Source: Planctomycetota bacterium (lineage in GTDB: Bacteria > Planctomycetota > B15-G4 > JADJEK01). From it: a stretch of DNA of 64,000 bases. The notes under the pieces are model-generated. The model did not search any database. It worked only from the letters and a program-made list of their open reading frames with translations, and was not told where the DNA came from. Made by a program: the position numbers and the translations under genes. Positions 1 to 64,000 of this stretch are shown here, piece by piece (position 1 is the first letter of the stretch; each line of letters begins with the position of its first letter). The DNA is taken from positions 80,122 through 144,121 of the forward strand of contig JBGAIQ010000014.1 of assembly GCA_044225365.1 (NCBI GenBank), given 5' to 3'.

Positions 1-1
1 G

Positions 2-2650
<2,649 letters not shown>

Positions 2651-2654
2651 CGCC

Positions 2655-4136
2655 ATGGTCGATTCGATGAAGCCGAGAGATCCCATCGAAGAACGCCAGC
2701 TCGCATTCACGCGACGGCGCTTCTTCTCGAAGACGCTGAAGACGGCGGCGAGCGGGCTCGGCGCTGCCGCGCTGTCGTCGCTCCTCGTTCCGTCGCTGGC
2801 TCGCGGCAAGGAACTCGACGGAACATTGCGGGGCCCCCACTACAAAGCGCGGGCGAAACGCGTGATCTACCTCCACATGGAGGGCGCTCCGAGTCAGCTC
2901 GACCTCTTCGACTACAAGCCTCGGCTTCGCGATCGATTCGACGAGGATCTCCCCGATTCGATTCGTCAGGGTCAACGCCTCACCGGGATGACGAGCGGAC
3001 AAGCGCGCTTCCCGATCGCGCCGTCGATGTTCCGATTCAGCCGTTACCCGAACGCGCAGGACGGCGCGTGGGTCAGCGAATTGATGCCGCACACCGGTGC
3101 GATGGCGAAGCACCTCTGCTTCATCCACTCCATGCACACCGACGCGATCAATCACGAGCCGGGCATCACCTTCTTCCAGACCGGCAATCAGCAGCCCGGA
3201 CGACCGTCGTTCGGCGCGTGGGTGAGTTACGGCCTCGGCAGCGCGAACGCAAATCTGCCGACGTTCGTCGTCCTGATCACGCAAGGCGTCGGCAACATGC
3301 AAGCGCTCTCCGCGCGCTTCTGGGGCAGCGGATTCCTGCCGAGCGAGCATCAGGGCTGCAAGCTGCGCAGCGCCGCCGACCCGGTGCTCTATCTCCACGA
3401 TCCCGCGGGCGTCTCCCGCGAGGATCGAAGGCGCTTCCTCGACGTCGTCGCGAAGATCAACGAGCGTGAAGCCGCGCGCGAACTCGATCCCGAGATCGAC
3501 ACGCGCATCGCGCAAGCCGAGATGGCGTATCGCATGCAGATGTCCGTGCCCGAGCTCACCGACTTCTCGAGCGAGGACGACGCGACGCTCGACATGTATG
3601 GCCCCGACGTACGGAAGCCGGGCACGTTCGCCGCGAACTGCCTGCTCGCGCGACGACTCGCCGAACGCGGCGTGCGATTCATCCAGCTCTACATGCGCGG
3701 CTGGGATCAACACGGCAATCTGCCGAACGAGATCCGCGCGCAGGCGGGATTCGTCGACCAGCCACAGGCCGCGCTCGTCGAGGACCTGCGCCGCCGCGGG
3801 CTGCTCGACGACACGCTCGTCCTGTGGTCCGGCGAGTTCGGCCGCACGGTCTACAGCCAGGGCACGCTGACCAAGGACAACTACGGTCGCGATCACCACC
3901 CGCGCTGCTTCAGCAATTGGCTCGCGGGCGGCGGTATCAAGCCGGGGATCTCGTACGGCAAGACCGACGACTACGGGTACAACATCGTCGAGGATCCGGT
4001 CGACGTGCACGATCTCCACGCGACGTTGCTGCACCTCCTCGGGTTCGACCACGAGCGACTCACGTATCGATATCAGGGCCGCGACTTCCGCCTCACGGAC
4101 GTGTTCGGCAAGCCGTTGAAGCCCCTCCTCGCCTGA
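2655..4136 (+). CDS. DUF1501 domain protein (sulfatase-like fold), Tat signal
   Basis: TRRRFF twin-arginine motif; AKRVIYLHMEGAPSQLDLFDYKP, GWDQH, GEFGRT, GRDHHP motifs; usual partner of DUF1553 genes. Confidence 0.92.
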   Translation: MVDSMKPRDPIEERQLAFTRRRFFSKTLKTAASGLGAAALSSLLVPSLARGKELDGTLRGPHYKARAKRVIYLHMEGAPSQLDLFDYKPRLRDRFDEDLPDSIRQGQRLTGMTSGQARFPIAPSMFRFSRYPNAQDGAWVSELMPHTGAMAKHLCFIHSMHTDAINHEPGITFFQTGNQQPGRPSFGAWVSYGLGSANANLPTFVVLITQGVGNMQALSARFWGSGFLPSEHQGCKLRSAADPVLYLHDPAGVSREDRRRFLDVVAKINEREAARELDPEIDTRIAQAEMAYRMQMSVPELTDFSSEDDATLDMYGPDVRKPGTFAANCLLARRLAERGVRFIQLYMRGWDQHGNLPNEIRAQAGFVDQPQAALVEDLRRRGLLDDTLVLWSGEFGRTVYSQGTLTKDNYGRDHHPRCFSNWLAGGGIKPGISYGKTDDYGYNIVEDPVDVHDLHATLLHLLGFDHERLTYRYQGRDFRLTDVFGKPLKPLLA

Positions 4137-4145
4137 CGAGCCACC

Positions 4146-5717
4146 ATGAACTCGAGCGCTCTTTCCATCGTGGGCGATGTCTTCGGCCGGTTCCACCCAC
4201 TCGTGCTGCATCTGCCGATCGGTTTGCTCGCTGGCCTCGCCCTTCTCGAACTGCGCGCGTTCGTGACTCGCACCGCGACACCGCGAAGCATGTTTCGATT
4301 CGTCGCCGCAGCGAGCGCGCTGTTCGCCATCGCATCCGCGGGGACGGGCCTCCTACTCGCGCGTAGCGACGAGATGACGAACACGCTCTATCTCCATCGA
4401 GCGCTCGGCATCGCAGTCGCCGCGCTCGCGAGTACGCTCGCCCTTGCCGCGCGCGCACGGACCGGTGAGATCGCGCCCCGCGGATTCGGGCTCGAACGAG
4501 CGCTCCTCGCGGTCACGCTTCTCGCACTCGTTCCTGCGGGACACCTCGGCGCCACGCTCACGCATGGTGAGAATTTTCTGTTCGCGCCCTTCTCTGCGCC
4601 GACTCGCGCCGAATCCTCCCTCGCCGAGGCAAAATCCGACGGGCCGAAGACACTCGTTCACGCCGACATCGCCCAGCTCCTCGACAAGTACTGCGTCGAG
4701 TGCCACGGTGGATCGAAGAAGAAGGGCGGGCTGCGACTCGACACGCACGAATCGATCGAGAAGGGCGGCAAGCATGGCGCCGTCGTTTTGGCCGGCGATG
4801 CCGAGAAGAGCGAACTCGTTCTCCGCATGCGAATTCCCTCGAGCGACGACGATCACATGCCGCCGCCCGAGAAGCCGCAACCGAAGCCCGAGGAAATCGA
4901 CGCGATCGCCGCGTGGGTGAAGGCGGGAGCCCGGTTCGGCGGCGAAGTCGCGGTCGTGGCGACGCAGGGGAAGGCGAAGCCGTCCCCCGACGTGAAGAAG
5001 GCTCCCGACGCAGGAGCGATCGCGGCGCTGCGCGAGCGCCTCGTCCACGTCGAATCGGAAGGCGAGGGCGATCCGCTCATCAGCGTCGACTTCGCCGCCA
5101 TCGCGGAAAAGATCACCGACGCCGATTTCACGGCGCTGATCTCTCCGCTCGCGGACTCCATCGCGGACCTCTCGATCGCACGAACCAAGGTGACGGACGC
5201 CGCGATGACCCTCGTCGCGCGCATGCCGAACCTGGAGCGCCTCGACCTGCGGGGCACCGCAATCACCTCCGCCGGCCTCGCCGCGCTCTCCAAGCACGAG
5301 AAGCTCTCGGAACTCATCGTCGCGCAAGGCAGGCTCGACGACGCCGCGAACGCAACGCTCCTCGCCATGCCGGCGCTCCGCACGGTCCATCTCTGGAAGT
5401 CCGGAATCTCGGACGACGCCGTTTCGAAGCTCCGCGCCGCGCGCCCGGATGTCGCCTTCGATGCGGGCGACGGCGGTCCCGTCGCCGCGGCCGAAGTCGA
5501 ACCGCTCGTCGAACTCGGCAAGAAGCCGGAGAAGAAGCCGATTCCCGAACCCGTCGCTGCGTTGATCGCGATCAACGCCACGTGCCCGGTCTCGGGCGCT
5601 CCGGTCGACGCCAATTTCCGCGTCGTGTACGACGGCAAGGTCGTGGGCTTCTGCTGCGAGAAGTGCGCCGCCAAATTCCTCGCCGACCCGAAGGCGTACG
5701 CGGCGAAGCTGCAATAG
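4146..5717 (+). CDS. Membrane protein: DUF2231-like TM region + planctomycete cytochrome c + LRR + C-terminal YHS-like domain
   Basis: GRFHPLVLHLPIG and GHLGATLTHG membrane motifs; CVECH heme motif with KGGLRLD and HMPP; LRR-like repeats (LERLDLRGTAIT); C-terminal CPVSG...GFCCEKC. Confidence 0.85.
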   Translation: MNSSALSIVGDVFGRFHPLVLHLPIGLLAGLALLELRAFVTRTATPRSMFRFVAAASALFAIASAGTGLLLARSDEMTNTLYLHRALGIAVAALASTLALAARARTGEIAPRGFGLERALLAVTLLALVPAGHLGATLTHGENFLFAPFSAPTRAESSLAEAKSDGPKTLVHADIAQLLDKYCVECHGGSKKKGGLRLDTHESIEKGGKHGAVVLAGDAEKSELVLRMRIPSSDDDHMPPPEKPQPKPEEIDAIAAWVKAGARFGGEVAVVATQGKAKPSPDVKKAPDAGAIAALRERLVHVESEGEGDPLISVDFAAIAEKITDADFTALISPLADSIADLSIARTKVTDAAMTLVARMPNLERLDLRGTAITSAGLAALSKHEKLSELIVAQGRLDDAANATLLAMPALRTVHLWKSGISDDAVSKLRAARPDVAFDAGDGGPVAAAEVEPLVELGKKPEKKPIPEPVAALIAINATCPVSGAPVDANFRVVYDGKVVGFCCEKCAAKFLADPKAYAAKLQ

Positions 5718-5753
5718 AAACGCGCGGAGGCGACGAGATGCCGCCTCCGCGCG
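5718..5753. terminator. Probable bidirectional terminator hairpin between convergent genes
   Basis: 12-bp perfect stem CGCGCGGAGGCG (5721-5732)/CGCCTCCGCGCG (5742-5753), flanked by AAA (short U tract on the minus strand). Confidence 0.7.
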
Positions 5754-5771
5754 CTGCCTCTCATGCGTCGG

Positions 5772-7706
5772 TCAGAACTTGCTGGCCTTGAGGTAACTCC
5801 CCGCCTGAACCGTCGTCGTCGTTCCGGCGGACGCAGTGTTCTGCGCCCACTGCATACGAACCGTGCCCGCCGTCGCTCCGGTGACCACCATTCCGCGGAT
5901 CAGGCCCATGTCCGCAGGTAGGCCGCCGAACAGGTACATCGGGATCGCCGAGCCCCCGGCGGCAACGACGAACTGATCGAATCCGTTGTTGTCGTTGGTC
6001 CCGACGAGGGACCATTTGATCGTCGCGCCGGCCGGAATGGTGAAGGCGATCTTGAGGTTCGGGGTCGCGTTCGAGGCAAAGGCAGAGACGAACACGTCGA
6101 ATCCCCAGGCCTCATTCGCACCGACCGCGAACGACAGCTCGTCATCGTTTTGGAGTGCGGCACTGTTCGCGACCACTTCATCCACGGTCTTGCGGACCTT
6201 CGTGTCGCCCGGACCCGCTGGACCCTGAGGCCCCTGCGGACCTTGCGGGCCCACTGGGCCTTGCGGACCCGTCGCGCCGGTGATGCCCTGTGGGCCTTGC
6301 GGACCTGCGGGGCCCGTTGGACCCGTCGCCCCGGTCGCTCCGGTCAAACCGATCGGACCCACGTCGCCCTGAACTCCCTGCGGACCCGTCGCTCCTTGCG
6401 GGCCTTGCGGTCCAGCCGCGCCTGCGGGGCCCACGTCACCTTGCGGACCTTGGGGGCCTTCCGGACCTTGCGGGCCGACCGAACCCGTTGCTCCGGTGTC
6501 GCCCTGCGGGCCCTGTGGGCCTTGCGGGCCGGCTGCGCCTGCGGGGCCCACGTCACCTTGCGGACCTTGGGGACCGGCTGGACCTGTCGCACCCGTCGCG
6601 CCCGTATCGCCCTGCGGGCCCTGTGGACCTTGCGGTCCGGCTGCGCCGACGGGGCCCACGTCACCTTGCGGACCTTGGGGACCGGCTGGACCCGTCGCGC
6701 CCGTCGCGCCCGTGTCGCCCTGCGGGCCCTGTGGACCTTGCGGTCCGGCTGCGCCGACGGGACCCACTTCGCCTTGCGGACCTTGAGGGCCGGCTGGACC
6801 TGTCGCACCCGTCGCGCCCGTGTCGCCCTGCGGGCCTTGCGGACCCTGCGGTCCAGTTGCGCCGACGGGGCCCGCTTCGCCTTGGGGACCTGTCGCACCC
6901 GTCGCGCCCGTGTCGCCCTGCGGACCTTGCGGACCCGTCGCGCCGGTGTCGCCCTGCGGACCTTGCGCACCCGTTGCGCCGGTGTCGCCCTGCGGACCTT
7001 GCGGACCCTGCGGTCCAGTTGCGCCGACGGGGCCCACTTCGCCTTGGGGACCTGTCGCACCCGTCGCGCCCGTGTCGCCCTGCGGACCTTGCGGACCCTG
7101 CGGTCCAGTTGCGCCGACGGGGCCCACTTCACCTTGCGGCCCCTGGGGACCCGTTGCCCCAGTTGCGCCGGTGTCGCCCTGCGGACCCTGCGGACCCATC
7201 GGGCCGATCGGGCCCTGCGGACCCTGCAGCCCCGTCGCACTACCGACCCAGTTGCCGTTCTCGTCGATCACGAGCAGGCCATTGATCGAGACGCTCTTCG
7301 GGTGGATGTCGCCGCAGACGTCGCGCGCGAAGAGGGCGTACGGGACCGAGCCGATGAGCTGGCGCGGAGACATCTCGGGGTCCGTGCCGATCGTCAGGCC
7401 GAGCCACAGATCATTTCCGCTGCCGAACAAATTGCTCGGGAACGTGGTGATGGAACCGAGGAACGTATTCACGACGCCGTTCAGGGCCGTGACCGACTGG
7501 GTCTCCGTCCAAACCGGCGATCCGCCGGACGGCGAGTAATAAAGACTCGCCTTGAGCGAGATCCCCGGACCGTTGAGAGGCTGACCCGCGCCGTTCTTCA
7601 ATCGCGCCTGGAAGTAGAGAACATCCGGCGATCCTCCGTAGGCCACAGCGCACAGGGAGAGAGTGGTGGCGAGCGTCAAGCTCGCGATCAAGGACTTCAG
7701 GTTCAT
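5772..7706 (-). CDS. Secreted collagen-like triple-helix fibre protein
   Basis: Signal peptide; N-terminal domain ending SVPYALFA; about 113 Gly-X-Y triplets (7232 to ~6210); ~140-aa beta-rich C-terminal head. Confidence 0.92.
6210..7232 (-). repeat. Coding Gly-X-Y repeat with a 108-nt higher-order period
   Basis: Near-identical units recur at 6496, 6604, 6712 and 6820 (36-aa unit [36 protein letters not shown]). Confidence 0.9.
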
Positions 7707-7782
7707 GACGCATTCTTCCTAGTCATCGGCGTTCCGTCGCGAGCGACGGTCGTCGAGTTGTTCTTATGATCTTGGTTTGGTT

Positions 7783-8649
7783 TCAGAGAATCGCGGTCGT
7801 CGATGCGTTCGTTAGCTTTCCCGGCGGGAAACCGGACGCGAAGATCGAGAGCGATTGGAAGTGCACGACGAGGCCCGACAAGATCGGGGCGACCGGCACG
7901 AAGATGTCGATGGAATCCACGCCCAGCGGACCAGGGTACGGCGTCGGCGGAATGAGTTGCAGGAACGGCACAGGGCCGATCAGCAACGTCCCGTAGGGCT
8001 TGGCGAGGATGGAGGTCGTCGACGTCGAAACGAACGTCGTATACATATCCCCGAGTGAGCCGTAGTTCGTGATATTGAGCGTCCCACCGAGCATCACGGT
8101 CGGCGACGTCGTGATCGCCGGCGTGTAGATGAAGCCCGTGGGATCGGTCACGGAACCGAAGCTATTCACCATTTCGACGGGCCGCTCGCCGACGAGACCC
8201 GGAGGGGTCGTGAACGTCGCAAGCGTGTTGGAGAGCACCTGCACGTCCGTCGCCGGTTCGCCGCCTACGAGCACCTGCATCGTTGGACCCGATCCGAACT
8301 TGTCGAAGTTCAAACCCGAGACGACAACGGGTGTACCTCCCGCGGTTCCACCGAAATTCGGCGTGATGCTGAAGATCACGAGGCCCGCCGGAAGATCCGG
8401 ATCGAAGCTCTCGAGGAACCCAACCCCCGCCATCGAATTCGTAGCGCTGAACGTGCCGCCCGAGACCTCTCCGACGGTCGAATACGCAATCCCATCGACG
8501 GAACACGTCCCGCCTCCGGTCGTTCCGAGACCCAAACCATCGAGTTGATAGTTTGGGCTCTGCGAGACCTGAGCGAGCGCGCTCGCCGTGATTCCCAAGG
8601 TCAATGCGAGCATCTGCAAGCCTCGCCTCGACCGACTCCTCGACTTCAT
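7783..8649 (-). CDS. Secreted IPT/TIG domain protein with conserved C-terminal domain
   Basis: ATG at 8649 after GAGG; signal peptide (MKSRSRSRRGLQMLALTLGITASALA); IPT motif SITPNFGGTAGGTPVVVSGLNF...GFIY. Confidence 0.8.
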   Translation of the reverse strand: MKSRSRSRRGLQMLALTLGITASALAQVSQSPNYQLDGLGLGTTGGGTCSVDGIAYSTVGEVSGGTFSATNSMAGVGFLESFDPDLPAGLVIFSITPNFGGTAGGTPVVVSGLNFDKFGSGPTMQVLVGGEPATDVQVLSNTLATFTTPPGLVGERPVEMVNSFGSVTDPTGFIYTPAITTSPTVMLGGTLNITNYGSLGDMYTTFVSTSTTSILAKPYGTLLIGPVPFLQLIPPTPYPGPLGVDSIDIFVPVAPILSGLVVHFQSLSIFASGFPPGKLTNASTTAIL

Positions 8650-8917
8650 GCTGACCTCACTTTCAAGGAAACAAGCTCGACGAACGTGGTCTCTCCCGCC
8701 GACGGTTTCGTCCGCCGTTGAATCGTTCCCACTCGTCTCGCCATCGCACCCGAAACCCACGACGCCCGCCCGAGTCACGGCGCGTCGTTCAACGAACTCC
8801 TCCGGAATCGCCGAAGGAGGTCCCCTCCGTCGTGCATTCGCGATGCTCGAAAGAGCGATCGTCCGGCACGACGGGATCCGCTCCTCACGAAACGACCCAC
8901 GCGGTGTCGCCGACTAC

Positions 8918-8933
8918 AGCAGTTCCCATGCCG
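8918..8933 (-). promoter_or_regulatory. Putative sigma54 (-24/-12) promoter for the IPT and collagen genes
   Basis: Minus strand CGGCATGGGAACTGCT: GG-N10-GC spacing, close to TGGCAC-N5-TTGCW. Confidence 0.55.
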
Positions 8934-9033
8934 CGCGGCGCGTTGCCCCTCCACCTGCGCCGATTCACGAATACGATCGTTCTCCGCCGCTCGAATTCGA
9001 TTTGAAACGCGACTCGGTCAGCGGACCCATCGT

Positions 9034-9059
9034 TGGAAAATCACTTTCCACTTTGGAAA
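9034..9059. promoter_or_regulatory. AT-rich palindromic operator/enhancer
   Basis: TGGAAA-ATCAC-TTTCCA plus a third overlapping half-site (TTTCCA-CTT-TGGAAA), 100-125 bp upstream of the sigma54 motif. Confidence 0.55.
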
Positions 9060-9090
9060 GGAACTGAACAACGCGTGTCCCCAACGCCGT

Positions 9091-9480
9091 TCAACCGCGC
9101 TCGATTCGATCTTCTTCACGCGGACCGGACTTCCAGGTCGTTCTTCGCTCGAGATGATGGCGCACGATCTTCTCGCGCAGTGTCGGACGACTGATACCGA
9201 GCAAGGCGGCCGATCGCGCCAGGTGCCCACCGGTCTTCGTCAGAGCTTCGACGATCAACGCGACGTCGAGTTGTTCGATGATCCAACGATGCGCATGCAT
9301 CGGCGCCGAGTCGAGGCTCGTCCTCGCGAGCGCCCGCAGCGTCTGTCGTATGTCGAGATCCTCGGTCCGCGGGGCGCCAGCTTCCGATTGGAATGAAACG
9401 GAGTGCCCGAGCGCGGACATCATTCTCTCGAGTTCCAAGGTCGTTTCTTCGTCGCCGTCGACGATGACGATTCGAGCCAA
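9091..9480 (-). CDS. Small Fis-type HTH protein with N-terminal receiver remnant (no AAA+ domain)
   Basis: AGGAGGGAGA before a TTG start; MARIVIVDGDE resembles REC beta1-alpha1; ALTKTGGHLARSAALLGISRPTLREKI is an HTH_8/Fis motif. Confidence 0.8.
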   Translation of the reverse strand: MARIVIVDGDEETTLELERMMSALGHSVSFQSEAGAPRTEDLDIRQTLRALARTSLDSAPMHAHRWIIEQLDVALIVEALTKTGGHLARSAALLGISRPTLREKIVRHHLERRTTWKSGPREEDRIERG

Positions 9481-9600
9481 TCTCCCTCCTTGAAGTGCGT
9501 GGGGCGCGGCGGGTGTAGCGCGGCTACATGTACCGACGCGCGCGACCGACGAATGAAGAGCAATCGTCGGGCCACGACCACTCTTCGTGGCGACGAGCGC

Positions 9601-11457
9601 TCAGGCCGGAGCGGTCGGAGTGATCGAATCGAGAACCGCCCGCACTTTCGAAGTCATTCCGCGCGGCGTGACCGGCTTTTGTAAGAAGAACTCGCTGGAA
9701 TGCAGGATGCCGTGACGAAGGATGGCGTCGTCGGTATAGCCCGACATGAAGAGTACTTTGGCGTGGGGCTGAGCGTCACGCACCCTTGCGGCGAGCTCTC
9801 GACCGTTCATCTTCGGCATCACGACATCGGTGAGCAGGAGATCGATCGGGATCGACGAGTCGGAGCAGAGTCGAAGCGCCTCCGTCGGATCCCGCGCTTC
9901 GATGACTCGATACCCCGCGCGGCTCAAGATCGATTTCGATACTCCTCGCAAGCTCTCGTCGTCGTCCACCAATAGAATCGTCTCGCTCCCGGATGCCAGG
10001 CTGGGCGCCCCGACGGGAGCGGGCTCCGCGGTGCGGCCTTCACCGCGCGGCAGGTAGATCTTGAAGGTGGTGCCAACTCCCACTTCGCTATAGAGCCAGA
10101 TCGCTCCCCCGCTTTGAGCGACGATGCCGAAGACCGTCGACAGGCCGAGTCCTGTGCCCTTTCCCTTGTCCTTCGTCGTGAAGAACGGCTCGTAGATCCG
10201 CGCCTGCGTGGCTTTGTCCATGCCACCGCCCGTATCGCTCACGACCAACACGGAATAGTCGCCGGGGACCATTTTCACGTGATCGATCGTGTACTCCTCG
10301 TCGAGGTGCGCCGTCGAAGTCGAAATCGTGAGCGTGCCACCGTTCGGCATCGCATCGCGCGCATTCACCACGAGGTTCAAGATCACTTGCTCGACCTGAC
10401 TCCGATCGACCAGCACGCGCCACGATGTCGGATCGAGACGGAAATTCAATTCGACGTCTTCGCCGACGATCCGCTCGAGGATCTTCCGCAAGTTGGTGAT
10501 GACGTCGTTGAGATCGAGGACGCTCGGTGCGAGCACTTGCTGGCGACTGAAAGCGAGGAGTTGGCGCGTGAGGTCTGCGGCACGGGTTGCGGCCTTCAAC
10601 ACCTCTTCGAGGGCGCCCCGATGACGATCGGCTGCGGGCAGGTCGTCGAGCACCAGATCGGCGTAGCTCATGATGACGGAGAGGATGTTGTTGAAGTCGT
10701 GAGCGATTCCTCCCGCGAGGCGCCCGATCGACTCCATCTTCTGCGCCTGACGGAATTGCTGCTCGGTTCGCTCGAGTTTCTCGACGGTCCGTTGACGGGC
10801 CTGGATCTCGCTCTCGAGTTGCTTCCTAGCGACGTCCGCGGCCTCGGAACGTTCCTGCAGCTTCGACTCGAGCTCGGTCTTCAGCTCCTGCAGTTCTCGA
10901 TTCGCGTCCTGGACCTCCCTGGCTCGTTGCAACACGTCGACCGCCATGTGTCGGGTCGCCGCCGACTGGCCCTCGTCCGATGCGCCGCGTTCGAGGAGGC
11001 GAATGTACTCCGTGACGTCTTCGACTCGGTGGATGATGAAATCAACCGCGCCCCTCTCGTCGAGCATGGGGCAATTGATCGGGCTCCAGTATCGCTCCTC
11101 GAAACCTCCGCCCTCTGTTTCCGCCCGCTCGATGTCGTACTTCTGAACCGCCATCGTGTCCGGGCGACCCGTCGCGAGAACCCGCTCGAGAGAAGCACGA
11201 AGCGTGGCGACGCCCGTCGCGTGAGCGTCTTCGGGATTGTCGGGAAACGCGTCGAAGATCTCGCGGCCCAGGAGATCGGCGCGGGTCCGCATCGTCGCGT
11301 CGAGGTAGGCATCCGTCACCGCCACGATCTCGAATCGTCGATTCAAGACCAGGAAGCAACCCGGCGCCGACTCGAAGAGTCGCCGATAATCCACGCCAGG
11401 GCTCTGCGGATCGGAAAGCAAATCGGAACCTACTTCTCTCGCCGGACTCGGACGCAA
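9601..11457 (-). CDS. Hybrid PAS sensor histidine kinase/response regulator (CckA-like)
   Basis: PAS_4 (VQKYDI...ERYWSPIN), H-box AGGIAHDFNN, N-box NLVVNARDAM, EPFFTTK/GTGLGL, receiver LLTDVVMP. Confidence 0.95.
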   Translation of the reverse strand: MRPSPAREVGSDLLSDPQSPGVDYRRLFESAPGCFLVLNRRFEIVAVTDAYLDATMRTRADLLGREIFDAFPDNPEDAHATGVATLRASLERVLATGRPDTMAVQKYDIERAETEGGGFEERYWSPINCPMLDERGAVDFIIHRVEDVTEYIRLLERGASDEGQSAATRHMAVDVLQRAREVQDANRELQELKTELESKLQERSEAADVARKQLESEIQARQRTVEKLERTEQQFRQAQKMESIGRLAGGIAHDFNNILSVIMSYADLVLDDLPAADRHRGALEEVLKAATRAADLTRQLLAFSRQQVLAPSVLDLNDVITNLRKILERIVGEDVELNFRLDPTSWRVLVDRSQVEQVILNLVVNARDAMPNGGTLTISTSTAHLDEEYTIDHVKMVPGDYSVLVVSDTGGGMDKATQARIYEPFFTTKDKGKGTGLGLSTVFGIVAQSGGAIWLYSEVGVGTTFKIYLPRGEGRTAEPAPVGAPSLASGSETILLVDDDESLRGVSKSILSRAGYRVIEARDPTEALRLCSDSSIPIDLLLTDVVMPKMNGRELAARVRDAQPHAKVLFMSGYTDDAILRHGILHSSEFFLQKPVTPRGMTSKVRAVLDSITPTAPA

Positions 11458-11554
11458 CCGAAACCGTGCGTCGCAGGGATCTCTCCGCCGCGCCGCACGG
11501 TCATTATGGGATTCGATCCCTGCCGTTTCGAGAGTCGTCCGAACTTTCGAGCGA

Positions 11555-12655
11555 TTAACGTCGATCCGTCGGGTAGAGCACGACCTTCATCGTCTCGTTC
11601 CTGCGGAAGCGGGCCATCGCGTCGGGGAATTCATCGAGGCTCGCCTCGTGCGTTACGAGGTGCGAGACGTCCAGGCCGGCGCGGAGCAGCCCGAGCATCT
11701 GGAACCACGTGTCGTACATCCGGCGCCCGATGATGCCCTTGATGTTCTTGCCTTTGAAAACGACCTCGCCGTTCCAATCGTGGAGCGTGAGCGCCTTCTC
11801 CTTGCCGATACCGAGTTCGACGAGATCGCCGCCCCAGCGCGTCATCTCGAGCGCGTCGTTGATCGCGTCGGGATGACCCGAGATCTCGAGTGCCGCGTCG
11901 ACGCCCTTCCCATCCGTCCTCCGCTTGATCTCCGTCATCGCGAGCTTGCGCTTCTCGAGGCTTCCGGTATCGAGCACCACGACGCGCTCGAGTCCCCGCG
12001 GGTGCTTGGCATTGATCCCTGCGGCCCACTTCTTGGCGTGCGCAACGTTGAAGGGATGCACCTCGGTCACGAAGACCTGTGCAGCGCCCATGAACTCGAC
12101 GACGGCCGCGGCCATCGCACCGATCGGGCCGTACCCGATCACCGCGATGTCACGGCCCGAGACGCTCGTCGCCTGCGCGCAGTGCATCGCGTTGCCGAGC
12201 GCATCGAGGAATGCACCGACCTTGAGCGGCACCGCCGCGCGATCGAGCTTGATGACGTTCGTCGCCGGAACGACGACGTAATCCGCAAAGCTGCCGTCCT
12301 GATGCAGGCCGCAGATGACGGTACGCTCGCAGGCGTGACCATTGCCGGTCTGGCAAGGGACACAACGCCCGCAGACGACGTGCATCTCGGCCGTGACGTA
12401 GTCGTCGATCGCAAAGCCGAACCCCTCGGCACCCGGGCCGAAAGCGTCGATCTCGCCGCAGAACTCGTGGCCGAGCGTGCGCGGCGGTTTCGCCTTCTCG
12501 ATCACCGTCGCATCGCCGGCGCAGAGATGTTTGTCGGTGCCGCAGATGCCGGCCGCGAGGACCTTGATCCGGACCTGGCCGGGCCCCGGCTCCGGAATCG
12601 GCACGTCGCGCAGGAGCTTCGCCTCACCGACGCCCATGAGCCGAACGGCACGCAT
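11555..12655 (-). other. tdh: Tdh moiety of the fusion (MDR-family Zn-dependent L-threonine 3-dehydrogenase)
   Basis: GICGTD, GHE, CGRCVPC-x7-C, LGNAMH, GYGPIG and KGIIGRRMYDTWFQMLGLLRAGLDVSHLVTH, closely matching the Tdh-type C-terminus (KGIYGREMFETW...GLDLSPIITH). Confidence 0.85.
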
Positions 12656-14698
12656 CACGCCGCCCGAGACACTCGGTCGCGGTGCCGCGGGAGTCGCGGC
12701 GCCGTCGGCCGAGGGCTGAGTGATCGGCTCGAGGACACTCGTGAGCGAACGGCTCGCGACTTCGCGCTTCAACGCGTTGATCACGCTGTCGACGCCCATC
12801 GTGCCGATGTTGACGCCGTCGCGTCGGCGAACGTTGACCTGCCCGTTCTCGGCTTCCTTGTCGCCGACGACGAGCACGTAGTTGACCTTCTTCATCGAGG
12901 CATCGCGCACCTTGGAGCCGAGCTTGCCGCCGCCCATGTCGACGCTCGCGCGGATGCCCGCCGCCTTCAGTTTGGAGAGCGCGATCTGACAGGCAGCCTC
13001 GTGACGATCGGTCGCAACGGGGACGATGCGCACCTGTTCGGGCGCGAGCCAGAGCGGGAACGCGCCGCCGAAGTGCTCGATGAGGATCGCGAACATGCGC
13101 TCCATCGAACCCAGGATCGCGCGATGCACCACCACCGGACGAGTCCGGCCGCCTTGCGCGTCGGCGAAGTAGAGATCGAATTTCTCGGGGAGGGAGAAGT
13201 CGACCTGGATCGTCGCGAGCTGCCATTCGCGCTTCAGCGAATCGAGGACCTTGAAGTCGATCTTCGGGCCGTAGAACGCGCCATCACCGGGGGCGACCTC
13301 GTAGGCCGCGCCGAGTCGTTTCAACGACGTTGCGATCGCGGCTTCGGCGTTGTCCCACATCGCTTCGCTGCCGGTTCGCGATTCCGGACGCGTCGCGAAG
13401 AACAGCTTCACGTCCTCGAATCCGAAGACTCCATATACCTCGCGCACGAATGCCACGAGCGCTTCGATCTCGTCCTGGAGTTGTTCCGGGGCGCAGTAGA
13501 TGTGCGCGTCGTCCTGCGTGAACGATCGCACGCGCGTGAGGCCACTCATCACGCCGGCCTTCTCGAAGCGATGGCAGAGCCCAAACTCCGCGAGACGCAG
13601 CGGTAGATCGCGATACGAGCGGATGTCCTGCTTGAACACGAAGGCCGAGCCGGGGCAATTCATCGGCTTCATGCCGATCCGTGGCTCGTCGAGCACTTCC
13701 TTCGGGTCGCCGTCATGGTGCACGAAGAACATGTTCTCGCGGTAATGCGTCATGTGGCCCGTCGTGCGCCAGACGCTCGTGTCGAGGACGACCGGGGTCT
13801 TCACCTCGACGTAGCCCTTCGCCTTCAGCTTCTCGCGCATCATCTCTTCGATGGCGTTGCGGCACACCATGCCGTTCGGCAGCCAGATCGGATGCCCGGG
13901 GGCTTCGGGGATGATGTGGAACAGAGCGAGGTCCTTGCCGAGCAGGCGATGATCGCGCTTCTTCGCTTCTTCGCGATTCTTCAGAAACTCATCGAGTTCC
14001 TCCTTCTTGAAGAACGCGGTCGCGTAGATGCGCTGCAACGACTCGCGCTTCTCGTTTCCCCGCCAGTACGCGGCGGCGACCGAGAGCACCTTGAACGCCT
14101 TGCCGACCTTGCCAGTCGAGGGAAGGTGCGGACCGCGACAGAGGTCGGTGAATTCGCCCTGCGAGTAGAAGGAAATCGGTGCGTCGTCGGGCAATTCGTT
14201 GACGAGTTCCTTCTTCAGCTTCGCTCGACCCGCGCCATCGAGTCGCGCGCAGGCGTCGGCCTTGCTGTCGGCGATGAAGCGCGAGAGTTGCAGGTCCTCG
14301 TCGACGATCTTCTTCATCTCCGCTTCGACTTCATCGAGGAACTCGGGAGTGAAGGCTTTGTCGACCTCGAAGTCGTAGTAGAAGCCGTCGTCGATCACGG
14401 GGCCGATCGCGAACTCCACCTTGTCGCGGCCGAGCTTGCGCGCAACTGCCTGAGCGAGGACGTGCGCCGCGGTGTGGCGGAGGACCTCTAGGCCTTCCTT
14501 GGTGCCCGGATTCACGATCGCGAGCGCGCCGCCGGAATAGAGCGGAGTGTGAAGGTCGAAGATGCGGCCATCGACCGTGACCGCGAGCGTCTTCTTCGCG
14601 TCGGGGATCTTGGACAACAGCTCTTTGATCGTTCGGCCCGCCGCCAGGGTGAGCTTCGATCCGTCGGCCAGGGTGAAGGTCAGCTCGCTTCCGCTCAT
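11555..14698 (-). CDS. thrS: Threonine--tRNA ligase fused in frame to L-threonine 3-dehydrogenase
   Basis: aa 1-~652: TGS, editing domain (RHTAAH, DLCRGPH), catalytic core (KPMNCP, GLTRVRSFTQDDAH, HRAILGSMER), anticodon domain; ~30-aa Pro/Ala/Ser/Thr linker; aa 682-1047 Zn-dependent dehydrogenase. GGAGA SD upstream of the ATG. Confidence 0.95.
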   Translation of the reverse strand: MSGSELTFTLADGSKLTLAAGRTIKELLSKIPDAKKTLAVTVDGRIFDLHTPLYSGGALAIVNPGTKEGLEVLRHTAAHVLAQAVARKLGRDKVEFAIGPVIDDGFYYDFEVDKAFTPEFLDEVEAEMKKIVDEDLQLSRFIADSKADACARLDGAGRAKLKKELVNELPDDAPISFYSQGEFTDLCRGPHLPSTGKVGKAFKVLSVAAAYWRGNEKRESLQRIYATAFFKKEELDEFLKNREEAKKRDHRLLGKDLALFHIIPEAPGHPIWLPNGMVCRNAIEEMMREKLKAKGYVEVKTPVVLDTSVWRTTGHMTHYRENMFFVHHDGDPKEVLDEPRIGMKPMNCPGSAFVFKQDIRSYRDLPLRLAEFGLCHRFEKAGVMSGLTRVRSFTQDDAHIYCAPEQLQDEIEALVAFVREVYGVFGFEDVKLFFATRPESRTGSEAMWDNAEAAIATSLKRLGAAYEVAPGDGAFYGPKIDFKVLDSLKREWQLATIQVDFSLPEKFDLYFADAQGGRTRPVVVHRAILGSMERMFAILIEHFGGAFPLWLAPEQVRIVPVATDRHEAACQIALSKLKAAGIRASVDMGGGKLGSKVRDASMKKVNYVLVVGDKEAENGQVNVRRRDGVNIGTMGVDSVINALKREVASRSLTSVLEPITQPSADGAATPAAPRPSVSGGVMRAVRLMGVGEAKLLRDVPIPEPGPGQVRIKVLAAGICGTDKHLCAGDATVIEKAKPPRTLGHEFCGEIDAFGPGAEGFGFAIDDYVTAEMHVVCGRCVPCQTGNGHACERTVICGLHQDGSFADYVVVPATNVIKLDRAAVPLKVGAFLDALGNAMHCAQATSVSGRDIAVIGYGPIGAMAAAVVEFMGAAQVFVTEVHPFNVAHAKKWAAGINAKHPRGLERVVVLDTGSLEKRKLAMTEIKRRTDGKGVDAALEISGHPDAINDALEMTRWGGDLVELGIGKEKALTLHDWNGEVVFKGKNIKGIIGRRMYDTWFQMLGLLRAGLDVSHLVTHEASLDEFPDAMARFRRNETMKVVLYPTDRR

Positions 14699-14908
14699 CG
14701 ATCAGGTCTCCGGTGTCTCGCGCCCGCCCGAACTCTCGGGCCTGGCCGAATCGGAACAGGATATCGGGTCGCTGCCGCAGGACATAGGGCATGGGTGCCC
14801 GTCGCTCCGACATCGTGAATTGCGGGCGATTCCGAGGATTCCGCGGGACACCCGGGATGACACCTGGATCTGTACTGCGCACCTCGTTCCTCGAACCGGA
14901 TCCTCGTC

Positions 14909-16213
14909 ATGCGCCCTTCGATCCTCACCGCCCTGTTCTCTGCGTTCTTCCTCACCACGAATGGGTTTGCGACCATCGAAGCGATCGATGTGAAGCCCGG
15001 GAAGCCGTTCGTCGACCCGCCCGGGAAGCCGCAGCCGAACGCCGGCTGCGGCAGCATCTCGGCATCCAAGAATGGTCGCTACGTCGCGTTCTTGTCGGGT
15101 GCGACGAACCTCGTGAAGGGACTGCATCCGAACAAGACGCAGGCCTACCGCACCGATCGAGTGACGAACACGACGATCTGCATCTCGCTCGCGAAGAACC
15201 ACGCACCGGCGAATGACGACGTGCTCGATGTCTCTCTCTCGGGCAACGGGCGCTACGCTGTGATCGTGACGCGTGCGTCGAACCTCGGGACGCCGTTCAA
15301 CGGATTCGTCCAGGCGATCTTCGAGGACCTGAAGACCGGAAAGCGCCTCACCGCATCGCTCGCGGCATTCCAGCCGTATTTGAATCTCGACTGTGATCGG
15401 GCGTTCATCAGCGGCGATGGCTCGACGGTGGTCTTCGAGACGGCGGCCTCGAACGTCCTTGCGGTCGGCAACAACGGGAAGAAACAACTCTACGCCTGGG
15501 ATCGCTTCTCGAACGATGTCGATGCGTTGTCCTTCAGCCCCCAGGGTCAACCCGGCAACGCGGACACCCATGGATCGAGCGGTGTCGGAATCTCGAAGGA
15601 CGGCAAGTTCGTGACCTTTGCCTCCGACGCGACGAACCTAGTGTCCGCGAACCCCGGCAACCCGTCGTACCTCGACGTCTTCGTGCGCGACCGCGCGGTC
15701 GGAACGACGGAGCTCATTTCGAGGAACTTCTCCGGAGGCGCCGCCAACAAGGCGAGCACCCATCCGTCGATCTCCGAAGACGGTCGGTACGTCGGCTACG
15801 TCTCGACGGCGAGCAACATCACCACGGACGACAACGATGGCAATGACTACGACTGCTTCTTCTACGATCGCCAGTTGAATCTGAGCTCGCGCATCGATGG
15901 GTACAACGATGGCGATGCCTTGATGACTTTGCTCTCGACGACCATTTCGGCAGATGGACGGTATCTCTTCGCGCTCGGAACGAAGATGCATCCGACCGAT
16001 TCGAATCTCCATATCCAGAATGCGCGCCGCTACGACCGGCTGACGGGCGAGACGGTGGTGTACCAAGTCGCGGCTCCGCTGTTCGTTCAGCAGTACGACT
16101 GGTTCTATGAGATCGCGATCTCGGGCAACGCCAAGAAGCTCTTCTTCGTATCGGCGAGTCCGATCCTGCCGAAGGCCTCGGACACCTATCAGATCTACGC
16201 AACGAAGCTGTGA
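14909..16213 (+). CDS. Secreted TolB/PD40-like beta-propeller protein
   Basis: Signal peptide; repeated S-x-DG-R/K-Y/F-V-x-F-x-S-x-ATNLV blades and DVFVRDR motif. Confidence 0.85.
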   Translation: MRPSILTALFSAFFLTTNGFATIEAIDVKPGKPFVDPPGKPQPNAGCGSISASKNGRYVAFLSGATNLVKGLHPNKTQAYRTDRVTNTTICISLAKNHAPANDDVLDVSLSGNGRYAVIVTRASNLGTPFNGFVQAIFEDLKTGKRLTASLAAFQPYLNLDCDRAFISGDGSTVVFETAASNVLAVGNNGKKQLYAWDRFSNDVDALSFSPQGQPGNADTHGSSGVGISKDGKFVTFASDATNLVSANPGNPSYLDVFVRDRAVGTTELISRNFSGGAANKASTHPSISEDGRYVGYVSTASNITTDDNDGNDYDCFFYDRQLNLSSRIDGYNDGDALMTLLSTTISADGRYLFALGTKMHPTDSNLHIQNARRYDRLTGETVVYQVAAPLFVQQYDWFYEIAISGNAKKLFFVSASPILPKASDTYQIYATKL

Positions 16214-16280
16214 GCGGTCGCCGCTTCGACATCGATCGGTAGAGTGCTTTCGCCTTCGATTCGATGGACCGGACCCGCGA

Positions 16281-16958
16281 ATGCCACTACCTCTCGACAC
16301 GATCCTGTCCCGACTGGCTGACCGCTACGGCAAGATCCCGGAGCCGCCGCCGAAGACCGCATTCGAGTCGATCCTCCACGAATGCGCTTGCTACTTGGTG
16401 GACGACGAGCGACGGGATGCGGTCTTCGAAGAGCTGAAACGGCGCGTCGGCTGCTCGCCTCGCGAGCTGCTGCGGGCCGATCGAGGTGAACTCCTCGCGA
16501 TCCTGGAGCCCGGCGGCATGCGCCCGCCGATGCGACTGGAGAAGGTGATCGACGCAGCAACGATCTGCATCGAAACGCATGGGGGCGATCTCGATTCGGT
16601 ACTCGGATTGCCCGTGAAGGCCGCCGTCAAGGAACTGCGCCGCTATCCCGGCATTGGCATCCCGAGCGCACAGCGAATCCTGCTGTTCCACGCCAAGGTA
16701 CCCTCGCTCGCTCTCGAGTCGAACGGCCTACGAGTTCTGTTGCGATTGGGACACGGCCGCGAGGATCCGCGTTACGACGTGGCCTACAAGTCGGTTCAGA
16801 CCTCTCTGGCGGCCGAGGTCGGCACCGACTGCAAGCGCCTGACCCGCGCCCATCTATTGTTGCGCCATCACGGGAAGGTTACCTGCAAGCGCAGCGAACC
16901 GTGCTGCGACGAGTGCCCGCTCGCGAAGGATTGCCCATCGCGAGCAACTTCGCGTTGA
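16281..16958 (+). CDS. HhH-GPD endonuclease III-like protein with 4Fe-4S motif
   Basis: HhH LRRYPGIGIPSA; C-x6-C-x2-C-x5-C (CKRSEPCCDECPLAKDC); ATG at 16281. Confidence 0.82.
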   Translation: MPLPLDTILSRLADRYGKIPEPPPKTAFESILHECACYLVDDERRDAVFEELKRRVGCSPRELLRADRGELLAILEPGGMRPPMRLEKVIDAATICIETHGGDLDSVLGLPVKAAVKELRRYPGIGIPSAQRILLFHAKVPSLALESNGLRVLLRLGHGREDPRYDVAYKSVQTSLAAEVGTDCKRLTRAHLLLRHHGKVTCKRSEPCCDECPLAKDCPSRATSR

Positions 16959-17304
16959 CGGCGGCGGCTGCGATCCGTATCCGCCAAAGTTGGCGGCGGC
17001 GGACGCGGTCCGTAACCGCCGCCAAAATTCCCAGGGTCGGCGGCGGCGGCTGCGATCCGTATCCGCCGGTTGCGGCGGCGGCGGCTGCGATCCGTATCCG
17101 CCGGTTGCGGCGGCGGCGGCTGCGATCCGTATCCGCCGCCAAAATTCCCAGGGTCGGCGGCGGCGGCTGCGATCCGTATCCGCCGCCAAAATTCCCAGGG
17201 TCGGCGGCGGCGGCTGCGATCCGTATCCGCCGGTTGCGGCGGCGGCGGCGGCTGCGATCCGTATCCGCCGGTTGCGGCGGCGGCGGACGCGGTCCGTGAC
17301 CGCC
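16959..17304 (+). repeat. Intergenic array of 9 imperfect-hairpin repeat units
   Basis: Core (GGC)nGGCTGCGATCCGTATCCGCC, variant GGACGCGGTCCGTRACCGCC; linkers GGTTGC (x4), AAAATTCCCAGGGTC (x3), AAAGTT (x1). Confidence 0.92.
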
Positions 17305-17359
17305 GGGAGGAGATCGGAGGATTGCGATTCAGTCGGCGCGGTTGGATTCCGATGAAAGG

Positions 17360-17377
17360 GCACCTTGCCCAAGGTGC
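17360..17377. promoter_or_regulatory. Palindromic operator candidate upstream of DUF1800
   Basis: GCACCTTG-CC-CAAGGTGC, perfect 8-bp arms, 20 nt before the start codon. Confidence 0.4.
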
Positions 17378-17396
17378 TCACGCGTCGGAGTTGGCG

Positions 17397-18782
17397 ATGG
17401 CGATCGACTGGAATGCGGAGAACGCCGCACACCTGCTACGGCGAGCAGGTTTCGCGGCGCCGGAGAAGAGCGTTACGAAGGCCGTGAAGAAGGGGCTCGG
17501 AAAGACGATCCAGGGTCTCTTCAAGGTCGACAAATCGAGCGACCAATGGAAGGGGACGAAGCAGGAGCCCTTCCCGGGCGGGACGGGTGAGATCCAGGGC
17601 TTCTGGATGCGTCGCATGTTGCGCACGAGCAGCCCCCTCGTCGAGAAGCTGACGCTGTTCTGGCACAACCACTTCGCGACGTCGGTGGCCAAGGTCGAGA
17701 TGCCGTGGCTGATGTTCAAGCAGAACCGCACGCTGCGCAAGTATGGACTCGGTGAGTTCGGGACGCTCCTTCTCCAGATGAGCAAGGACCCCGCGATGAT
17801 CCTCTGGCTCGACAACGACACGAACACTGCGGCCGACCCCAACGAGAACTACGCCCGCGAGTTGATGGAGCTCTTCTCCACCGGCGTGTACGACAAGGAC
17901 GGCAATCCGAACTACACGGAGACCGACATCCAGGAGAGCGCGCGAGCCTTCACGGGCTGGAGCGTCGACGGTGACTGGCCGGACTACGTCTTCAACTTCG
18001 AGGATTGGAACCACGACTTCGACAGCAAGACGTTTCGCGGACAGACCGGCAACTTCGACGGCGGCGACATCGTTGCGATGCTCGCGGCGGATCCCGCGAC
18101 GGCGCGGCGCATCCCGCAGAAACTCTGGTCGTTCTTCGCGTACGACATCGCGCTCTCGGATCCGCTCCTCGATTCGTTCCAACAGCTCTACACCTCGACG
18201 AACGGCAACATCGCGGCGATCCTCGACGCCATCTTCCAGCACGACGAGTTCTACTCCGACACCGCGAAGAACGCGCACATCAAGGGGCCGGTCGAGTTCT
18301 TCATCGGAACCCTCACGCTCCTCGACGCCGATCTCCCCGAGAAGAACGACGAATGGGACCAGGTGGGATCGATCACCGAGCCGCTCGGCCAGGAGATCTT
18401 CGCGCCGCCTTCCGTTTTCGGTTGGAAGGAAGGCCTCAACTGGGTCGAGACGCGTGGCCTCATGGAACGGTTGCGACTCGGAAGCCAGATCGCGACCTCG
18501 CGCGGCAAGGACGACCTCATCACCTACAAGCTCGACAAGTTCCTCGGCAAGAAGAAGGAATGGGTGAAGCTCGACGCGGCAGGCTGCGTCGACCGGGTGT
18601 TGTCCCTCCTTGGTCCTCTCGTCGTCGCATCGGCGACGCGTGACGCGCTCATCGCCTATCTCCTCGCCGATGAGAACGGCAATCCTGGAACCTTCGACCT
18701 GCACGATCCCGTGATCTTCGACCGCAAGGTTCGAGGTCTGCTGACGATCGTCCTCGCCCTGCCCGAATTCCAGCGGCACTGA
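17397..18782 (+). CDS. DUF1800 domain protein
   Basis: GGAG SD then ATG 17397; AAHLLRRAGF, LTLFWHNHFATS, PNENYARELMELFSTG, ARAFTGW, PPSVFGW. Confidence 0.93.
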   Translation: MAIDWNAENAAHLLRRAGFAAPEKSVTKAVKKGLGKTIQGLFKVDKSSDQWKGTKQEPFPGGTGEIQGFWMRRMLRTSSPLVEKLTLFWHNHFATSVAKVEMPWLMFKQNRTLRKYGLGEFGTLLLQMSKDPAMILWLDNDTNTAADPNENYARELMELFSTGVYDKDGNPNYTETDIQESARAFTGWSVDGDWPDYVFNFEDWNHDFDSKTFRGQTGNFDGGDIVAMLAADPATARRIPQKLWSFFAYDIALSDPLLDSFQQLYTSTNGNIAAILDAIFQHDEFYSDTAKNAHIKGPVEFFIGTLTLLDADLPEKNDEWDQVGSITEPLGQEIFAPPSVFGWKEGLNWVETRGLMERLRLGSQIATSRGKDDLITYKLDKFLGKKKEWVKLDAAGCVDRVLSLLGPLVVASATRDALIAYLLADENGNPGTFDLHDPVIFDRKVRGLLTIVLALPEFQRH

Positions 18783-18813
18783 TCGAACCGACGAGCACGG
18801 AGCAACGACAACC

Positions 18814-20055
18814 ATGGTCCATTCACGACGCGATTTCCTGAAGCGCGGCATGTTCGTCATTCCCGTCGCCGCAACGATGCCGGGCGTCTTCGTCCGCGCG
18901 GCGTTCGGAGGCACCGGATCGTCGACGAAGAATCTCATCCTCCTCGAACTCGAGGGCGGCAACGACGGACTCAACCTCGTCGTGCCGTATGGCGTGAACG
19001 GCGGCGCCTACTACAGCGAGTTCCGCCCCACGATCGGCATCCCCGCGAACTCCGTCCTCCAGCTCAACGGCTCGATCGGACTCAATCCTTCGTGCCTGAA
19101 ACTGAAGCAACGCTACGACGCCGGCCAGGTCGCGATCGTCAACGGCGTCGGCTACCCGCAGCAGAACTTCTCGCACGAGATCGCGCAGCAGATCTGGGCG
19201 AAGGGCGATCCCTCGCTGCTCTCACCGACCGGCTGGCTGGCGCGACTCCTCAATCAGTTCCCGGCCGCCTCCTTCCCGAATTCGATGACCGCGGAGGATG
19301 GAACGGAACGGGCGTATCAGGGAATCAACGAGTTCTCACCGGCCTTCGGCTGGCTCGGCGCATTCGACTTCCCCTACGACTACGATCACTGGGAGGATCA
19401 AGGGAACGTGCGCGCGGCGTACGAGGCCATCGTCACCGCGCAGACGCAGGCAGCGGGCTCGATCGGCACGATGAGCTCGACTTCGAAGAGCCTGCTGCAG
19501 CTCATCGACACGATCAACGCGATGCCGAATCTGAATTACGCCGGAACCTACACCGACGACTACTTCGGCGATCGCCTCAAGATGATCGCGCGGTTGATGA
19601 ATGCAAACCTCGGCCTGCATGTCTTCCACGTCACGCAATGGGGCTTCGACACCCACAGCGAGCAGGAGACGGACGCTTATCACTCGACGCTGCTCGGCGA
19701 CGTGTTCAACTCGGTCGACGCGCTGATGGTCGACCTCGCGGCGATGGGCAAGCTCCAGGACACGGTGATCGTCGTCTATTCGGAGTTCGGCCGCACGGTG
19801 TACGAGAACGGCAGCGGCGGTACCGACCATGGCACGATCAACCCCGTGATCGTCGTCGGCGGCGGCGTGAACGGCGGCGTGAAGAACGCGCACGCACCGA
19901 TGGACCCGAATCAACTCGACGAGAACGGCGAACTGCCGCGACAAGCGGACTTCCGCGACATCTTCGGCGAGATCGGCAGCAAACTGTTCGGAGTGACGAA
20001 GGCGTCGCTGTTCCCGGGCTACACCCCGGCGCAGACGTACGGCGTCCTGCCCTGA
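18814..20055 (+). CDS. DUF1501 domain protein (DUF1800-associated type), Tat signal
   Basis: SRRDFLK; LEGGNDGLN, GFDTH, SEFGRT-ENGSGGTDHG, DFRDI. Confidence 0.93.
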   Translation: MVHSRRDFLKRGMFVIPVAATMPGVFVRAAFGGTGSSTKNLILLELEGGNDGLNLVVPYGVNGGAYYSEFRPTIGIPANSVLQLNGSIGLNPSCLKLKQRYDAGQVAIVNGVGYPQQNFSHEIAQQIWAKGDPSLLSPTGWLARLLNQFPAASFPNSMTAEDGTERAYQGINEFSPAFGWLGAFDFPYDYDHWEDQGNVRAAYEAIVTAQTQAAGSIGTMSSTSKSLLQLIDTINAMPNLNYAGTYTDDYFGDRLKMIARLMNANLGLHVFHVTQWGFDTHSEQETDAYHSTLLGDVFNSVDALMVDLAAMGKLQDTVIVVYSEFGRTVYENGSGGTDHGTINPVIVVGGGVNGGVKNAHAPMDPNQLDENGELPRQADFRDIFGEIGSKLFGVTKASLFPGYTPAQTYGVLP

Positions 20056-20078
20056 CGGGGCGCGGCGAAAGGCGACCT

Positions 20079-20759
20079 TCAGGAAACCGTGTCGCCGTCG
20101 ATGGAATCGTCGGAGTCGTCCCGGCTCTCGCGCTCCAAGTTCGCCTTCGCTCTCGCGGTGACCTCGGCGACGAAGAGTTCGACGCGCTCGAGCGGGATCT
20201 TGGTCTCGATCGAGATCTCGTCGAGCGATCGCCGATCGATCCACATCATCCAGCCGATGCGACGCGCTTCGAACGGCATGTCGTTGACGATCGCGCAGAT
20301 CTCCTGAAGCGCCTTCTCGCGCATGGTGCTGCCCTCGTGCGCCTTGAAGTAGAGGACATCGGCGTTCACCCGCGAGTAGTGGATCGAGCGCCCGACGGCA
20401 TCCATCATCCACGTGATGAGCGGGCGGAGACGCCGTCCCGACACGAGGTCGTTGTAGAGCCGCGCCATCGCGTCCTCGGCGAGCGTCTCGGGATGCAGCA
20501 TGTGACACTCGGACACGATGGCGTCGAGGACGAGACGATCCATCGTCGGCATCAAGAGGCTCCACATCGCACGCAGGAGCTTCGTGCCGTCGACGCCAGG
20601 GGCGTAATCGAAGAGGACTTCGGCGAGCGCTTCCGGATCGGACGCGGTCTTGCCATCGACGACGATCGGAGGCGTCAACGAACGAAGCAGCTGGATCGCG
20701 GCTGCGGTCCCGCCGGGTTCGACGTGCTTTCGCTGAGTGCCGCGCTTCTCCTGCGGCAT
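20079..20759 (-). CDS. Divergent ECF sigma-factor-like protein
   Basis: Region 2-like (AEDAMARLY...LITWM) and region 4.2-like (MPFEARRIGWMMWIDRRSLDEISIETKIP) segments; start uncertain (20759 or 20837). Confidence 0.55.
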   Translation of the reverse strand: MPQEKRGTQRKHVEPGGTAAAIQLLRSLTPPIVVDGKTASDPEALAEVLFDYAPGVDGTKLLRAMWSLLMPTMDRLVLDAIVSECHMLHPETLAEDAMARLYNDLVSGRRLRPLITWMMDAVGRSIHYSRVNADVLYFKAHEGSTMREKALQEICAIVNDMPFEARRIGWMMWIDRRSLDEISIETKIPLERVELFVAEVTARAKANLERESRDDSDDSIDGDTVS

Positions 20760-20913
20760 TCGTACGCTCCGTTTTCCTTGGAACTCACAACAACGCCCGC
20801 GCGGGGCGATCGACCCACTGCCTAGTTCGTGGACCAATCCTACCCGATATTTCGTCGAATCGTGTGGGGCGTCTGGAGTCGACCAACGACTCGATGCGTT
20901 TCTTCGGTCGACT

Positions 20914-22035
20914 TCAGCGCGCGAGGAATCGCGAGAGGCGCAGGATGCCCTCTCGGATCTGTTCCGGGCTCGCTCCGAAACTGAGACGAGCGTAGGGTCG
21001 CCCCCGCTCGCCGAATCCGTGACCCGGGATGATCACGACCTTGCCCTCGTCGCGCAGACGCAGGCAGAACGCCATCGGATCGGCGTGCGCGGAGTCCGGC
21101 AGTCGCATCCAGTGGTAGAACCCGCCATCGGGCGGATCGATGTTGCGATCCATCAATTCGCGCATCGCGGCCTTCAGCGCGTCGAAGCGGACTCGGATCT
21201 CCCGCCGCGAGTTCTCGAGGATCGAATCCGCATGTTCGAGCATCGCGATCGCGGCGCGCTGCGCGGGCCAGGCGGCGGCGGTCACATTGAACGAATGCAC
21301 GATGCGCGCGGGTGCCACGAATCGCGGGTCGCCGCAGATCCACCCGACGCGCAGACCGGGCGCCGCAAATCCCTTCGACAGCGACGAGATCACGACGCCG
21401 TACTCCGACGCATCGCGCAGACTCGGCACCATCGTCCCGAAGTGGAGTTCGCGATACACCTCGTCCGAAACGAGGAGCACGTCGCGTTGGCGACAGGCCT
21501 CCGCGACCTTCTTCAGCTCGTCGAGCGTCGTCCCCGCGCCCGTCGGATTCGAGGGGTGATTGATGATGACCGCGCTCGTCCGTGGATTCGCGTCGAGCGC
21601 TTCGATCAAGAGATCGGCGCTCAGCCGGAAACGATCGTCCTCTCGCAAGCGGTAGGACGCGGGCGTCGCCTCAGCGAGCCGCGCGAGAGTGCGATACGCC
21701 ACGAAACCCGGATCGGGAACGAGCACGGTGTCGCCGGGATTGACCCAGGCCTGGATCAACGAATAGAGGGCTTCTTGCGATCCGTTCGTGACGACCGTGC
21801 CCTCGAACGGCACGCGATGGCGAGTCGCGATCAGCTTGCGCAGCTCGTCCACTCCAGCGTTCGGTCCATAGGGGCAGCGTGCCTCGGAGAGTGCGAGTGC
21901 GTTGCGCGCGAACTCGGGAAAAGGCCAGGTCGGTTCGCCGAGGCCGAACGGAATCGCATCCTTCGGAGCGCCGTCGCTCACGATGCGGATGTGGGACTGG
22001 CCGATGTCACGGACGCGAGTTGCGGGAAGGCGCAT
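20914..22035 (-). CDS. PLP-dependent class I/II aminotransferase, probable N-succinyl-DAP aminotransferase (DapC role)
   Basis: GLGEP, PSNPTG, SDEVY, SLSKGFAAPGLRVGW; last gene of the dap operon. Confidence 0.85.
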   Translation of the reverse strand: MRLPATRVRDIGQSHIRIVSDGAPKDAIPFGLGEPTWPFPEFARNALALSEARCPYGPNAGVDELRKLIATRHRVPFEGTVVTNGSQEALYSLIQAWVNPGDTVLVPDPGFVAYRTLARLAEATPASYRLREDDRFRLSADLLIEALDANPRTSAVIINHPSNPTGAGTTLDELKKVAEACRQRDVLLVSDEVYRELHFGTMVPSLRDASEYGVVISSLSKGFAAPGLRVGWICGDPRFVAPARIVHSFNVTAAAWPAQRAAIAMLEHADSILENSRREIRVRFDALKAAMRELMDRNIDPPDGGFYHWMRLPDSAHADPMAFCLRLRDEGKVVIIPGHGFGERGRPYARLSFGASPEQIREGILRLSRFLAR

Positions 22036-22055
22036 GAGGATCTCCGAGTGTGGAT

Positions 22056-22874
22056 TCAGCGTAGCGCACCCTCGAGCGCAGTTGCAGCATCGGTCTTCTC
22101 GTCGCGGTACTTCACGATGCAGGGCGCCGCGAGCAGGAGACCATTCTGCTTCGCGTAGTCGCCCTTCGCAGGGCGCGCGCCCGGGACGACGACGGCGCCC
22201 TCCGGGACCTCGCGTACGAACTCGCGACCGTTCACGAGATCGTAGATCACGCTCGATCCCGTGAGGACGACGCCGCCCGCGAGCACGGCTCGACGCCGGA
22301 CGATCACCCCCTCGAACACTCCAGAGAGTGCGCCGATGAAGGCGTCGTCCTCGACGATCACGGGCCGCGCACCGATCGGTTCGATGACGCCGCCGAGCTG
22401 TGCCGCGGCCGAGAGATGAACGCGCTTCCCGACCTGCGCGCAGCTCCCGACGAGCGCGTGGCTGTCGACCATCGAGCCCTCGTCGACGAACGAACCGACG
22501 TTGACGTAGGCGGGCGGCATCACGACGACGCCCTTTGCGAGGTACGCGCCACGCCGCACCGCACTGCCGCCCGGGACGAGCCTGACGCCATCGTCGAGCG
22601 TGAAGCGTCGCGGCGGATAGGCCGTCTTGTCGATCGCCGGGGCGCCAAAGCCCTCGACTGGAGCGAGGCCGGTTCGTTTGAAGCCGGCGAGGATCGCCGC
22701 CTTCACCCATGTGTTCGGGACCCACGAGCCATCGCTCTCACGGACCGCACTGCGCACGCGCCCGTGCTCCAGCGCATCGAGGAGCGCCTCGTGCATCGCC
22801 GCCGCTTTGGAATCGCCGACGACCGAATCGATCGGCCGCGAATAGAACTCTCGTAACGTCTCGACCTCGATCAT
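22056..22874 (-). CDS. dapD: 2,3,4,5-tetrahydropyridine-2,6-dicarboxylate N-succinyltransferase
   Basis: WVKAAILAGF, VPGGSAVRRGA, VNVGSFVDEGSMVDSHALVGSCAQVGK, GGVIEP; ATG at 22874. Confidence 0.95.
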   Translation of the reverse strand: MIEVETLREFYSRPIDSVVGDSKAAAMHEALLDALEHGRVRSAVRESDGSWVPNTWVKAAILAGFKRTGLAPVEGFGAPAIDKTAYPPRRFTLDDGVRLVPGGSAVRRGAYLAKGVVVMPPAYVNVGSFVDEGSMVDSHALVGSCAQVGKRVHLSAAAQLGGVIEPIGARPVIVEDDAFIGALSGVFEGVIVRRRAVLAGGVVLTGSSVIYDLVNGREFVREVPEGAVVVPGARPAKGDYAKQNGLLLAAPCIVKYRDEKTDAATALEGALR

Positions 22875-22886
22875 CGGTCTCTCTTT

Positions 22887-22981
22887 GGGACCGCCGGGCT
22901 CCAGCCCGGCTCCGGATGGATGCTGTGCTGGATTAGGGTGTCGTGTCGCAAGAGAAGAGCCGGGCTGGAGCCCGGCGCTCC
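22887..22981. repeat. REP-like inverted doublet (REPIN-like) inside the dap operon
   Basis: CGCCGGGCTCCAGCCCGGCTC at 22892-22912 and its exact reverse complement at 22957-22977; each unit is itself palindromic and preceded by GGAC or GGAG. Confidence 0.75.
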
Positions 22982-22999
22982 TTGAAGAAATCACTCGCG

Positions 23000-23896
23000 T
23001 CAATTCAACGTGCGCAGGATCTCGGCGAGGCGCTGCTTCGTCGTGGGCTCCGCGGGCGTGAGCGGCAGGCGGACCACATCGGTGCAGATCCCGAGGATCT
23101 CGAGTGCAGCCTTCAACGGGATCGGATTGCTCTCGATGAAGAGTGCGTCCATGAGCGGCAGGAGGCGATGATGCATCGCGCGAGCACGCGCGACGTCGCC
23201 TTCGCGAGAGGCCGAGATCAGCTCCGTCATCTCCTTCGGCACGGCGTTGCCGATCACCGAGATCAGCCCGACTCCACCGAGCGCGATCGTCGCGAGCGCG
23301 AAGTTGTCGTCGCCCGAGAGCAGTTGCTTGCCCTTCGGCAGCGTGCGCGCGATCTCGCCGATCTGCGCGAGGTTGCCCGACGACTCCTTCAGCGCCACGA
23401 CGGCCGGGTTGTACCAGAGCTTCTCGAGCGTCTTCGGCAGGAGGTTCTGGCCCGTGCGACCGGGGACGTTGTACGCGATGAGCGGGAGTTCTGGTGCAGC
23501 CTCGGCGATCGCCGCGAAGTGCGCGAGGATGCCGGCCGGCATCGGCTTGTTGTAGTAGGGAGTGACGACGAGAGCGCCCGCGGCGCCGAGATCGCGTGCA
23601 CGGCGCGTCCAGATCGCGGCCTGCCGCGTCGAATTGTGACCCGTGCCGACGATCACGTTCGCCTTCTTCGTCCCGGCGCGCGCTTCGTCGAGACACGCGT
23701 TGATGAGCTGATCGCGCTCCACTTCGGTGATGGTCGCGGCCTCGCCGGTCGATCCGAGCACGACCACGTTCGACGCGCCGCCATCGACGACGTGGCGGAT
23801 CAGCTTCCGGAACGAGACGAGATCGATGTCCTCGTTCTTCAAGAACGGCGTTGCGAGCGCGACGGTGAGTCCCGAGAAGTCGAAGCTACGAGTCAT
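23000..23896 (-). CDS. dapA: 4-hydroxy-tetrahydrodipicolinate synthase
   Basis: ALATPF, GSTGE, VTPYYNKP, YNVPGRTG, LKESSG, SGDD, ESNPIPLK. Confidence 0.97.
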   Translation of the reverse strand: MTRSFDFSGLTVALATPFLKNEDIDLVSFRKLIRHVVDGGASNVVVLGSTGEAATITEVERDQLINACLDEARAGTKKANVIVGTGHNSTRQAAIWTRRARDLGAAGALVVTPYYNKPMPAGILAHFAAIAEAAPELPLIAYNVPGRTGQNLLPKTLEKLWYNPAVVALKESSGNLAQIGEIARTLPKGKQLLSGDDNFALATIALGGVGLISVIGNAVPKEMTELISASREGDVARARAMHHRLLPLMDALFIESNPIPLKAALEILGICTDVVRLPLTPAEPTTKQRLAEILRTLN

Positions 23897-24645
23897 GATT
23901 CTTGTCCCTCGATGTTCTTGAACAGCGGAGCGATGCGATGGCGAGCGACGTCGTCCATCGTGAATACGCCCTTCTTGCCCTCGATGAAGCGTGCGGCCTC
24001 GAGCGCGCCTTCTGCGTACGGCCGCGCGCTGCGAGCATGGTGATGGATCTCGACGACCTCGCCGGGCGAATCGACGCCGACGACGTGACTCGAATACGTG
24101 AATCCGGCGCGCACGGACGCCACCGACAACTGATGGGGAGCGACGGCACCGCCGATCGCGGGGATCGTCCATTCGGTCTTGCGCGGGCAACCCTGCTGCA
24201 CGATCGCCGCGAGCTTCGCGGCCGTCCCCGACGGCGCGTCCTTCTTGCGAGCGTGATGATGCTCGATGATGTAGGGATCGCGGTCCTCGGCCTGCGCAGC
24301 GAAGCGCGCGAGCACGAGAGTGAACCGCGAATACAAAGCGACCGTGAGCGAGAAGTTCGGCGCCACGACGACGCCGATGCGATCGCCGACCCGATCCTTC
24401 AGATCCGGCAACGACCATCCCGTCGAGCCGATGAGCAGGTTCGCACGATGTTCGAGGGCCCAATCGACGCGCTGGGCCACGACCGAACCGCTGCTCGCAT
24501 CGATCGCGACGTCGACGCGTTGTTCGCTCGCTCCGCCCGGCGGTCCGTCACGGCCGACCTGCCAGGCGACGTTCACGCCCGCGCTTCGCATCACGTCGCC
24601 GATCGCGGAACCGAGGCGCCCGCGCCCGAAGATGCCGACTCTCAT
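23893..24645 (-). CDS. dapB: 4-hydroxy-tetrahydrodipicolinate reductase
   Basis: GRGRLG, GSTGW, APNFS, EHHHARKKDAPSGTA. Confidence 0.95.
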   Translation of the reverse strand: MRVGIFGRGRLGSAIGDVMRSAGVNVAWQVGRDGPPGGASEQRVDVAIDASSGSVVAQRVDWALEHRANLLIGSTGWSLPDLKDRVGDRIGVVVAPNFSLTVALYSRFTLVLARFAAQAEDRDPYIIEHHHARKKDAPSGTAAKLAAIVQQGCPRKTEWTIPAIGGAVAPHQLSVASVRAGFTYSSHVVGVDSPGEVVEIHHHARSARPYAEGALEAARFIEGKKGVFTMDDVARHRIAPLFKNIEGQES

Positions 24646-26033
24646 GACCTGACCTCCGCAGTCTTGCGCTCATCCAGATCGCGCTCGATGAGCGCGCGGT
24701 GCAGCCGTCGCACGACTTCCTTCTCGATCTTCTGCTCGACGACGAGACTGAGGTTGATCTCGTTCGCCCCCATCGAGATGAGCTCGACGTTGAGGTCGGC
24801 GAGCGCTTCGAACACGCGAGCGCAGACGCCGGGCGTCTGCCGCAATCGCTCCCCTACGACCGATACGATCGATCGCGAGTCGCTGACCTTGAGCGTCGCG
24901 AACGACGAGATCTCGTCGGACAAAGCCGCGAGCGGCGCGTCCTGCTCGACCGTGAGCGAAACGCTCACCTCGGCCGTGGCGACGATGTCGACCGAAACGC
25001 GTCGGCGTGCGAACACGTCGAAGAGTCGCGACAGGAAGCCGCTCTGATTGAGCATGCGCGGCGAGGCGACGGTGAGCACCGTGATCGGTCCGCGACTCGC
25101 GATCGCGGCGACGGGTCGCCCCGACGCCGCCTCCGCCGTGATCGTCGTGAAGCTGCCGTTCGGTCGCTGCGTGTGTCGCACGGTGACCGGGATGCGTGCG
25201 TCGACCGCAGGTTGGATCGTCGCGGGATGGAGGACCTTCGCGCCGAACGCCGCGAGCTCACCCGCTTCGGCCGACGACAGCACGCGAATGGGCTGCGCCT
25301 CGGGCACGATGCGCGGATCCGCCGTCATCACGCCTTCGACATCGGTCCAGATCTGCACCTCGCTGGCATCGACCGCGGCGCCGAGCAGCGAAGCGGAGAA
25401 GTCGGAGCCGCCACGCCCGAGCGTCGTCGTCTCGCCGCTCTCGGTGGCGCCGATGTAGCCCTGCATGACGACGGCGCGCCCCGCGGCGAGGCGCGGCATC
25501 ACCGCCACTCGCGCGCGCTCCTTGATCTTCTCCGGCTTGGGGGCCGCGGATCCAAACGCGTCATCCGTCACGACGACGGAGCGCGAATCGACCAAGTCGT
25601 TTGCGATGCCGTCGCTCTCGAGGAACCGCGAGAAGATGAGCGACGAGAACCGCTCGCCGAGGCTCACGACCGAATCGGTGAAACGGGCATCGAACGCGCG
25701 CTTCCTCGCGATGTTCTCGATGCCGGCATCGAGCTCCGCGATGAGCGCCTTCATTCCGCGATCGAGCGACTCGGGGATCTGGCCGCCGAAGAGCTCCGCG
25801 ATGCACACTCGATGGCGCTCCTCGAGCCGCCTGCGAATGTCGGACACGGCTCCCGGATCGCCGGCACTCGCGACCCTCGTGATCGCGAACAACTCGTCGG
25901 TGACCTTCGCCATCGCGGATAGCACGACGACGGGAGAACGGGGCAACGCCTCGCGCACCACCGACGCGACCTGGCGCATGCAGCCGGCGTCGCCGACCGA
26001 GGTGCCGCCGAACTTCATCACGAGCGCCTTCAC
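24642..26033 (-). CDS. lysC: Aspartate kinase (two ACT domains)
   Basis: MKFGGTSVG, TTLGRGGSDFSA, IWTDVEGVMTADPR, FGAKVLHP. Confidence 0.96.
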   Translation of the reverse strand: MKALVMKFGGTSVGDAGCMRQVASVVREALPRSPVVVLSAMAKVTDELFAITRVASAGDPGAVSDIRRRLEERHRVCIAELFGGQIPESLDRGMKALIAELDAGIENIARKRAFDARFTDSVVSLGERFSSLIFSRFLESDGIANDLVDSRSVVVTDDAFGSAAPKPEKIKERARVAVMPRLAAGRAVVMQGYIGATESGETTTLGRGGSDFSASLLGAAVDASEVQIWTDVEGVMTADPRIVPEAQPIRVLSSAEAGELAAFGAKVLHPATIQPAVDARIPVTVRHTQRPNGSFTTITAEAASGRPVAAIASRGPITVLTVASPRMLNQSGFLSRLFDVFARRRVSVDIVATAEVSVSLTVEQDAPLAALSDEISSFATLKVSDSRSIVSVVGERLRQTPGVCARVFEALADLNVELISMGANEINLSLVVEQKIEKEVVRRLHRALIERDLDERKTAEVRS

Positions 26034-27094
26034 GAAGAGCCTCCGAGCCGCATCATCAATTCCGCGTTGAGGACCGAGGCGCCCGCCGCGCCGCGCTCCG
26101 CGTTGTGACCGAGCAGGCTGAACTTGATCCCGAGGACGGGGCAGGTCCGGATCCGCCCGACGTGCACCATCATGCCACTTTCGGTCTCCGCATCACGCCG
26201 CGGTTGTGGTCGATCGGCGGCCTCGTGCACGAAGATCGCGCGGCTCGGCGCGGAGGGCAGGCCCTCGGTCGAGGCCGGACGCCATTCCGTGAAGGCGCGC
26301 TTCACGTCGCTGGGCGAGGGATCGCCCTTCAAGCTCACGCTCACGGCTTCGGTATGACCGTCGAGGACGGGCACGCGATGGCAGAGCGCCGAGACCATGA
26401 GCTTGGCCGGCTCGATGGCGCTGCCGAGCAGCCTTCCCAACATCTTCGGCACCTCCTCCGCGACCTTGTCCTCCTCGTCCCGGATGAAGGGGACGACGTT
26501 GCCGAGGATGTCGAGGCTCGCGACGCCGGGATATCCCGCACCCGACGTCGCCTGCATCGACGTCATGATCACGGCTTCGATGCCGAAAGCGTGCTGGAGC
26601 GGCGCGAGGGCCACGGTGAGCATCGTCGCCGTGCAGTTCGGATTGCACACGATCCCGCCCTTCCAGCCGCGACGCTCGTGCTGCACGTCGAGGAGCGCGA
26701 GGTGGGCCGCATTCACTTCCGGAATCAGCAAGGGCACGTCGGGCGCCATGCGAAACGACGACGCGTTGGAGAACACGAGCGCGCCGGCCTCCGCGAACGC
26801 CGGCTCGATCTCCTTCGCCGCCGCCGAATCGAGCGCGCTGAACGCGAAGTCCGCCATCGCGTGGGTGGGATCGCACGGCAGGACGATCTTGTCGCCGAGC
26901 CCTCCGTACGGTTCGCCGTCGAGGCGCCAATCGCAGGCCCGATCGTAGGGCAAGCCCGCGCTCTTCTCCGACGCCGCGAGGTGCTGGATCTCGAACCACG
27001 GGTGATTCGCGAGGCGGCGCACGAAGCGCTGGCCCACGACGCCGGTGGCACCAAGAACGGTGACGGGGAGCTTCTGAAGGGACTCTCGGCTCAT
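26030..27094 (-). CDS. asd: Aspartate-semialdehyde dehydrogenase (archaeal/fungal-like subtype)
   Basis: LGATGVVGQRF, NPNCT, SGAGYPGV, GNVVPFIRDEEDK, RVPVLDGH, HNAERGAAG. Confidence 0.96.
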   Translation of the reverse strand: MSRESLQKLPVTVLGATGVVGQRFVRRLANHPWFEIQHLAASEKSAGLPYDRACDWRLDGEPYGGLGDKIVLPCDPTHAMADFAFSALDSAAAKEIEPAFAEAGALVFSNASSFRMAPDVPLLIPEVNAAHLALLDVQHERRGWKGGIVCNPNCTATMLTVALAPLQHAFGIEAVIMTSMQATSGAGYPGVASLDILGNVVPFIRDEEDKVAEEVPKMLGRLLGSAIEPAKLMVSALCHRVPVLDGHTEAVSVSLKGDPSPSDVKRAFTEWRPASTEGLPSAPSRAIFVHEAADRPQPRRDAETESGMMVHVGRIRTCPVLGIKFSLLGHNAERGAAGASVLNAELMMRLGGSS

Positions 27095-28161
27095 GATGAT
27101 GGAACGCCTGAATGGCTTGACGAAAGGAAGTACTCGCCGAGCGCGACGAGTCGGTCGATGCCGACCTCGAGCTCGCGAAGATCGATGTGCTCGTTGGAGG
27201 TGTGCGCGACGTCGATGCTGCCCGGACCCACGAGCACGACGACGCCCCCTTTCGCGAGGTGACGCAAGCGCGGCGCATCGGAGCCGAAGGGCACCGGCTT
27301 CCTCGCATGGCCCGGGATCGCGGGGAATCGGTCGAACGTGGTCTCGTGGAAGACTTCGCAGCGCCCCGAGCGCGGCGCGAGACGCTTCACCCGCGCGGAG
27401 AACTCCGAGCCGGGAACGGTCCGGGCCATGATCTTCGCTTCGGCGTGAGCCGGGATCACGTTCAGCGCGCCGCCGCCCTGGATGAATCCGACGTTGAAGA
27501 CTTCAGGCCCGAGCTCGGCGTCGACGGGCGAGCCTTCGGCGCGGAGTCGAGCGATCCAGTCGATGAGATCGAGGATCGCCGAGCGACCTTTCTCGGGACG
27601 CCCCGAATGCGCCGGTATGCCATCGCACTGGAGACGCATCTGCACGATGCCGCGCTGACCCGTCGCGAGTTCGTTGTCGGTCGGCTCGCCATCGATCACC
27701 GCCACGAGCGACGGCAGCTTCTTGGAGAGTTCTCTCGCCTTCTGCGCGCCGATGCTGTCGGTCTCTTCGCCGATGACTCCGAGCCAGGCGATGTCGTGGT
27801 GCCCACTTTCGAGCAATCGCCGAATCGCCGCGAACTGCGCGACCATCTGCCCCTTGGCATCGCACGCCCCACGCGCGTGGACGAAATCACCTTCGAGCCG
27901 CGGGGCAAACCACGTCGGAACGGTGTCGAGGTGCGTGCTGAACAGCACCTTCGCGCTTCGAGGGTCGGCGAAAGTGGCGAGCACGTTGTTGCGTCCGGGC
28001 GCGACTTCCTGCAGCTCGACGTCGGCGCCAAGATCCCGCAGAAGGGAGAGCAGCGTGGGGAGTCCGGCATCCTCGCGGCCGGTGGTCGTATCGTCCCGGC
28101 ACAGAGCGAGGAGTTGCTCCGCGAGATCACTGCGAGAAGGGGTCGTTCCACGCGCGGCCAT
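27091..28161 (-). CDS. M20 metallo-amidohydrolase (ArgE/DapE family), probable succinyl-DAP desuccinylase
   Basis: STHLDTVP, RGACDAKG, GEETDS, GEPT, AHSG, GPGSIDVAHT; ATG 28161 with GAGG SD. Confidence 0.88.
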   Translation of the reverse strand: MAARGTTPSRSDLAEQLLALCRDDTTTGREDAGLPTLLSLLRDLGADVELQEVAPGRNNVLATFADPRSAKVLFSTHLDTVPTWFAPRLEGDFVHARGACDAKGQMVAQFAAIRRLLESGHHDIAWLGVIGEETDSIGAQKARELSKKLPSLVAVIDGEPTDNELATGQRGIVQMRLQCDGIPAHSGRPEKGRSAILDLIDWIARLRAEGSPVDAELGPEVFNVGFIQGGGALNVIPAHAEAKIMARTVPGSEFSARVKRLAPRSGRCEVFHETTFDRFPAIPGHARKPVPFGSDAPRLRHLAKGGVVVLVGPGSIDVAHTSNEHIDLRELEVGIDRLVALGEYFLSSSHSGVPSS

Positions 28162-28190
28162 CGGCACCTCGTTAGAGATGAAGGGTGCCG
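28162..28190 (-). promoter_or_regulatory. SD-sequestering hairpin (riboswitch expression platform)
   Basis: Minus strand CGGCACC-CTTCATCTCTAACGA-GGTGCCG-ATG: 7-bp stem covers the 3' part of the GAGGT SD and reaches the start codon. Confidence 0.6.
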
Positions 28191-28243
28191 CGACGAAAGC
28201 GCCGAGTCCCGCACCGCCAGCGCGAGGCTCATCGCAATTCCAT

Positions 28244-28428
28244 CCGCTGGCACTTCGCGACCACGACGTAGCGGCGCGACAGCCGCCGGGTGTTAGCCCG
28301 AGCGTCCAAGAGGGCCGCGGACGTGCGCGACACTCCTTCGGCGATCCTCCCCTTTCACGCGGTGTCGTCGGCCCCGTCGGCCTCGACCGCGTTACAGCGG
28401 CTCATGGGGATCGCTCCTCCAAATCGGT
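28244..28428 (-). ncRNA. Lysine riboswitch (L-box)
   Basis: Minus strand has the L-box landmarks in order: GAGGAGCG-ATCCCC-ATGAG ... GAAAGG-GGAGGAT-CGCCGAAG ... TTGG ... GCTGTC-GCG ... CGCG-AAGTGC-CA; about 185 nt; directly upstream of a lysC/dap operon. Confidence 0.85.
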
Positions 28429-28587
28429 AGGCGCACGATAACCGGAACGTAGGACGTGAATCAACCGCGGGAATGCGAACTACTGGGATTCGCTGCGACG
28501 CAGGTCTTCGAAACGGCGCGAGCACGCGTCCCGGGCGAGGCCGGAACGCGTGCTCCTCCAATTCTGCTTTCCTCGGGCGCTAGGAGT

Positions 28588-30447
28588 TCAGAACTCCGTA
28601 TCCGCGCCGTCCGATCCCATGCTCGGGGAGGGCGGAGTGAACTCCGCTTCGGGACTGGAGAACGCCTCCGACTCGACGGGCGCGGCCACTTCGGTTGCGG
28701 CCTCCGCGCGCTCCCCCAGCTTGAAGCGAGCGACGAGCTTGCGGAGGGTCTCGGCCTGTCCCAGCAGTGATTGCGCGGTCGACGAGAGTTCCTCGGTCTG
28801 AGCCGCGTTGGATTGAACGACCTTGTCCATCTGCGCCGTCGCGACGTTCACTTCCTCGACTCCCGACGATTGCTCGCGGGACGACGCCGCGATCTCGCCG
28901 ATCAGGGAATTCACGGTCTGGAAGGACGTGAGGATCTCTCCGAGGGACTCGCCGGACCGCGTCACGTAGCTCGCGCCGGTCTCGACTCGAGCGACCGAGT
29001 CACCGATGAGCTCCTTGATCTCCTTGGCCGCGACCGCGCTCCGCTGGGCGAGCGCTCGCACCTCCGACGCCACGACGGCGAACCCTCGACCCTGATCGCC
29101 GGCGCGCGCCGCTTCGACGGCCGCGTTGAGCGCGAGCAGATTCGTCTGGAATGCGATCTCGTCGATCGTCGTGATGATCTCGGCGATGCGACGCGAGGAC
29201 TTGCTGATCTCCTCCATCGCGGCGATCGCGTCGTGCATCACTTTCCCACCGGTCTCCGCGGCTCTCGACGATTCCGTCGTCATGTCGCTCGCTCGCTGCG
29301 CGTTCTCCGCGTTCTTTCGAGCCGTGACGGTGATCTCCTCGAGCGACGCTGCCGTTTCTTCCAAGGAGGCTGCCTGAGTTTGCGATCCGCGAGCGAGTTG
29401 ATCCGTGGCCCTTGCGAGTTCCGACGACGCGTCGGCAGTACTCGTCGATGCCGCCGAGACGGCGCTCAGAGTGGACTGAAGCTTGTCGAGTGCCCGGTCG
29501 AGCGAATGGGACATCTGGCCCACCTCGTCCCGGGAAGCGACACCGACCCGAACCGTGAGATCTCCTTCCGCGACTTCCGACAGGACGGATGCGGCGCGTC
29601 CCAGCGGTCGACTTACGAGGACCTTCATGAGCAGGGTCAGCAGCGCCAGGATGCCCACGAGAATGAACCCGCCGATCACGGCTGCGCGGGTCGTCGCGGC
29701 GTCGACTCTTGCCTCGGTGGGGCCGAGATCACAGATGACTTCGAAAGCGCCGTGCATGTCGCCGACACGTTCGTTCTCCATCCGAAAGCCGAGCGGGTCG
29801 AGACCGTCGCCGTTGCTGTCGTCGGCGGACGTCCCGTGGCACATCATGCAGTTCGGGCTGAGCTTCAGCGGACGAACCACGTGCAGGGTATTCGTCGCTT
29901 CATCGACTCGCGTCAGCGACTCCCCCTTCGTTCGCATCAACTCGTCGATCAGACCGCGGGTGAATGGGTCGGGTTCGTTCGCCGGATTGCGCGCCCCGAT
30001 TCGAGGAGTCTTGAAGACATACCCCGCTTCTTCGGCTCGCGCCTGAGCGATTCGCCATGCAGCGACGACCGGGATCGTCTGATACATCGGACTGTGGCGG
30101 ATGACGTCCATCTTCCCCGCGGCGGGAGCGGTGGCGATCTCTGACTGCAGCTTGGCCAGCATCTCCTCGCTCTTGAAGATCGAGGAGTCGTCCTGAAGAT
30201 CGGAGAAATACTCCATCGAACTCTGGGCCTGCTCCGCGACGGCGTGGGCTTTGCCCTCCAGATCGGTGAATGCCTCCGTACTGATGCCTTGGCGGAGGCA
30301 GTACGTGCTCACGCCGAAACTGATCAGGAATCCGATACCGACGACGAGGAGGATCTTCGTCGCGAGCCCAAGTCCATTCGCGTTCGTCGCCATGAATCGA
30401 TTCCGGTCGAGTTGCAGGGTTGGGGCGGGACGAGCCGCCGTCGTCAT
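28588..30447 (-). CDS. Methyl-accepting chemotaxis protein with DUF3365-like heme c sensor domain
   Basis: Two TMs; periplasmic [16 protein letters not shown] and CMMCH; HAMP; [20 protein letters not shown] hairpin. Confidence 0.93.
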
Positions 30448-30462
30448 CGCGGATCGGCTGGC

Positions 30463-32010
30463 TCAGCTTTGGGTGCCGCTCAATCGGAACTTCTTCAGTT
30501 CCGTGAGCAAGCCCGCGGCCTGGCCCGCGAGGTTGCGCGACGTCTGCATCGCTCGATCGGTTCCGGAGTGGGACTCCTGGACGACGCGATCGATCTCGTT
30601 CATCGCGTCTCGGACCTGACCCATCGCGCTCGACTGTTCGCCGGTGGCATTGCTGATGTCGGCGACGATCGACGCCATCGACTGGATCGATTCGACGATC
30701 CGGTGGAGGCTCTCCCCGGAGTGGCGAACGAGACTGCTGCCGTTCTCGATCTTCGCGACCGAGTCACCGATGAGCTTCTTCACTTCCTGAGCCGCGTTCG
30801 CGCTACGCTGCGCGAGCGACTGGACCTCACTCGCGACGACGGCGAAGCCACGACCCTGATCGCCGGCGCGCGCCGCCTCGACGGCGGCATTGAGGGCGAG
30901 CAGATTGGTCTGGAACGCGATTTCGTCGATCGTCGTGATGATCTCGCGGATCTGCTTCGACGCCACCTCGATCTCCTGCATCGACTTGACGGCATCGTCG
31001 GTGATCCGACCGCCTTCGTCGGCAAGGTGAGAGGTCTTGTCCGCGAGTTCCTTCGCGCGAGCCGCATGATCGGCCGTGCTCTGGATCGTGGAGGTGATCT
31101 CGGTCACCGACGCGACGGTCTGTTCGAGGCTCGCGGCCTGGCTCTGCGCGCCGTTCGCGAGACTCGAGATGCTCTGCGAGAGATTGCGGGCGCCGGCGTC
31201 GACCTGCTCGGACGACTTGCGGCAGCTCAGGAACGCGTTCTGGATGCGAACGAGGCAGGCGTTGAACCATCGGCCCGCCGTTCCCAGTTCGTCGCCTTCG
31301 TGTTCGTCGACGCGCTGCGTCAGGTCGCCGTCGCCCTGCGCGATCTCACGCAAGCGCTCGATCATCTTGTTGAGCGGGGTCACGATGCTGTGCGTGATCC
31401 ACCAGCCGCCGACGAGGAGGATCGAGAGGATCGCGACACCGAGCCACAGGATGTCGCGCTGTGCCGTCGCACTCGTCGCCACGGCCATCTTGCTCTCTTC
31501 GTCGGCGAACTTCTCGAGCTGTTCGCTGATCGCCTCGAGCTTGCCTTCGAGCATGGCGAACGTCTTCAGGAAGTCGGCGCGCATCGTCATCGCGTTCTTG
31601 CGGTCCTTCGCGCAGGTCTCGACGACCTTGCGTGCGACTGCCGCGTATTCGTCGACCGCGGGCCTGACTTCGACGAACGCCCGGGTGAGTTCCGGCGAGA
31701 GAGTCGAAGCGGAGAGCTTGGCGATCGTCTCGCTGATCTCCCGGCCATCCGTTTCCACGGCGTCCTTGGCGTCGGCGAGTTCGGCATCGTTCTCGGAGAG
31801 GAGGGCCTGGAAGACGTCGGCGCGGATCGCATCATGGCTCATATCGGCGGCCATGTGCTGTTGGATCGTATCCGCAACGGTGTTCGTCAATTCGAGCGAC
31901 GCGGCGAGCGAGTCGATCCTCGACTTCGAGCCGAATCCGAGCGTCGCGACGAGCGCGAAGGTGGCGCCACAGAGCCAGGTCAGACGGGCGCGAACGGAAA
32001 GACGAATCAT
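30463..32010 (-). CDS. Methyl-accepting chemotaxis protein (helical ligand domain + HAMP)
   Basis: Two TMs, ADMSHDAIRADV helical sensor, GDLTQRV HAMP, conserved MCP signalling hairpin. Confidence 0.93.
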   Translation of the reverse strand: MIRLSVRARLTWLCGATFALVATLGFGSKSRIDSLAASLELTNTVADTIQQHMAADMSHDAIRADVFQALLSENDAELADAKDAVETDGREISETIAKLSASTLSPELTRAFVEVRPAVDEYAAVARKVVETCAKDRKNAMTMRADFLKTFAMLEGKLEAISEQLEKFADEESKMAVATSATAQRDILWLGVAILSILLVGGWWITHSIVTPLNKMIERLREIAQGDGDLTQRVDEHEGDELGTAGRWFNACLVRIQNAFLSCRKSSEQVDAGARNLSQSISSLANGAQSQAASLEQTVASVTEITSTIQSTADHAARAKELADKTSHLADEGGRITDDAVKSMQEIEVASKQIREIITTIDEIAFQTNLLALNAAVEAARAGDQGRGFAVVASEVQSLAQRSANAAQEVKKLIGDSVAKIENGSSLVRHSGESLHRIVESIQSMASIVADISNATGEQSSAMGQVRDAMNEIDRVVQESHSGTDRAMQTSRNLAGQAAGLLTELKKFRLSGTQS

Positions 32011-32270
32011 CGACGACTCCGAGGGCTGTTTGCCGAGTGTTTCTTCGAAGGGGCGTACGAAGCGCGCCTTCGTGTCCTGGAGATCGAGAGATCGCAGTCC
32101 GGATCTGTAGTCGATTCGACCTCCGAAGTCCTTCGGACGGACTCGCGATTCTCATTCGAAACACGAGAGGGAGGAACCAGAACTCGTACCGCATCCGTCC
32201 CGACCTATCCCCCTCGAACTTCATTCGTAGAGGAGGAGATGTCGCTCGCCTCGCCTCGGAGTCACTTCAC

Positions 32271-33350
32271 ATGTTCTCGATGCTCTGTTCGCTCGTTCTC
32301 GCGCTCGCCCCGGGCGATGGCGCCGCACCTCAGACCAAGACCCTACTCGTCTTCGGCGGCACCAACTTCATCGGCCCGAACCTCGTCCCGGCCGCGCAGA
32401 AGGCGGGTTTCAAGGTCACTCTCTTCAACCGCGGGAAGACGAACCCCCAACTGTTCCCCGACGTGGAGAAGCTGATGGGCGATCGCGATCCCAAGGTCGG
32501 GGACGGATTGAAGGCGCTCGAAGGTCGGAAGTTCGACGCCATCATCGACGACTCGGGTCACGTCCCGCGTCACGTTCGCGCCGCTGCGCAGATGCTCGCG
32601 AAGGACTCAGGCTTCTACGTCTACGTCAGCAGCCTTTCCGCGTATGCCGGTCACGAGACCAAGGACGCGGACGAATCCGCTCCGCTTGCCCCGCTCGTCG
32701 AGGAAACGGAAGACTACAAAGGCGTGGCGTTCGGGCCGCTGAAGGCTCTGTGCGAGAAGGAAGTGCAGGACGCGTTCAAGGAACGCTGCGCGATCGTGAG
32801 GCCTGGTCTCATCGTCGGCCCCGGCGACAAGAGCGACCGATTCACGTACTGGATCGACCGCATGACGCGGGGAGGCGATGTCCTCGCGCCGGGAGCAAAA
32901 GACGATCCCATTCGGCTCATCGACGTCCGCGACCTCGCGGAATGGCTCGTGCGGCTCGCGGATCAAAAGACCGCGGGCGTCTTCAATGCGATCGGGCCCG
33001 AAGTACCTCTGACGATGGAGCACGTCCTCGACGCCTGTAAGGAGGCCGCGAATCGAGAGGTCACGATCCACTGGGCCGACGAGTCCTTCCTCGACGCGAA
33101 TGACGTCCACGGCTGGACCGATCTTCCGGTGTGGTTGCCGCCGAGCGGCGGGACGGCGGGCTTCCACACCCGCAGCATCGCCGCCGCGCTGAAAGCCGGG
33201 CTCACGTTTCGACCGATCGACGACACTGCGAAGGCCACTCACGACTGGTGGATGACACTGCCCGAGGAGCGACGCAAGACGCTGAAGAACGGCCTGAAGC
33301 CCGAGCGCGAGAAGGAACTGATCGGCAAGCTCCAACTCCCGGCGAAGTGA
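32271..33350 (+). CDS. NAD-dependent epimerase/dehydratase (isoflavone reductase-like) with N-terminal signal-like peptide
   Basis: GGTNFIG, FNRGKT, VRPGLIVGPGD, IDVRDLA; GGAG SD before ATG 32271. Confidence 0.88.
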   Translation: MFSMLCSLVLALAPGDGAAPQTKTLLVFGGTNFIGPNLVPAAQKAGFKVTLFNRGKTNPQLFPDVEKLMGDRDPKVGDGLKALEGRKFDAIIDDSGHVPRHVRAAAQMLAKDSGFYVYVSSLSAYAGHETKDADESAPLAPLVEETEDYKGVAFGPLKALCEKEVQDAFKERCAIVRPGLIVGPGDKSDRFTYWIDRMTRGGDVLAPGAKDDPIRLIDVRDLAEWLVRLADQKTAGVFNAIGPEVPLTMEHVLDACKEAANREVTIHWADESFLDANDVHGWTDLPVWLPPSGGTAGFHTRSIAAALKAGLTFRPIDDTAKATHDWWMTLPEERRKTLKNGLKPEREKELIGKLQLPAK

Positions 33351-33416
33351 AGCCACGCCGCGGCGGTCGCGACGGCGTACACTCGACGCGAAGCGACGAG
33401 ATCACCGGAGCGCGCC

Positions 33417-34085
33417 ATGGATCGATCCCTCTTCACCGCCGTCGATGATTACCTGAGCGAGCGCATCGTTGGGAGCGACTCCGCGCTCGATGCCACGCTC
33501 CAATCGATCACGAAGAATGGCCTGCCGGAGATCAATGTCACGGCTCCCCAGGCGAAGTTCCTCGCGATCCTCATCTCGATCCACGGCAGCAAGCGCGTGC
33601 TCGAGATCGGCACCCTCGCGGGATACAGCGCGATCTGGATGGGGCGCGCGCTGCCGAAGGACGGCCGGCTGATCACGCTCGAGTTCGAGGAGAAGCACGC
33701 ACGGATCGCGAAGGAGAACATCGCGCGAGCGGGGTTGTCGAGTGTGATCGATGTTCGTCTCGGCGCCGCGCTCGACAACTTGCCGAAGATCGAGACCGAG
33801 CGCCTCGGCCCGTTCGACTTCTTCTTCATCGATGCCGACAAGGTCAACAACCCGAACTACTTCGAATGGGCGCTGCGCCTGTCGCGTCCGGGCAGCGTCA
33901 TCGTCGTCGACAACGTCGTGCGAGCCGGAAAGATCGTCGATGCGAACTCGACCGAGGAAGCCGTGCGCGGGACTCGCGCACTCTTCGATCGGCTCGCCAC
34001 CGAGAAGCGCGTTCGCGCCACGGCGATCCAGACCGTGGGCAGCAAGGGCTACGACGGATTCGTGCTCGCAATCGTGACGAAGTGA
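33417..34085 (+). CDS. SAM-dependent O-methyltransferase (COMT/CCoAOMT-like)
   Basis: VLEIGTLAGYS, FIDADK, VDNVV, KGYDG. Confidence 0.95.
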   Translation: MDRSLFTAVDDYLSERIVGSDSALDATLQSITKNGLPEINVTAPQAKFLAILISIHGSKRVLEIGTLAGYSAIWMGRALPKDGRLITLEFEEKHARIAKENIARAGLSSVIDVRLGAALDNLPKIETERLGPFDFFFIDADKVNNPNYFEWALRLSRPGSVIVVDNVVRAGKIVDANSTEEAVRGTRALFDRLATEKRVRATAIQTVGSKGYDGFVLAIVTK

Positions 34086-34091
34086 ACTCGT

Positions 34092-35546
34092 TCAGTGCGG
34101 ATGCTGCATGAACACGAGGAGATGATGGAACGCGACCTGCTGCGCTTGCGTGAGCGGCGCGGCGCCGGGTTTCTTCAAGTCGTTCAGTTCGAAGGGGTCG
34201 ACGAGCAGGTCGTAGAACTCGTCGTGCTGGCTGTTCTCGATGACGCGTCGCAGCTTGTAGCGTAAATTACGCGTCGCGATCTCGTGACGCACCGCGCCTC
34301 CAAAGAGCGGCTTCTCGCATTCGGTGTACACCATGTCCCGCAAGGGCCGCGAGGTCGGGTCGACGAGGTACGGCAAGAGGCTCACGGAATCGAGCTCTCG
34401 AGTGCTGTAGAGATTCGCGAGTGCGACTCGATCGACTCCCTGTAGATCCATCACCGTCGCGAAGACGTCGGTGAGGCTCACGAGAGCGTTCTCCTCGCGA
34501 CCGGGACTCGCGACGATGGGACCATTGATGATGAGCGGCACGTTCACACCGCCTTCGAAGGTGGTCTCCTTGCACTTGTTCGAACTGAACGGAGCGACGG
34601 GAACGCCGATCGGAGTTCCGTTGTCGCCGCAGAAGACGATGATCGCGTCGGGGCTCGCGAGGCGAATCGCTTTGACCAAGCGTCCGACCTCGTGATCGAG
34701 CGCCTCGAGCATCGCCTTGTAGACCGGTCGGATCTCACCGGGCTGCAGGTTCGAGAGGTCGACCGTGAACATCCAGGGCGGCGGAGTTTGATACGGCGAG
34801 TGCGGCGCGTTGTACGCCACGTGCGCGAAGCGCGGACCCGAGGTCTGCGACCACCAGTTGATGACCTGATCCGTGATGTACACGGTGTTGTACTTCGAGA
34901 CCGTCGTCGGGATGCCGTCGACGAGGTTGTAGTCGAGGTAGAAGTACCCGTTCGGCGGAACCTTCCAGAAGCCGAAAAGCGTGCCGTCGAAGTGCTCGTA
35001 GCCTTGCGTGTTCGGCGCGAGATCGACTCCGGGCTGGGTGTTGGGCGTCAGATGCCACTTGCCGAACTGGGCCGTATCGATGTGCATCGGTGCGAGCGCC
35101 GACAGGACTTCCGGGACGGTCCATTCCGAATCCGGCAGCCCCTTGGGGCTCGACGCATTGATGATCCACTTCATGTCGAAGCGAAACGGATAGCGCCCGG
35201 TCTGCAAGGAGCCGCGCGATGGTGAGCACACGGGGCTCGACCATGCATTGCGGAACAAGAGGCCGGTTTGCGCCAGCTTGTCGATGTTCGGCGTCGTCGG
35301 CAGATCGTTGCCTTCGTGGTAGCAGTTCAGCATGTCGACGCCGAGGTCGTCGGCGACGATGAGCACCACGTTGGGCGGGACGAAGTACGGCGGAGTCGTG
35401 CTGCCGCCGCCCAGACTCCCGCCCGGACCCGTCGATTGCGCCGCACTCGACCCCATGGTGCAGAGGCCGAGAAACGCGCAGGTGGATACGACAAACGAAA
35501 ACGCGGCAAGGCCGCGAGCTCCTGGTCGGAGGCTCTCGAAAGCCAC
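34092..35546 (-). CDS. Secreted sulfatase
   Basis: PNVVLIVADDLG, formylglycine motif CSPSR, GKWHL, APHSP, GDNG. Confidence 0.93.
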   Translation of the reverse strand: MAFESLRPGARGLAAFSFVVSTCAFLGLCTMGSSAAQSTGPGGSLGGGSTTPPYFVPPNVVLIVADDLGVDMLNCYHEGNDLPTTPNIDKLAQTGLLFRNAWSSPVCSPSRGSLQTGRYPFRFDMKWIINASSPKGLPDSEWTVPEVLSALAPMHIDTAQFGKWHLTPNTQPGVDLAPNTQGYEHFDGTLFGFWKVPPNGYFYLDYNLVDGIPTTVSKYNTVYITDQVINWWSQTSGPRFAHVAYNAPHSPYQTPPPWMFTVDLSNLQPGEIRPVYKAMLEALDHEVGRLVKAIRLASPDAIIVFCGDNGTPIGVPVAPFSSNKCKETTFEGGVNVPLIINGPIVASPGREENALVSLTDVFATVMDLQGVDRVALANLYSTRELDSVSLLPYLVDPTSRPLRDMVYTECEKPLFGGAVRHEIATRNLRYKLRRVIENSQHDEFYDLLVDPFELNDLKKPGAAPLTQAQQVAFHHLLVFMQHPH

Positions 35547-35889
35547 TGCTCATCTCCAGCGGCCCATCCGACGAACGCAGGACGCACTTCGCGCTCCAGC
35601 GAACGGGAGCGCCACGACCGCAAGACCCCTGCGGTCGCGAATGGCGCTGCGGCGTTCGTTACGCCGAATCTCCTGACCTATCCGTCAGCGCCGAGTGGTC
35701 GAACGTCGCCGGTCTCTCCAGGCCGCGACGACGCAATTCTAGCAGGGTCCCGCCGGCCGGCGTCAAAACTCCACTCCGCCGATTCTCACCGATTCGGAAT
35801 CGTGGACGAGGAAATCGTGATGCAGATCGATCGTGGGGTACGCTCTCCCTTCGGCTTGGATCACGCCCCCCACCCCCCTCGGATCCCAC

Positions 35890-38154
35890 ATGAACTTCAA
35901 GACGCTGCCCCTTCGACGAATCGCGTTCGTCGTCGCGATGTTGCCCGCCTCGGTCACGCTCGCAGGGGATTCATCCGCGGCGCGAGCCGCTCGCATGCTC
36001 GGGCACTCGGAACACGGGCCCGAGTTCGACGAGGGCCCGCGCGAGAAGCCCGTGAAGTTGGAAGGCATCGGCTCCACGCATTTGCCGATCACGACGAAGG
36101 TCCCGGAAGTCCAGCAATGGTTCGACCAGGGGAACACGCTGCTCCATTCGTTCTGGTACTACGAGGCCGAGCGATCGTTTCGGTGGTGCCTGAAGCTCGA
36201 TCCCGAGTGCGCGATGGCTTGGTGGGGTCTCGCGCGTTGCTCCGATCGTGACGACAACGGAAAGCGCCTGCGCAAGTGCCTCTACGAGGCCGTGAGGCGC
36301 AAGGACTCGGTCACACGTGCGGAACGGCTCTACATCGAAGCCTGGGAGAATGCCTACCACGACTTCCTCGCTTCGACGGGCGATACCGAATCCAGCAAGC
36401 CGGGCTCGCCGGACGGCGAGATCGCAAAAGGCCTCGAGAAGATCGCGCTCGAATTCCCTAACGACGTCGAAGCCAAGGCGCTGTACGTGCGCTACACGAT
36501 GAGCGACGAGTCGAAGCGACTCGGCAACGAGATGATCGTCCGCGACATCCTCGCGAAGGAGCCCGACCATCCCGGCGCGCACCACTATCGCATTCACAAC
36601 TGGGACGGGAAGGAAGGCAAGCAGGCGCTCGAGAGTTGCGCGCGATACGGAGTGATCGCGCCGAACATCGGTCACGCCGATCACATGCCGGGGCACGTCT
36701 ACAGCGGCGTCGGAATGTGGCACGAAGCGGCGATCTGGATGGACATCGCGACGCGCGTCGAGAAGCGTTCGATGACGCAGCGCATGATCTTCCCGTTCAG
36801 CGACTGGAACTACCGCCACAATCGGAACTACCTCTGCTACATCCAGGAACAGCTCGGCATCGCGAGTCTTTCCGAGGACGGCGCGCGCGAGTTGCTCTCG
36901 ACTCCGCTCGATCCCCGCTTCAACGACGCCACGAAGGGCGACGAAGCGACGATCTATTCCGAAGGGCTGCGCGCGCTGCTTCGCAACCTGATCAAGTTCG
37001 AACGGTTCGACGACGTGACGCGCGAAGGCGTCGTTCCGTGGAAGGACACGCTCGAATGCCGCGCGTGGCGACCCTATGCCGAGGCGCTCGCTGCGTTCGC
37101 CCGGCACGACGTGGTCACGCTTCGCGAACGCGAGAAGAAGCTCGCCGAACTGAAGGCCGAACAGGGAAAGAAGCCGAGAGGCGATGAGCGCGACCTCGAC
37201 ATCGGATTGCTCGACGACGAGGTCCGCGGACTCCTCGCGCACGCCGACGGACGCGCCCTCGAGGCCTACGAGATCCTTCTTCCCGCCGCGAAACACCAGG
37301 CCGATGGTTTCGAAGGCGGGAACGACCTGCCCACCCACCCACGATTCCTCTACACCGTGCTCGGCGAACTCTACCTCTCCGACGGCTGCCCAAAGCTCGC
37401 TCGCGAGGCGTTCCTGCGCACGCTCGACTCGGTGAAGAACGACGGCTTCGCGCTCTCGGGGCTCGCGCGAGCGGAACACGCGCTCGGCAACATCCCTGCC
37501 GCCACCGACGCCGCGGCGCGACTTGCTTTCGTGTGGTCGGCCGCCGATCCGAAGCTGCGCTGGCTCAGTACTGTCAAGGCGCTCGGCCTGAACGCGACGC
37601 CAAAGGACGACTCGCCCGCACCGCAGCGACCTTACGACACGCGAGCGCTCGAGTCATACGGGCCAGGAACGTGGAAGCCGAATCCTGCGCCGACACTCGC
37701 CGTTCTCGATTCGTCCGGCAGCAACGTCTCGCTCGACGCATACCGCGGCAAGAACGTGATCGTCGTCTTCTACCTCGGCGATCAGTGTCCGCACTGCATC
37801 GAACAGCTTCAGAAGTTCGATCAGCGCGCTGGGGACTTCGCGAAGCGTGACGCTACGGTCCTCGCGATCAGTCGCGACGCACCGGAGAAGAACAAGAAGT
37901 CCGAAGCCCTCGGCGCGCTCGCGGTGCGCCTGCTCTCCGATCCGGACCATGCGAATGCGCGGCGCTTCCACTCGTACGACGATTTCGAGGAGATGGAGAT
38001 CCATTCGACGATCTTCATCGATCGCAACGGTGACTTGCGTTGGGCCCGCACCGGCGGCGATCCTTTCATGGACCTCGATTTCCTCCTCAACGAGATCGAC
38101 CGCGTCGACGCCATGCGCTCGAGCGCGCCGGCGCCTGCGGCCCCGCGAGGCTGA
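35890..38154 (+). CDS. Secreted TPR-like protein with C-terminal AhpC/TSA (redoxin) domain
   Basis: Signal peptide; HSFWYYEAERSF, HPGAHHYRIH, HMPGHVY; C-terminal SLDAYRGKNVIVVFY...CPHC. Confidence 0.85.
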   Translation: MNFKTLPLRRIAFVVAMLPASVTLAGDSSAARAARMLGHSEHGPEFDEGPREKPVKLEGIGSTHLPITTKVPEVQQWFDQGNTLLHSFWYYEAERSFRWCLKLDPECAMAWWGLARCSDRDDNGKRLRKCLYEAVRRKDSVTRAERLYIEAWENAYHDFLASTGDTESSKPGSPDGEIAKGLEKIALEFPNDVEAKALYVRYTMSDESKRLGNEMIVRDILAKEPDHPGAHHYRIHNWDGKEGKQALESCARYGVIAPNIGHADHMPGHVYSGVGMWHEAAIWMDIATRVEKRSMTQRMIFPFSDWNYRHNRNYLCYIQEQLGIASLSEDGARELLSTPLDPRFNDATKGDEATIYSEGLRALLRNLIKFERFDDVTREGVVPWKDTLECRAWRPYAEALAAFARHDVVTLREREKKLAELKAEQGKKPRGDERDLDIGLLDDEVRGLLAHADGRALEAYEILLPAAKHQADGFEGGNDLPTHPRFLYTVLGELYLSDGCPKLAREAFLRTLDSVKNDGFALSGLARAEHALGNIPAATDAAARLAFVWSAADPKLRWLSTVKALGLNATPKDDSPAPQRPYDTRALESYGPGTWKPNPAPTLAVLDSSGSNVSLDAYRGKNVIVVFYLGDQCPHCIEQLQKFDQRAGDFAKRDATVLAISRDAPEKNKKSEALGALAVRLLSDPDHANARRFHSYDDFEEMEIHSTIFIDRNGDLRWARTGGDPFMDLDFLLNEIDRVDAMRSSAPAPAAPRG

Positions 38155-38331
38155 GCGCGGACGCCGCGAGTTTTATCGACCGCGACCGATTTCGCAGCGC
38201 CGGGGACACCGCGTGCGGCGCCCTCCCCACTGCGGGATCGAAGACTCCCTCGATCTGACGAGAACGTCACCCCACCCTGCTCCGCGATGGCCTTCTCGTC
38301 ATCGTCGGGCGACCTTTCACCTCTCGGCATT

Positions 38332-38347
38332 GGGCACCGCGATTGCA
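38332..38347 (+). promoter_or_regulatory. Putative sigma54 promoter
   Basis: GGGCACCGCGATTGCA = GGCAC-N5-TTGCA, about 115 nt upstream of the ATG at 38460. Confidence 0.7.
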
Positions 38348-38459
38348 CTCGATCCTCCGGCTCGTGCGAACGGGCACTTGTTCCACACGCCGCCGTTCTC
38401 GCGCTTCGCGGGCGGCGGCGACATCGATTTCAAGTCGATCGAACCCCTCAGGAGGAATC

Positions 38460-39848
38460 ATGCGACGCACCCTCTCCGCTCTCGCAACGCTCGCTCTCGC
38501 CGCGGCCGCTTCGGCTCAGAACTACACCTACACGGTTGTCGATCTCGAGCCCGGCGTGAACACGCTGACGCCGAGCAAGCCGTGGAGCATCTCCAACGAC
38601 GGCAAGACGATCGCCGGCACGCGCGGCGGCGTCGCTTTCGTATGGCATGAAGGATCCGGGTTCACGTCGCTGAACAACCTTCCCGGCTACACCTCTGGCG
38701 CAGCGTTCGGACTCGACGCCGCAGGAAATGCCTGCGGCACGTCGACGGGCGCCGCGAATTCGCGAGCCGTCCGCTACAACACCAACGGCACGGTCGATTC
38801 CCTCGGCACGCTCGGTGGTGCCTCGAGCATCGGCGCCGAGATGAACGCCGGCGGTGCGATCGTCGGTGACGCGATGAACGCATCGGGTCTCTGGCATGCG
38901 TTCTACTGGACCCAGGCCGGCGGAATGATCGATCTGCAGCCCGGCGCGACGGAGTCCCATGGTTGGGACGTGAGTGACTTCGGCGCGGTCACCGGCTTCA
39001 CGGGACCGGGCGGCGCACTCACTACGGATCACGCGTTCCGCTGGACACAGGCCGGCGGGTTCGTCGATCTCGGCGTTCCGGGCACCTTCAAGAACAGTCA
39101 CGGCTTCGGCATCAACAAGGCCGGTCAGGTCTGCGGGAACTCGCAGAACAACACGGGCACCGTCCAAGGATGGGTCCGCTACTCCGACGGCGCAGGCTGG
39201 CAGTATCTGTTGACGAATGCCGGCAAGGCGAACACCGCGTGGAAGCTGAACGACTTCGGTCAGGTCGTCGGCGAGACGCACCAGGACAGCGGTGGCCTGC
39301 ATCGCGCCGCGGTCTGGACCGACGGAATCGGCATCCAGGACCTCAACGCCTTGATCGATCCTGCCTCTGGCTGGCTCCTGCGCGCGGCGTACGACGTCAA
39401 CGAGCGCGGCCAGATCGTCGGTTGGGGTGAGCACAGCGGTTCATGGCACGGCTTCCGCCTCGACCCGAACTTCTTCGTGACGTACGGCAATGCCTGCGCG
39501 GGCGGCGCGGGCCACGTCCCGGCACTCGCCGGACACGGCGTCCCTGCGGCCGGAAATACCATCGAGGTGATGATGGCCGAAGGCACTCCGAATGGCGTCG
39601 GCCTGATCTTCCTGTCGGCGAGCGCGGGCAATCAGCCGGTGGCGGGCTGCACGTATCTCCTCGGTGCGCCGCTCGGCTACCCGATCGCCTTCAGCTACGA
39701 CCTGCTCCGCCAAGCGCACCTGGTCGCGACGCTTCCCACCCCGCTCGCCGGCGGTGCATCGCTCTATCTCCAAGTCGCGAGCCTGGATCCGTCGGCGCCG
39801 AACGGCCAGTTCGCCCTCTCGAACGGCCTGCAGATGATCCTGCCCTGA
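38460..39848 (+). CDS. Secreted HAF-repeat protein with conserved C-terminal domain
   Basis: AGGAGG SD; signal peptide; repeats LGTLGG, N-x-x-G-x-IVG, HAF-x-W, DLNALID. Confidence 0.9.
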   Translation: MRRTLSALATLALAAAASAQNYTYTVVDLEPGVNTLTPSKPWSISNDGKTIAGTRGGVAFVWHEGSGFTSLNNLPGYTSGAAFGLDAAGNACGTSTGAANSRAVRYNTNGTVDSLGTLGGASSIGAEMNAGGAIVGDAMNASGLWHAFYWTQAGGMIDLQPGATESHGWDVSDFGAVTGFTGPGGALTTDHAFRWTQAGGFVDLGVPGTFKNSHGFGINKAGQVCGNSQNNTGTVQGWVRYSDGAGWQYLLTNAGKANTAWKLNDFGQVVGETHQDSGGLHRAAVWTDGIGIQDLNALIDPASGWLLRAAYDVNERGQIVGWGEHSGSWHGFRLDPNFFVTYGNACAGGAGHVPALAGHGVPAAGNTIEVMMAEGTPNGVGLIFLSASAGNQPVAGCTYLLGAPLGYPIAFSYDLLRQAHLVATLPTPLAGGASLYLQVASLDPSAPNGQFALSNGLQMILP

Positions 39849-39876
39849 CGCCCTGACGACCCGCATCGCCTGAACC

Positions 39877-39908
39877 CGAGCCTGCGCCGGCCCGCCTGCG
39901 CAGGCTCG
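39877..39908. terminator. GC-rich hairpin downstream of the HAF gene
   Basis: 11-bp stem CGAGCCTGCGC/GCGCAGGCTCG; no strong U tract. Confidence 0.5.
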
Positions 39909-39915
39909 CTCATTT

Positions 39916-40041
39916 CGGCGGTTACGGATCGCAGCCGCCGCCGCCGCTTTCGGCGGTCACGGATCGCAGCCGCCGCCGCCGCTTTCGGCGGTTACGGATC
40001 GCAGCCGCCGCCGCCGCTTTCGGCGGTTACGGATCGCAGCC
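39916..40041 (-). repeat. Second array of the hairpin repeat family, 35-nt period, about 3.6 copies, inverted relative to 16959-17304
   Basis: CGGCGGTYACGGATCGCAGCCGCCGCCGCCGCTTT starting at 39916, 39951, 39986 and 40021 (partial). Confidence 0.92.
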
Positions 40042-40150
40042 AACTCCGCCGGTTTGGGTTGGCGTGGAAAATCGGCCGGAATTGCTGGTGCAGGGGGGCC
40101 CCGTTCTTCGCTCGGGCGGAAGCCAGGCGATGAAAACGCAGGAGCCCGCG

Positions 40151-40426
40151 ATGCGACCCTTCCTCCGTCCACTCGATTCCAATTCGAAGTCCCATGTCCA
40201 CTTCGTTGGCGTGTACCCGGGATGCGGAGTCCTCGACGCCCTCCTGGCGGTCTGCGTCCTGGCCGTCGTTCTTGCGACGGGGATCGCTACCGTCCTCGTC
40301 TTTGCGATCGGCATTCGGAGCACGGCCGGGGCCGCAGGCGACGCGTTTGCAACCGCGATCCATGCCATCGATGGGTCGATCCAGGGGATCATGGCCACCC
40401 TTCGCTCCGTCGCAGCGGGCGCCTGA
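40151..40426 (+). CDS. Small hypothetical membrane protein
   Basis: AGGAG SD before ATG 40151; one long hydrophobic segment followed by an amphipathic tail. Confidence 0.55.
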   Translation: MRPFLRPLDSNSKSHVHFVGVYPGCGVLDALLAVCVLAVVLATGIATVLVFAIGIRSTAGAAGDAFATAIHAIDGSIQGIMATLRSVAAGA

Positions 40427-40455
40427 CTCCTTCACGCTGAAGGACCGAACGCGAA

Positions 40456-41052
40456 TCAGGAGGAAGGCCTCCCGCCCTCGAGCGCGCGCCGCAGCCACGC
40501 CTTCGCGAACGCAAGCTCTCGCACGACCGTGTTGCGATGCACTCCCAATGTCTGCGCGATCTCACTCCCCGTCATGCCGGAAAAGAAATGCATCGCGACG
40601 ATCTCTGCGGCGCGCGAATCGAGCCGCTCGAGTTCGAGCAGCGCATCGCGGAGCGCCGGCAAGTCGTGTTGCGACGTCGGTTCGACCGCCTCGACGGGAA
40701 GCCCGGAGAGCGTGACGCGATCTCGCGATCCGCCGCGCTTCTCGGCGCGTTGCTCCCGGGCGTGATCGACGATGACGTTACGCATCGCTCGCGCTGCTAC
40801 CGCGAGGAACTCGTTGCGCCGCTCTCCCAGCCGTGCGTCGCCCGAAACGAGTCTCACGTACACCTCGTTCACGAGCATCGTCGACTGGAGCATCATCGCC
40901 CCACGTTCGCTCGTCAATGCTCGCTTCGCGATCGCACGAAGCTCCTCGTACATCACGGGCAGGAGCTCCGCGGGCGAGCTGCTTCCGGCTTGAATCCGCG
41001 AGAGGATCTGCGTGACGTCCTCGCTCGGTGTTCCGGTCATCGCCACACTCAC
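40456..41052 (-). CDS. Planctomycete-type ECF sigma factor
   Basis: DVTQIL, LLPVMYEELRAIA, LQSTMLVNEVYVRL, AARAMRNVIVDHAR, AEKRGG, FAKAWL. Confidence 0.93.
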   Translation of the reverse strand: MSVAMTGTPSEDVTQILSRIQAGSSSPAELLPVMYEELRAIAKRALTSERGAMMLQSTMLVNEVYVRLVSGDARLGERRNEFLAVAARAMRNVIVDHAREQRAEKRGGSRDRVTLSGLPVEAVEPTSQHDLPALRDALLELERLDSRAAEIVAMHFFSGMTGSEIAQTLGVHRNTVVRELAFAKAWLRRALEGGRPSS

Positions 41053-42479
41053 TTGATCGGGTAGATGATGAAGTCCGCGTGCTTCTCGATCACGGGCTTG
41101 TCGCCCATCGCCGACAAGGCCGCATTCAACTCGAGAAGATGCTCGCGAGTGAGCTGCAGCGGATGCTCGTTCGGATGCGACTTCGCCTGCATCGGATAGT
41201 CTTCCTGCGGAGTCGTCGTCATTTCGATGTGCGTACCGATCACGAAGGCAACCGGCTTGTCCGCCGTGAAATCGACGAGCCGTTGAATGCTCGCCTTGAA
41301 GACCTCGAACTGCCCATTCCTCGTCGCCCCGTTGATATAGAGTCGACCCGGGTAGAGCGAGTCACCCGTGAAGAGCAACGCCGTCCGCCGATCGTAGACG
41401 GCGATATGCGACGCCTCGTGACCCGGGATCGGAACGATGTCGACGACGCGACCGCCGAGGTCGTACGACGCGATCTGATTCGGCCAATCGGCGATCCCGA
41501 AGAACTCCTTCACCTCGGCCACGCCCTTTCCCACGACCGTCGCATCGGGCTTGCCCTTGAATTGCGAGTCCCCTTGCACGTGATCGCCGTGCGCATGCAG
41601 ATGTGCCGCGACGAGATCGATCCGAGCCCTTCCCTTCTTCGCGAGCCAGGCGTCGATCACGCCCTTCACGGTGTCGTAGATCGCGACGTTTCCCGCGCCC
41701 GTGTCGAGCATCAACACCTTCGACTCGCCGAAGATCAACGTAATGAACGGCGCCTCGAAGTTCGTCCTCACCGATTGGCGCAGGATGTAGAGATCCTCGT
41801 TGTACGCATGGATCTGCATCGGCGGCTCATCCTGTTCCGCAGGCAACCCATTGATCCACGACGACGGAAATACGCCCGGCTCGACATCCGGCGCACGCGG
41901 CGGCGCGACCGCATCACTCCTCACCGCGTTCGCTTGGCGAAACAGGACCGCGCGTTGGAAGCTCGATGGCGGATAGCTCGTCGCGCCGTTCGCCTCGCTG
42001 CTCTTCACGGCGGATCCATCCATCGACGAGACGATCTCGAAATGCAGCACTTCACTCGACATGCCCGCGTCGACGACCTCCTCGCGCACGAGCAGGCGCG
42101 AGCCGCCGATGTCGAACCAGGTGAGCAGCACTCCGTCGATGAGACTCGCCTCGAGGACGAGCCCGCCTTCATCGATCGCATATCGACCCTTCGCCGCGTC
42201 GCGAACGATGAGTTGATAAGGCCGTTCGGATCGCCCTGCAGCGCCGTCGTAGATCGTCTTCCATTCGTAGCGCAGCGGATCGCTCGTCTTCGCGATGGTG
42301 AGCTCCATCGAGAATCGATCCTTGGGCCCGGCGCCCTCGCCCCCACCAAAAGCGCTCACGGTCCCCTTCCAGGTCCCGAGCCACGCCTCCGGAAACGATG
42401 TCGCGCCGACCGGAGCGACGGGCTTCGGAGTCGCGGAGCACGAGAACGCTACGACGAAGAGGACGAAGATGCGGCGCAT
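41049..42479 (-). CDS. Lipoprotein: beta-barrel-like N-domain fused to MBL-fold metallo-hydrolase
   Basis: Lipobox-like AFSC; HLHAHGDH, PGH, TGDSLYPG, GTH metal ligands. Confidence 0.85.
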   Translation of the reverse strand: MRRIFVLFVVAFSCSATPKPVAPVGATSFPEAWLGTWKGTVSAFGGGEGAGPKDRFSMELTIAKTSDPLRYEWKTIYDGAAGRSERPYQLIVRDAAKGRYAIDEGGLVLEASLIDGVLLTWFDIGGSRLLVREEVVDAGMSSEVLHFEIVSSMDGSAVKSSEANGATSYPPSSFQRAVLFRQANAVRSDAVAPPRAPDVEPGVFPSSWINGLPAEQDEPPMQIHAYNEDLYILRQSVRTNFEAPFITLIFGESKVLMLDTGAGNVAIYDTVKGVIDAWLAKKGRARIDLVAAHLHAHGDHVQGDSQFKGKPDATVVGKGVAEVKEFFGIADWPNQIASYDLGGRVVDIVPIPGHEASHIAVYDRRTALLFTGDSLYPGRLYINGATRNGQFEVFKASIQRLVDFTADKPVAFVIGTHIEMTTTPQEDYPMQAKSHPNEHPLQLTREHLLELNAALSAMGDKPVIEKHADFIIYPIK

Positions 42480-42522
42480 GCCCCCAACTTAGCGATTGGG
42501 TCCACGCCGCGATCCGCCGCTG

Positions 42523-43908
42523 TCACGACGCTTTTCCGTGGCCGCCGGTGGTCGCCGTGTAATGCATTGGCTTCGTCGATTTGCCGTGCAGATTGGTCAT
42601 CCACACCGCGACGTCGATACTCACGCTGGCGTTCGTCGTCGTCGTATTCGTCAAGCCGTCGTCGGAAAGGTCCGTTTGCAGATCGATGTCCTTCGCGGTG
42701 AGTGCGAAGAACACGTTGCCGCCGATCACTTTCTTCGCGACGCGGATCCTCGCGCCGGCTCCGTCGTTGCCCTTTCCCTTCGCATCGAGCGTGAAGGCGA
42801 AGAGCTTGCCACCGACATCGACGATGACGCGCTGGCCTTCGGGTTCGAACGTAGAACCGCCGACTGGAATACTCCCCTTCATCACGAGTCGATCGTTCGC
42901 GACATTCGCGAAGTCGAGATCGATCTTGAGCTTCGTCGCGAGTGCGGGCGCCGCAGTCGCCGTCGGCGCGCCCGAAGCGGCCGGGAAGGGCGTATCCGTC
43001 GACACGTAACGACTCGCGCCGACCAGGTCCTCGATGGCGTTCGGGTAGCCGTCGCAGTCACTGTCCGTAGCGAGTGGATCGAACTCGAAGCACAGGTCGA
43101 GCGGCCAGTCCGTCCCGGCGGGAAGACTTCCGACGTACGTCGACACGCCGGTGTCGGGATCGACGCGATACATTCGCGAATTCGGCTGGAACGTCGTTTG
43201 GTATCCCGCGACGTAGAGCATGCCGTTCGGCATCTGCGCGAGCGCGTAGGTCTGCGACGCGTTGATCCCGATGTAGCCGATCGTCGACAGCACCGACGGA
43301 CCCACTCCACCCACTTCTCCGAGCGTCTGATTGAACAGATCGAGCAGGAGGAGCTTCGATGAGGTCGCGCCCGGGAAGTCGTTCGTGTACACGAAATTCG
43401 ACGCCCACAACGTCGCGCCGAAATGAACGTCCGACGGGCCATAAGCAACGTCCGGACGCGTCGTCACGACCGTTGCGGTCAGCGGGTCGATCACCCATTG
43501 CTTGTTCAACGCGTCGATCAGAAGGAGATCGCGCGTCACGGGATCGAAGCCGAGATAGTCCGGAGGCGTGGGCGTGATCCCCAGCGAGCCGACGAGCGTG
43601 ACGACCCCGGTGTCGGGATCGAGCTTTCCGAGATTCCCGAGCGCGGTCACGGTGAAGATCTGCCCCGTCGTCACGTCGACCTGGATCACCTGCGGCAGGT
43701 CGTTCGACGCAACGCCACTGATCGAGACCCCGACTCCGGGGTCGGAAGGATCCTCGGGATCGATGCGGTAGATCTTCTCCGTCGACCCGACCGAATCCCA
43801 GGTCAGGAGGAGCATCGGACGCGAGCAATCGAGCGTTCCCGCGCTCGAGGACGAATCGAACGCCATTGCGACGACAGCGAAGAGGAGAGTGCGAATCGAC
43901 GGCTTCAT
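42523..43908 (-). CDS. Secreted beta-propeller (DUF4394-like) protein with Ca-binding-like motif and conserved C-terminal domain
   Basis: Signal peptide; xDPxTG blade repeats; DSDCDGYPNAIE; paralogous to the adjacent gene. Confidence 0.8.
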   Translation of the reverse strand: MKPSIRTLLFAVVAMAFDSSSSAGTLDCSRPMLLLTWDSVGSTEKIYRIDPEDPSDPGVGVSISGVASNDLPQVIQVDVTTGQIFTVTALGNLGKLDPDTGVVTLVGSLGITPTPPDYLGFDPVTRDLLLIDALNKQWVIDPLTATVVTTRPDVAYGPSDVHFGATLWASNFVYTNDFPGATSSKLLLLDLFNQTLGEVGGVGPSVLSTIGYIGINASQTYALAQMPNGMLYVAGYQTTFQPNSRMYRVDPDTGVSTYVGSLPAGTDWPLDLCFEFDPLATDSDCDGYPNAIEDLVGASRYVSTDTPFPAASGAPTATAAPALATKLKIDLDFANVANDRLVMKGSIPVGGSTFEPEGQRVIVDVGGKLFAFTLDAKGKGNDGAGARIRVAKKVIGGNVFFALTAKDIDLQTDLSDDGLTNTTTTNASVSIDVAVWMTNLHGKSTKPMHYTATTGGHGKAS

Positions 43909-45308
43909 TCGTGCGCCTTTCCTGATTTGCCCGCGACCGCGTCGTAGGTGATCCCGCGCGTCATGCCGAAGTGATGAGTCGCCATCCAGAGGTCGACGTC
44001 CACGCTGAGCGCGGCGCCCGTGAGGTTCGCATCGACGAGACCTTCGTCGCTGAACGAGCTCGCTAGCGAAGCGTGCTTCTGCGTGAGCTTGAATTTCACG
44101 ACGCCGGCCTGCGACGGTTTCGACACGCTGAGGCGAGCCCCCGTCGACGCCGTGGCCTTGCCCTTCGCATCGAGATCGAACGTCGAGATCGATCCGCCGA
44201 CGTCGGCGATGATCCGCATACCGTCGCGATCGAACTCCTCGTTGAGCGGGAGCTGGAAGGAGCCCTTCAGTTCGATCGAGTCCCGATTCGCATGATCGAA
44301 CTTGAGCTTGATGCGGAGCCGATCGGAGAGCGTCGTCACGACCTCTTCACTCGGCGCATCGAGCACTCCGGCGAACGGCGTGATCGTGGGATTGCGCGTG
44401 TCGGACCCCGCGCTGACTTCGATCGAATTCGGGAAGCCATCGTCGTCGCGGTCGGCACTGAACGGGTCGTAGTCGAATGCGATGTCGAACACGTCGATCG
44501 ACGGTGCGTTGATCTCGCCGTAGAACGTGGCAGCTCCAGTGTCGACGTCGATCGAGTACATCTCCGAGTCGGGACCGCCAACGCCGCCGAAGGTGACGTG
44601 GCTCGCCGCGTACAGCGTCCCGTCGAGATCGAATGCGAGACCGCCGATGCCCCAGAGGAAGTACCCCGTATCACCGACAGTGCTCATCGCACCGCTGACG
44701 GGGTCGGCCACCTTCGTGAAGATCGTGTCGTTCCCGCTCATCGTGTAACCGAGCGTCGACGTGGCCGCGTCGTGGGGATTCGAGTACGCGAAGCTGATGA
44801 TCCCGTTGGCGGAGCCGAAGTGCGTATCACCGGCCTGGAACTCGAGGGAGCCATCGGTGAACATGGTCGTGTTGTCGTTCTTGTTGATGCGGTAGTTGCC
44901 GTGCTGGAGATGCACGAAACGAAGGACTCCGCTCATCGGATCGAAGCGGATCCAGAACCAGGTGGTCCCGCCGTTCATCGTCGGCAACGAGGTGTTCGCC
45001 GATCCGACCTCGTTCGCGACTCCAGTCTGCTTGTCGATCTTGTACAGCCGACGTCCCATCGAGTAGGCGTAGAGCTGACCCGTCGTCGGCTCGTTCGCGA
45101 TCGAGACGAGCAGGTCGCCGCCCGCGACTCCGGTGACCGCGAGTGGGCTCGCGGCGTCACTCGGGTGCTTCGGGTCGATCCAATAGAGCGATGCCGGATC
45201 GCTGTTCGTGAGCCGACCGAGGACGATCAGACGTTTCTGCGTCGAGCCGAGCGCCGATGCGCCGAGCGCGAGGCAAGCGCCGACGATTCCGAGAGTGCGT
45301 GCCGACAT
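43905..45308 (-). CDS. Secreted beta-propeller (DUF4394-like) protein, tandem paralog
   Basis: Signal peptide from MSART; PTTGQLY, IDKQTG, AYSN; DRDDDGFPNSIE; ATGA overlap with the downstream paralog. Confidence 0.8.
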   Translation of the reverse strand: MSARTLGIVGACLALGASALGSTQKRLIVLGRLTNSDPASLYWIDPKHPSDAASPLAVTGVAGGDLLVSIANEPTTGQLYAYSMGRRLYKIDKQTGVANEVGSANTSLPTMNGGTTWFWIRFDPMSGVLRFVHLQHGNYRINKNDNTTMFTDGSLEFQAGDTHFGSANGIISFAYSNPHDAATSTLGYTMSGNDTIFTKVADPVSGAMSTVGDTGYFLWGIGGLAFDLDGTLYAASHVTFGGVGGPDSEMYSIDVDTGAATFYGEINAPSIDVFDIAFDYDPFSADRDDDGFPNSIEVSAGSDTRNPTITPFAGVLDAPSEEVVTTLSDRLRIKLKFDHANRDSIELKGSFQLPLNEEFDRDGMRIIADVGGSISTFDLDAKGKATASTGARLSVSKPSQAGVVKFKLTQKHASLASSFSDEGLVDANLTGAALSVDVDLWMATHHFGMTRGITYDAVAGKSGKAHE

Positions 45309-45492
45309 GCGAAGATGCCCTCCGAGGATCCGATGGACGTACATCGGATGATTCGAAGGCGAATCCGTAGCGAGCGCGCGCTCGACGGCGGCAACGCCGC
45401 GCAGACTCCCTCAACCATCGCGCGTCGATCGTCGAAGAAGGGTGACAGTGCGCCCGTCGGGGGCGCTTCGGCTTCTCCTCGGGAACCCTTGC

Positions 45493-47124
45493 ATGCCGCT
45501 CCATCGCATCCGTTTCGCCTCGGTCCTCCTCGCTGCCTCGTGCCTCCTCTCGTTCTGCCTTTCCGCTCGAGCCGCGGAGTTGACCGCTCAGCAGAAGCAG
45601 TTCCTGACGAACATCGAGCAACGCCTATCGGAGGTGAAGGCCAACCTCAAGACCGCGCAGGACACGCTCGGAACGGATGCCAAGAAGCCCACGACATCCC
45701 AGACGAAGCTCGCGCTCGTCCGCTCGGGTCAGGCCCGCGCCGATCTCACGGTCGTGAAGGAAGCCGTGAAGAAGCTCCCGGCCGATGATGCCGCGGTGAA
45801 ATCGGTCGCGGATCAATGCGACTCGATCGAGAAGTCGCTCGATGAACTCGACGCGAAGATCAAAGGCGACGCTCCGCCCGCGAAGGCGCCCGCCGCTGGA
45901 ACCAAGCTCGACTACAAGCAGGAGCAGGCCCTGAAGGACTGCCTCTTCTATCTGCGCGAGATCCAAGGCGCGGCGGATGCGCTCGCGGGCGTCGTCGATC
46001 AAGTGAGGGCGGCGAAGGACGTCGACCGGATCGATCATCGCTTGCTCGCGTCGTCCGAGGCGACGATCGCAAAGGCGAAGGACCGCAAGAAAGCGATCGA
46101 CGATCGACTCGCCACTCTGCCCGCCGATGGAACGGGTGTGAAAGAAGCGCGGAGCGACACGGATGCGGCGATGGCACGCGTCGATTCCGCCGCCGCGAAT
46201 CTCGGCCCGATCCAAGAGCGCGTAAAGAAGTTGATCGACCCCGCGACGCACCCGACTCTCGACGCCGACGTCAAGCGCCTTCAAGGACTGGGCCAGATGT
46301 TCTCGGATCCTGGGATCCTGGTCGGCGATCGGAAGCACGCGGCGACGATCTGCCTGCAGCGCAAGGCCGCGCACGAGGAACTCGATCGAATCGCGCAGGC
46401 TTACGACGCACTCGTGAGCCAGCAGACGCCCGACGGCAAGAAGGTCGAGGGCGTCGCGAAGTTCCTCGCAGAGAACCTTGCGAAGTTCGACGCTGCCGCG
46501 AACGCGACCGCATCGGCGCTTCCCGGAGAGATCGAATCCGATATCGCCGCCGTGCTGAAGATGACGGACGACGCCGTCGCGAGTGAGAAGACCGCGTTCT
46601 TCACCGGCGGCATTCCGCAGAGCGTGTCGAACTTGGGAGCGAAGATCGAACTCCTCGCTGCGCTCGATCCCAGGGCTGGAGAGACCGCGACGGCATCGCT
46701 CCAGTCCGCAAAGCGGCAGATCGTCGAGAAGCAGCGGTCGCTACGCGAGAAGATCATCGATCAGAACGACTTGCCACCCGATCGCTACACCGCAGCCGAC
46801 CGCCAGAAGCTGGCGGACGCAGCGATCGCAAGATGGGTCGAGCTGGAGCCGAAGGCGAAGATCCTCGCGGTCCGAATTCCCTCCGACCGCTGGAGCCGCG
46901 ACGCAATGTGGCGACTCGAGAACCGGACCTGGTACTGGATCGACCGTTCGAAACTCCAGGTCCAGCTCATCGTTCAGCAGGACGAACAGCTCGCCGCGAT
47001 CCGACCGATCGACCTCTACATCGATCACGTCGACGGTGACAAGCTGTCCGCGATCCCGTTCCACGACTCGGTCGGATCGGAGCTGGCTCCGCACGAGATC
47101 CTGCGCGTCGCGAAGGTCCGCTGA
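45493..47124 (+). CDS. Secreted alpha-helical/coiled-coil hypothetical protein
   Basis: Signal peptide ending ARA-AE; Ala/Lys/Asp-rich helical body; Trp-rich alpha/beta C-terminal domain. Confidence 0.75.
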   Translation: MPLHRIRFASVLLAASCLLSFCLSARAAELTAQQKQFLTNIEQRLSEVKANLKTAQDTLGTDAKKPTTSQTKLALVRSGQARADLTVVKEAVKKLPADDAAVKSVADQCDSIEKSLDELDAKIKGDAPPAKAPAAGTKLDYKQEQALKDCLFYLREIQGAADALAGVVDQVRAAKDVDRIDHRLLASSEATIAKAKDRKKAIDDRLATLPADGTGVKEARSDTDAAMARVDSAAANLGPIQERVKKLIDPATHPTLDADVKRLQGLGQMFSDPGILVGDRKHAATICLQRKAAHEELDRIAQAYDALVSQQTPDGKKVEGVAKFLAENLAKFDAAANATASALPGEIESDIAAVLKMTDDAVASEKTAFFTGGIPQSVSNLGAKIELLAALDPRAGETATASLQSAKRQIVEKQRSLREKIIDQNDLPPDRYTAADRQKLADAAIARWVELEPKAKILAVRIPSDRWSRDAMWRLENRTWYWIDRSKLQVQLIVQQDEQLAAIRPIDLYIDHVDGDKLSAIPFHDSVGSELAPHEILRVAKVR

Positions 47125-47143
47125 TCTCCAGGGAGCCGAATCG

Positions 47144-48727
47144 TCACTCCTTGTCGGTCGGGTCGTTGAAGAGAATCGTCAGCAGGATGCTTCCGTGTCC
47201 CTTCTGCGGAAACGCCGGATCGCTCGGATTGCCGGGATTCAGATTCGATGCCGTGTCGTCCGGCGGAAACAGGACCAGCGACTGGAGGAATGCGAGGACC
47301 GCGACTTCATCCGTCGCCGAAAGGCCCTGGTAGCGATCACGCGAAAGTCGCGCCTCTCCGCCGTGACGAAGGATGACTTCACTCAACGTCGCGCTGCGAC
47401 CATCGTGTCCGTATGGACCGGTCGTGCCCACCCCCCACAGCGGCTCCGTCATGAACTGCTTCGTCGTGGTTCCGTCGAAGTTGTTCTCGTGGAAACCGGC
47501 GCCGAGGTCGTGCCGCTTGAGGTCGGTGAAGACGTTCTTCACGACGAAGGACCCTCCCGCGGGGAGTTTCTTGTCGGGCAGCCCCGTCCCGTCGTTGACG
47601 ACGAGGGTCTTCAGCGTCGCGGTCGCGAACAGGCTGTTGAAGTTGCCCGCCGCGAGAACAGGGTCGTAGACCGTTTCGACGTCCGCGACGCGCCGGTCGT
47701 GCTCGATCGTGAGGTCCGCCACGTGGCAATCGGCGCATCCGATCGCGTCGAACACTTTTCGACCTTGGACGGTCACCGCGTTCTGCTCGTAGAGTCCGGG
47801 CTTGAAGTAGTTCAGCAGGTAGAACTCCATGTAGTCGACGATCGCGACGTCGACTTCGTTGGCGACGCCATCTCCGTCGCCATCGATCACCGGGCTCGCT
47901 ACCGGCGGCGCGCCGATCGAGTCCTTCGAACCCGTGAGTTCCATGCCCGCGGGGGTCGTCACGTCCATGCCGCCCGACGCTTTCAGAAGATCCGGATCGG
48001 GTGCCTCGAGACCCATCTCGGCCTTCAGCGCTCCCACGACGAATGACCGTATCGAGAAGTCTCCACCCTGATGGAAGAACGGTCGCACGCGGAGATCCTG
48101 ATCGACGCCGATCACGCCGGACGCGTCGACGCTCCCGTTCGGAGTGGCGATGAGGGTTCCGTACGAGATGCCCTTGCTCTGCAGCTTCACGGGGACCCGA
48201 CGCCCCGTCACCGTGGCGAGCGCGAGCCCGGCGTCCTTCTGCTGGCGAAGATCCTTCGTCACTTCGTCGGCAAGCATCTCGAGCAGGCCGATCCCGTAGA
48301 GATGACGTGCGTCGCGACTGTCCGGACGCGTGAATACATCACCACCCGCGCCCGCTCCACCCTTCGGGCGACCGTGACACGATGCGCAACTGTCGGCGAG
48401 TCCCGCTCCGAGCGCTGGATTCGCGACGATGTCACCGACACCGTGACCGGCTCGCGGGCCGGCGCCCTGCGCCTCGGTGAATTTGCGTTGGAAGAGTTGG
48501 CGCCCGCGACGGATCGCGCGGAATGGGTCACGCTGGATGTTGAAGATCGATGAATCGGGCGTCATCGCATCTCCACGGCTCGCGCCAATCTCCTGCAGCA
48601 GAGATTTCTGGATCCCCGCCTTTGCCGGATTGGGCGTTTGGGTGACATCCGTCATCTGGGCGCGGAGCGTCCCGCTGAGTGTCAATGCGGAGAGCACGAG
48701 GAGTGAGTTCTTCAACGACATGGCCAT
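47144..48727 (-). CDS. Di-heme oxidoreductase (DHOR/DUF1111-like) family protein
   Basis: Signal peptide; CASCH and CADCH; FTDLKRHDLG, TEPLWGVG, HDGRS, ILRHGGEA. Confidence 0.88.
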   Translation of the reverse strand: MAMSLKNSLLVLSALTLSGTLRAQMTDVTQTPNPAKAGIQKSLLQEIGASRGDAMTPDSSIFNIQRDPFRAIRRGRQLFQRKFTEAQGAGPRAGHGVGDIVANPALGAGLADSCASCHGRPKGGAGAGGDVFTRPDSRDARHLYGIGLLEMLADEVTKDLRQQKDAGLALATVTGRRVPVKLQSKGISYGTLIATPNGSVDASGVIGVDQDLRVRPFFHQGGDFSIRSFVVGALKAEMGLEAPDPDLLKASGGMDVTTPAGMELTGSKDSIGAPPVASPVIDGDGDGVANEVDVAIVDYMEFYLLNYFKPGLYEQNAVTVQGRKVFDAIGCADCHVADLTIEHDRRVADVETVYDPVLAAGNFNSLFATATLKTLVVNDGTGLPDKKLPAGGSFVVKNVFTDLKRHDLGAGFHENNFDGTTTKQFMTEPLWGVGTTGPYGHDGRSATLSEVILRHGGEARLSRDRYQGLSATDEVAVLAFLQSLVLFPPDDTASNLNPGNPSDPAFPQKGHGSILLTILFNDPTDKE

Positions 48728-48813
48728 GCACCTTTCGCGACGTGGGTAGGAGCGCGGCCTCGCCGGTAAGGAATCACGGCGAAACCACTCGTTGGCGAGT
48801 CGCGCAGATTTGA

Positions 48814-48829
48814 TGCATCCTTCGTGCCG
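48814..48829 (-). promoter_or_regulatory. Putative sigma54 promoter
   Basis: Minus strand CGGCACGAAGGATGCA, GG-N10-GC, about 90 nt upstream of ATG 48727. Confidence 0.6.
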
Positions 48830-48967
48830 CTTTTTCGAGCGACGATCGCGCGCCGCGTCCATCGAACGGATCATGGCGTGATTTCGCCGAGCGGCGTCCC
48901 GTTTCGAGATATCGAGCTCTTGATCTCCGCCTCTTGCCCGCGCGCACTTCCCGCGGCGACTCCCGCT

Positions 48968-49780
48968 TCACGACGGAGTCTTGCGGTCCCTTCGAGTCAT
49001 CACTCTTTGCTTCGACTCGCGCGCCACGAGACGCTTCACCATCGCGGCGCGCGTGAGATCGCGCAGTGCATCCTTCCCGACCCAGCGCGACGCGGAGTCG
49101 GAGGAATTCGCGAGATTCGTCGCGAGCGTCACGGCGGCGCCATGCAGCGCCGAGGATCGCCAACCGATGCGCCGCAGCGCCCAGCTCACGCCCTTCTTCA
49201 CGAAGTTGCGTTCATCCACCGCACCGCGCTCGATGAATGGGAGGCTGTCGATGAATTGCGTTTCGGTCGCATTCTTGTCATGTCCCGCGAGGCACGCGAG
49301 CAGTGCGAAGCCGGCTCGGCGCACGAATTCGCGATCGTCCTCGCACCACGGCTTTATGCGGCCCCACGCCCCTTTCGACTTGTCGAAGAGGACGAAGCAC
49401 ACTGTGTCGCATACTCCCCAGTTGTCGAACTCGCGGACGAAGGCGTCCATCTGACTCACGGTGAGTGCATCCGGCTCGCCGACGTACGCCGTGAGCAACC
49501 GCGCTTCGTAGTTCCTCGTCTTCCACAGACCGAGTGCAAGTTCGTGGTCTCGTCCCAGACGCTTTGCGAGCTTCTGGATGTCGGCCATGCCGACTCCGAA
49601 CGCATCCTTCGCGACGATTCCAAACCTCACGAGACTCTGTCGACCGCGCTCCGTGCCCATCGACTGGAGCGTGGCGAGTGCAATCCTCACGCGCTCCGCA
49701 ACGGGCGCGCCCGGTTCGAAGATTGGAGGGCTTCCTGAACGCTTCGACTTCTTGACCACCATCGCGATGACCTCGCTCAC
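48968..49780 (-). CDS. DNA alkylation repair protein (AlkD-like HEAT-repeat glycosylase)
   Basis: FDNWGVCD, EFVRRAGF, DERNFVKKGVSWALRRIG; start may be 49762. Confidence 0.9.
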   Translation of the reverse strand: MSEVIAMVVKKSKRSGSPPIFEPGAPVAERVRIALATLQSMGTERGRQSLVRFGIVAKDAFGVGMADIQKLAKRLGRDHELALGLWKTRNYEARLLTAYVGEPDALTVSQMDAFVREFDNWGVCDTVCFVLFDKSKGAWGRIKPWCEDDREFVRRAGFALLACLAGHDKNATETQFIDSLPFIERGAVDERNFVKKGVSWALRRIGWRSSALHGAAVTLATNLANSSDSASRWVGKDALRDLTRAAMVKRLVARESKQRVMTRRDRKTPS

Positions 49781-49839
49781 GAGTGGAGCGAAGATACCTC
49801 ACGGGTCGACTCCTTGCCGACTATCATTCGCCGGGCGCG

Positions 49840-51867
49840 ATGCGGAACGCATCCATCGATCTCGAGTCGATCGGTCCCGACGGTGTCCTGATGACGCGCG
49901 ATGCATCGAAGCGCATGATTCTCTTGGCGATGGCGATCTCCGCGGTGACGCTGGTCGCATACCTGCCGTCCCTCCGCAACGGTTTCATCTGGGACGACGA
50001 CCACTACGTCACGCAGAACGCGGAACTTCACGACGTGCACGGCCTCGCGTCGATCTGGCTCGAGCCCGGAGCGAAGTCGCATCTCTACGATCAGTACTAC
50101 CCGCTCGTGCTCACCACGTTCTGGATCGAGCACCATCTCTTCGGGAACGACGCGTTCGGCTACCACCTCGTCAACGTCCTCCTGCACGCTCTCGTCGCGA
50201 TCCTCCTGTGGCGCGTGCTCCGCCGCCTCGCGGTTCCCGGCGCTTTGTTCGCGGCACTCCTCTTCGCGCTGCATCCCGTGCATGTCGAGACGGTCGACTG
50301 GATCTCGGAGACGAAGAACCTGCAGTCGAGCGCGTTCTACCTCGCATCGGCGCTCGCCCTCATCTCCTTCATGGGGCTCGACGCGTCGCGCCAGGACACG
50401 GCCGGTGATCGGCGCGCATATTCATTCGCCTTCGTGTTCTTCGTCTGCGCCCTGCTGTCCAAGACGGTGACGTGCACGCTCCCCGCGGCCCTTCTGCTCG
50501 TCGTGGGATGGAAGCGCGGTCGCATCACGGCACGGGACGTCCTTTCACTCCTGCCGTTCTTCGTCGTGGGAATCGCGCTCGGCCTCACGACGGCCTGGCT
50601 CGAACGCGTCAAGGTGAACGCCGTCGGACCGGAATGGGATTTCTCGTTCATCGAGCGGGTCCTCATCGCGTCGCGAGCGATCTGCTTCTACGCCGCGAAA
50701 CTGTTCTGGCCGCACGATCTCACATTCGTCTACGAGCGGTGGAGGATCGACGCGAGCGATCTCGGTGCTTGGGCGCGTCTCGTCGGCGTCGCCCTCGCGA
50801 TCCTGGCGGTGTTCGTGTTGCGCCGGAGCATCGGTCGCGGCGCGCTCGTCGCGCTCCTCTTCTTCGCAGGCACGCTGTTTCCCGCGCTCGGATTCTTCAA
50901 CGTCTACCCGATGCGCTTCTCGTTCGTCGCCGACCACTTCCAGTACCTGGCGAGCATCGGCCTGATCGTGCTCTTCGCAGCGACGACGACTCGATTCCTC
51001 TTCGCGCGCGGCGAACGGGCCTTCCTCGTAGGTGCGACCCTACTCCTCGGAACGCTCGGTGCGCTGACGTGGCGCCAGACGAGCATCTACGCCGACCCCG
51101 AGACATTGTGGCGCGACACGATCTCGAAGAACCCGAGCGCATGGATGGCGCACAACAACCTCGGGATCCTCCTCGCACAACAGGGCAAGACGCAAGAAGC
51201 GATCACGCAGTTCGAGGCGACCCTCGCCCTCCATCCGAATCACGCAAAGGCCGAACGAAACCTCGGCCATGCGCTCTTCGAGTCGCAGCGCCTCGCCGAC
51301 GCGATCCCCCACTACGAAGCCGCGGTCCGGATCGATCCACTCTATGCCGAAGGCCACGCGAACCTCGCGTTCGCGCTGGCGCAGGCCGGGCGCGGAAGCG
51401 ACGCGATCGCTCATTACGAACGATCGCTCGCACTCGCGCCGCTCGACGCGATGAGCGAGAGCGCGCTCGCCTCGTTGTTGCTTCAGTCGGGCCGCGATCG
51501 CGATGCCGTCGCACATCTCGAACAGGCCGCGCGTCTCATGCCGGATTCGATCGTCACGCTCAATTCGTTCGCGTGGTTCCTCGCGACGCATCCCGACGCC
51601 GCTCTCCGCGACGGCAAGCGCGCGCGCGACGTCGCCGAGAGCGCGTGTCGACTCTCGTCGCGCAAGAATCCGCTTTGCCTCGGCACGCTCGCCGCCGCGC
51701 AGGCGGAATGCGGAGACTTCGAGAAGGCGATCGCGACCGCCGACGAGGCGATCGCGATCGCGCGCGCGGCGCATCAAGATTCCATCGAGGCTTCGCTCAC
51801 TCAGCACTCGAATGCGTATCGAGCACGCACGCCGTGGCGCCAGGCGACCCGCGGATCCGGCAAGTGA
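49840..51867 (+). CDS. TMTC-like multi-pass membrane glycosyltransferase with TPR repeats
   Basis: FIWDD, YHLVNVLLH, FALHPVHVETVDWI, LLSK, ADHFQYL, TLWRDT then TPRs; start uncertain (49840 or 49891). Confidence 0.88.
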   Translation: MRNASIDLESIGPDGVLMTRDASKRMILLAMAISAVTLVAYLPSLRNGFIWDDDHYVTQNAELHDVHGLASIWLEPGAKSHLYDQYYPLVLTTFWIEHHLFGNDAFGYHLVNVLLHALVAILLWRVLRRLAVPGALFAALLFALHPVHVETVDWISETKNLQSSAFYLASALALISFMGLDASRQDTAGDRRAYSFAFVFFVCALLSKTVTCTLPAALLLVVGWKRGRITARDVLSLLPFFVVGIALGLTTAWLERVKVNAVGPEWDFSFIERVLIASRAICFYAAKLFWPHDLTFVYERWRIDASDLGAWARLVGVALAILAVFVLRRSIGRGALVALLFFAGTLFPALGFFNVYPMRFSFVADHFQYLASIGLIVLFAATTTRFLFARGERAFLVGATLLLGTLGALTWRQTSIYADPETLWRDTISKNPSAWMAHNNLGILLAQQGKTQEAITQFEATLALHPNHAKAERNLGHALFESQRLADAIPHYEAAVRIDPLYAEGHANLAFALAQAGRGSDAIAHYERSLALAPLDAMSESALASLLLQSGRDRDAVAHLEQAARLMPDSIVTLNSFAWFLATHPDAALRDGKRARDVAESACRLSSRKNPLCLGTLAAAQAECGDFEKAIATADEAIAIARAAHQDSIEASLTQHSNAYRARTPWRQATRGSGK

Positions 51868-51894
51868 TCGAACCCGCGACAAGACGAGCGGTCG

Positions 51895-53007
51895 TCAGAC
51901 CACCGCGACCTTGACGCAGTGGATCGGCGGGAGCGAGTCGAAGACGCACTCCCACTCTTCTCCGCCATCGCGGCCCATCCAGAGTTGACCCGTCGTGGTT
52001 CCGAAGTAGAGCGCGGGCGACTTCAGGTCATCGATGTCCATCGCGTCGCGCTGCACCGTGAAGTAGCTGTCCTTCTTCGGGAAGCCGCGCGCGAGTTTGC
52101 TCCACGAGTTGCCGCCGTTCTCGCTGCGCCACACTGCGGGTGCGCCACCCGGGCACGTGCGCGTCGCCGGCGTGAGCGGCAGGACGTAGACGGTGTCCGG
52201 ATCATGCGGGTGGACGACGATCGGAAAGCCGAAGTCGGAGGGCAGGCCCTTCGCGATCGATCGCCACGTCTTGCCGTAGTCGTCGCTGCGCAGTACGCCG
52301 ATGTCCGGGCGCGGGCCACCCGGTCCGTCCCACTCCGACCAGCCGCCGTGATTCTGCATGTAGAGGCGGCCCGGGGCGTCCTTGTGCCGCGCGATCTTGT
52401 GCACGCACTGCCCGAACTCGGGATTGGGATCGGGCACGAATCCGGCGCCGACGCCCACGTTCGCCGGCTTGAACGTCGCGCCGCCGTCCTCGCTCATGTA
52501 GTGGCCGCCGGTCGAGATGCCGAGGTGGATGCGATTGCCGTCCTGCACGATCGTGTGCATGCACAGGCCGCCGTTGCCCGGATGCCATTTGCGCGCGTGA
52601 TCGTGATTGCTGATGCCTTGCACCATCTGCCACGAATCACCGCCGTCCTCGCTGCGGAACAGCGACGCGGGCTCCACGCCGCACCACAGGTCCTTCTTGC
52701 CCTGACCCGCTTCGAGCGACCAGATGTTCGCGAGCGCGCGACCGTCGTCCTTGGGGAACGCGGGCGCGGATTTCGTCTCCTTGAACTTCTTGCCGAGGTC
52801 CGTCGAACGCAGGACCTTCATCCCGAAGAACGGATTGCAGCTCGAGGCATAGATCTTCGGCGCTCCGCGCGTGTCGATGAGTGTCGAGTAGACGGGGACA
52901 CCGTTCCCACTCGGGCCATTCAGTTTGAATCCCTTGCGGGACTTCGCGGCCTCCGCGACGAACACGCCTTTCTTGGTCCCGATGCTGACGATCACACGCT
53001 CGGCCAT
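51895..53007 (-). CDS. BNR/Asp-box beta-propeller (sialidase-like) protein
   Basis: Asp boxes RSTDLG, RSEDGGDSW, SEDGGATF, RSDDYGKTW, RSENGGNSW; conserved CVHKI and QNHGG. Confidence 0.9.
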   Translation of the reverse strand: MAERVIVSIGTKKGVFVAEAAKSRKGFKLNGPSGNGVPVYSTLIDTRGAPKIYASSCNPFFGMKVLRSTDLGKKFKETKSAPAFPKDDGRALANIWSLEAGQGKKDLWCGVEPASLFRSEDGGDSWQMVQGISNHDHARKWHPGNGGLCMHTIVQDGNRIHLGISTGGHYMSEDGGATFKPANVGVGAGFVPDPNPEFGQCVHKIARHKDAPGRLYMQNHGGWSEWDGPGGPRPDIGVLRSDDYGKTWRSIAKGLPSDFGFPIVVHPHDPDTVYVLPLTPATRTCPGGAPAVWRSENGGNSWSKLARGFPKKDSYFTVQRDAMDIDDLKSPALYFGTTTGQLWMGRDGGEEWECVFDSLPPIHCVKVAVV

Positions 53008-53009
53008 GT

Positions 53010-53297
53010 CTAACCTCCTGAAACCGCGGTCATGATGCTGACGACGTCACCCGGGGAGAGCGCGGTGTCGAGTCCTCGACGATCGCGGTAGTGGGCCGAG
53101 TTGACGAACAGATTGATGTGGCGACGCACCGCGCCCGTCTCGTCGCAGATGCTGCGATGGAGCGAGGGGTAATTCCGTTCGAGTTCGCCGAGCACGCTGC
53201 GCAGGTCCTGCGCACGAATCGGGAACTGGCGCTGGCCTCCGCAGCATTCGCGCAGGGCCGACGGAACGTGAACGGTGACGGTATCTTGTACTTCCAT
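53010..53297 (-). CDS. MoaD/ThiS family ubiquitin-like protein
   Basis: VHVPSALR, RRHINLFVN, C-terminal AVSGG. Confidence 0.9.
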   Translation of the reverse strand: MEVQDTVTVHVPSALRECCGGQRQFPIRAQDLRSVLGELERNYPSLHRSICDETGAVRRHINLFVNSAHYRDRRGLDTALSPGDVVSIMTAVSGG

Positions 53298-53460
53298 GGC
53301 GGGTCGCAGCCGGACAGGCAGCATACGATTCGCCCGGATTCGCGCTAGAGGCGCCGTACGATCGCGGTCGCTTCGGCCCCGAAACGAAGAGAGGACGCCG
53401 CCGCGCGACATCCTCTCTCCACGAACGGTCCGCGCTTCGTCGACGGATCGAGCGCGTAGC

Positions 53461-54705
53461 TCAGTGGAAACTGCTGAGCAACACCACGACGCTCGGGCTC
53501 GACAACAGGATCGGGCTGTTCGCGCCCACGAACATCGCCTGCTCGTCGATCACCGCGCCCGCGAGACCCGGCGGCATGCTCCCGAGCGGGATCGTGATGT
53601 TCAACTCCAGCTTGCCCGTCGCGTCGAGTTGACCGAGGGGCAGGACCGCGAGCGGGAGCGTGGGAAGCAACGCTCCCTTCAGGCTCGGCGAGTAGAAAGC
53701 CTGAGCGCCGAACGAGAACAAGAGCCACAGGGGCTCGTTCGGTTGTCCGGTCGCGACCAACGTCTGCGTCTGGCCCTCGCGAATCGGCGACGACAGCTCG
53801 AGGCGGCGCGCGAACTCGGGGACGACGATCACATCGCTGTCCGCCTCGATCAGCGGCACGCCGGCGACTCCCGGTGCGACGTTCGGCACGAACGTTTCCC
53901 CCGCCGCACCCGGGATCAATGGCGACTGCAGGCGCCGCCACAACGCGCCGCCGTTCAACTGCATCGCCGGCCCGCCGTCGCCCGCCGCGGTCACTTCGAT
54001 GAGCTGCGTCGTGAACGGGCTGATGACGTCGCCGCCATCGCCGCCGCTGATCAGCGTTCCCGAGGTGAAGATCGTGCCGGCAAAGACGAAGGCGCCGCTG
54101 CCGCCATCGGTCGGCGCGAACGGATAGATCTGCCCCGTCGGCTTGAGGTCGACGCCGCCCTCACCGCCCTCGAGGATCGAGTCGTAGACGAAGACGTTCG
54201 ACGCGTTCGTCACGAGCGCGTGCTGACCCGGACTGAACGCGAAGCCCGTTGCGCCAACGATCACGCAGCGCACGAACATCGTCGCGGCGCTGTGGTTCAC
54301 GCGCACGGACGGCCCGCCCTTGTCGATCTGGCAATCCTCGAACACCACCGTGCCCTGGCACGACTCGACGTCGACCCGCGTGTCGAACAGCGCGTTGAGC
54401 TCGGAGAACTGGAAGCCCCGCACAGCGACCGACTGCGTCGCGGCGATGTTCTTCACCACCATCCGAACGATTCGATGGAAACCCGTGCCGGCGATGTCGT
54501 CGGCGATGATCGTCACGCCCTTGCCGTCGATCGTGACGAGCGCCTCGCTGATCTCGCCCACGAGGACGATATCGCCCTCGCTCGCGGCGTTCACCGCCGC
54601 CTGGATCGTCGGGAACTCGGCGTTCGGCCCGACGAGGTGGACCTCGCTCGCGGGCAACAGCGGACTCAGGGACAGGACGACGGCGATGCAGCGTAAGGAC
54701 ACCAT
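53461..54705 (-). CDS. Secreted beta-helix-like protein with conserved C-terminal domain
   Basis: GGAGGAG SD; signal peptide; FPTIQAAVNAASEGDIVLV (pectin-lyase-like N-cap); Gly-rich coils. Confidence 0.8.
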   Translation of the reverse strand: MVSLRCIAVVLSLSPLLPASEVHLVGPNAEFPTIQAAVNAASEGDIVLVGEISEALVTIDGKGVTIIADDIAGTGFHRIVRMVVKNIAATQSVAVRGFQFSELNALFDTRVDVESCQGTVVFEDCQIDKGGPSVRVNHSAATMFVRCVIVGATGFAFSPGQHALVTNASNVFVYDSILEGGEGGVDLKPTGQIYPFAPTDGGSGAFVFAGTIFTSGTLISGGDGGDVISPFTTQLIEVTAAGDGGPAMQLNGGALWRRLQSPLIPGAAGETFVPNVAPGVAGVPLIEADSDVIVVPEFARRLELSSPIREGQTQTLVATGQPNEPLWLLFSFGAQAFYSPSLKGALLPTLPLAVLPLGQLDATGKLELNITIPLGSMPPGLAGAVIDEQAMFVGANSPILLSSPSVVVLLSSFH

Positions 54706-54785
54706 CGATCTCCTCCGTTCTTCGGCCAATGATACGTTAACCCCTGGATGAACGGCCCGCGCGTCGGCGACGGGCCAGGGAGCGC

Positions 54786-55253
54786 TCATTTCGCGGGAAG
54801 CGGGATCACACTGTACGCACCACCACTGATGCGCCAGCCGGAGTCGGTGCGAACGAAGTCGAAGACGTCGACGCCCGTGTGATGCATTGCGCCGTCGACG
54901 TAGAACGCGTAGGGCGCCCACACCACCGCCGTGTCCCCCGCCACGAGCACCGTGGGCTCGCCCGTGAACTCCTCGCGCTCCGCGACCGTCTTCGCCCCGA
55001 GCCCATCGATCCACTCACGATTGCTGAAGTGCTTCTGCACTCGCTTGCCCCCCTCCCACCGCGCACTCACGAAGACGCCCTCGGGCACGACGCTCCTCTC
55101 CGCCAACGCGGCATCCTTTGTGGCCATCGCCGTGAAGAACGCCTCCACGGTCGCGAGCACGGCGGCGCGGTCGGCGATTTCCGGAGGCGAGGCGGGAGCC
55201 GCGGCGCATCCGAGCGGCAGGGTGAGCAGAAGGGTGAGGAGCGCTCGGATCAT
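54786..55253 (-). CDS. NTF2/SnoaL-like lipoprotein
   Basis: Lipobox PLGC; AVVWAPYAFYVDG, HTGVDVF, GWRI. Confidence 0.85.
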   Translation of the reverse strand: MIRALLTLLLTLPLGCAAAPASPPEIADRAAVLATVEAFFTAMATKDAALAERSVVPEGVFVSARWEGGKRVQKHFSNREWIDGLGAKTVAEREEFTGEPTVLVAGDTAVVWAPYAFYVDGAMHHTGVDVFDFVRTDSGWRISGGAYSVIPLPAK

Positions 55254-55434
55254 GGATGGGGTCCTCGTCGAGTAAGGAAGGGCGGAGTGTGCCAGGGAGC
55301 GGTGGGGATTTCGAGGTTGGGCGGTGCGAGGCGTCATCTTGCCGGCGACCGCAGGTTCAAATGCGAGGGACTCGGGAGTCCATGTCCCCATGCGCGATCT
55401 CGATTCGCGATGAGCGCATCTTCCTCGGAGCCCC

Positions 55435-56601
55435 TCACCGCCAGCCCGCGACCGCGGACGCTGCGTCGAAGACGCTGATCACTTCGACATCGTTCGCCGT
55501 CGGGAAGCGTTCCGTGCCGGGATAGACGACGAATCGCTTTGCCGGCTTCAGATCCTTGCTCGCCTCGTAAAAGCCGCGATCCATCTGCGGTATCATGCTG
55601 CGCTTGATCTCGAAGGCCCAGCGTGCGCGGTCCGGCAGCACGAGCAGGAGATCGATCTCGGCGCCTCTCGCCGTGCGGTAGAAGAAGGCCTCGGTGCCAG
55701 ACGGCGCGGCCCGTGTCAGCGTCTCGATCACGAATCCCTCCCAGCTACCGCCGAGCGAGGGATGGCCGAGCAGGGCTTCGAGATCCCGCAGACCGAGCAG
55801 GGCGTGGAGGAGTCCGCTGTCGCGGATGAACACCTTCGGCGCCCGCACCAGGCGCTTGCCGACGTTCTCCGCCCAGGGCTGAAGCCTCCGAACGAGAAGT
55901 AAATCGCTGAAGAGATCGAGGTATCGACCCACGGTCTGTCCGCTCACCCCGAGGCCGGATGCGATGCGCGCGGCGTTGAAGAGGCCGCCCTGCAGGTGCG
56001 CGAGCATCGTCCAGAACCGACGAAGCGTCTCCGCGGGAATTCGGGGCCCGAGCTGCGGGATGTCTCGCTCGAGGTAAGTGCGGAGGAACGACTCGCGCCA
56101 TTCGCAACTCGTCGGCTCATCGGCGGCGAGGAAGCTCTCCGGGAATCCGCCGCGTACCCAAAGGCGGTCTTGTTGTTCGCGTGAGATCTCGAGCAAATCG
56201 AGCGGGCCGAGTTCGAGGTAGGCGATGCGCCCGGCCAAACTCTCGGCGGATTGCTGGAGTAGCTCGAGCGAGGCGGAACCAAGGACCAAGAACTGACCGG
56301 TGCGATGACCACGGCGACGACCGGCATCGACCACTCCTCGAAGTACCGAGAAGAGGTCCGGCATCCGCTGGATCTCATCGAGGATGACCAGCTCGCCTTC
56401 GTGCACCCGGAAGTACTGGATCGGATCGGCGAGTCTCGCGCGATCATCCGGCGATTCCAAATCGAGGTACAGGGAAGGCCGGCCTTGCGCGATCGCGAGA
56501 GCAAGGGTGGTCTTTCCAACCTGCCTTGGTCCGAGAAGGCCCACGACGGCGTGGCGCGTAAGGGACTTCTGGATCACGCCTTCGAGTCGTCGCCTGAACA
56601 T
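55435..56601 (-). CDS. AAA_14 ATPase with DUF4143 domain
   Basis: GPRQVGKTT, ILDEIQ, LGSAS, RGGFP, YLERDI, RDSGLL, EIDLL...FEIK. Confidence 0.95.
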   Translation of the reverse strand: MFRRRLEGVIQKSLTRHAVVGLLGPRQVGKTTLALAIAQGRPSLYLDLESPDDRARLADPIQYFRVHEGELVILDEIQRMPDLFSVLRGVVDAGRRRGHRTGQFLVLGSASLELLQQSAESLAGRIAYLELGPLDLLEISREQQDRLWVRGGFPESFLAADEPTSCEWRESFLRTYLERDIPQLGPRIPAETLRRFWTMLAHLQGGLFNAARIASGLGVSGQTVGRYLDLFSDLLLVRRLQPWAENVGKRLVRAPKVFIRDSGLLHALLGLRDLEALLGHPSLGGSWEGFVIETLTRAAPSGTEAFFYRTARGAEIDLLLVLPDRARWAFEIKRSMIPQMDRGFYEASKDLKPAKRFVVYPGTERFPTANDVEVISVFDAASAVAGWR

Positions 56602-56638
56602 TGTTGCAATTCTACCGCGTCATGGAAGATTTGCAACA
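56602..56638 (-). promoter_or_regulatory. Sigma70-type promoter for a probably leaderless mRNA, overlapped by an inverted repeat
   Basis: Minus strand TTGCAA-16nt-TAGAAT-7nt-ATG; arms TGTTGCAA/TTGCAACA cover the -35 box and the start region. Confidence 0.6.
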
Positions 56639-56773
56639 TCAGGTCGGTATTTCCCCGTCTGGCCTCGATTCAAGCCACAAGCCCAAGGATGGCGCTCAAA
56701 GCCGTTGAATCCTGTTCGTCCGGGCCGATCTCGATGCAAAATGCGGCTCGCACAATCGCAGTCCCCACCCACT

Positions 56774-59125
56774 ATGCCCACGCCCCACGACCGCCTCTCG
56801 AGTTCTCTCGTCGCCGCCGGGCTCGACTTCCACCGGATGCAGCTGTGGAAGGAGATGCAGGCCGACGCCATGTTCCTCGTGCGCGTGCCCGAGAATCCCG
56901 ACCCGCTGGTGGCCGCGGTGTTCGGGCAAGGTGGCGAGCACTTTGGCATTTCGCTCTACCGCGGACGATCGGCCATCGAGTCGGCGCGTCGCCTCATCGT
57001 CAGTCCGAACGAAGGTCGCCCGCCGATCGTGGAGGGAACCGTACTCCTCACGATCTCGTTCGATCGCCTCGAAGCGATCCCGATGGATCGCCGGCGAATC
57101 CTGACGGACGCGGGATTCACGGGTCGCCGCGAGTCCTTGGCTCCAGCCTTCATCGCGTCTCTTCCCGAAAAGTATTCGCGGCTTCCCAACCGCACGGAGA
57201 TGCGAGATCTGGTCGACGCGCTGAAAGCGATTCGTGTCGCGAGAGAGAGCGGGCCTCTCGAAGGTGGGTCGATCGCAATCGACGATGAACTCTTGCTGAT
57301 CCGCATGACTGCGGACGACGGAAAGAAACCAAGGATCACTCGCGAGCGTGAACTCCTCCCGACTCCCGACGGAAAGGAGTTGGAGCTGAAGATCGATCGC
57401 AATGCGGTTCTGCGGACCGAGCGGTCGAACGATCGTTGGATTGCTGGATTCGTCGACACGTCGAGGCTGCCGATCGGTGCGTTCGGCAAGACGGACGATT
57501 CGGCGTTCGTCGTGTTCGAGGAGTCGCGAGGCGATCTCATGCTTGCGATCTACGCCGATCCAGCGGCCGTGAGCGAGATCGGCGAATCGCTGCTCCAGTC
57601 GTTTCTCGAACAGCGAGCGCGAGGACGATCGGGACGCCCGAGCGAGATCGTCTTCCTGCACGCGGGGCTCGAACGCTGGCTCGCGAAGGAATTGGTCGGG
57701 GTTGGCGTGAAGTCGTCCCATGTTCCCCAATCGAACCGGTTCGAAGAAATCCTCCAGGGCGCCGCTCGCGAACTCCAACGCGCCCTCGATGCGGCGATCG
57801 GCGATACGCCTCCGGTCGTCGACTCGGAGCCCGCGACGCTCGCGGAATGGAAGGCCGTCGACAAAGCCCTGACCTCCCGCATGAGCGATTTCATCTTCTC
57901 GAGTGAGGACGAAACCGCCGCCGCCATTGAGGAGTTCTTCGGAGACCTTTCGCAAGGCATACTCGAAATGGAGGAGCGACCGCACGATTCCGTGTCGGCC
58001 TTCGAAGAGTGGTACGCAACGAGACGGCTCGGCGATCGACACCAGCGCACCCTCGTCGACCGTTGGATCGAACTCGCGCAGAGTCCGGCCGTGTCACTGC
58101 TGCTGAAAGCTCGACGCGACGCGGCTGTCTCGATCTATCGGGTCGACTCGCTCGATCCAGCACAGGGAAAGATCGGCCTCGTCGACATCTTCACCGGCTC
58201 ACGAAGGACGATTCTCGATCGAGCGCTCGCGAACTCCGCCGAACTCGAATTCATCATTCCATTTCGCTTGTTCGACTTGCCCATTGGCACCTTCGCTGCG
58301 ATCTCGGGACCACCGATGAGGGCGCTCGAATTCGACGCTGCGATGGAGTTCCTCGAAAGGATGGGCGGACAACTCACGCCAGAGCGACTGCGCGACGAGC
58401 CCGAGTGCCTTGGGCGCCTGTTCGCATGGCAACGCGAGCGAGCGGCGAGACCAGCGCGTTCGCTCGCGAACATGCGCAACACGGACGGCGATCCTCTCGT
58501 TTTCCAGACCGTCACGTTTTCGCTCGCCGATCGCGATGCGGCTCTTTCCTTCCTTCGCGCTCACGCCGAGATCGAGCCCGACGCGCCGGACGCGGAATCG
58601 GGCGAGGGCCCGGTCGAATTCACCTGGCTGAAGACGACGAAGAAGGGAAAGAGCCTCCTCGGTGGACCGACGTCCTTCGCCAGGATCGCGGTGCACAGCG
58701 ATCGAATTCAGGTCGAGGTGAACTCGGACTCGCGGGCGAAGAAGGTACGGAAACTACTGGAAGGGATCCGCGGCGTGCGGTTCGTGCGCAGCGAGACGAT
58801 CGACCCCTTGGCGGCCAGATCCTCGTCCGGCGAATCCGGAACGAAACCGCTCGCGATCGGTCCGAATACGCCCGAGGCGATCGCGGCGATTCGCGCGTTC
58901 CTTCACCAACGCAATATGGAGTGGCTCGACATGCGCATCCCGATGTTGGGCAACCAGACTCCACGCGAGTTCGCACGGACTCCCGATGGCCGCAAGCGAG
59001 TCGCAATGATGATTCGCACGATGCCGGCAGCGAGCGGACCGGATGGCACTGCGATCGAACCGCCCCGCGCGGAGATGCTGCGGGAGCTCGGGATCGAGGG
59101 CGAGGATGCGATGTCGAGCGGGTGA
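56774..59125 (+). CDS. Large multidomain hypothetical protein with C-terminal Xre/MbcA/ParS-like motif
   Basis: Long ORF with coding-like composition; C-terminal WLDMRIPMLGNQTPRE; start chosen at MPTPHDR. Confidence 0.7.
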   Translation: MPTPHDRLSSSLVAAGLDFHRMQLWKEMQADAMFLVRVPENPDPLVAAVFGQGGEHFGISLYRGRSAIESARRLIVSPNEGRPPIVEGTVLLTISFDRLEAIPMDRRRILTDAGFTGRRESLAPAFIASLPEKYSRLPNRTEMRDLVDALKAIRVARESGPLEGGSIAIDDELLLIRMTADDGKKPRITRERELLPTPDGKELELKIDRNAVLRTERSNDRWIAGFVDTSRLPIGAFGKTDDSAFVVFEESRGDLMLAIYADPAAVSEIGESLLQSFLEQRARGRSGRPSEIVFLHAGLERWLAKELVGVGVKSSHVPQSNRFEEILQGAARELQRALDAAIGDTPPVVDSEPATLAEWKAVDKALTSRMSDFIFSSEDETAAAIEEFFGDLSQGILEMEERPHDSVSAFEEWYATRRLGDRHQRTLVDRWIELAQSPAVSLLLKARRDAAVSIYRVDSLDPAQGKIGLVDIFTGSRRTILDRALANSAELEFIIPFRLFDLPIGTFAAISGPPMRALEFDAAMEFLERMGGQLTPERLRDEPECLGRLFAWQRERAARPARSLANMRNTDGDPLVFQTVTFSLADRDAALSFLRAHAEIEPDAPDAESGEGPVEFTWLKTTKKGKSLLGGPTSFARIAVHSDRIQVEVNSDSRAKKVRKLLEGIRGVRFVRSETIDPLAARSSSGESGTKPLAIGPNTPEAIAAIRAFLHQRNMEWLDMRIPMLGNQTPREFARTPDGRKRVAMMIRTMPAASGPDGTAIEPPRAEMLRELGIEGEDAMSSG

Positions 59126-59161
59126 AGCGACGCGGTCTCCACCCACGTCCGCCTGCAGCGA

Positions 59162-59647
59162 TCACTTCGCTGGCTTCTCCTTCGCAAGCGGCGTCCGCGA
59201 GTAGATCCCCATTGGATGTCCGACCGGATCGGTGAAGAGGCCTACCGATCCCTTGTCGTCATCCAGGTCGAATGGAAAGCCGGGCACGATCGTCGCCCCG
59301 AGGTCCTTCGCCTTCTTGCAGCTCGCCTCCATGTCCGGCACCTGCACGTAGACGACGCCGTTGTAGGCGCTGATCTTGCCTTCCGCTTGGCGCAGCGTGC
59401 CGATCTGAGTGTCTCCCGCGACGATCTCGACGGCCAGATCTGTGCCCGCGAGCGCCGTGAATTTCCAGTCGAACAGCTTGCCGTAGAAGTCGCGCGACTT
59501 CTGCATGCTCGTCGTCGTGATGTCGAACCATGCGACATGGCCCGACCCGACGTCCGGCTTCTTCCCATCCGGTTTCTTTGCATTCGGCTCGCCCTGTGGG
59601 AACAGGAACGCGAGGGGAAGGGCCAGCGCAAGGAGTGCGGTTCGCAT
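59162..59647 (-). CDS. VOC/glyoxalase family protein with signal peptide
   Basis: VAWFDI, RDFYGKLFDW, VYVQVPD, FTDPVGHPMGI. Confidence 0.9.
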   Translation of the reverse strand: MRTALLALALPLAFLFPQGEPNAKKPDGKKPDVGSGHVAWFDITTTSMQKSRDFYGKLFDWKFTALAGTDLAVEIVAGDTQIGTLRQAEGKISAYNGVVYVQVPDMEASCKKAKDLGATIVPGFPFDLDDDKGSVGLFTDPVGHPMGIYSRTPLAKEKPAK

Positions 59648-60070
59648 GGTTGTTCTCGGGGTTCTCGGAGTTCTCGGGGAGTTCGTTCGACGCCGCGCGT
59701 ACCTGCGGCGCGATCGAGATGCAGTCTGCCGCCTTCATGCGCGGATGTCACCGCCCTCTCCGAACGCGCGTCGGAAGCCTGGGGAGGATCGAATCCAGGG
59801 CCGAGCCATGCCAAGCCGTGGTGAACCGCACGCCTCCCTCGTGCCGGATTCCCGCAACGGAGACGTTGCCGTACTACAACAAGGCCGCTCCCGCGGTGCC
59901 CGCCGATCGCGTCGAATCGGCTCCGCTGAAAAGGCCCGCAAATCGACCCGCACAGTGGATGGGAACGGCTCGGACTCTGTCGCGGAACGCGGGTCGAGAA
60001 CCGAAAACGGGGCCGAGTCCACTTCTACCCGTCGGAGAGCGTATGAGCTCGCCGTTGGCGGGATCGAAAA

Positions 60071-60118
60071 TGGTGCGCCCGGCAAGAGTCGAACTTGCGA
60101 CCTCCGGTTTAGGAAACC
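60071..60118 (-). mobile_element. att site: 3' fragment of tRNA-Arg(CCT)
   Basis: Minus strand GGT-TTCCTAA-ACCGG-AGGTC-GCAAG-TTCGACT-CTTGC-CGGGCGC-ACCA (anticodon loop, T arm, 3' acceptor strand, CCA); no D arm or 5' acceptor strand upstream. Confidence 0.88.
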
Positions 60119-61141
60119 AGACGTATGCGCCGCAAACCTATGGTTCTCTAGGAACTTGTGACGCTCCGAGCGCGGGAAGGGGCGATTCTGGGGGCAATCG
60201 TGAGCGGAAAGCGCCGTCGCAGCGCTCCGCGGCTCGACGATTCGTTCGAGGACTCCGGGATCCCGCTGCGATTTCCCGTCCGCTCGGTTCCTGCTTCCCT
60301 CGACTCCATCGAACGGCCCGACGCTTCGGGTCCGAACGAAGACAGGCGCCGAGTCGTTCCGCTCGGCGGTTCGCTTGCCGACGTGCGCATGCCCGGCGCA
60401 CACGAGCGCACGCTCAATTGCACTCGGCCCGGTTCCCGGCCGAACCACCCGTTCGCGATGCTGCGGACCGGAGAGGCGATTCCGAGTGTTCGCGCCAACG
60501 GCGGGACTCGCGAGTCCTCCGGTGAGGGTCGACGAGGAAGGCGACGAGTCGCCGAGTGCGGAGCCGCGGCGCCGACCGGTCGAACCGCTCCGCCTCTGTG
60601 ACCGTCCGGCGATCCCCGACGACTCGATCGAGCCGGACGAATTCGAACGAAAATCGGAGTGTTGCCGGCGTCGTGACGATCGAGAGGCGGCGCACCCCTA
60701 GGCGGGTCGATGCCGCGCTGGTTGGACTGGATGAAGTGATCCGCGCCTCATCCTGTGGGGGGCGACTTGAATAAGACAACAAGTTAGCGTAAGTCGCTCG
60801 TTAGAACTGACATACCGCCATCGCTGTACCGGGCGCCGACGGAAGCGGACACGCCCCACATCCGAAGATACCGTCGCCGCGCACCCGCTGAACTCACCGA
60901 TTCAAGATGCGCCGCGCATCATCAAGGAGCCCATGAGACAGGCAAATCATGGCTACCCAGCAGGTTAAAAACGTCGCATCCCGGGAGTCCATGAAGTCCA
61001 TTCGCGGACAACCGCTTCCATCGCGATATCGAAGGAGGCAAGGGCCCGTTTGATCCCGAGGGCCTCCAGTGACGCGCACAGAAGGATTGCCGCGCGCGCA
61101 GAAGTGTGTAGGCTTGCGGGGACGGATGAGGAAGATAAGAC

Positions 61142-61582
61142 ATGAAAATCACGTTCATACCGGCGGACGCAGTGTCCAAGAACACGCTGATGGGAGAGCC
61201 GTGCGACATCAAGGGCGCGGCACTGCGCTGGTGGGTAACCAATGCGACATCCAAGGATGGACGGCCCATTGCCGAAGCCATTATGACGTTCTTTGTTTGG
61301 GTGGAATGGGACGCCTTTGACGGCGGTAGAACGCGGAACGTTAGAATCGACATGCGCCGGCAAGTGGATAAGGCAGGCGTTGCCGATCGTACTTACGACG
61401 TCAAGTGGATGCTGCCACCGGTAGGCGGGGCTCACGGCTTTGGCGCGTCATTTCCGATCCTGCTTCCCGTTGGTGACTACGAGATCTTCGCTTCCGACGA
61501 AGATGACGAAGTGCTTGGATTCACCGGCTTCAGCGTGGTCTTGAACGACACTGAACCGGAAAACACGACAGGGTCGCCGTGA
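61142..61582 (+). CDS. Hypothetical protein (beta-rich)
   Basis: GAGGA upstream of the ATG; globular composition; GTGA overlap with the next ORF. Confidence 0.6.
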   Translation: MKITFIPADAVSKNTLMGEPCDIKGAALRWWVTNATSKDGRPIAEAIMTFFVWVEWDAFDGGRTRNVRIDMRRQVDKAGVADRTYDVKWMLPPVGGAHGFGASFPILLPVGDYEIFASDEDDEVLGFTGFSVVLNDTEPENTTGSP

Positions 61583-61896
61583 TACGCGTTGGAATCATTG
61601 ATGACTGGCGGCTCGGAGCACCACAAGACGGGCTCGTTGGTTGCATCGCTATCGATCGTCATGATGGGTACCTGCATTATGTCGCCGCTCGCGCGGCAGA
61701 TGCTCGGCAGTATATTGCCTGCTCAGATAAAGTCAAGACACGCCACTTGCCCGGCGCCGAACTGAGACTATTTCGCTACGAATTATATTCTCTTCCTTTC
61801 CAACGGGGGACACTGCCTAGGCCACAGAATGAGTCCCTTCGATTTCTCACTCGGGGACGCGTCGAGCCGATAGGGGGTGCCGGGCGTGGCGATTGA
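61579..61896 (+). CDS. Hypothetical protein
   Basis: Fills the gap between flanking ORFs with short overlaps at both ends. Confidence 0.4.
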   Translation: MIRVGIIDDWRLGAPQDGLVGCIAIDRHDGYLHYVAARAADARQYIACSDKVKTRHLPGAELRLFRYELYSLPFQRGTLPRPQNESLRFLTRGRVEPIGGAGRGD

Positions 61897-62647
61897 CCTA
61901 GAATACTACGTCGATGAAGGAAAGGACGGGAAGCAGATAGCCGTTGGCGGCATCCTAGCTAGCGCCGCGCAATGGGATACTTTGTATCCCGAGTGGGAGA
62001 CAATACTATCTATCGAGCCTACGGTGCCTTACTGGCATCAGTCCGAGGCCGCATCCGATAGCGAGTTTTTTGGTCTATCCCGTGAGCAGCGCAAACAGCG
62101 CGCTGCGCTACTAACCGCGGTGATTCGCAAGATCAGGCCGCGCATCGTAACCGCTCACATGAAAGCCAAAGCCTACGAGAGTTTGATTCACGGAAAGATA
62201 TCGCTTCCTGCAAAGGCTCGCAAAGTCAAACGCATGATTGCGTCACCCTATCACTTGCTTCACGTCTATCTTATTCGGGCCCTTGAGTGCGAATTGAAGA
62301 CAATGGACTCTGTAGGCAAAGTCAAGATAATCATGGAGCGCTCGGACGACGCGCAACGAGATAAGGACACGGTGGCCACGCTTCTCGACATGAAGCCATG
62401 GTATTTTCGTCCAGGCACGGACCCGATCAGCGAAATAATCGTGAAAGAGGGAAAGACCTCGGAAGCACGAGCCCTTGAGGCGGCGGATATGGCGCTTTGG
62501 CATGTTAGACGCGCCCTCGGTGGGGACGATAGAAGTTCGGTAAGCAAGGAACTTGGAAGCACAAGCGTTGGCATGCTCGAGATAGACGAGGGAACGATGA
62601 GCAACTTCGTCGAACTTCTCAACAAGCGCGCTGACGAACTTGGCTAG
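61886..62647 (+). CDS. DUF3800 family protein (RNase H-like fold predicted)
   Basis: N-terminal YVDEG...AVGG, YWH, C-terminal LEAADMALW. Confidence 0.78.
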   Translation: MAIDLEYYVDEGKDGKQIAVGGILASAAQWDTLYPEWETILSIEPTVPYWHQSEAASDSEFFGLSREQRKQRAALLTAVIRKIRPRIVTAHMKAKAYESLIHGKISLPAKARKVKRMIASPYHLLHVYLIRALECELKTMDSVGKVKIIMERSDDAQRDKDTVATLLDMKPWYFRPGTDPISEIIVKEGKTSEARALEAADMALWHVRRALGGDDRSSVSKELGSTSVGMLEIDEGTMSNFVELLNKRADELG

Positions 62648-62731
62648 CACCTCCCTCCGTCCGGGCTCGGCGTCTCATAGGCGATGGAATTCGGAAAGAA
62701 CCCTTACCCGTCGTTTGTTTTTCCCTCCCTG

Positions 62732-63481
62732 TCAACGCTCCCTTGGTATGGCGTCCCACCATTGCCGGATTGTGTCTTGCGAGATAGGGGAGTCTGCGTG
62801 CGCGATTCGCGATTCGAATAATGACCACAGTGCGCGGTCGCCCTTGGTCATGTACCTACGAAGCGCCCACATGTACATGTCGGCCGCCTCAAGCGGTCTA
62901 GTTTCCGGGGACTTCCCATTCTCGACGGTTATACTCTCGTAGCGGTCGAGGTCGTTGCCAAGCATCCAAGTTGCGCAGTCGACGACGGCTTCAGTTCCGG
63001 GACTCGTCGAGTTCTCCATGACGACCATGACGCGATCAGTTGATGCGATATCGACTAGGCGCATGGAAATGGCTTTGCCAATGCCCGCGCAAAGGATGCT
63101 GTAGGGCGATGCGTAGTGATTCACCGCGGCGTGCCTAATCGAAATTGTATCCGGTCTTCGCTCGATGTTTGGCTTCTTAGGAACGACGACGTTCCAATCT
63201 TCGGCCCGGAGACTTACCGAAATACCCCACGGATTAGCCGCGACAATCGCCGCGGCGAGATCGGCGACGAATTGCTTGTAATGCTCGATGCCGAGTTCGA
63301 TCCACGGAGATTTCTTGTGGGCGTACGCGTCGGCTTGGTGCCAATGACTAAGTCTCGGATCTCGACTCAGAATTCGATTCCATTCGTCGGCGAGGGCCTC
63401 CCAGCGTTCGACAGTCGCCATCAGGCCGCCGACTAGGTAGGTAGTGTCATCCCCGGTCTCGTCGAGGTAGACGGCGAGCAT
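62732..63481 (-). CDS. DUF3800 family protein, convergent paralog
   Basis: MLAVYLDETG...LVGG, HWH, PYSIL, LEAADMYMW; start may be 63517. Confidence 0.78.
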   Translation of the reverse strand: MLAVYLDETGDDTTYLVGGLMATVERWEALADEWNRILSRDPRLSHWHQADAYAHKKSPWIELGIEHYKQFVADLAAAIVAANPWGISVSLRAEDWNVVVPKKPNIERRPDTISIRHAAVNHYASPYSILCAGIGKAISMRLVDIASTDRVMVVMENSTSPGTEAVVDCATWMLGNDLDRYESITVENGKSPETRPLEAADMYMWALRRYMTKGDRALWSLFESRIAHADSPISQDTIRQWWDAIPRER

Positions 63482-63745
63482 CAGGACCACCGCGTCAGGT
63501 TGCCAATCCATGCCCATCGTGAGGACAGGGAAAGAGTCGGTGAGGTCTCGCGGCGCGCGCGGCTTGGTTGGTACAAAGGCGGGCACTGCACGGGGCATTC
63601 CATGTGCGCAAGATAGCCGCCTGCCGGCCGAGCGGGTCAAGCATGGCTGCGAGAGTCTTGGACTCCGCCCGGTTCATTCCGGGATCGAGGCTGACCGAGT
63701 ACCTGCAGCCCTGACAAGCCGATCGAATGTTCGTATTCTGTTCGG

Positions 63746-63961
63746 ATGCCGAAGAATGAGCTTTCTTGCATGCGCTGCGGGCGCCCTCGCGGAGACGAGC
63801 CCGAACGCATCTTCAAGTTCGCGGTGACGCTTCCCCGTAGCGACGTGCTGTGCTTCGCCGGGCATCTCTGCTCCGCGCGCGAAAAGGCACTCTCCGTGCT
63901 CGCGCGGCGAGCCGGCAGACTCGCGAACGAGGCCGGCCGAGCGCTGTACCGCAAAGGTTGA
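63746..63961 (+). CDS. Small Cys-containing hypothetical protein (phage-like)
   Basis: CMRC and C-x5-C; followed at once by AGGAG-ATG (63967) of another ORF running off the window. Confidence 0.45.
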   Translation: MPKNELSCMRCGRPRGDEPERIFKFAVTLPRSDVLCFAGHLCSAREKALSVLARRAGRLANEAGRALYRKG

Positions 63962-64000
63962 GGAGCATGGTAGACCGAACTCCGAAGACCGCCGGGCATA

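What the first reader, a model, noticed from the sequence alone, without database searches (positions are those of the whole stretch)
11555..14698. Threonyl-tRNA synthetase fused to L-threonine 3-dehydrogenase: the charging and degrading fates of threonine in one polypeptide
Seen: one 1047-aa ORF with an intact ThrRS (TGS, editing, catalytic, anticodon domains), a ~30-aa Pro/Ala/Ser/Thr linker whose codons mostly end in G/C in this frame (so it looks coding, not like read-through intergenic DNA), and a complete Zn-dependent dehydrogenase with Tdh-type motifs and all zinc/NAD motifs present. Known: ThrRS commits Thr to translation; Tdh commits it to catabolism via 2-amino-3-ketobutyrate and normally sits beside kbl, which is not in this window. 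I do not recall this fusion being described. Inference: a threonine partitioning switch (tRNA occupancy or NAD/NADH state gating catabolism), or a higher-order assembly built from the ThrRS dimer and the usually tetrameric Tdh. Caveat: the junction reads GTG-ATG, which contains a TGATG stop/start overlap in another frame, so an assembly indel or a recent fusion of two coupled genes must be excluded.
Basis: partly seen in the sequence, partly recalled or inferred. Interest (0 to 1): 0.9.

Follow-up and report, generated by a model that had tools for sequence, protein, structure and literature searches.

The report
Threonyl-tRNA synthetase fused to threonine dehydrogenase
An uncultured planctomycete makes its only threonyl-tRNA synthetase as one protein joined by a floppy linker to a threonine-degrading dehydrogenase, a real and conserved fusion that arose when the stop codon between two neighbouring genes was lost.

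Summary
Window 11555-14698 (minus strand) is one 1047-aa gene: a complete ThrRS, a 30-aa Ala/Pro/Ser/Gly/Thr-rich linker, and a complete Zn/NAD dehydrogenase.

It is not an assembly artefact. Independent contigs bridge the junction without indels, and 25 of 25 listed strain substitutions are synonymous in the fused frame, including 3 in the linker. The same fusion occurs in 6 of 6 genomes of three genera and in 10 metagenome protein clusters.

It is the genome's only thrS. The dehydrogenase scores below NCBIfam's Tdh cut-offs (300 vs 380 bits), but Tdh is its best family, all catalytic columns match E. coli Tdh, and its orthologues sit next to kbl.

New here: five related planctomycete genomes carry thrS and tdh adjacent but unfused, four of them followed by kbl. 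One has only a single base between the thrS stop and the tdh start. Their ThrRS forms a distinct lineage (100/99 support), and the fused genes form one clade within it.

The best fold shows two confident modules and a disordered tether.

Most likely this is a bifunctional enzyme with independent, tethered halves, created by stop-codon loss. A gating switch or a reverse threonine-supply role is not excluded and not supported. I found no description in print.

The parts
11555..14698 (-). Whole thrS::tdh fusion gene, 1047 codons plus the stop at 11555-11557.
   Evidence: ORF list. It is the sole thrS over the cut-off in the genome. The same fused frame occurs in G003, G005, G008, G010 and G011.
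14504..14698 (-). ThrRS N-terminal domain, residues 1-65, at the position of the TGS domain.
   Evidence: Aligns with S. aureus ThrRS from residue 5. pLDDT is 86-96. Pfam TGS was not reported at E<=0.01.
13979..14503 (-). ThrRS editing domain, residues about 66-240, with the H-x-x-x-H and C-R-G-P-H motifs.
   Evidence: Pfam tRNA_SAD at 175-225. The motifs are conserved against 1NYQ and invariant in the 8 fused proteins.
13064..13978 (-). ThrRS class II catalytic core, residues about 241-545.
   Evidence: Pfam tRNA-synt_2b at 340-543. TIGR00418 covers residues 74-646 at 641.6 bits. C348, H399 and H525 are invariant and aligned with the S. aureus enzyme.
12749..13063 (-). ThrRS anticodon-binding domain, residues about 546-650.
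   Evidence: Pfam HGTP_anticodon at 555-645.
12656..12748 (-). Linker, residues 651-681. It is Ala/Pro/Ser/Gly/Thr-rich and derives from a ThrRS C-terminal tail plus the former intergenic spacer.
   Evidence: Mean pairwise identity is 0.40 and length 29-41 aa. pLDDT is below 50 at 649-678, with no secondary structure at 652-680. 3 of 3 strain substitutions here are synonymous. Homologous tails and spacers are seen in split relatives.
11558..12655 (-). L-threonine 3-dehydrogenase-type Zn/NAD dehydrogenase, residues 682-1047. It begins with the retained former start Met682.
   Evidence: NF003808 300 bits (cut-off 380), the best-scoring family. The five top PDB hits are all Tdh. Active-site columns are invariant with E. 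coli Tdh. Mean identity among the fused proteins is 0.83.
12242..12586 (-). Tdh catalytic (GroES-like) domain, residues 705-819, holding both zinc sites.
   Evidence: Pfam ADH_N; alignment A3.
11684..12127 (-). Tdh NAD-binding Rossmann domain, residues 858-1005. It contains G-x-G-P-I-G, an acidic residue at the end of the second strand, and a clade-specific insertion of about 16-18 aa.
   Evidence: Pfam ADH_zinc_N. The insertion is seen against 2DQ4 and E. coli Tdh.

Best explanation
This is a real bifunctional gene. The organism's only threonyl-tRNA synthetase is made as one polypeptide with an NAD-dependent L-threonine 3-dehydrogenase, joined by a disordered tether of about 30 aa.

**Origin.** The fusion arose once, in the ancestor of three genera of an uncultured planctomycete family. 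The thrS stop codon was lost, and a short spacer became coding, within a pre-existing thrS-tdh-kbl gene cluster. That cluster is marked by its own ThrRS lineage and survives unfused in related lineages.

**How it most likely works.** The two halves probably work independently. The synthetase half charges tRNA-Thr. The dehydrogenase half oxidises free threonine to 2-amino-3-ketobutyrate, and the separately encoded Kbl splits that into glycine and acetyl-CoA.

**What the fusion adds.** The older gene linkage already co-expressed the threonine-charging and threonine-consuming enzymes. The fusion makes that a fixed 1:1 ratio.

**Shown:** the continuous frame under selection; the single origin; the split-adjacent relatives; intact catalytic residues in both halves; the disordered linker.

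**Inferred:** enzyme activities; the catabolic direction; independence of the domains; any selective benefit of the fusion itself, which may be close to neutral.
For: **The frame is real**
- Contigs from the probable source sample bridge the junction exactly: X1 record 2 covers 12458-13100 and X2 record 7 covers 12300-12729, each with 0 differences and 0 gaps.
- A contig of an independent study (X5 record 24, 12570-12738) spans the linker with 8 substitutions and 0 gaps. No indels were listed in any of the 4 runs.
- 25 of 25 listed X4/X5 substitutions at 12300-13020 are synonymous in the fused frame, 3 of them in the linker.

**The fusion is conserved**
- Fused open frames of 1048-1205 aa occur in G000, G005, G008, G010 and G011. 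In G003, ThrRS plus the first 110 aa of Tdh lie in one 806-aa frame at a contig end.
- 10 metagenome protein clusters (74-95% identical over the Tdh part) carry both sets of Pfam domains.
- The Tdh half is the most conserved region (0.83) and the linker the least (0.40).

**It is essential**
- It is the only thrS over the cut-off in this genome and in G005.

**Origin**
- Unfused thrS-tdh adjacency occurs in G169, G043, G064, G066 and G080, with kbl next in four of them.
- Spacers are 74, 143, 1 and 8 nt, and three of these ThrRS carry low-complexity C-terminal tails.
- In the ThrRS tree, the 12 tdh-linked rows separate from the 13 standalone rows (100/99). The fused rows form one clade (100/99) with split G169 as sister (100/100). 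The Tdh tree agrees, more weakly (82/43 and 93/100).

**Tdh identity**
- The five top PDB hits are Tdh at E 1e-62 to 1e-67; the next hit is at 1e-37.
- Tdh is the best NCBIfam family, about 145 bits ahead of the next.
- The catalytic and structural zinc ligands and the NAD motif are invariant with E. coli Tdh.
- kbl lies directly downstream in g6, in G169, G043, G066 and G080, and in 5 of 6 loci of family f4.

**Tether**
- In the AF2 model (mean pLDDT 90.1), the only long stretch below 50 is 649-678.

**Catabolic direction**
- This genome has thrC (561 bits vs cut-off 303), hom and a candidate homoserine kinase.
- The 9 thrC-lacking relatives tested also lack trpB, which points to general auxotrophy and not to replacement of thrC by Kbl and Tdh.
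Against: - The dehydrogenase half fails both curated Tdh cut-offs (300 vs 380 and 282 vs 458 bits). It carries a clade-specific insertion, and the fused+G169 clade has a changed loop after the catalytic Cys/His. Its substrate is therefore inferred, not shown.
- In this genome kbl is about 24 kb away, and in genus g4 about 3.5 kb away. Tight co-expression with kbl is therefore not maintained after the fusion.
- Support for monophyly of the fused sequences in the Tdh tree is modest (82/43).
- The former start Met682 is invariant in all 8 fused proteins. A G-rich stretch before it resembles the one before the tdh start in split G066. Separate translation of a free Tdh cannot be excluded.
- No expression, protein or activity data exist.
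- thrC was not found in 8 of 13 relatives that have this Tdh type, against 7 of 28 that lack it. That leaves some room for a biosynthetic role.
Confidence: 0.7

Rival explanations
1. Make-and-charge. Kbl and the Tdh half run in reverse (glycine + acetyl-CoA + NADH to threonine), and the tethered ThrRS captures the product. The appended domain would then supply the synthetase with its amino acid, as shown for the MetRS-aminotransferase fusion of Mycoplasma penetrans.
For: [quoted passage not shown] That paper itself is not held.
- MpMetRS is a precedent for a supplying domain (PMC7694997; abstract, introduction and discussion read).
- An operon with thrS would make regulatory sense for a biosynthetic pair.
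- Neither thrC model found a match in G005, G010, G011 or G169, where thrS, tdh and kbl are immediately adjacent.
Against: - This genome has thrC, hom and a candidate homoserine kinase. So do G003, G008, G043, G064 and G066 for thrC.
- All 9 thrC-lacking genomes tested also lack trpB, and genera without Tdh also lack thrC. The loss therefore looks like general auxotrophy.
- The acidic residue at the end of the second Rossmann strand suggests NAD(H) rather than NADPH (the rule is recalled general knowledge).
- The intermediate is unstable, with a half-life of under 1 to 10 min at pH 7 according to PMC3439479.
Confidence: 0.12
2. Partitioning switch or defined assembly. The two halves dock, or ThrRS dimers and Tdh tetramers build a closed complex. 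Binding of tRNA-Thr, threonine or NADH at one half then changes activity at the other.
For: - ThrRS is a dimer (recalled).
- E. coli Tdh is in a dimer-tetramer equilibrium and binds threonine cooperatively, with K0.5 of about 0.29 mM, near the cellular threonine level (PMC12693531, passages). Such a multivalent fusion must form some higher-order species.
- The fusion has been kept in three genera, with the Tdh half highly conserved.
Against: - The linker is the least conserved part (0.40), varies from 29 to 41 aa, and is predicted to be disordered.
- No conserved docking motif was seen.
- pTM is only 0.63 despite a mean pLDDT of 90, so the relative position of the modules is not defined.
- Split relatives manage with separate proteins.
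Confidence: 0.12
3. The dehydrogenase half is not a threonine dehydrogenase. It would be a related Zn-dependent dehydrogenase with another substrate, so the link to threonine would be only apparent.
For: - It is below both curated Tdh cut-offs.
- It has a 16-18-aa insertion in the NAD domain.
- The loop after the catalytic Cys/His differs from that of other Tdh in the fused+G169 clade.
Against: - All kbl-adjacent relatives are also below the cut-off (305-368 bits). The cut-off therefore excludes this whole kbl-linked clade.
- Tdh is the best family by about 145 bits, and the five best PDB hits are Tdh.
- kbl, whose substrate is the Tdh product, lies directly downstream in g6 and in four split relatives.
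- Kbl-dehydrogenase fusions fall in the same tree (P0012, P0013).
Confidence: 0.06
4. Artefact or decaying gene: an assembly indel, a chimeric contig, or a recent disabling read-through.
For: - A TGATG sits at the junction of this genome.
- The genome is a metagenome-type assembly of 103 contigs.
Against: - Independent contigs carry no indel, and 25 of 25 substitutions are synonymous.
- The same fusion is present in five other genomes and 10 metagenome protein clusters.
- The TGATG is absent in g6.
- It is the sole thrS of the genome.
Confidence: 0.01

Closest known systems
MetRS-aminotransferase fusion of Mycoplasma penetrans (MpMetRS; PMC7694997: abstract, introduction and discussion read)
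   Same: - An aminoacyl-tRNA synthetase is fused to a metabolic enzyme that acts on the synthetase's own amino acid.
- The domains are functionally independent.
- An internal Met start gives a second product there, and a conserved former start Met is present here.
- Its authors likewise left open whether the fusion is adaptive or neutral.
   Different: - There the appended domain is N-terminal, PLP-dependent and makes the amino acid. Here it is C-terminal, Zn/NAD-dependent and nominally removes it.
- MpMetRS is reported from one species. This fusion is conserved in three genera, and its unfused operon ancestors are still extant.
E. coli kbl-tdh operon and Tdh (EC 1.1.1.103; NC_000913.3 b3616/b3617)
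   Same: - Same fold and the same catalytic and structural zinc ligands, NAD motif and invariant E90/H92/D151 columns.
- Genetic linkage with kbl.
   Different: - 36% identity.
- 300 bits on NF003808, against 648 for the E. coli enzyme.
- Extra insertion in the NAD domain.
- The gene order is tdh then kbl, preceded by thrS. In E. coli it is kbl then tdh, with no thrS.
- Here tdh is fused to ThrRS.
Canonical bacterial ThrRS (PDB 1NYQ S. aureus, 1QF6 E. coli)
   Same: Full-length collinear match (7-639 to 5-631 of 1NYQ, E 1.4e-164), with the editing and catalytic motifs conserved.
   Different: - It belongs to a distinct, tdh-linked ThrRS lineage.
- It has a low-complexity C-terminal extension that continues into a second enzyme.
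Rosetta-stone fusions of neighbouring operon genes (general principle, recalled; the metazoan GluRS-ProRS fusion is named in PMC11580382, passages)
   Same: - Two proteins that are separate and adjacent in some genomes are one chain in others.
- They are joined by a low-complexity linker.
   Different: The partners are not consecutive pathway steps or two synthetases. They are two enzymes that compete for the same free amino acid.
Kbl-Tdh fused proteins in metagenomes (P0012, 771 aa; P0013, 739 aa)
   Same: They contain the same Tdh-type domain (47% and 36% identity) fused to a functionally linked partner.
   Different: There the partner is the next pathway enzyme, which would make sense for handing over an unstable intermediate. 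Here the partner is the synthetase.

Membership tests
Threonine--tRNA ligase (ThrRS, NCBIfam TIGR00418) | Score over the curated equivalog cut-off | tested here: met
   641.6 bits vs 383.65, covering residues 74-646; 644 bits in the genome search.
Threonine--tRNA ligase (ThrRS, NCBIfam TIGR00418) | Class II core plus HGTP anticodon-binding domain plus editing (second additional) domain, collinear with solved ThrRS | tested here: met
   Pfam domains. Full-length alignment to 1NYQ, 6VU9 and 1QF6 at E 1e-159 to 1e-164.
Threonine--tRNA ligase (ThrRS, NCBIfam TIGR00418) | Active-site zinc ligands (Cys/His/His) and editing-site H-x-x-x-H and C-x-x-x-H motifs. Which residues these are is recalled from the E. 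coli literature. | tested here: met
   C348, H399, H525, H75/H79 and C187/H191 are aligned identically with S. aureus ThrRS. All are invariant in the 8 fused proteins except H75 and H191, which one protein (P0005) replaces.
Threonine--tRNA ligase (ThrRS, NCBIfam TIGR00418) | Serves as the housekeeping enzyme (only copy) | tested here: met
   1 match over the cut-off in the 94%-complete genome. The other 5 matches score 41.6 bits or less.
L-threonine 3-dehydrogenase (Tdh; NCBIfam NF003808 / TIGR00692) | Score over the curated equivalog cut-off | tested here: not met
   300.3 vs 380 and 281.5 vs 458.35. The kbl-adjacent relatives tested score 305-368, also below the cut-off. E. coli Tdh scores 647.8.
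L-threonine 3-dehydrogenase (Tdh; NCBIfam NF003808 / TIGR00692) | Tdh is the best-matching family and the best-matching solved structures are Tdh | tested here: met
   The next family (IolM-type) scores 156 bits. PDB 2DQ4, 2DFV, 2D8A, 5KIA and 3GFB match at E 1e-62 to 1e-67; the next hit is at 1e-37.
L-threonine 3-dehydrogenase (Tdh; NCBIfam NF003808 / TIGR00692) | Catalytic Zn ligands, four structural-Zn cysteines, proton-relay Thr/His, NAD-binding G-x-G-x-x-G with an acidic residue | tested here: met
   C38, T40, H43, H63, E64, C95, C98, C101, C109, D151 and G174-G179 are invariant across the fused, split and E. coli sequences (A3).
L-threonine 3-dehydrogenase (Tdh; NCBIfam NF003808 / TIGR00692) | Genomic partnership with 2-amino-3-ketobutyrate CoA ligase (kbl) | tested here: met
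   kbl lies directly downstream in G005 and G010 (fused), in G169, G043, G066 and G080 (split), and in 5 of 6 f4 loci. In this genome a kbl over the cut-off lies about 24 kb away.
L-threonine 3-dehydrogenase (Tdh; NCBIfam NF003808 / TIGR00692) | Threonine-dependent NAD+ reduction | not testable with these tools
   Needs an enzyme assay.
Gene fusion of adjacent operon genes (Rosetta-stone type) | Orthologues of both halves exist as separate, adjacent genes in related genomes, and the fused forms are nested among them | tested here: met
   Five split-adjacent genomes. The fused clade is sister to split G169 in both trees.
Synthetase with an appended domain that supplies its amino acid (MpMetRS type) | The appended domain produces the cognate amino acid used by the synthetase | tested here: inconclusive
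   The route is chemically possible. However, thrC is present here, and the loss of thrC in relatives goes together with loss of trpB.

The most novel reading that the evidence does not exclude
The tether is a regulatory device. ThrRS dimers and Tdh oligomers would form a defined complex in which the charging state of the synthetase half (tRNA-Thr, threonine or ATP bound) gates threonine oxidation. The cell would then burn threonine only when translation is satisfied: a protein-level switch between using and degrading an amino acid. A variant of equal novelty is that Kbl and Tdh run backwards and feed the tethered synthetase.
Probability: 0.15. Interest if true: 0.85.

Novelty: new variant of a known kind. 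Interest (0 to 1): 0.62.

Why it matters
Synthetases fused to an enzyme of their own amino acid's metabolism are very rare. The authors of the one characterised case I could read (MpMetRS) called it the first known synthetase with aminotransferase activity.

Here the partner nominally destroys the synthetase's substrate, and the fused protein is the cell's only ThrRS. Every molecule of an essential translation enzyme therefore carries a competitor for its own substrate.

Nature has also supplied the controls. Close relatives have the same two genes split but adjacent, and one genome holds both ThrRS lineages. That makes a long-standing question directly testable: do operon-derived fusions add function through stoichiometry, assembly or allostery, or are they neutral?

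The separate finding of a distinct ThrRS lineage that travels with tdh-kbl across planctomycete classes is a new gene-neighbourhood signal. It links tRNA charging to threonine cleavage, whatever the fusion itself does.

Tried and rejected
**Things tried that gave nothing usable**
- **Fold from the 8-row alignment A1**: mean pLDDT 43.4, pTM 0.26. It was unusable and was replaced by the 116-row alignment A4.
- **Complex prediction**, ThrRS core plus anticodon domain (240-650) against the Tdh half (682-1047), with 8-row alignments: score 0.00, 'no answer'. It is not evidence either way.
- **RNA evidence:** no RNA holder was listed among the 20 runs, so nothing can be said about expression. X4 has no cover at 12678-12704, which is also no finding.
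- **Rfam over 9000-17000** at E<=1: 0 matches, so no known leader or T-box was found.
- **Promoter/terminator scan of 11300-15000**: one promoter-like site downstream of the gene and one terminator-like site inside it on the other strand. Counts were at or near the shuffle level, so the scan was uninformative.
- **Long open frames around thrS in G002 and G026** (1180 and 1293 aa): upstream read-through in high-G+C DNA, not fusions. My script's motif filter did not pick up the thrS frames in L029-L032, so I did not inspect them there.
- **G043's 1059-aa open frame** is out of frame with thrS.
- **Extra conserved neighbours of the cluster:** only ThrRS, Tdh, Kbl and their shadow ORFs are shared across the 8 loci. 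No tRNA-Thr lies nearby.
- **leuB as an auxotrophy marker:** all 11 genomes gave hits of 255-272 bits, below the 353 cut-off. Uninformative.
- **Homoserine kinase:** no match over the cut-off with TIGR00191 or TIGR00938. TIGR02535 gave a full-length 334-bit match, below its 446 cut-off.
- **Association of thrC loss with this Tdh type** (8 of 13 vs 7 of 28): rejected as evidence for a biosynthetic role. The 8 genomes belong to two genera, and all 9 thrC-lacking genomes tested also lack trpB.
- **Literature:** six searches and 'find' look-ups in two synthetase surveys turned up no ThrRS-dehydrogenase fusion and no thrS-tdh-kbl cluster. Subscription journals and supplements were not searchable.
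I resent the report with the field in place and the content unchanged.

Full report
**1. Observation**

The window holds one open reading frame of 1047 codons at 11555-14698 on the minus strand. Pfam finds these domains:
- tRNA_SAD (175-225)
- tRNA-synt_2b (340-543)
- HGTP_anticodon (555-645)
- ADH_N (705-819)
- ADH_zinc_N (858-1005)

NCBIfam's thrS equivalog scores 641.6 bits against a cut-off of 383.65. The two L-threonine 3-dehydrogenase equivalogs are the best families for the C-terminal half, but both fall below their cut-offs: 297 against 380, and 279 against 458.

The N-terminal 650 residues align collinearly with solved bacterial ThrRS (1NYQ residues 5-631, E 1.4e-164). The editing motifs and the zinc-binding Cys/His/His are identical in that alignment. 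Which residues these are is recalled from the E. coli literature.

G+C content runs at 0.60-0.71 across the gene with no break at the junction.

**2. Not an artefact**

I laid Logan contigs of four runs on 12300-13100.
- Two contigs from the probable source sample bridge the junction with 0 differences and 0 gaps: X1 record 2 (12458-13100) and X2 record 7 (12300-12729).
- A contig from an independent study (X5 record 24, 12570-12738) spans the whole linker with 8 substitutions and 0 gaps.
- No insertions or deletions were listed in any run.

I classified the 25 substitutions listed for the X4/X5 strains between 12300 and 13020. All 25 are synonymous in the fused frame: 24 at third codon positions and one synonymous first-position Leu change. 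Three lie inside the linker, at residues 667, 672 and 677. One caveat: X5 record 24 reports 8 differences, of which only 6 are itemised.

The TGATG at the junction is specific to this genome. Genus g6 reads GTC ATG, with no stop in any frame across the linker. Third-position G+C in the linker is 0.80-0.94, against 0.84-0.96 in the flanking domains.

**3. Conservation and distribution**

Names attached to related contigs place the organism in Planctomycetota, with Phycisphaerae-type labels. In the genome taxonomy used by the tools, its class equals its order, and both hold 42 species genomes.

All 6 genomes of genera g1, g4 and g6 have the fusion. In G000, G005, G008, G010 and G011 the fused open frames are 1048-1205 aa. 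In G003, ThrRS and the first 110 residues of Tdh lie in one 806-aa frame at a contig end. The four other genera of the same family (g2, g3, g5, g7) gave no Tdh match at E<=1e-40, and their ThrRS is only 38-49% identical.

A search of 5.8 billion proteins, restricted to long proteins containing the Tdh part, found 10 clusters with both sets of domains. They are 74-95% identical over the Tdh part.

An exhaustive HMMER scan of 1.84 billion representatives with the full-length protein found only three representatives that match both halves: P0004, P0006 and P0010. All three belong to this clade. The next hits are standalone ThrRS at 621 bits or less. I checked seven other long ThrRS in that list. 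Five have only N-terminal extensions, one carries a tRNA-binding domain, and one carries an amino-acid transporter.

Among the 8 aligned fused proteins, mean pairwise identity by region is:
- N-terminal and editing part: 0.68
- Catalytic core: 0.75
- Anticodon-binding domain: 0.73
- Linker (29-41 aa): 0.40
- Tdh half: 0.83

**4. Origin**

Five other planctomycete genomes from other classes carry thrS directly upstream of this type of tdh, but as separate genes: G169 (the genome of locus L040), G043, G064, G066 and G080. In four of them kbl follows.

The spacers between the thrS stop and the tdh start are as follows:
- G169: 74 nt, with a GGAGG before the ATG
- G043: 143 nt
- G066: 8 nt
- G064: 1 nt (TAG C ATG), so that loss of a single base would join the two frames

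My script found no tdh start in G080, so I have no spacer length for it.

Three of these ThrRS already end in low-complexity tails of 16-29 aa, and the beginning of the tail is homologous to the start of the fused linker.

In a ThrRS tree of 25 rows, the 12 tdh-linked sequences separate from the 13 standalone ones with 100/99 support. The 7 fused rows form a clade (100/99), and split G169 is its sister (100/100). G080 has one thrS on each side of the split. Rows left out of that tree were P0001, P0002, P0004, P0007 and G011.

The Tdh tree has 38 rows. Four own-genome paralogues were dropped because their matches were shorter than 250 aa. It also puts all 9 fused rows in one clade (82/43), with G169 as sister (93/100).

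The tdh-linked ThrRS clade includes genomes of other classes but excludes the ThrRS of genera in the window's own family. Either the cluster has moved horizontally as a unit, or two old ThrRS lineages were lost differentially. I did not test which.

In the phylum sample, 26 of 401 genomes have this Tdh type at E<=1e-80.
- 4 are fused.
- 5 are split but adjacent.
- In 17, thrS lies on another contig or more than 2 Mb away. Two of those rest on small contigs, where adjacency cannot be strictly excluded.

The tdh-linked gene is the only full-length thrS in G000, G005, G169, G043 and G064.

**5. Is the dehydrogenase a Tdh?**

Against:
- It fails the curated cut-offs.
- It has an insertion of about 16-18 aa in the NAD domain.
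- The fused+G169 clade has a changed loop after the catalytic Cys/His.

For:
- Every kbl-adjacent relative that I scored also falls below the cut-off (305-368 bits), while E. coli Tdh scores 648. The cut-off therefore excludes this whole clade.
- Tdh is the best family by about 145 bits.
- The five best PDB matches are all Tdh, and the next hit is 25 orders of magnitude weaker.
- The catalytic zinc ligands, the proton-relay Thr and His, the four structural cysteines, the Asp shared with E. coli, and the nucleotide-binding motif with its acidic residue are all invariant across fused, split and E. coli sequences.
- kbl lies directly downstream in g6, in four split relatives, and in 5 of 6 loci of family f4.

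In this genome a kbl well over its cut-off lies about 24 kb away on the same strand. In g4 it lies about 3.5 kb away.

I therefore file the domain as a divergent Tdh. One defining test (the HMM cut-off) is not met, and the decisive one (enzyme activity) is untestable here.

**6. Structure**

With a 116-row alignment (fused proteins plus standalone ThrRS plus standalone Tdh rows), AlphaFold2 gives mean pLDDT 90.1 and pTM 0.63. The only long stretch below pLDDT 50 is 649-678. The model has no secondary structure at 652-680.

This fits two well-folded modules joined by a flexible tether whose relative position is undefined. It does not show that the modules never touch.

**7. Direction and physiology**

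Passages of PMC3439479 state that threonine can be made through Kbl and Tdh, and that the keto intermediate decays within minutes. The cited original paper is not held. I therefore tested whether the cluster might replace threonine synthase.

This genome has:
- thrC (NF006050, 561 bits against a cut-off of 303)
- homoserine dehydrogenase
- a full-length but below-cut-off candidate homoserine kinase
- SHMT and a threonine-aldolase-type lyase

So it needs Tdh and Kbl neither for threonine nor for glycine.

Among the 41 relatives, thrC was not found in 8 of the 13 genomes with this Tdh type, against 7 of the 28 without it. It was also not found in G169. But the 8 genomes are only two genera, and all 9 thrC-lacking genomes tested also lack trpB, while the 2 thrC-bearing g4 genomes have it. 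The loss therefore looks like general auxotrophy in scavenging lineages. That is at least as compatible with a catabolic Tdh.

E. coli Tdh is reported as a dimer-tetramer equilibrium, with K0.5 of about 0.29 mM for threonine, close to the cellular threonine level (PMC12693531, passages). A Tdh tied 1:1 to the cell's ThrRS would thus compete with it for free threonine. That competition is the interesting physiological point, and it remains untested.

**8. Comparison with what is known, and verdict**

The closest described case I could read is the M. penetrans MetRS-aminotransferase fusion (PMC7694997). There too, the synthetase is joined to an enzyme of its own amino acid, the domains act independently, and an internal Met start gives a second product. 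That domain makes the amino acid, however, and the fusion is known from one species.

Six literature searches and two survey look-ups found no ThrRS-dehydrogenase fusion and no thrS-tdh-kbl cluster. Public annotation calls these proteins simply threonyl-tRNA synthetase.

My verdict is that this is a real, conserved fusion of single origin, a new variant of the rare kind 'synthetase with an appended enzyme of its own amino acid', with a traceable operon ancestry. The mechanism beyond tethered co-expression is open.

Noticed in passing
G080 (loci L130, L131); G299 (L133, L134); G130 (L135 and contig C333): G080 holds two ThrRS lineages: one standalone and one directly upstream of tdh-kbl. They fall on opposite sides of the main split in the ThrRS tree. 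G299 and G130 each have two thrS matches over the cut-off. The three of these that are in the tree (both G299 copies and one G130 copy) are of the standalone type.
   Followed up: partly
Proteins P0011, P0012, P0013: The same Tdh-type domain has other fusions in metagenomes. Two have a Kbl-type aminotransferase domain (771 and 739 aa). One has a thioredoxin-reductase-type domain (704 aa, labelled Gemmatimonadetes).
   Followed up: partly
Proteins P0130 and P0145: P0130 (1158 aa) is a complete ThrRS followed by a transmembrane amino-acid transporter domain (Aa_trans, 250 bits). P0145 is a ThrRS with a C-terminal tRNA_bind domain. I did not check whether these are real genes or merged gene models.
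   Followed up: no
Relatives G002, G007, G005, G010, G011, G014, G017, G020 and G169: Neither threonine synthase nor tryptophan synthase beta was found in these genomes (84-95% complete). This suggests widespread multiple amino-acid auxotrophy in parts of this planctomycete class.
   Followed up: partly
window 9601-11457 (-) and 14909-16213 (+): Immediate neighbours of the fusion gene. Downstream, after a 97-nt gap, lies a PAS-HisKA-HATPase-receiver hybrid histidine kinase. Upstream and divergent lies a PD40 (beta-propeller repeat) protein. Neither is conserved next to the cluster in relatives.
   Followed up: partly
window 11648-13606 (+), 10114-11733 (+) and others: Very long ORFs (up to 652 aa) lie antisense or out of frame to the real genes. 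They are shadows of the high G+C content, and the same shadows recur in relatives.
   Followed up: yes
Alignment A3, residues 43-56 of the Tdh domain (window about 12488-12529): The fused clade and split G169 replace the loop after the catalytic Cys/His. In the other Tdh it carries an aromatic-x-Trp-Asp motif. In these sequences it reads Cys-x-Gly-Asp. The change predates the fusion, and its effect on substrate binding is unknown.
   Followed up: no
G000:C101:85979-87229 (-): The serine hydroxymethyltransferase match lies in a 1249-aa open frame. I did not check whether this is read-through in G+C-rich DNA or another fusion.
   Followed up: no
Split relatives L040, L127, L132 (ThrRS C-termini): Low-complexity Ala/Pro/Gly/Lys/Thr-rich C-terminal tails of 16-29 aa occur in 3 of the 5 split tdh-linked ThrRS. 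None occurs in the four standalone ThrRS that I read through to their ends (G001, G002, G004, G026).
   Followed up: partly
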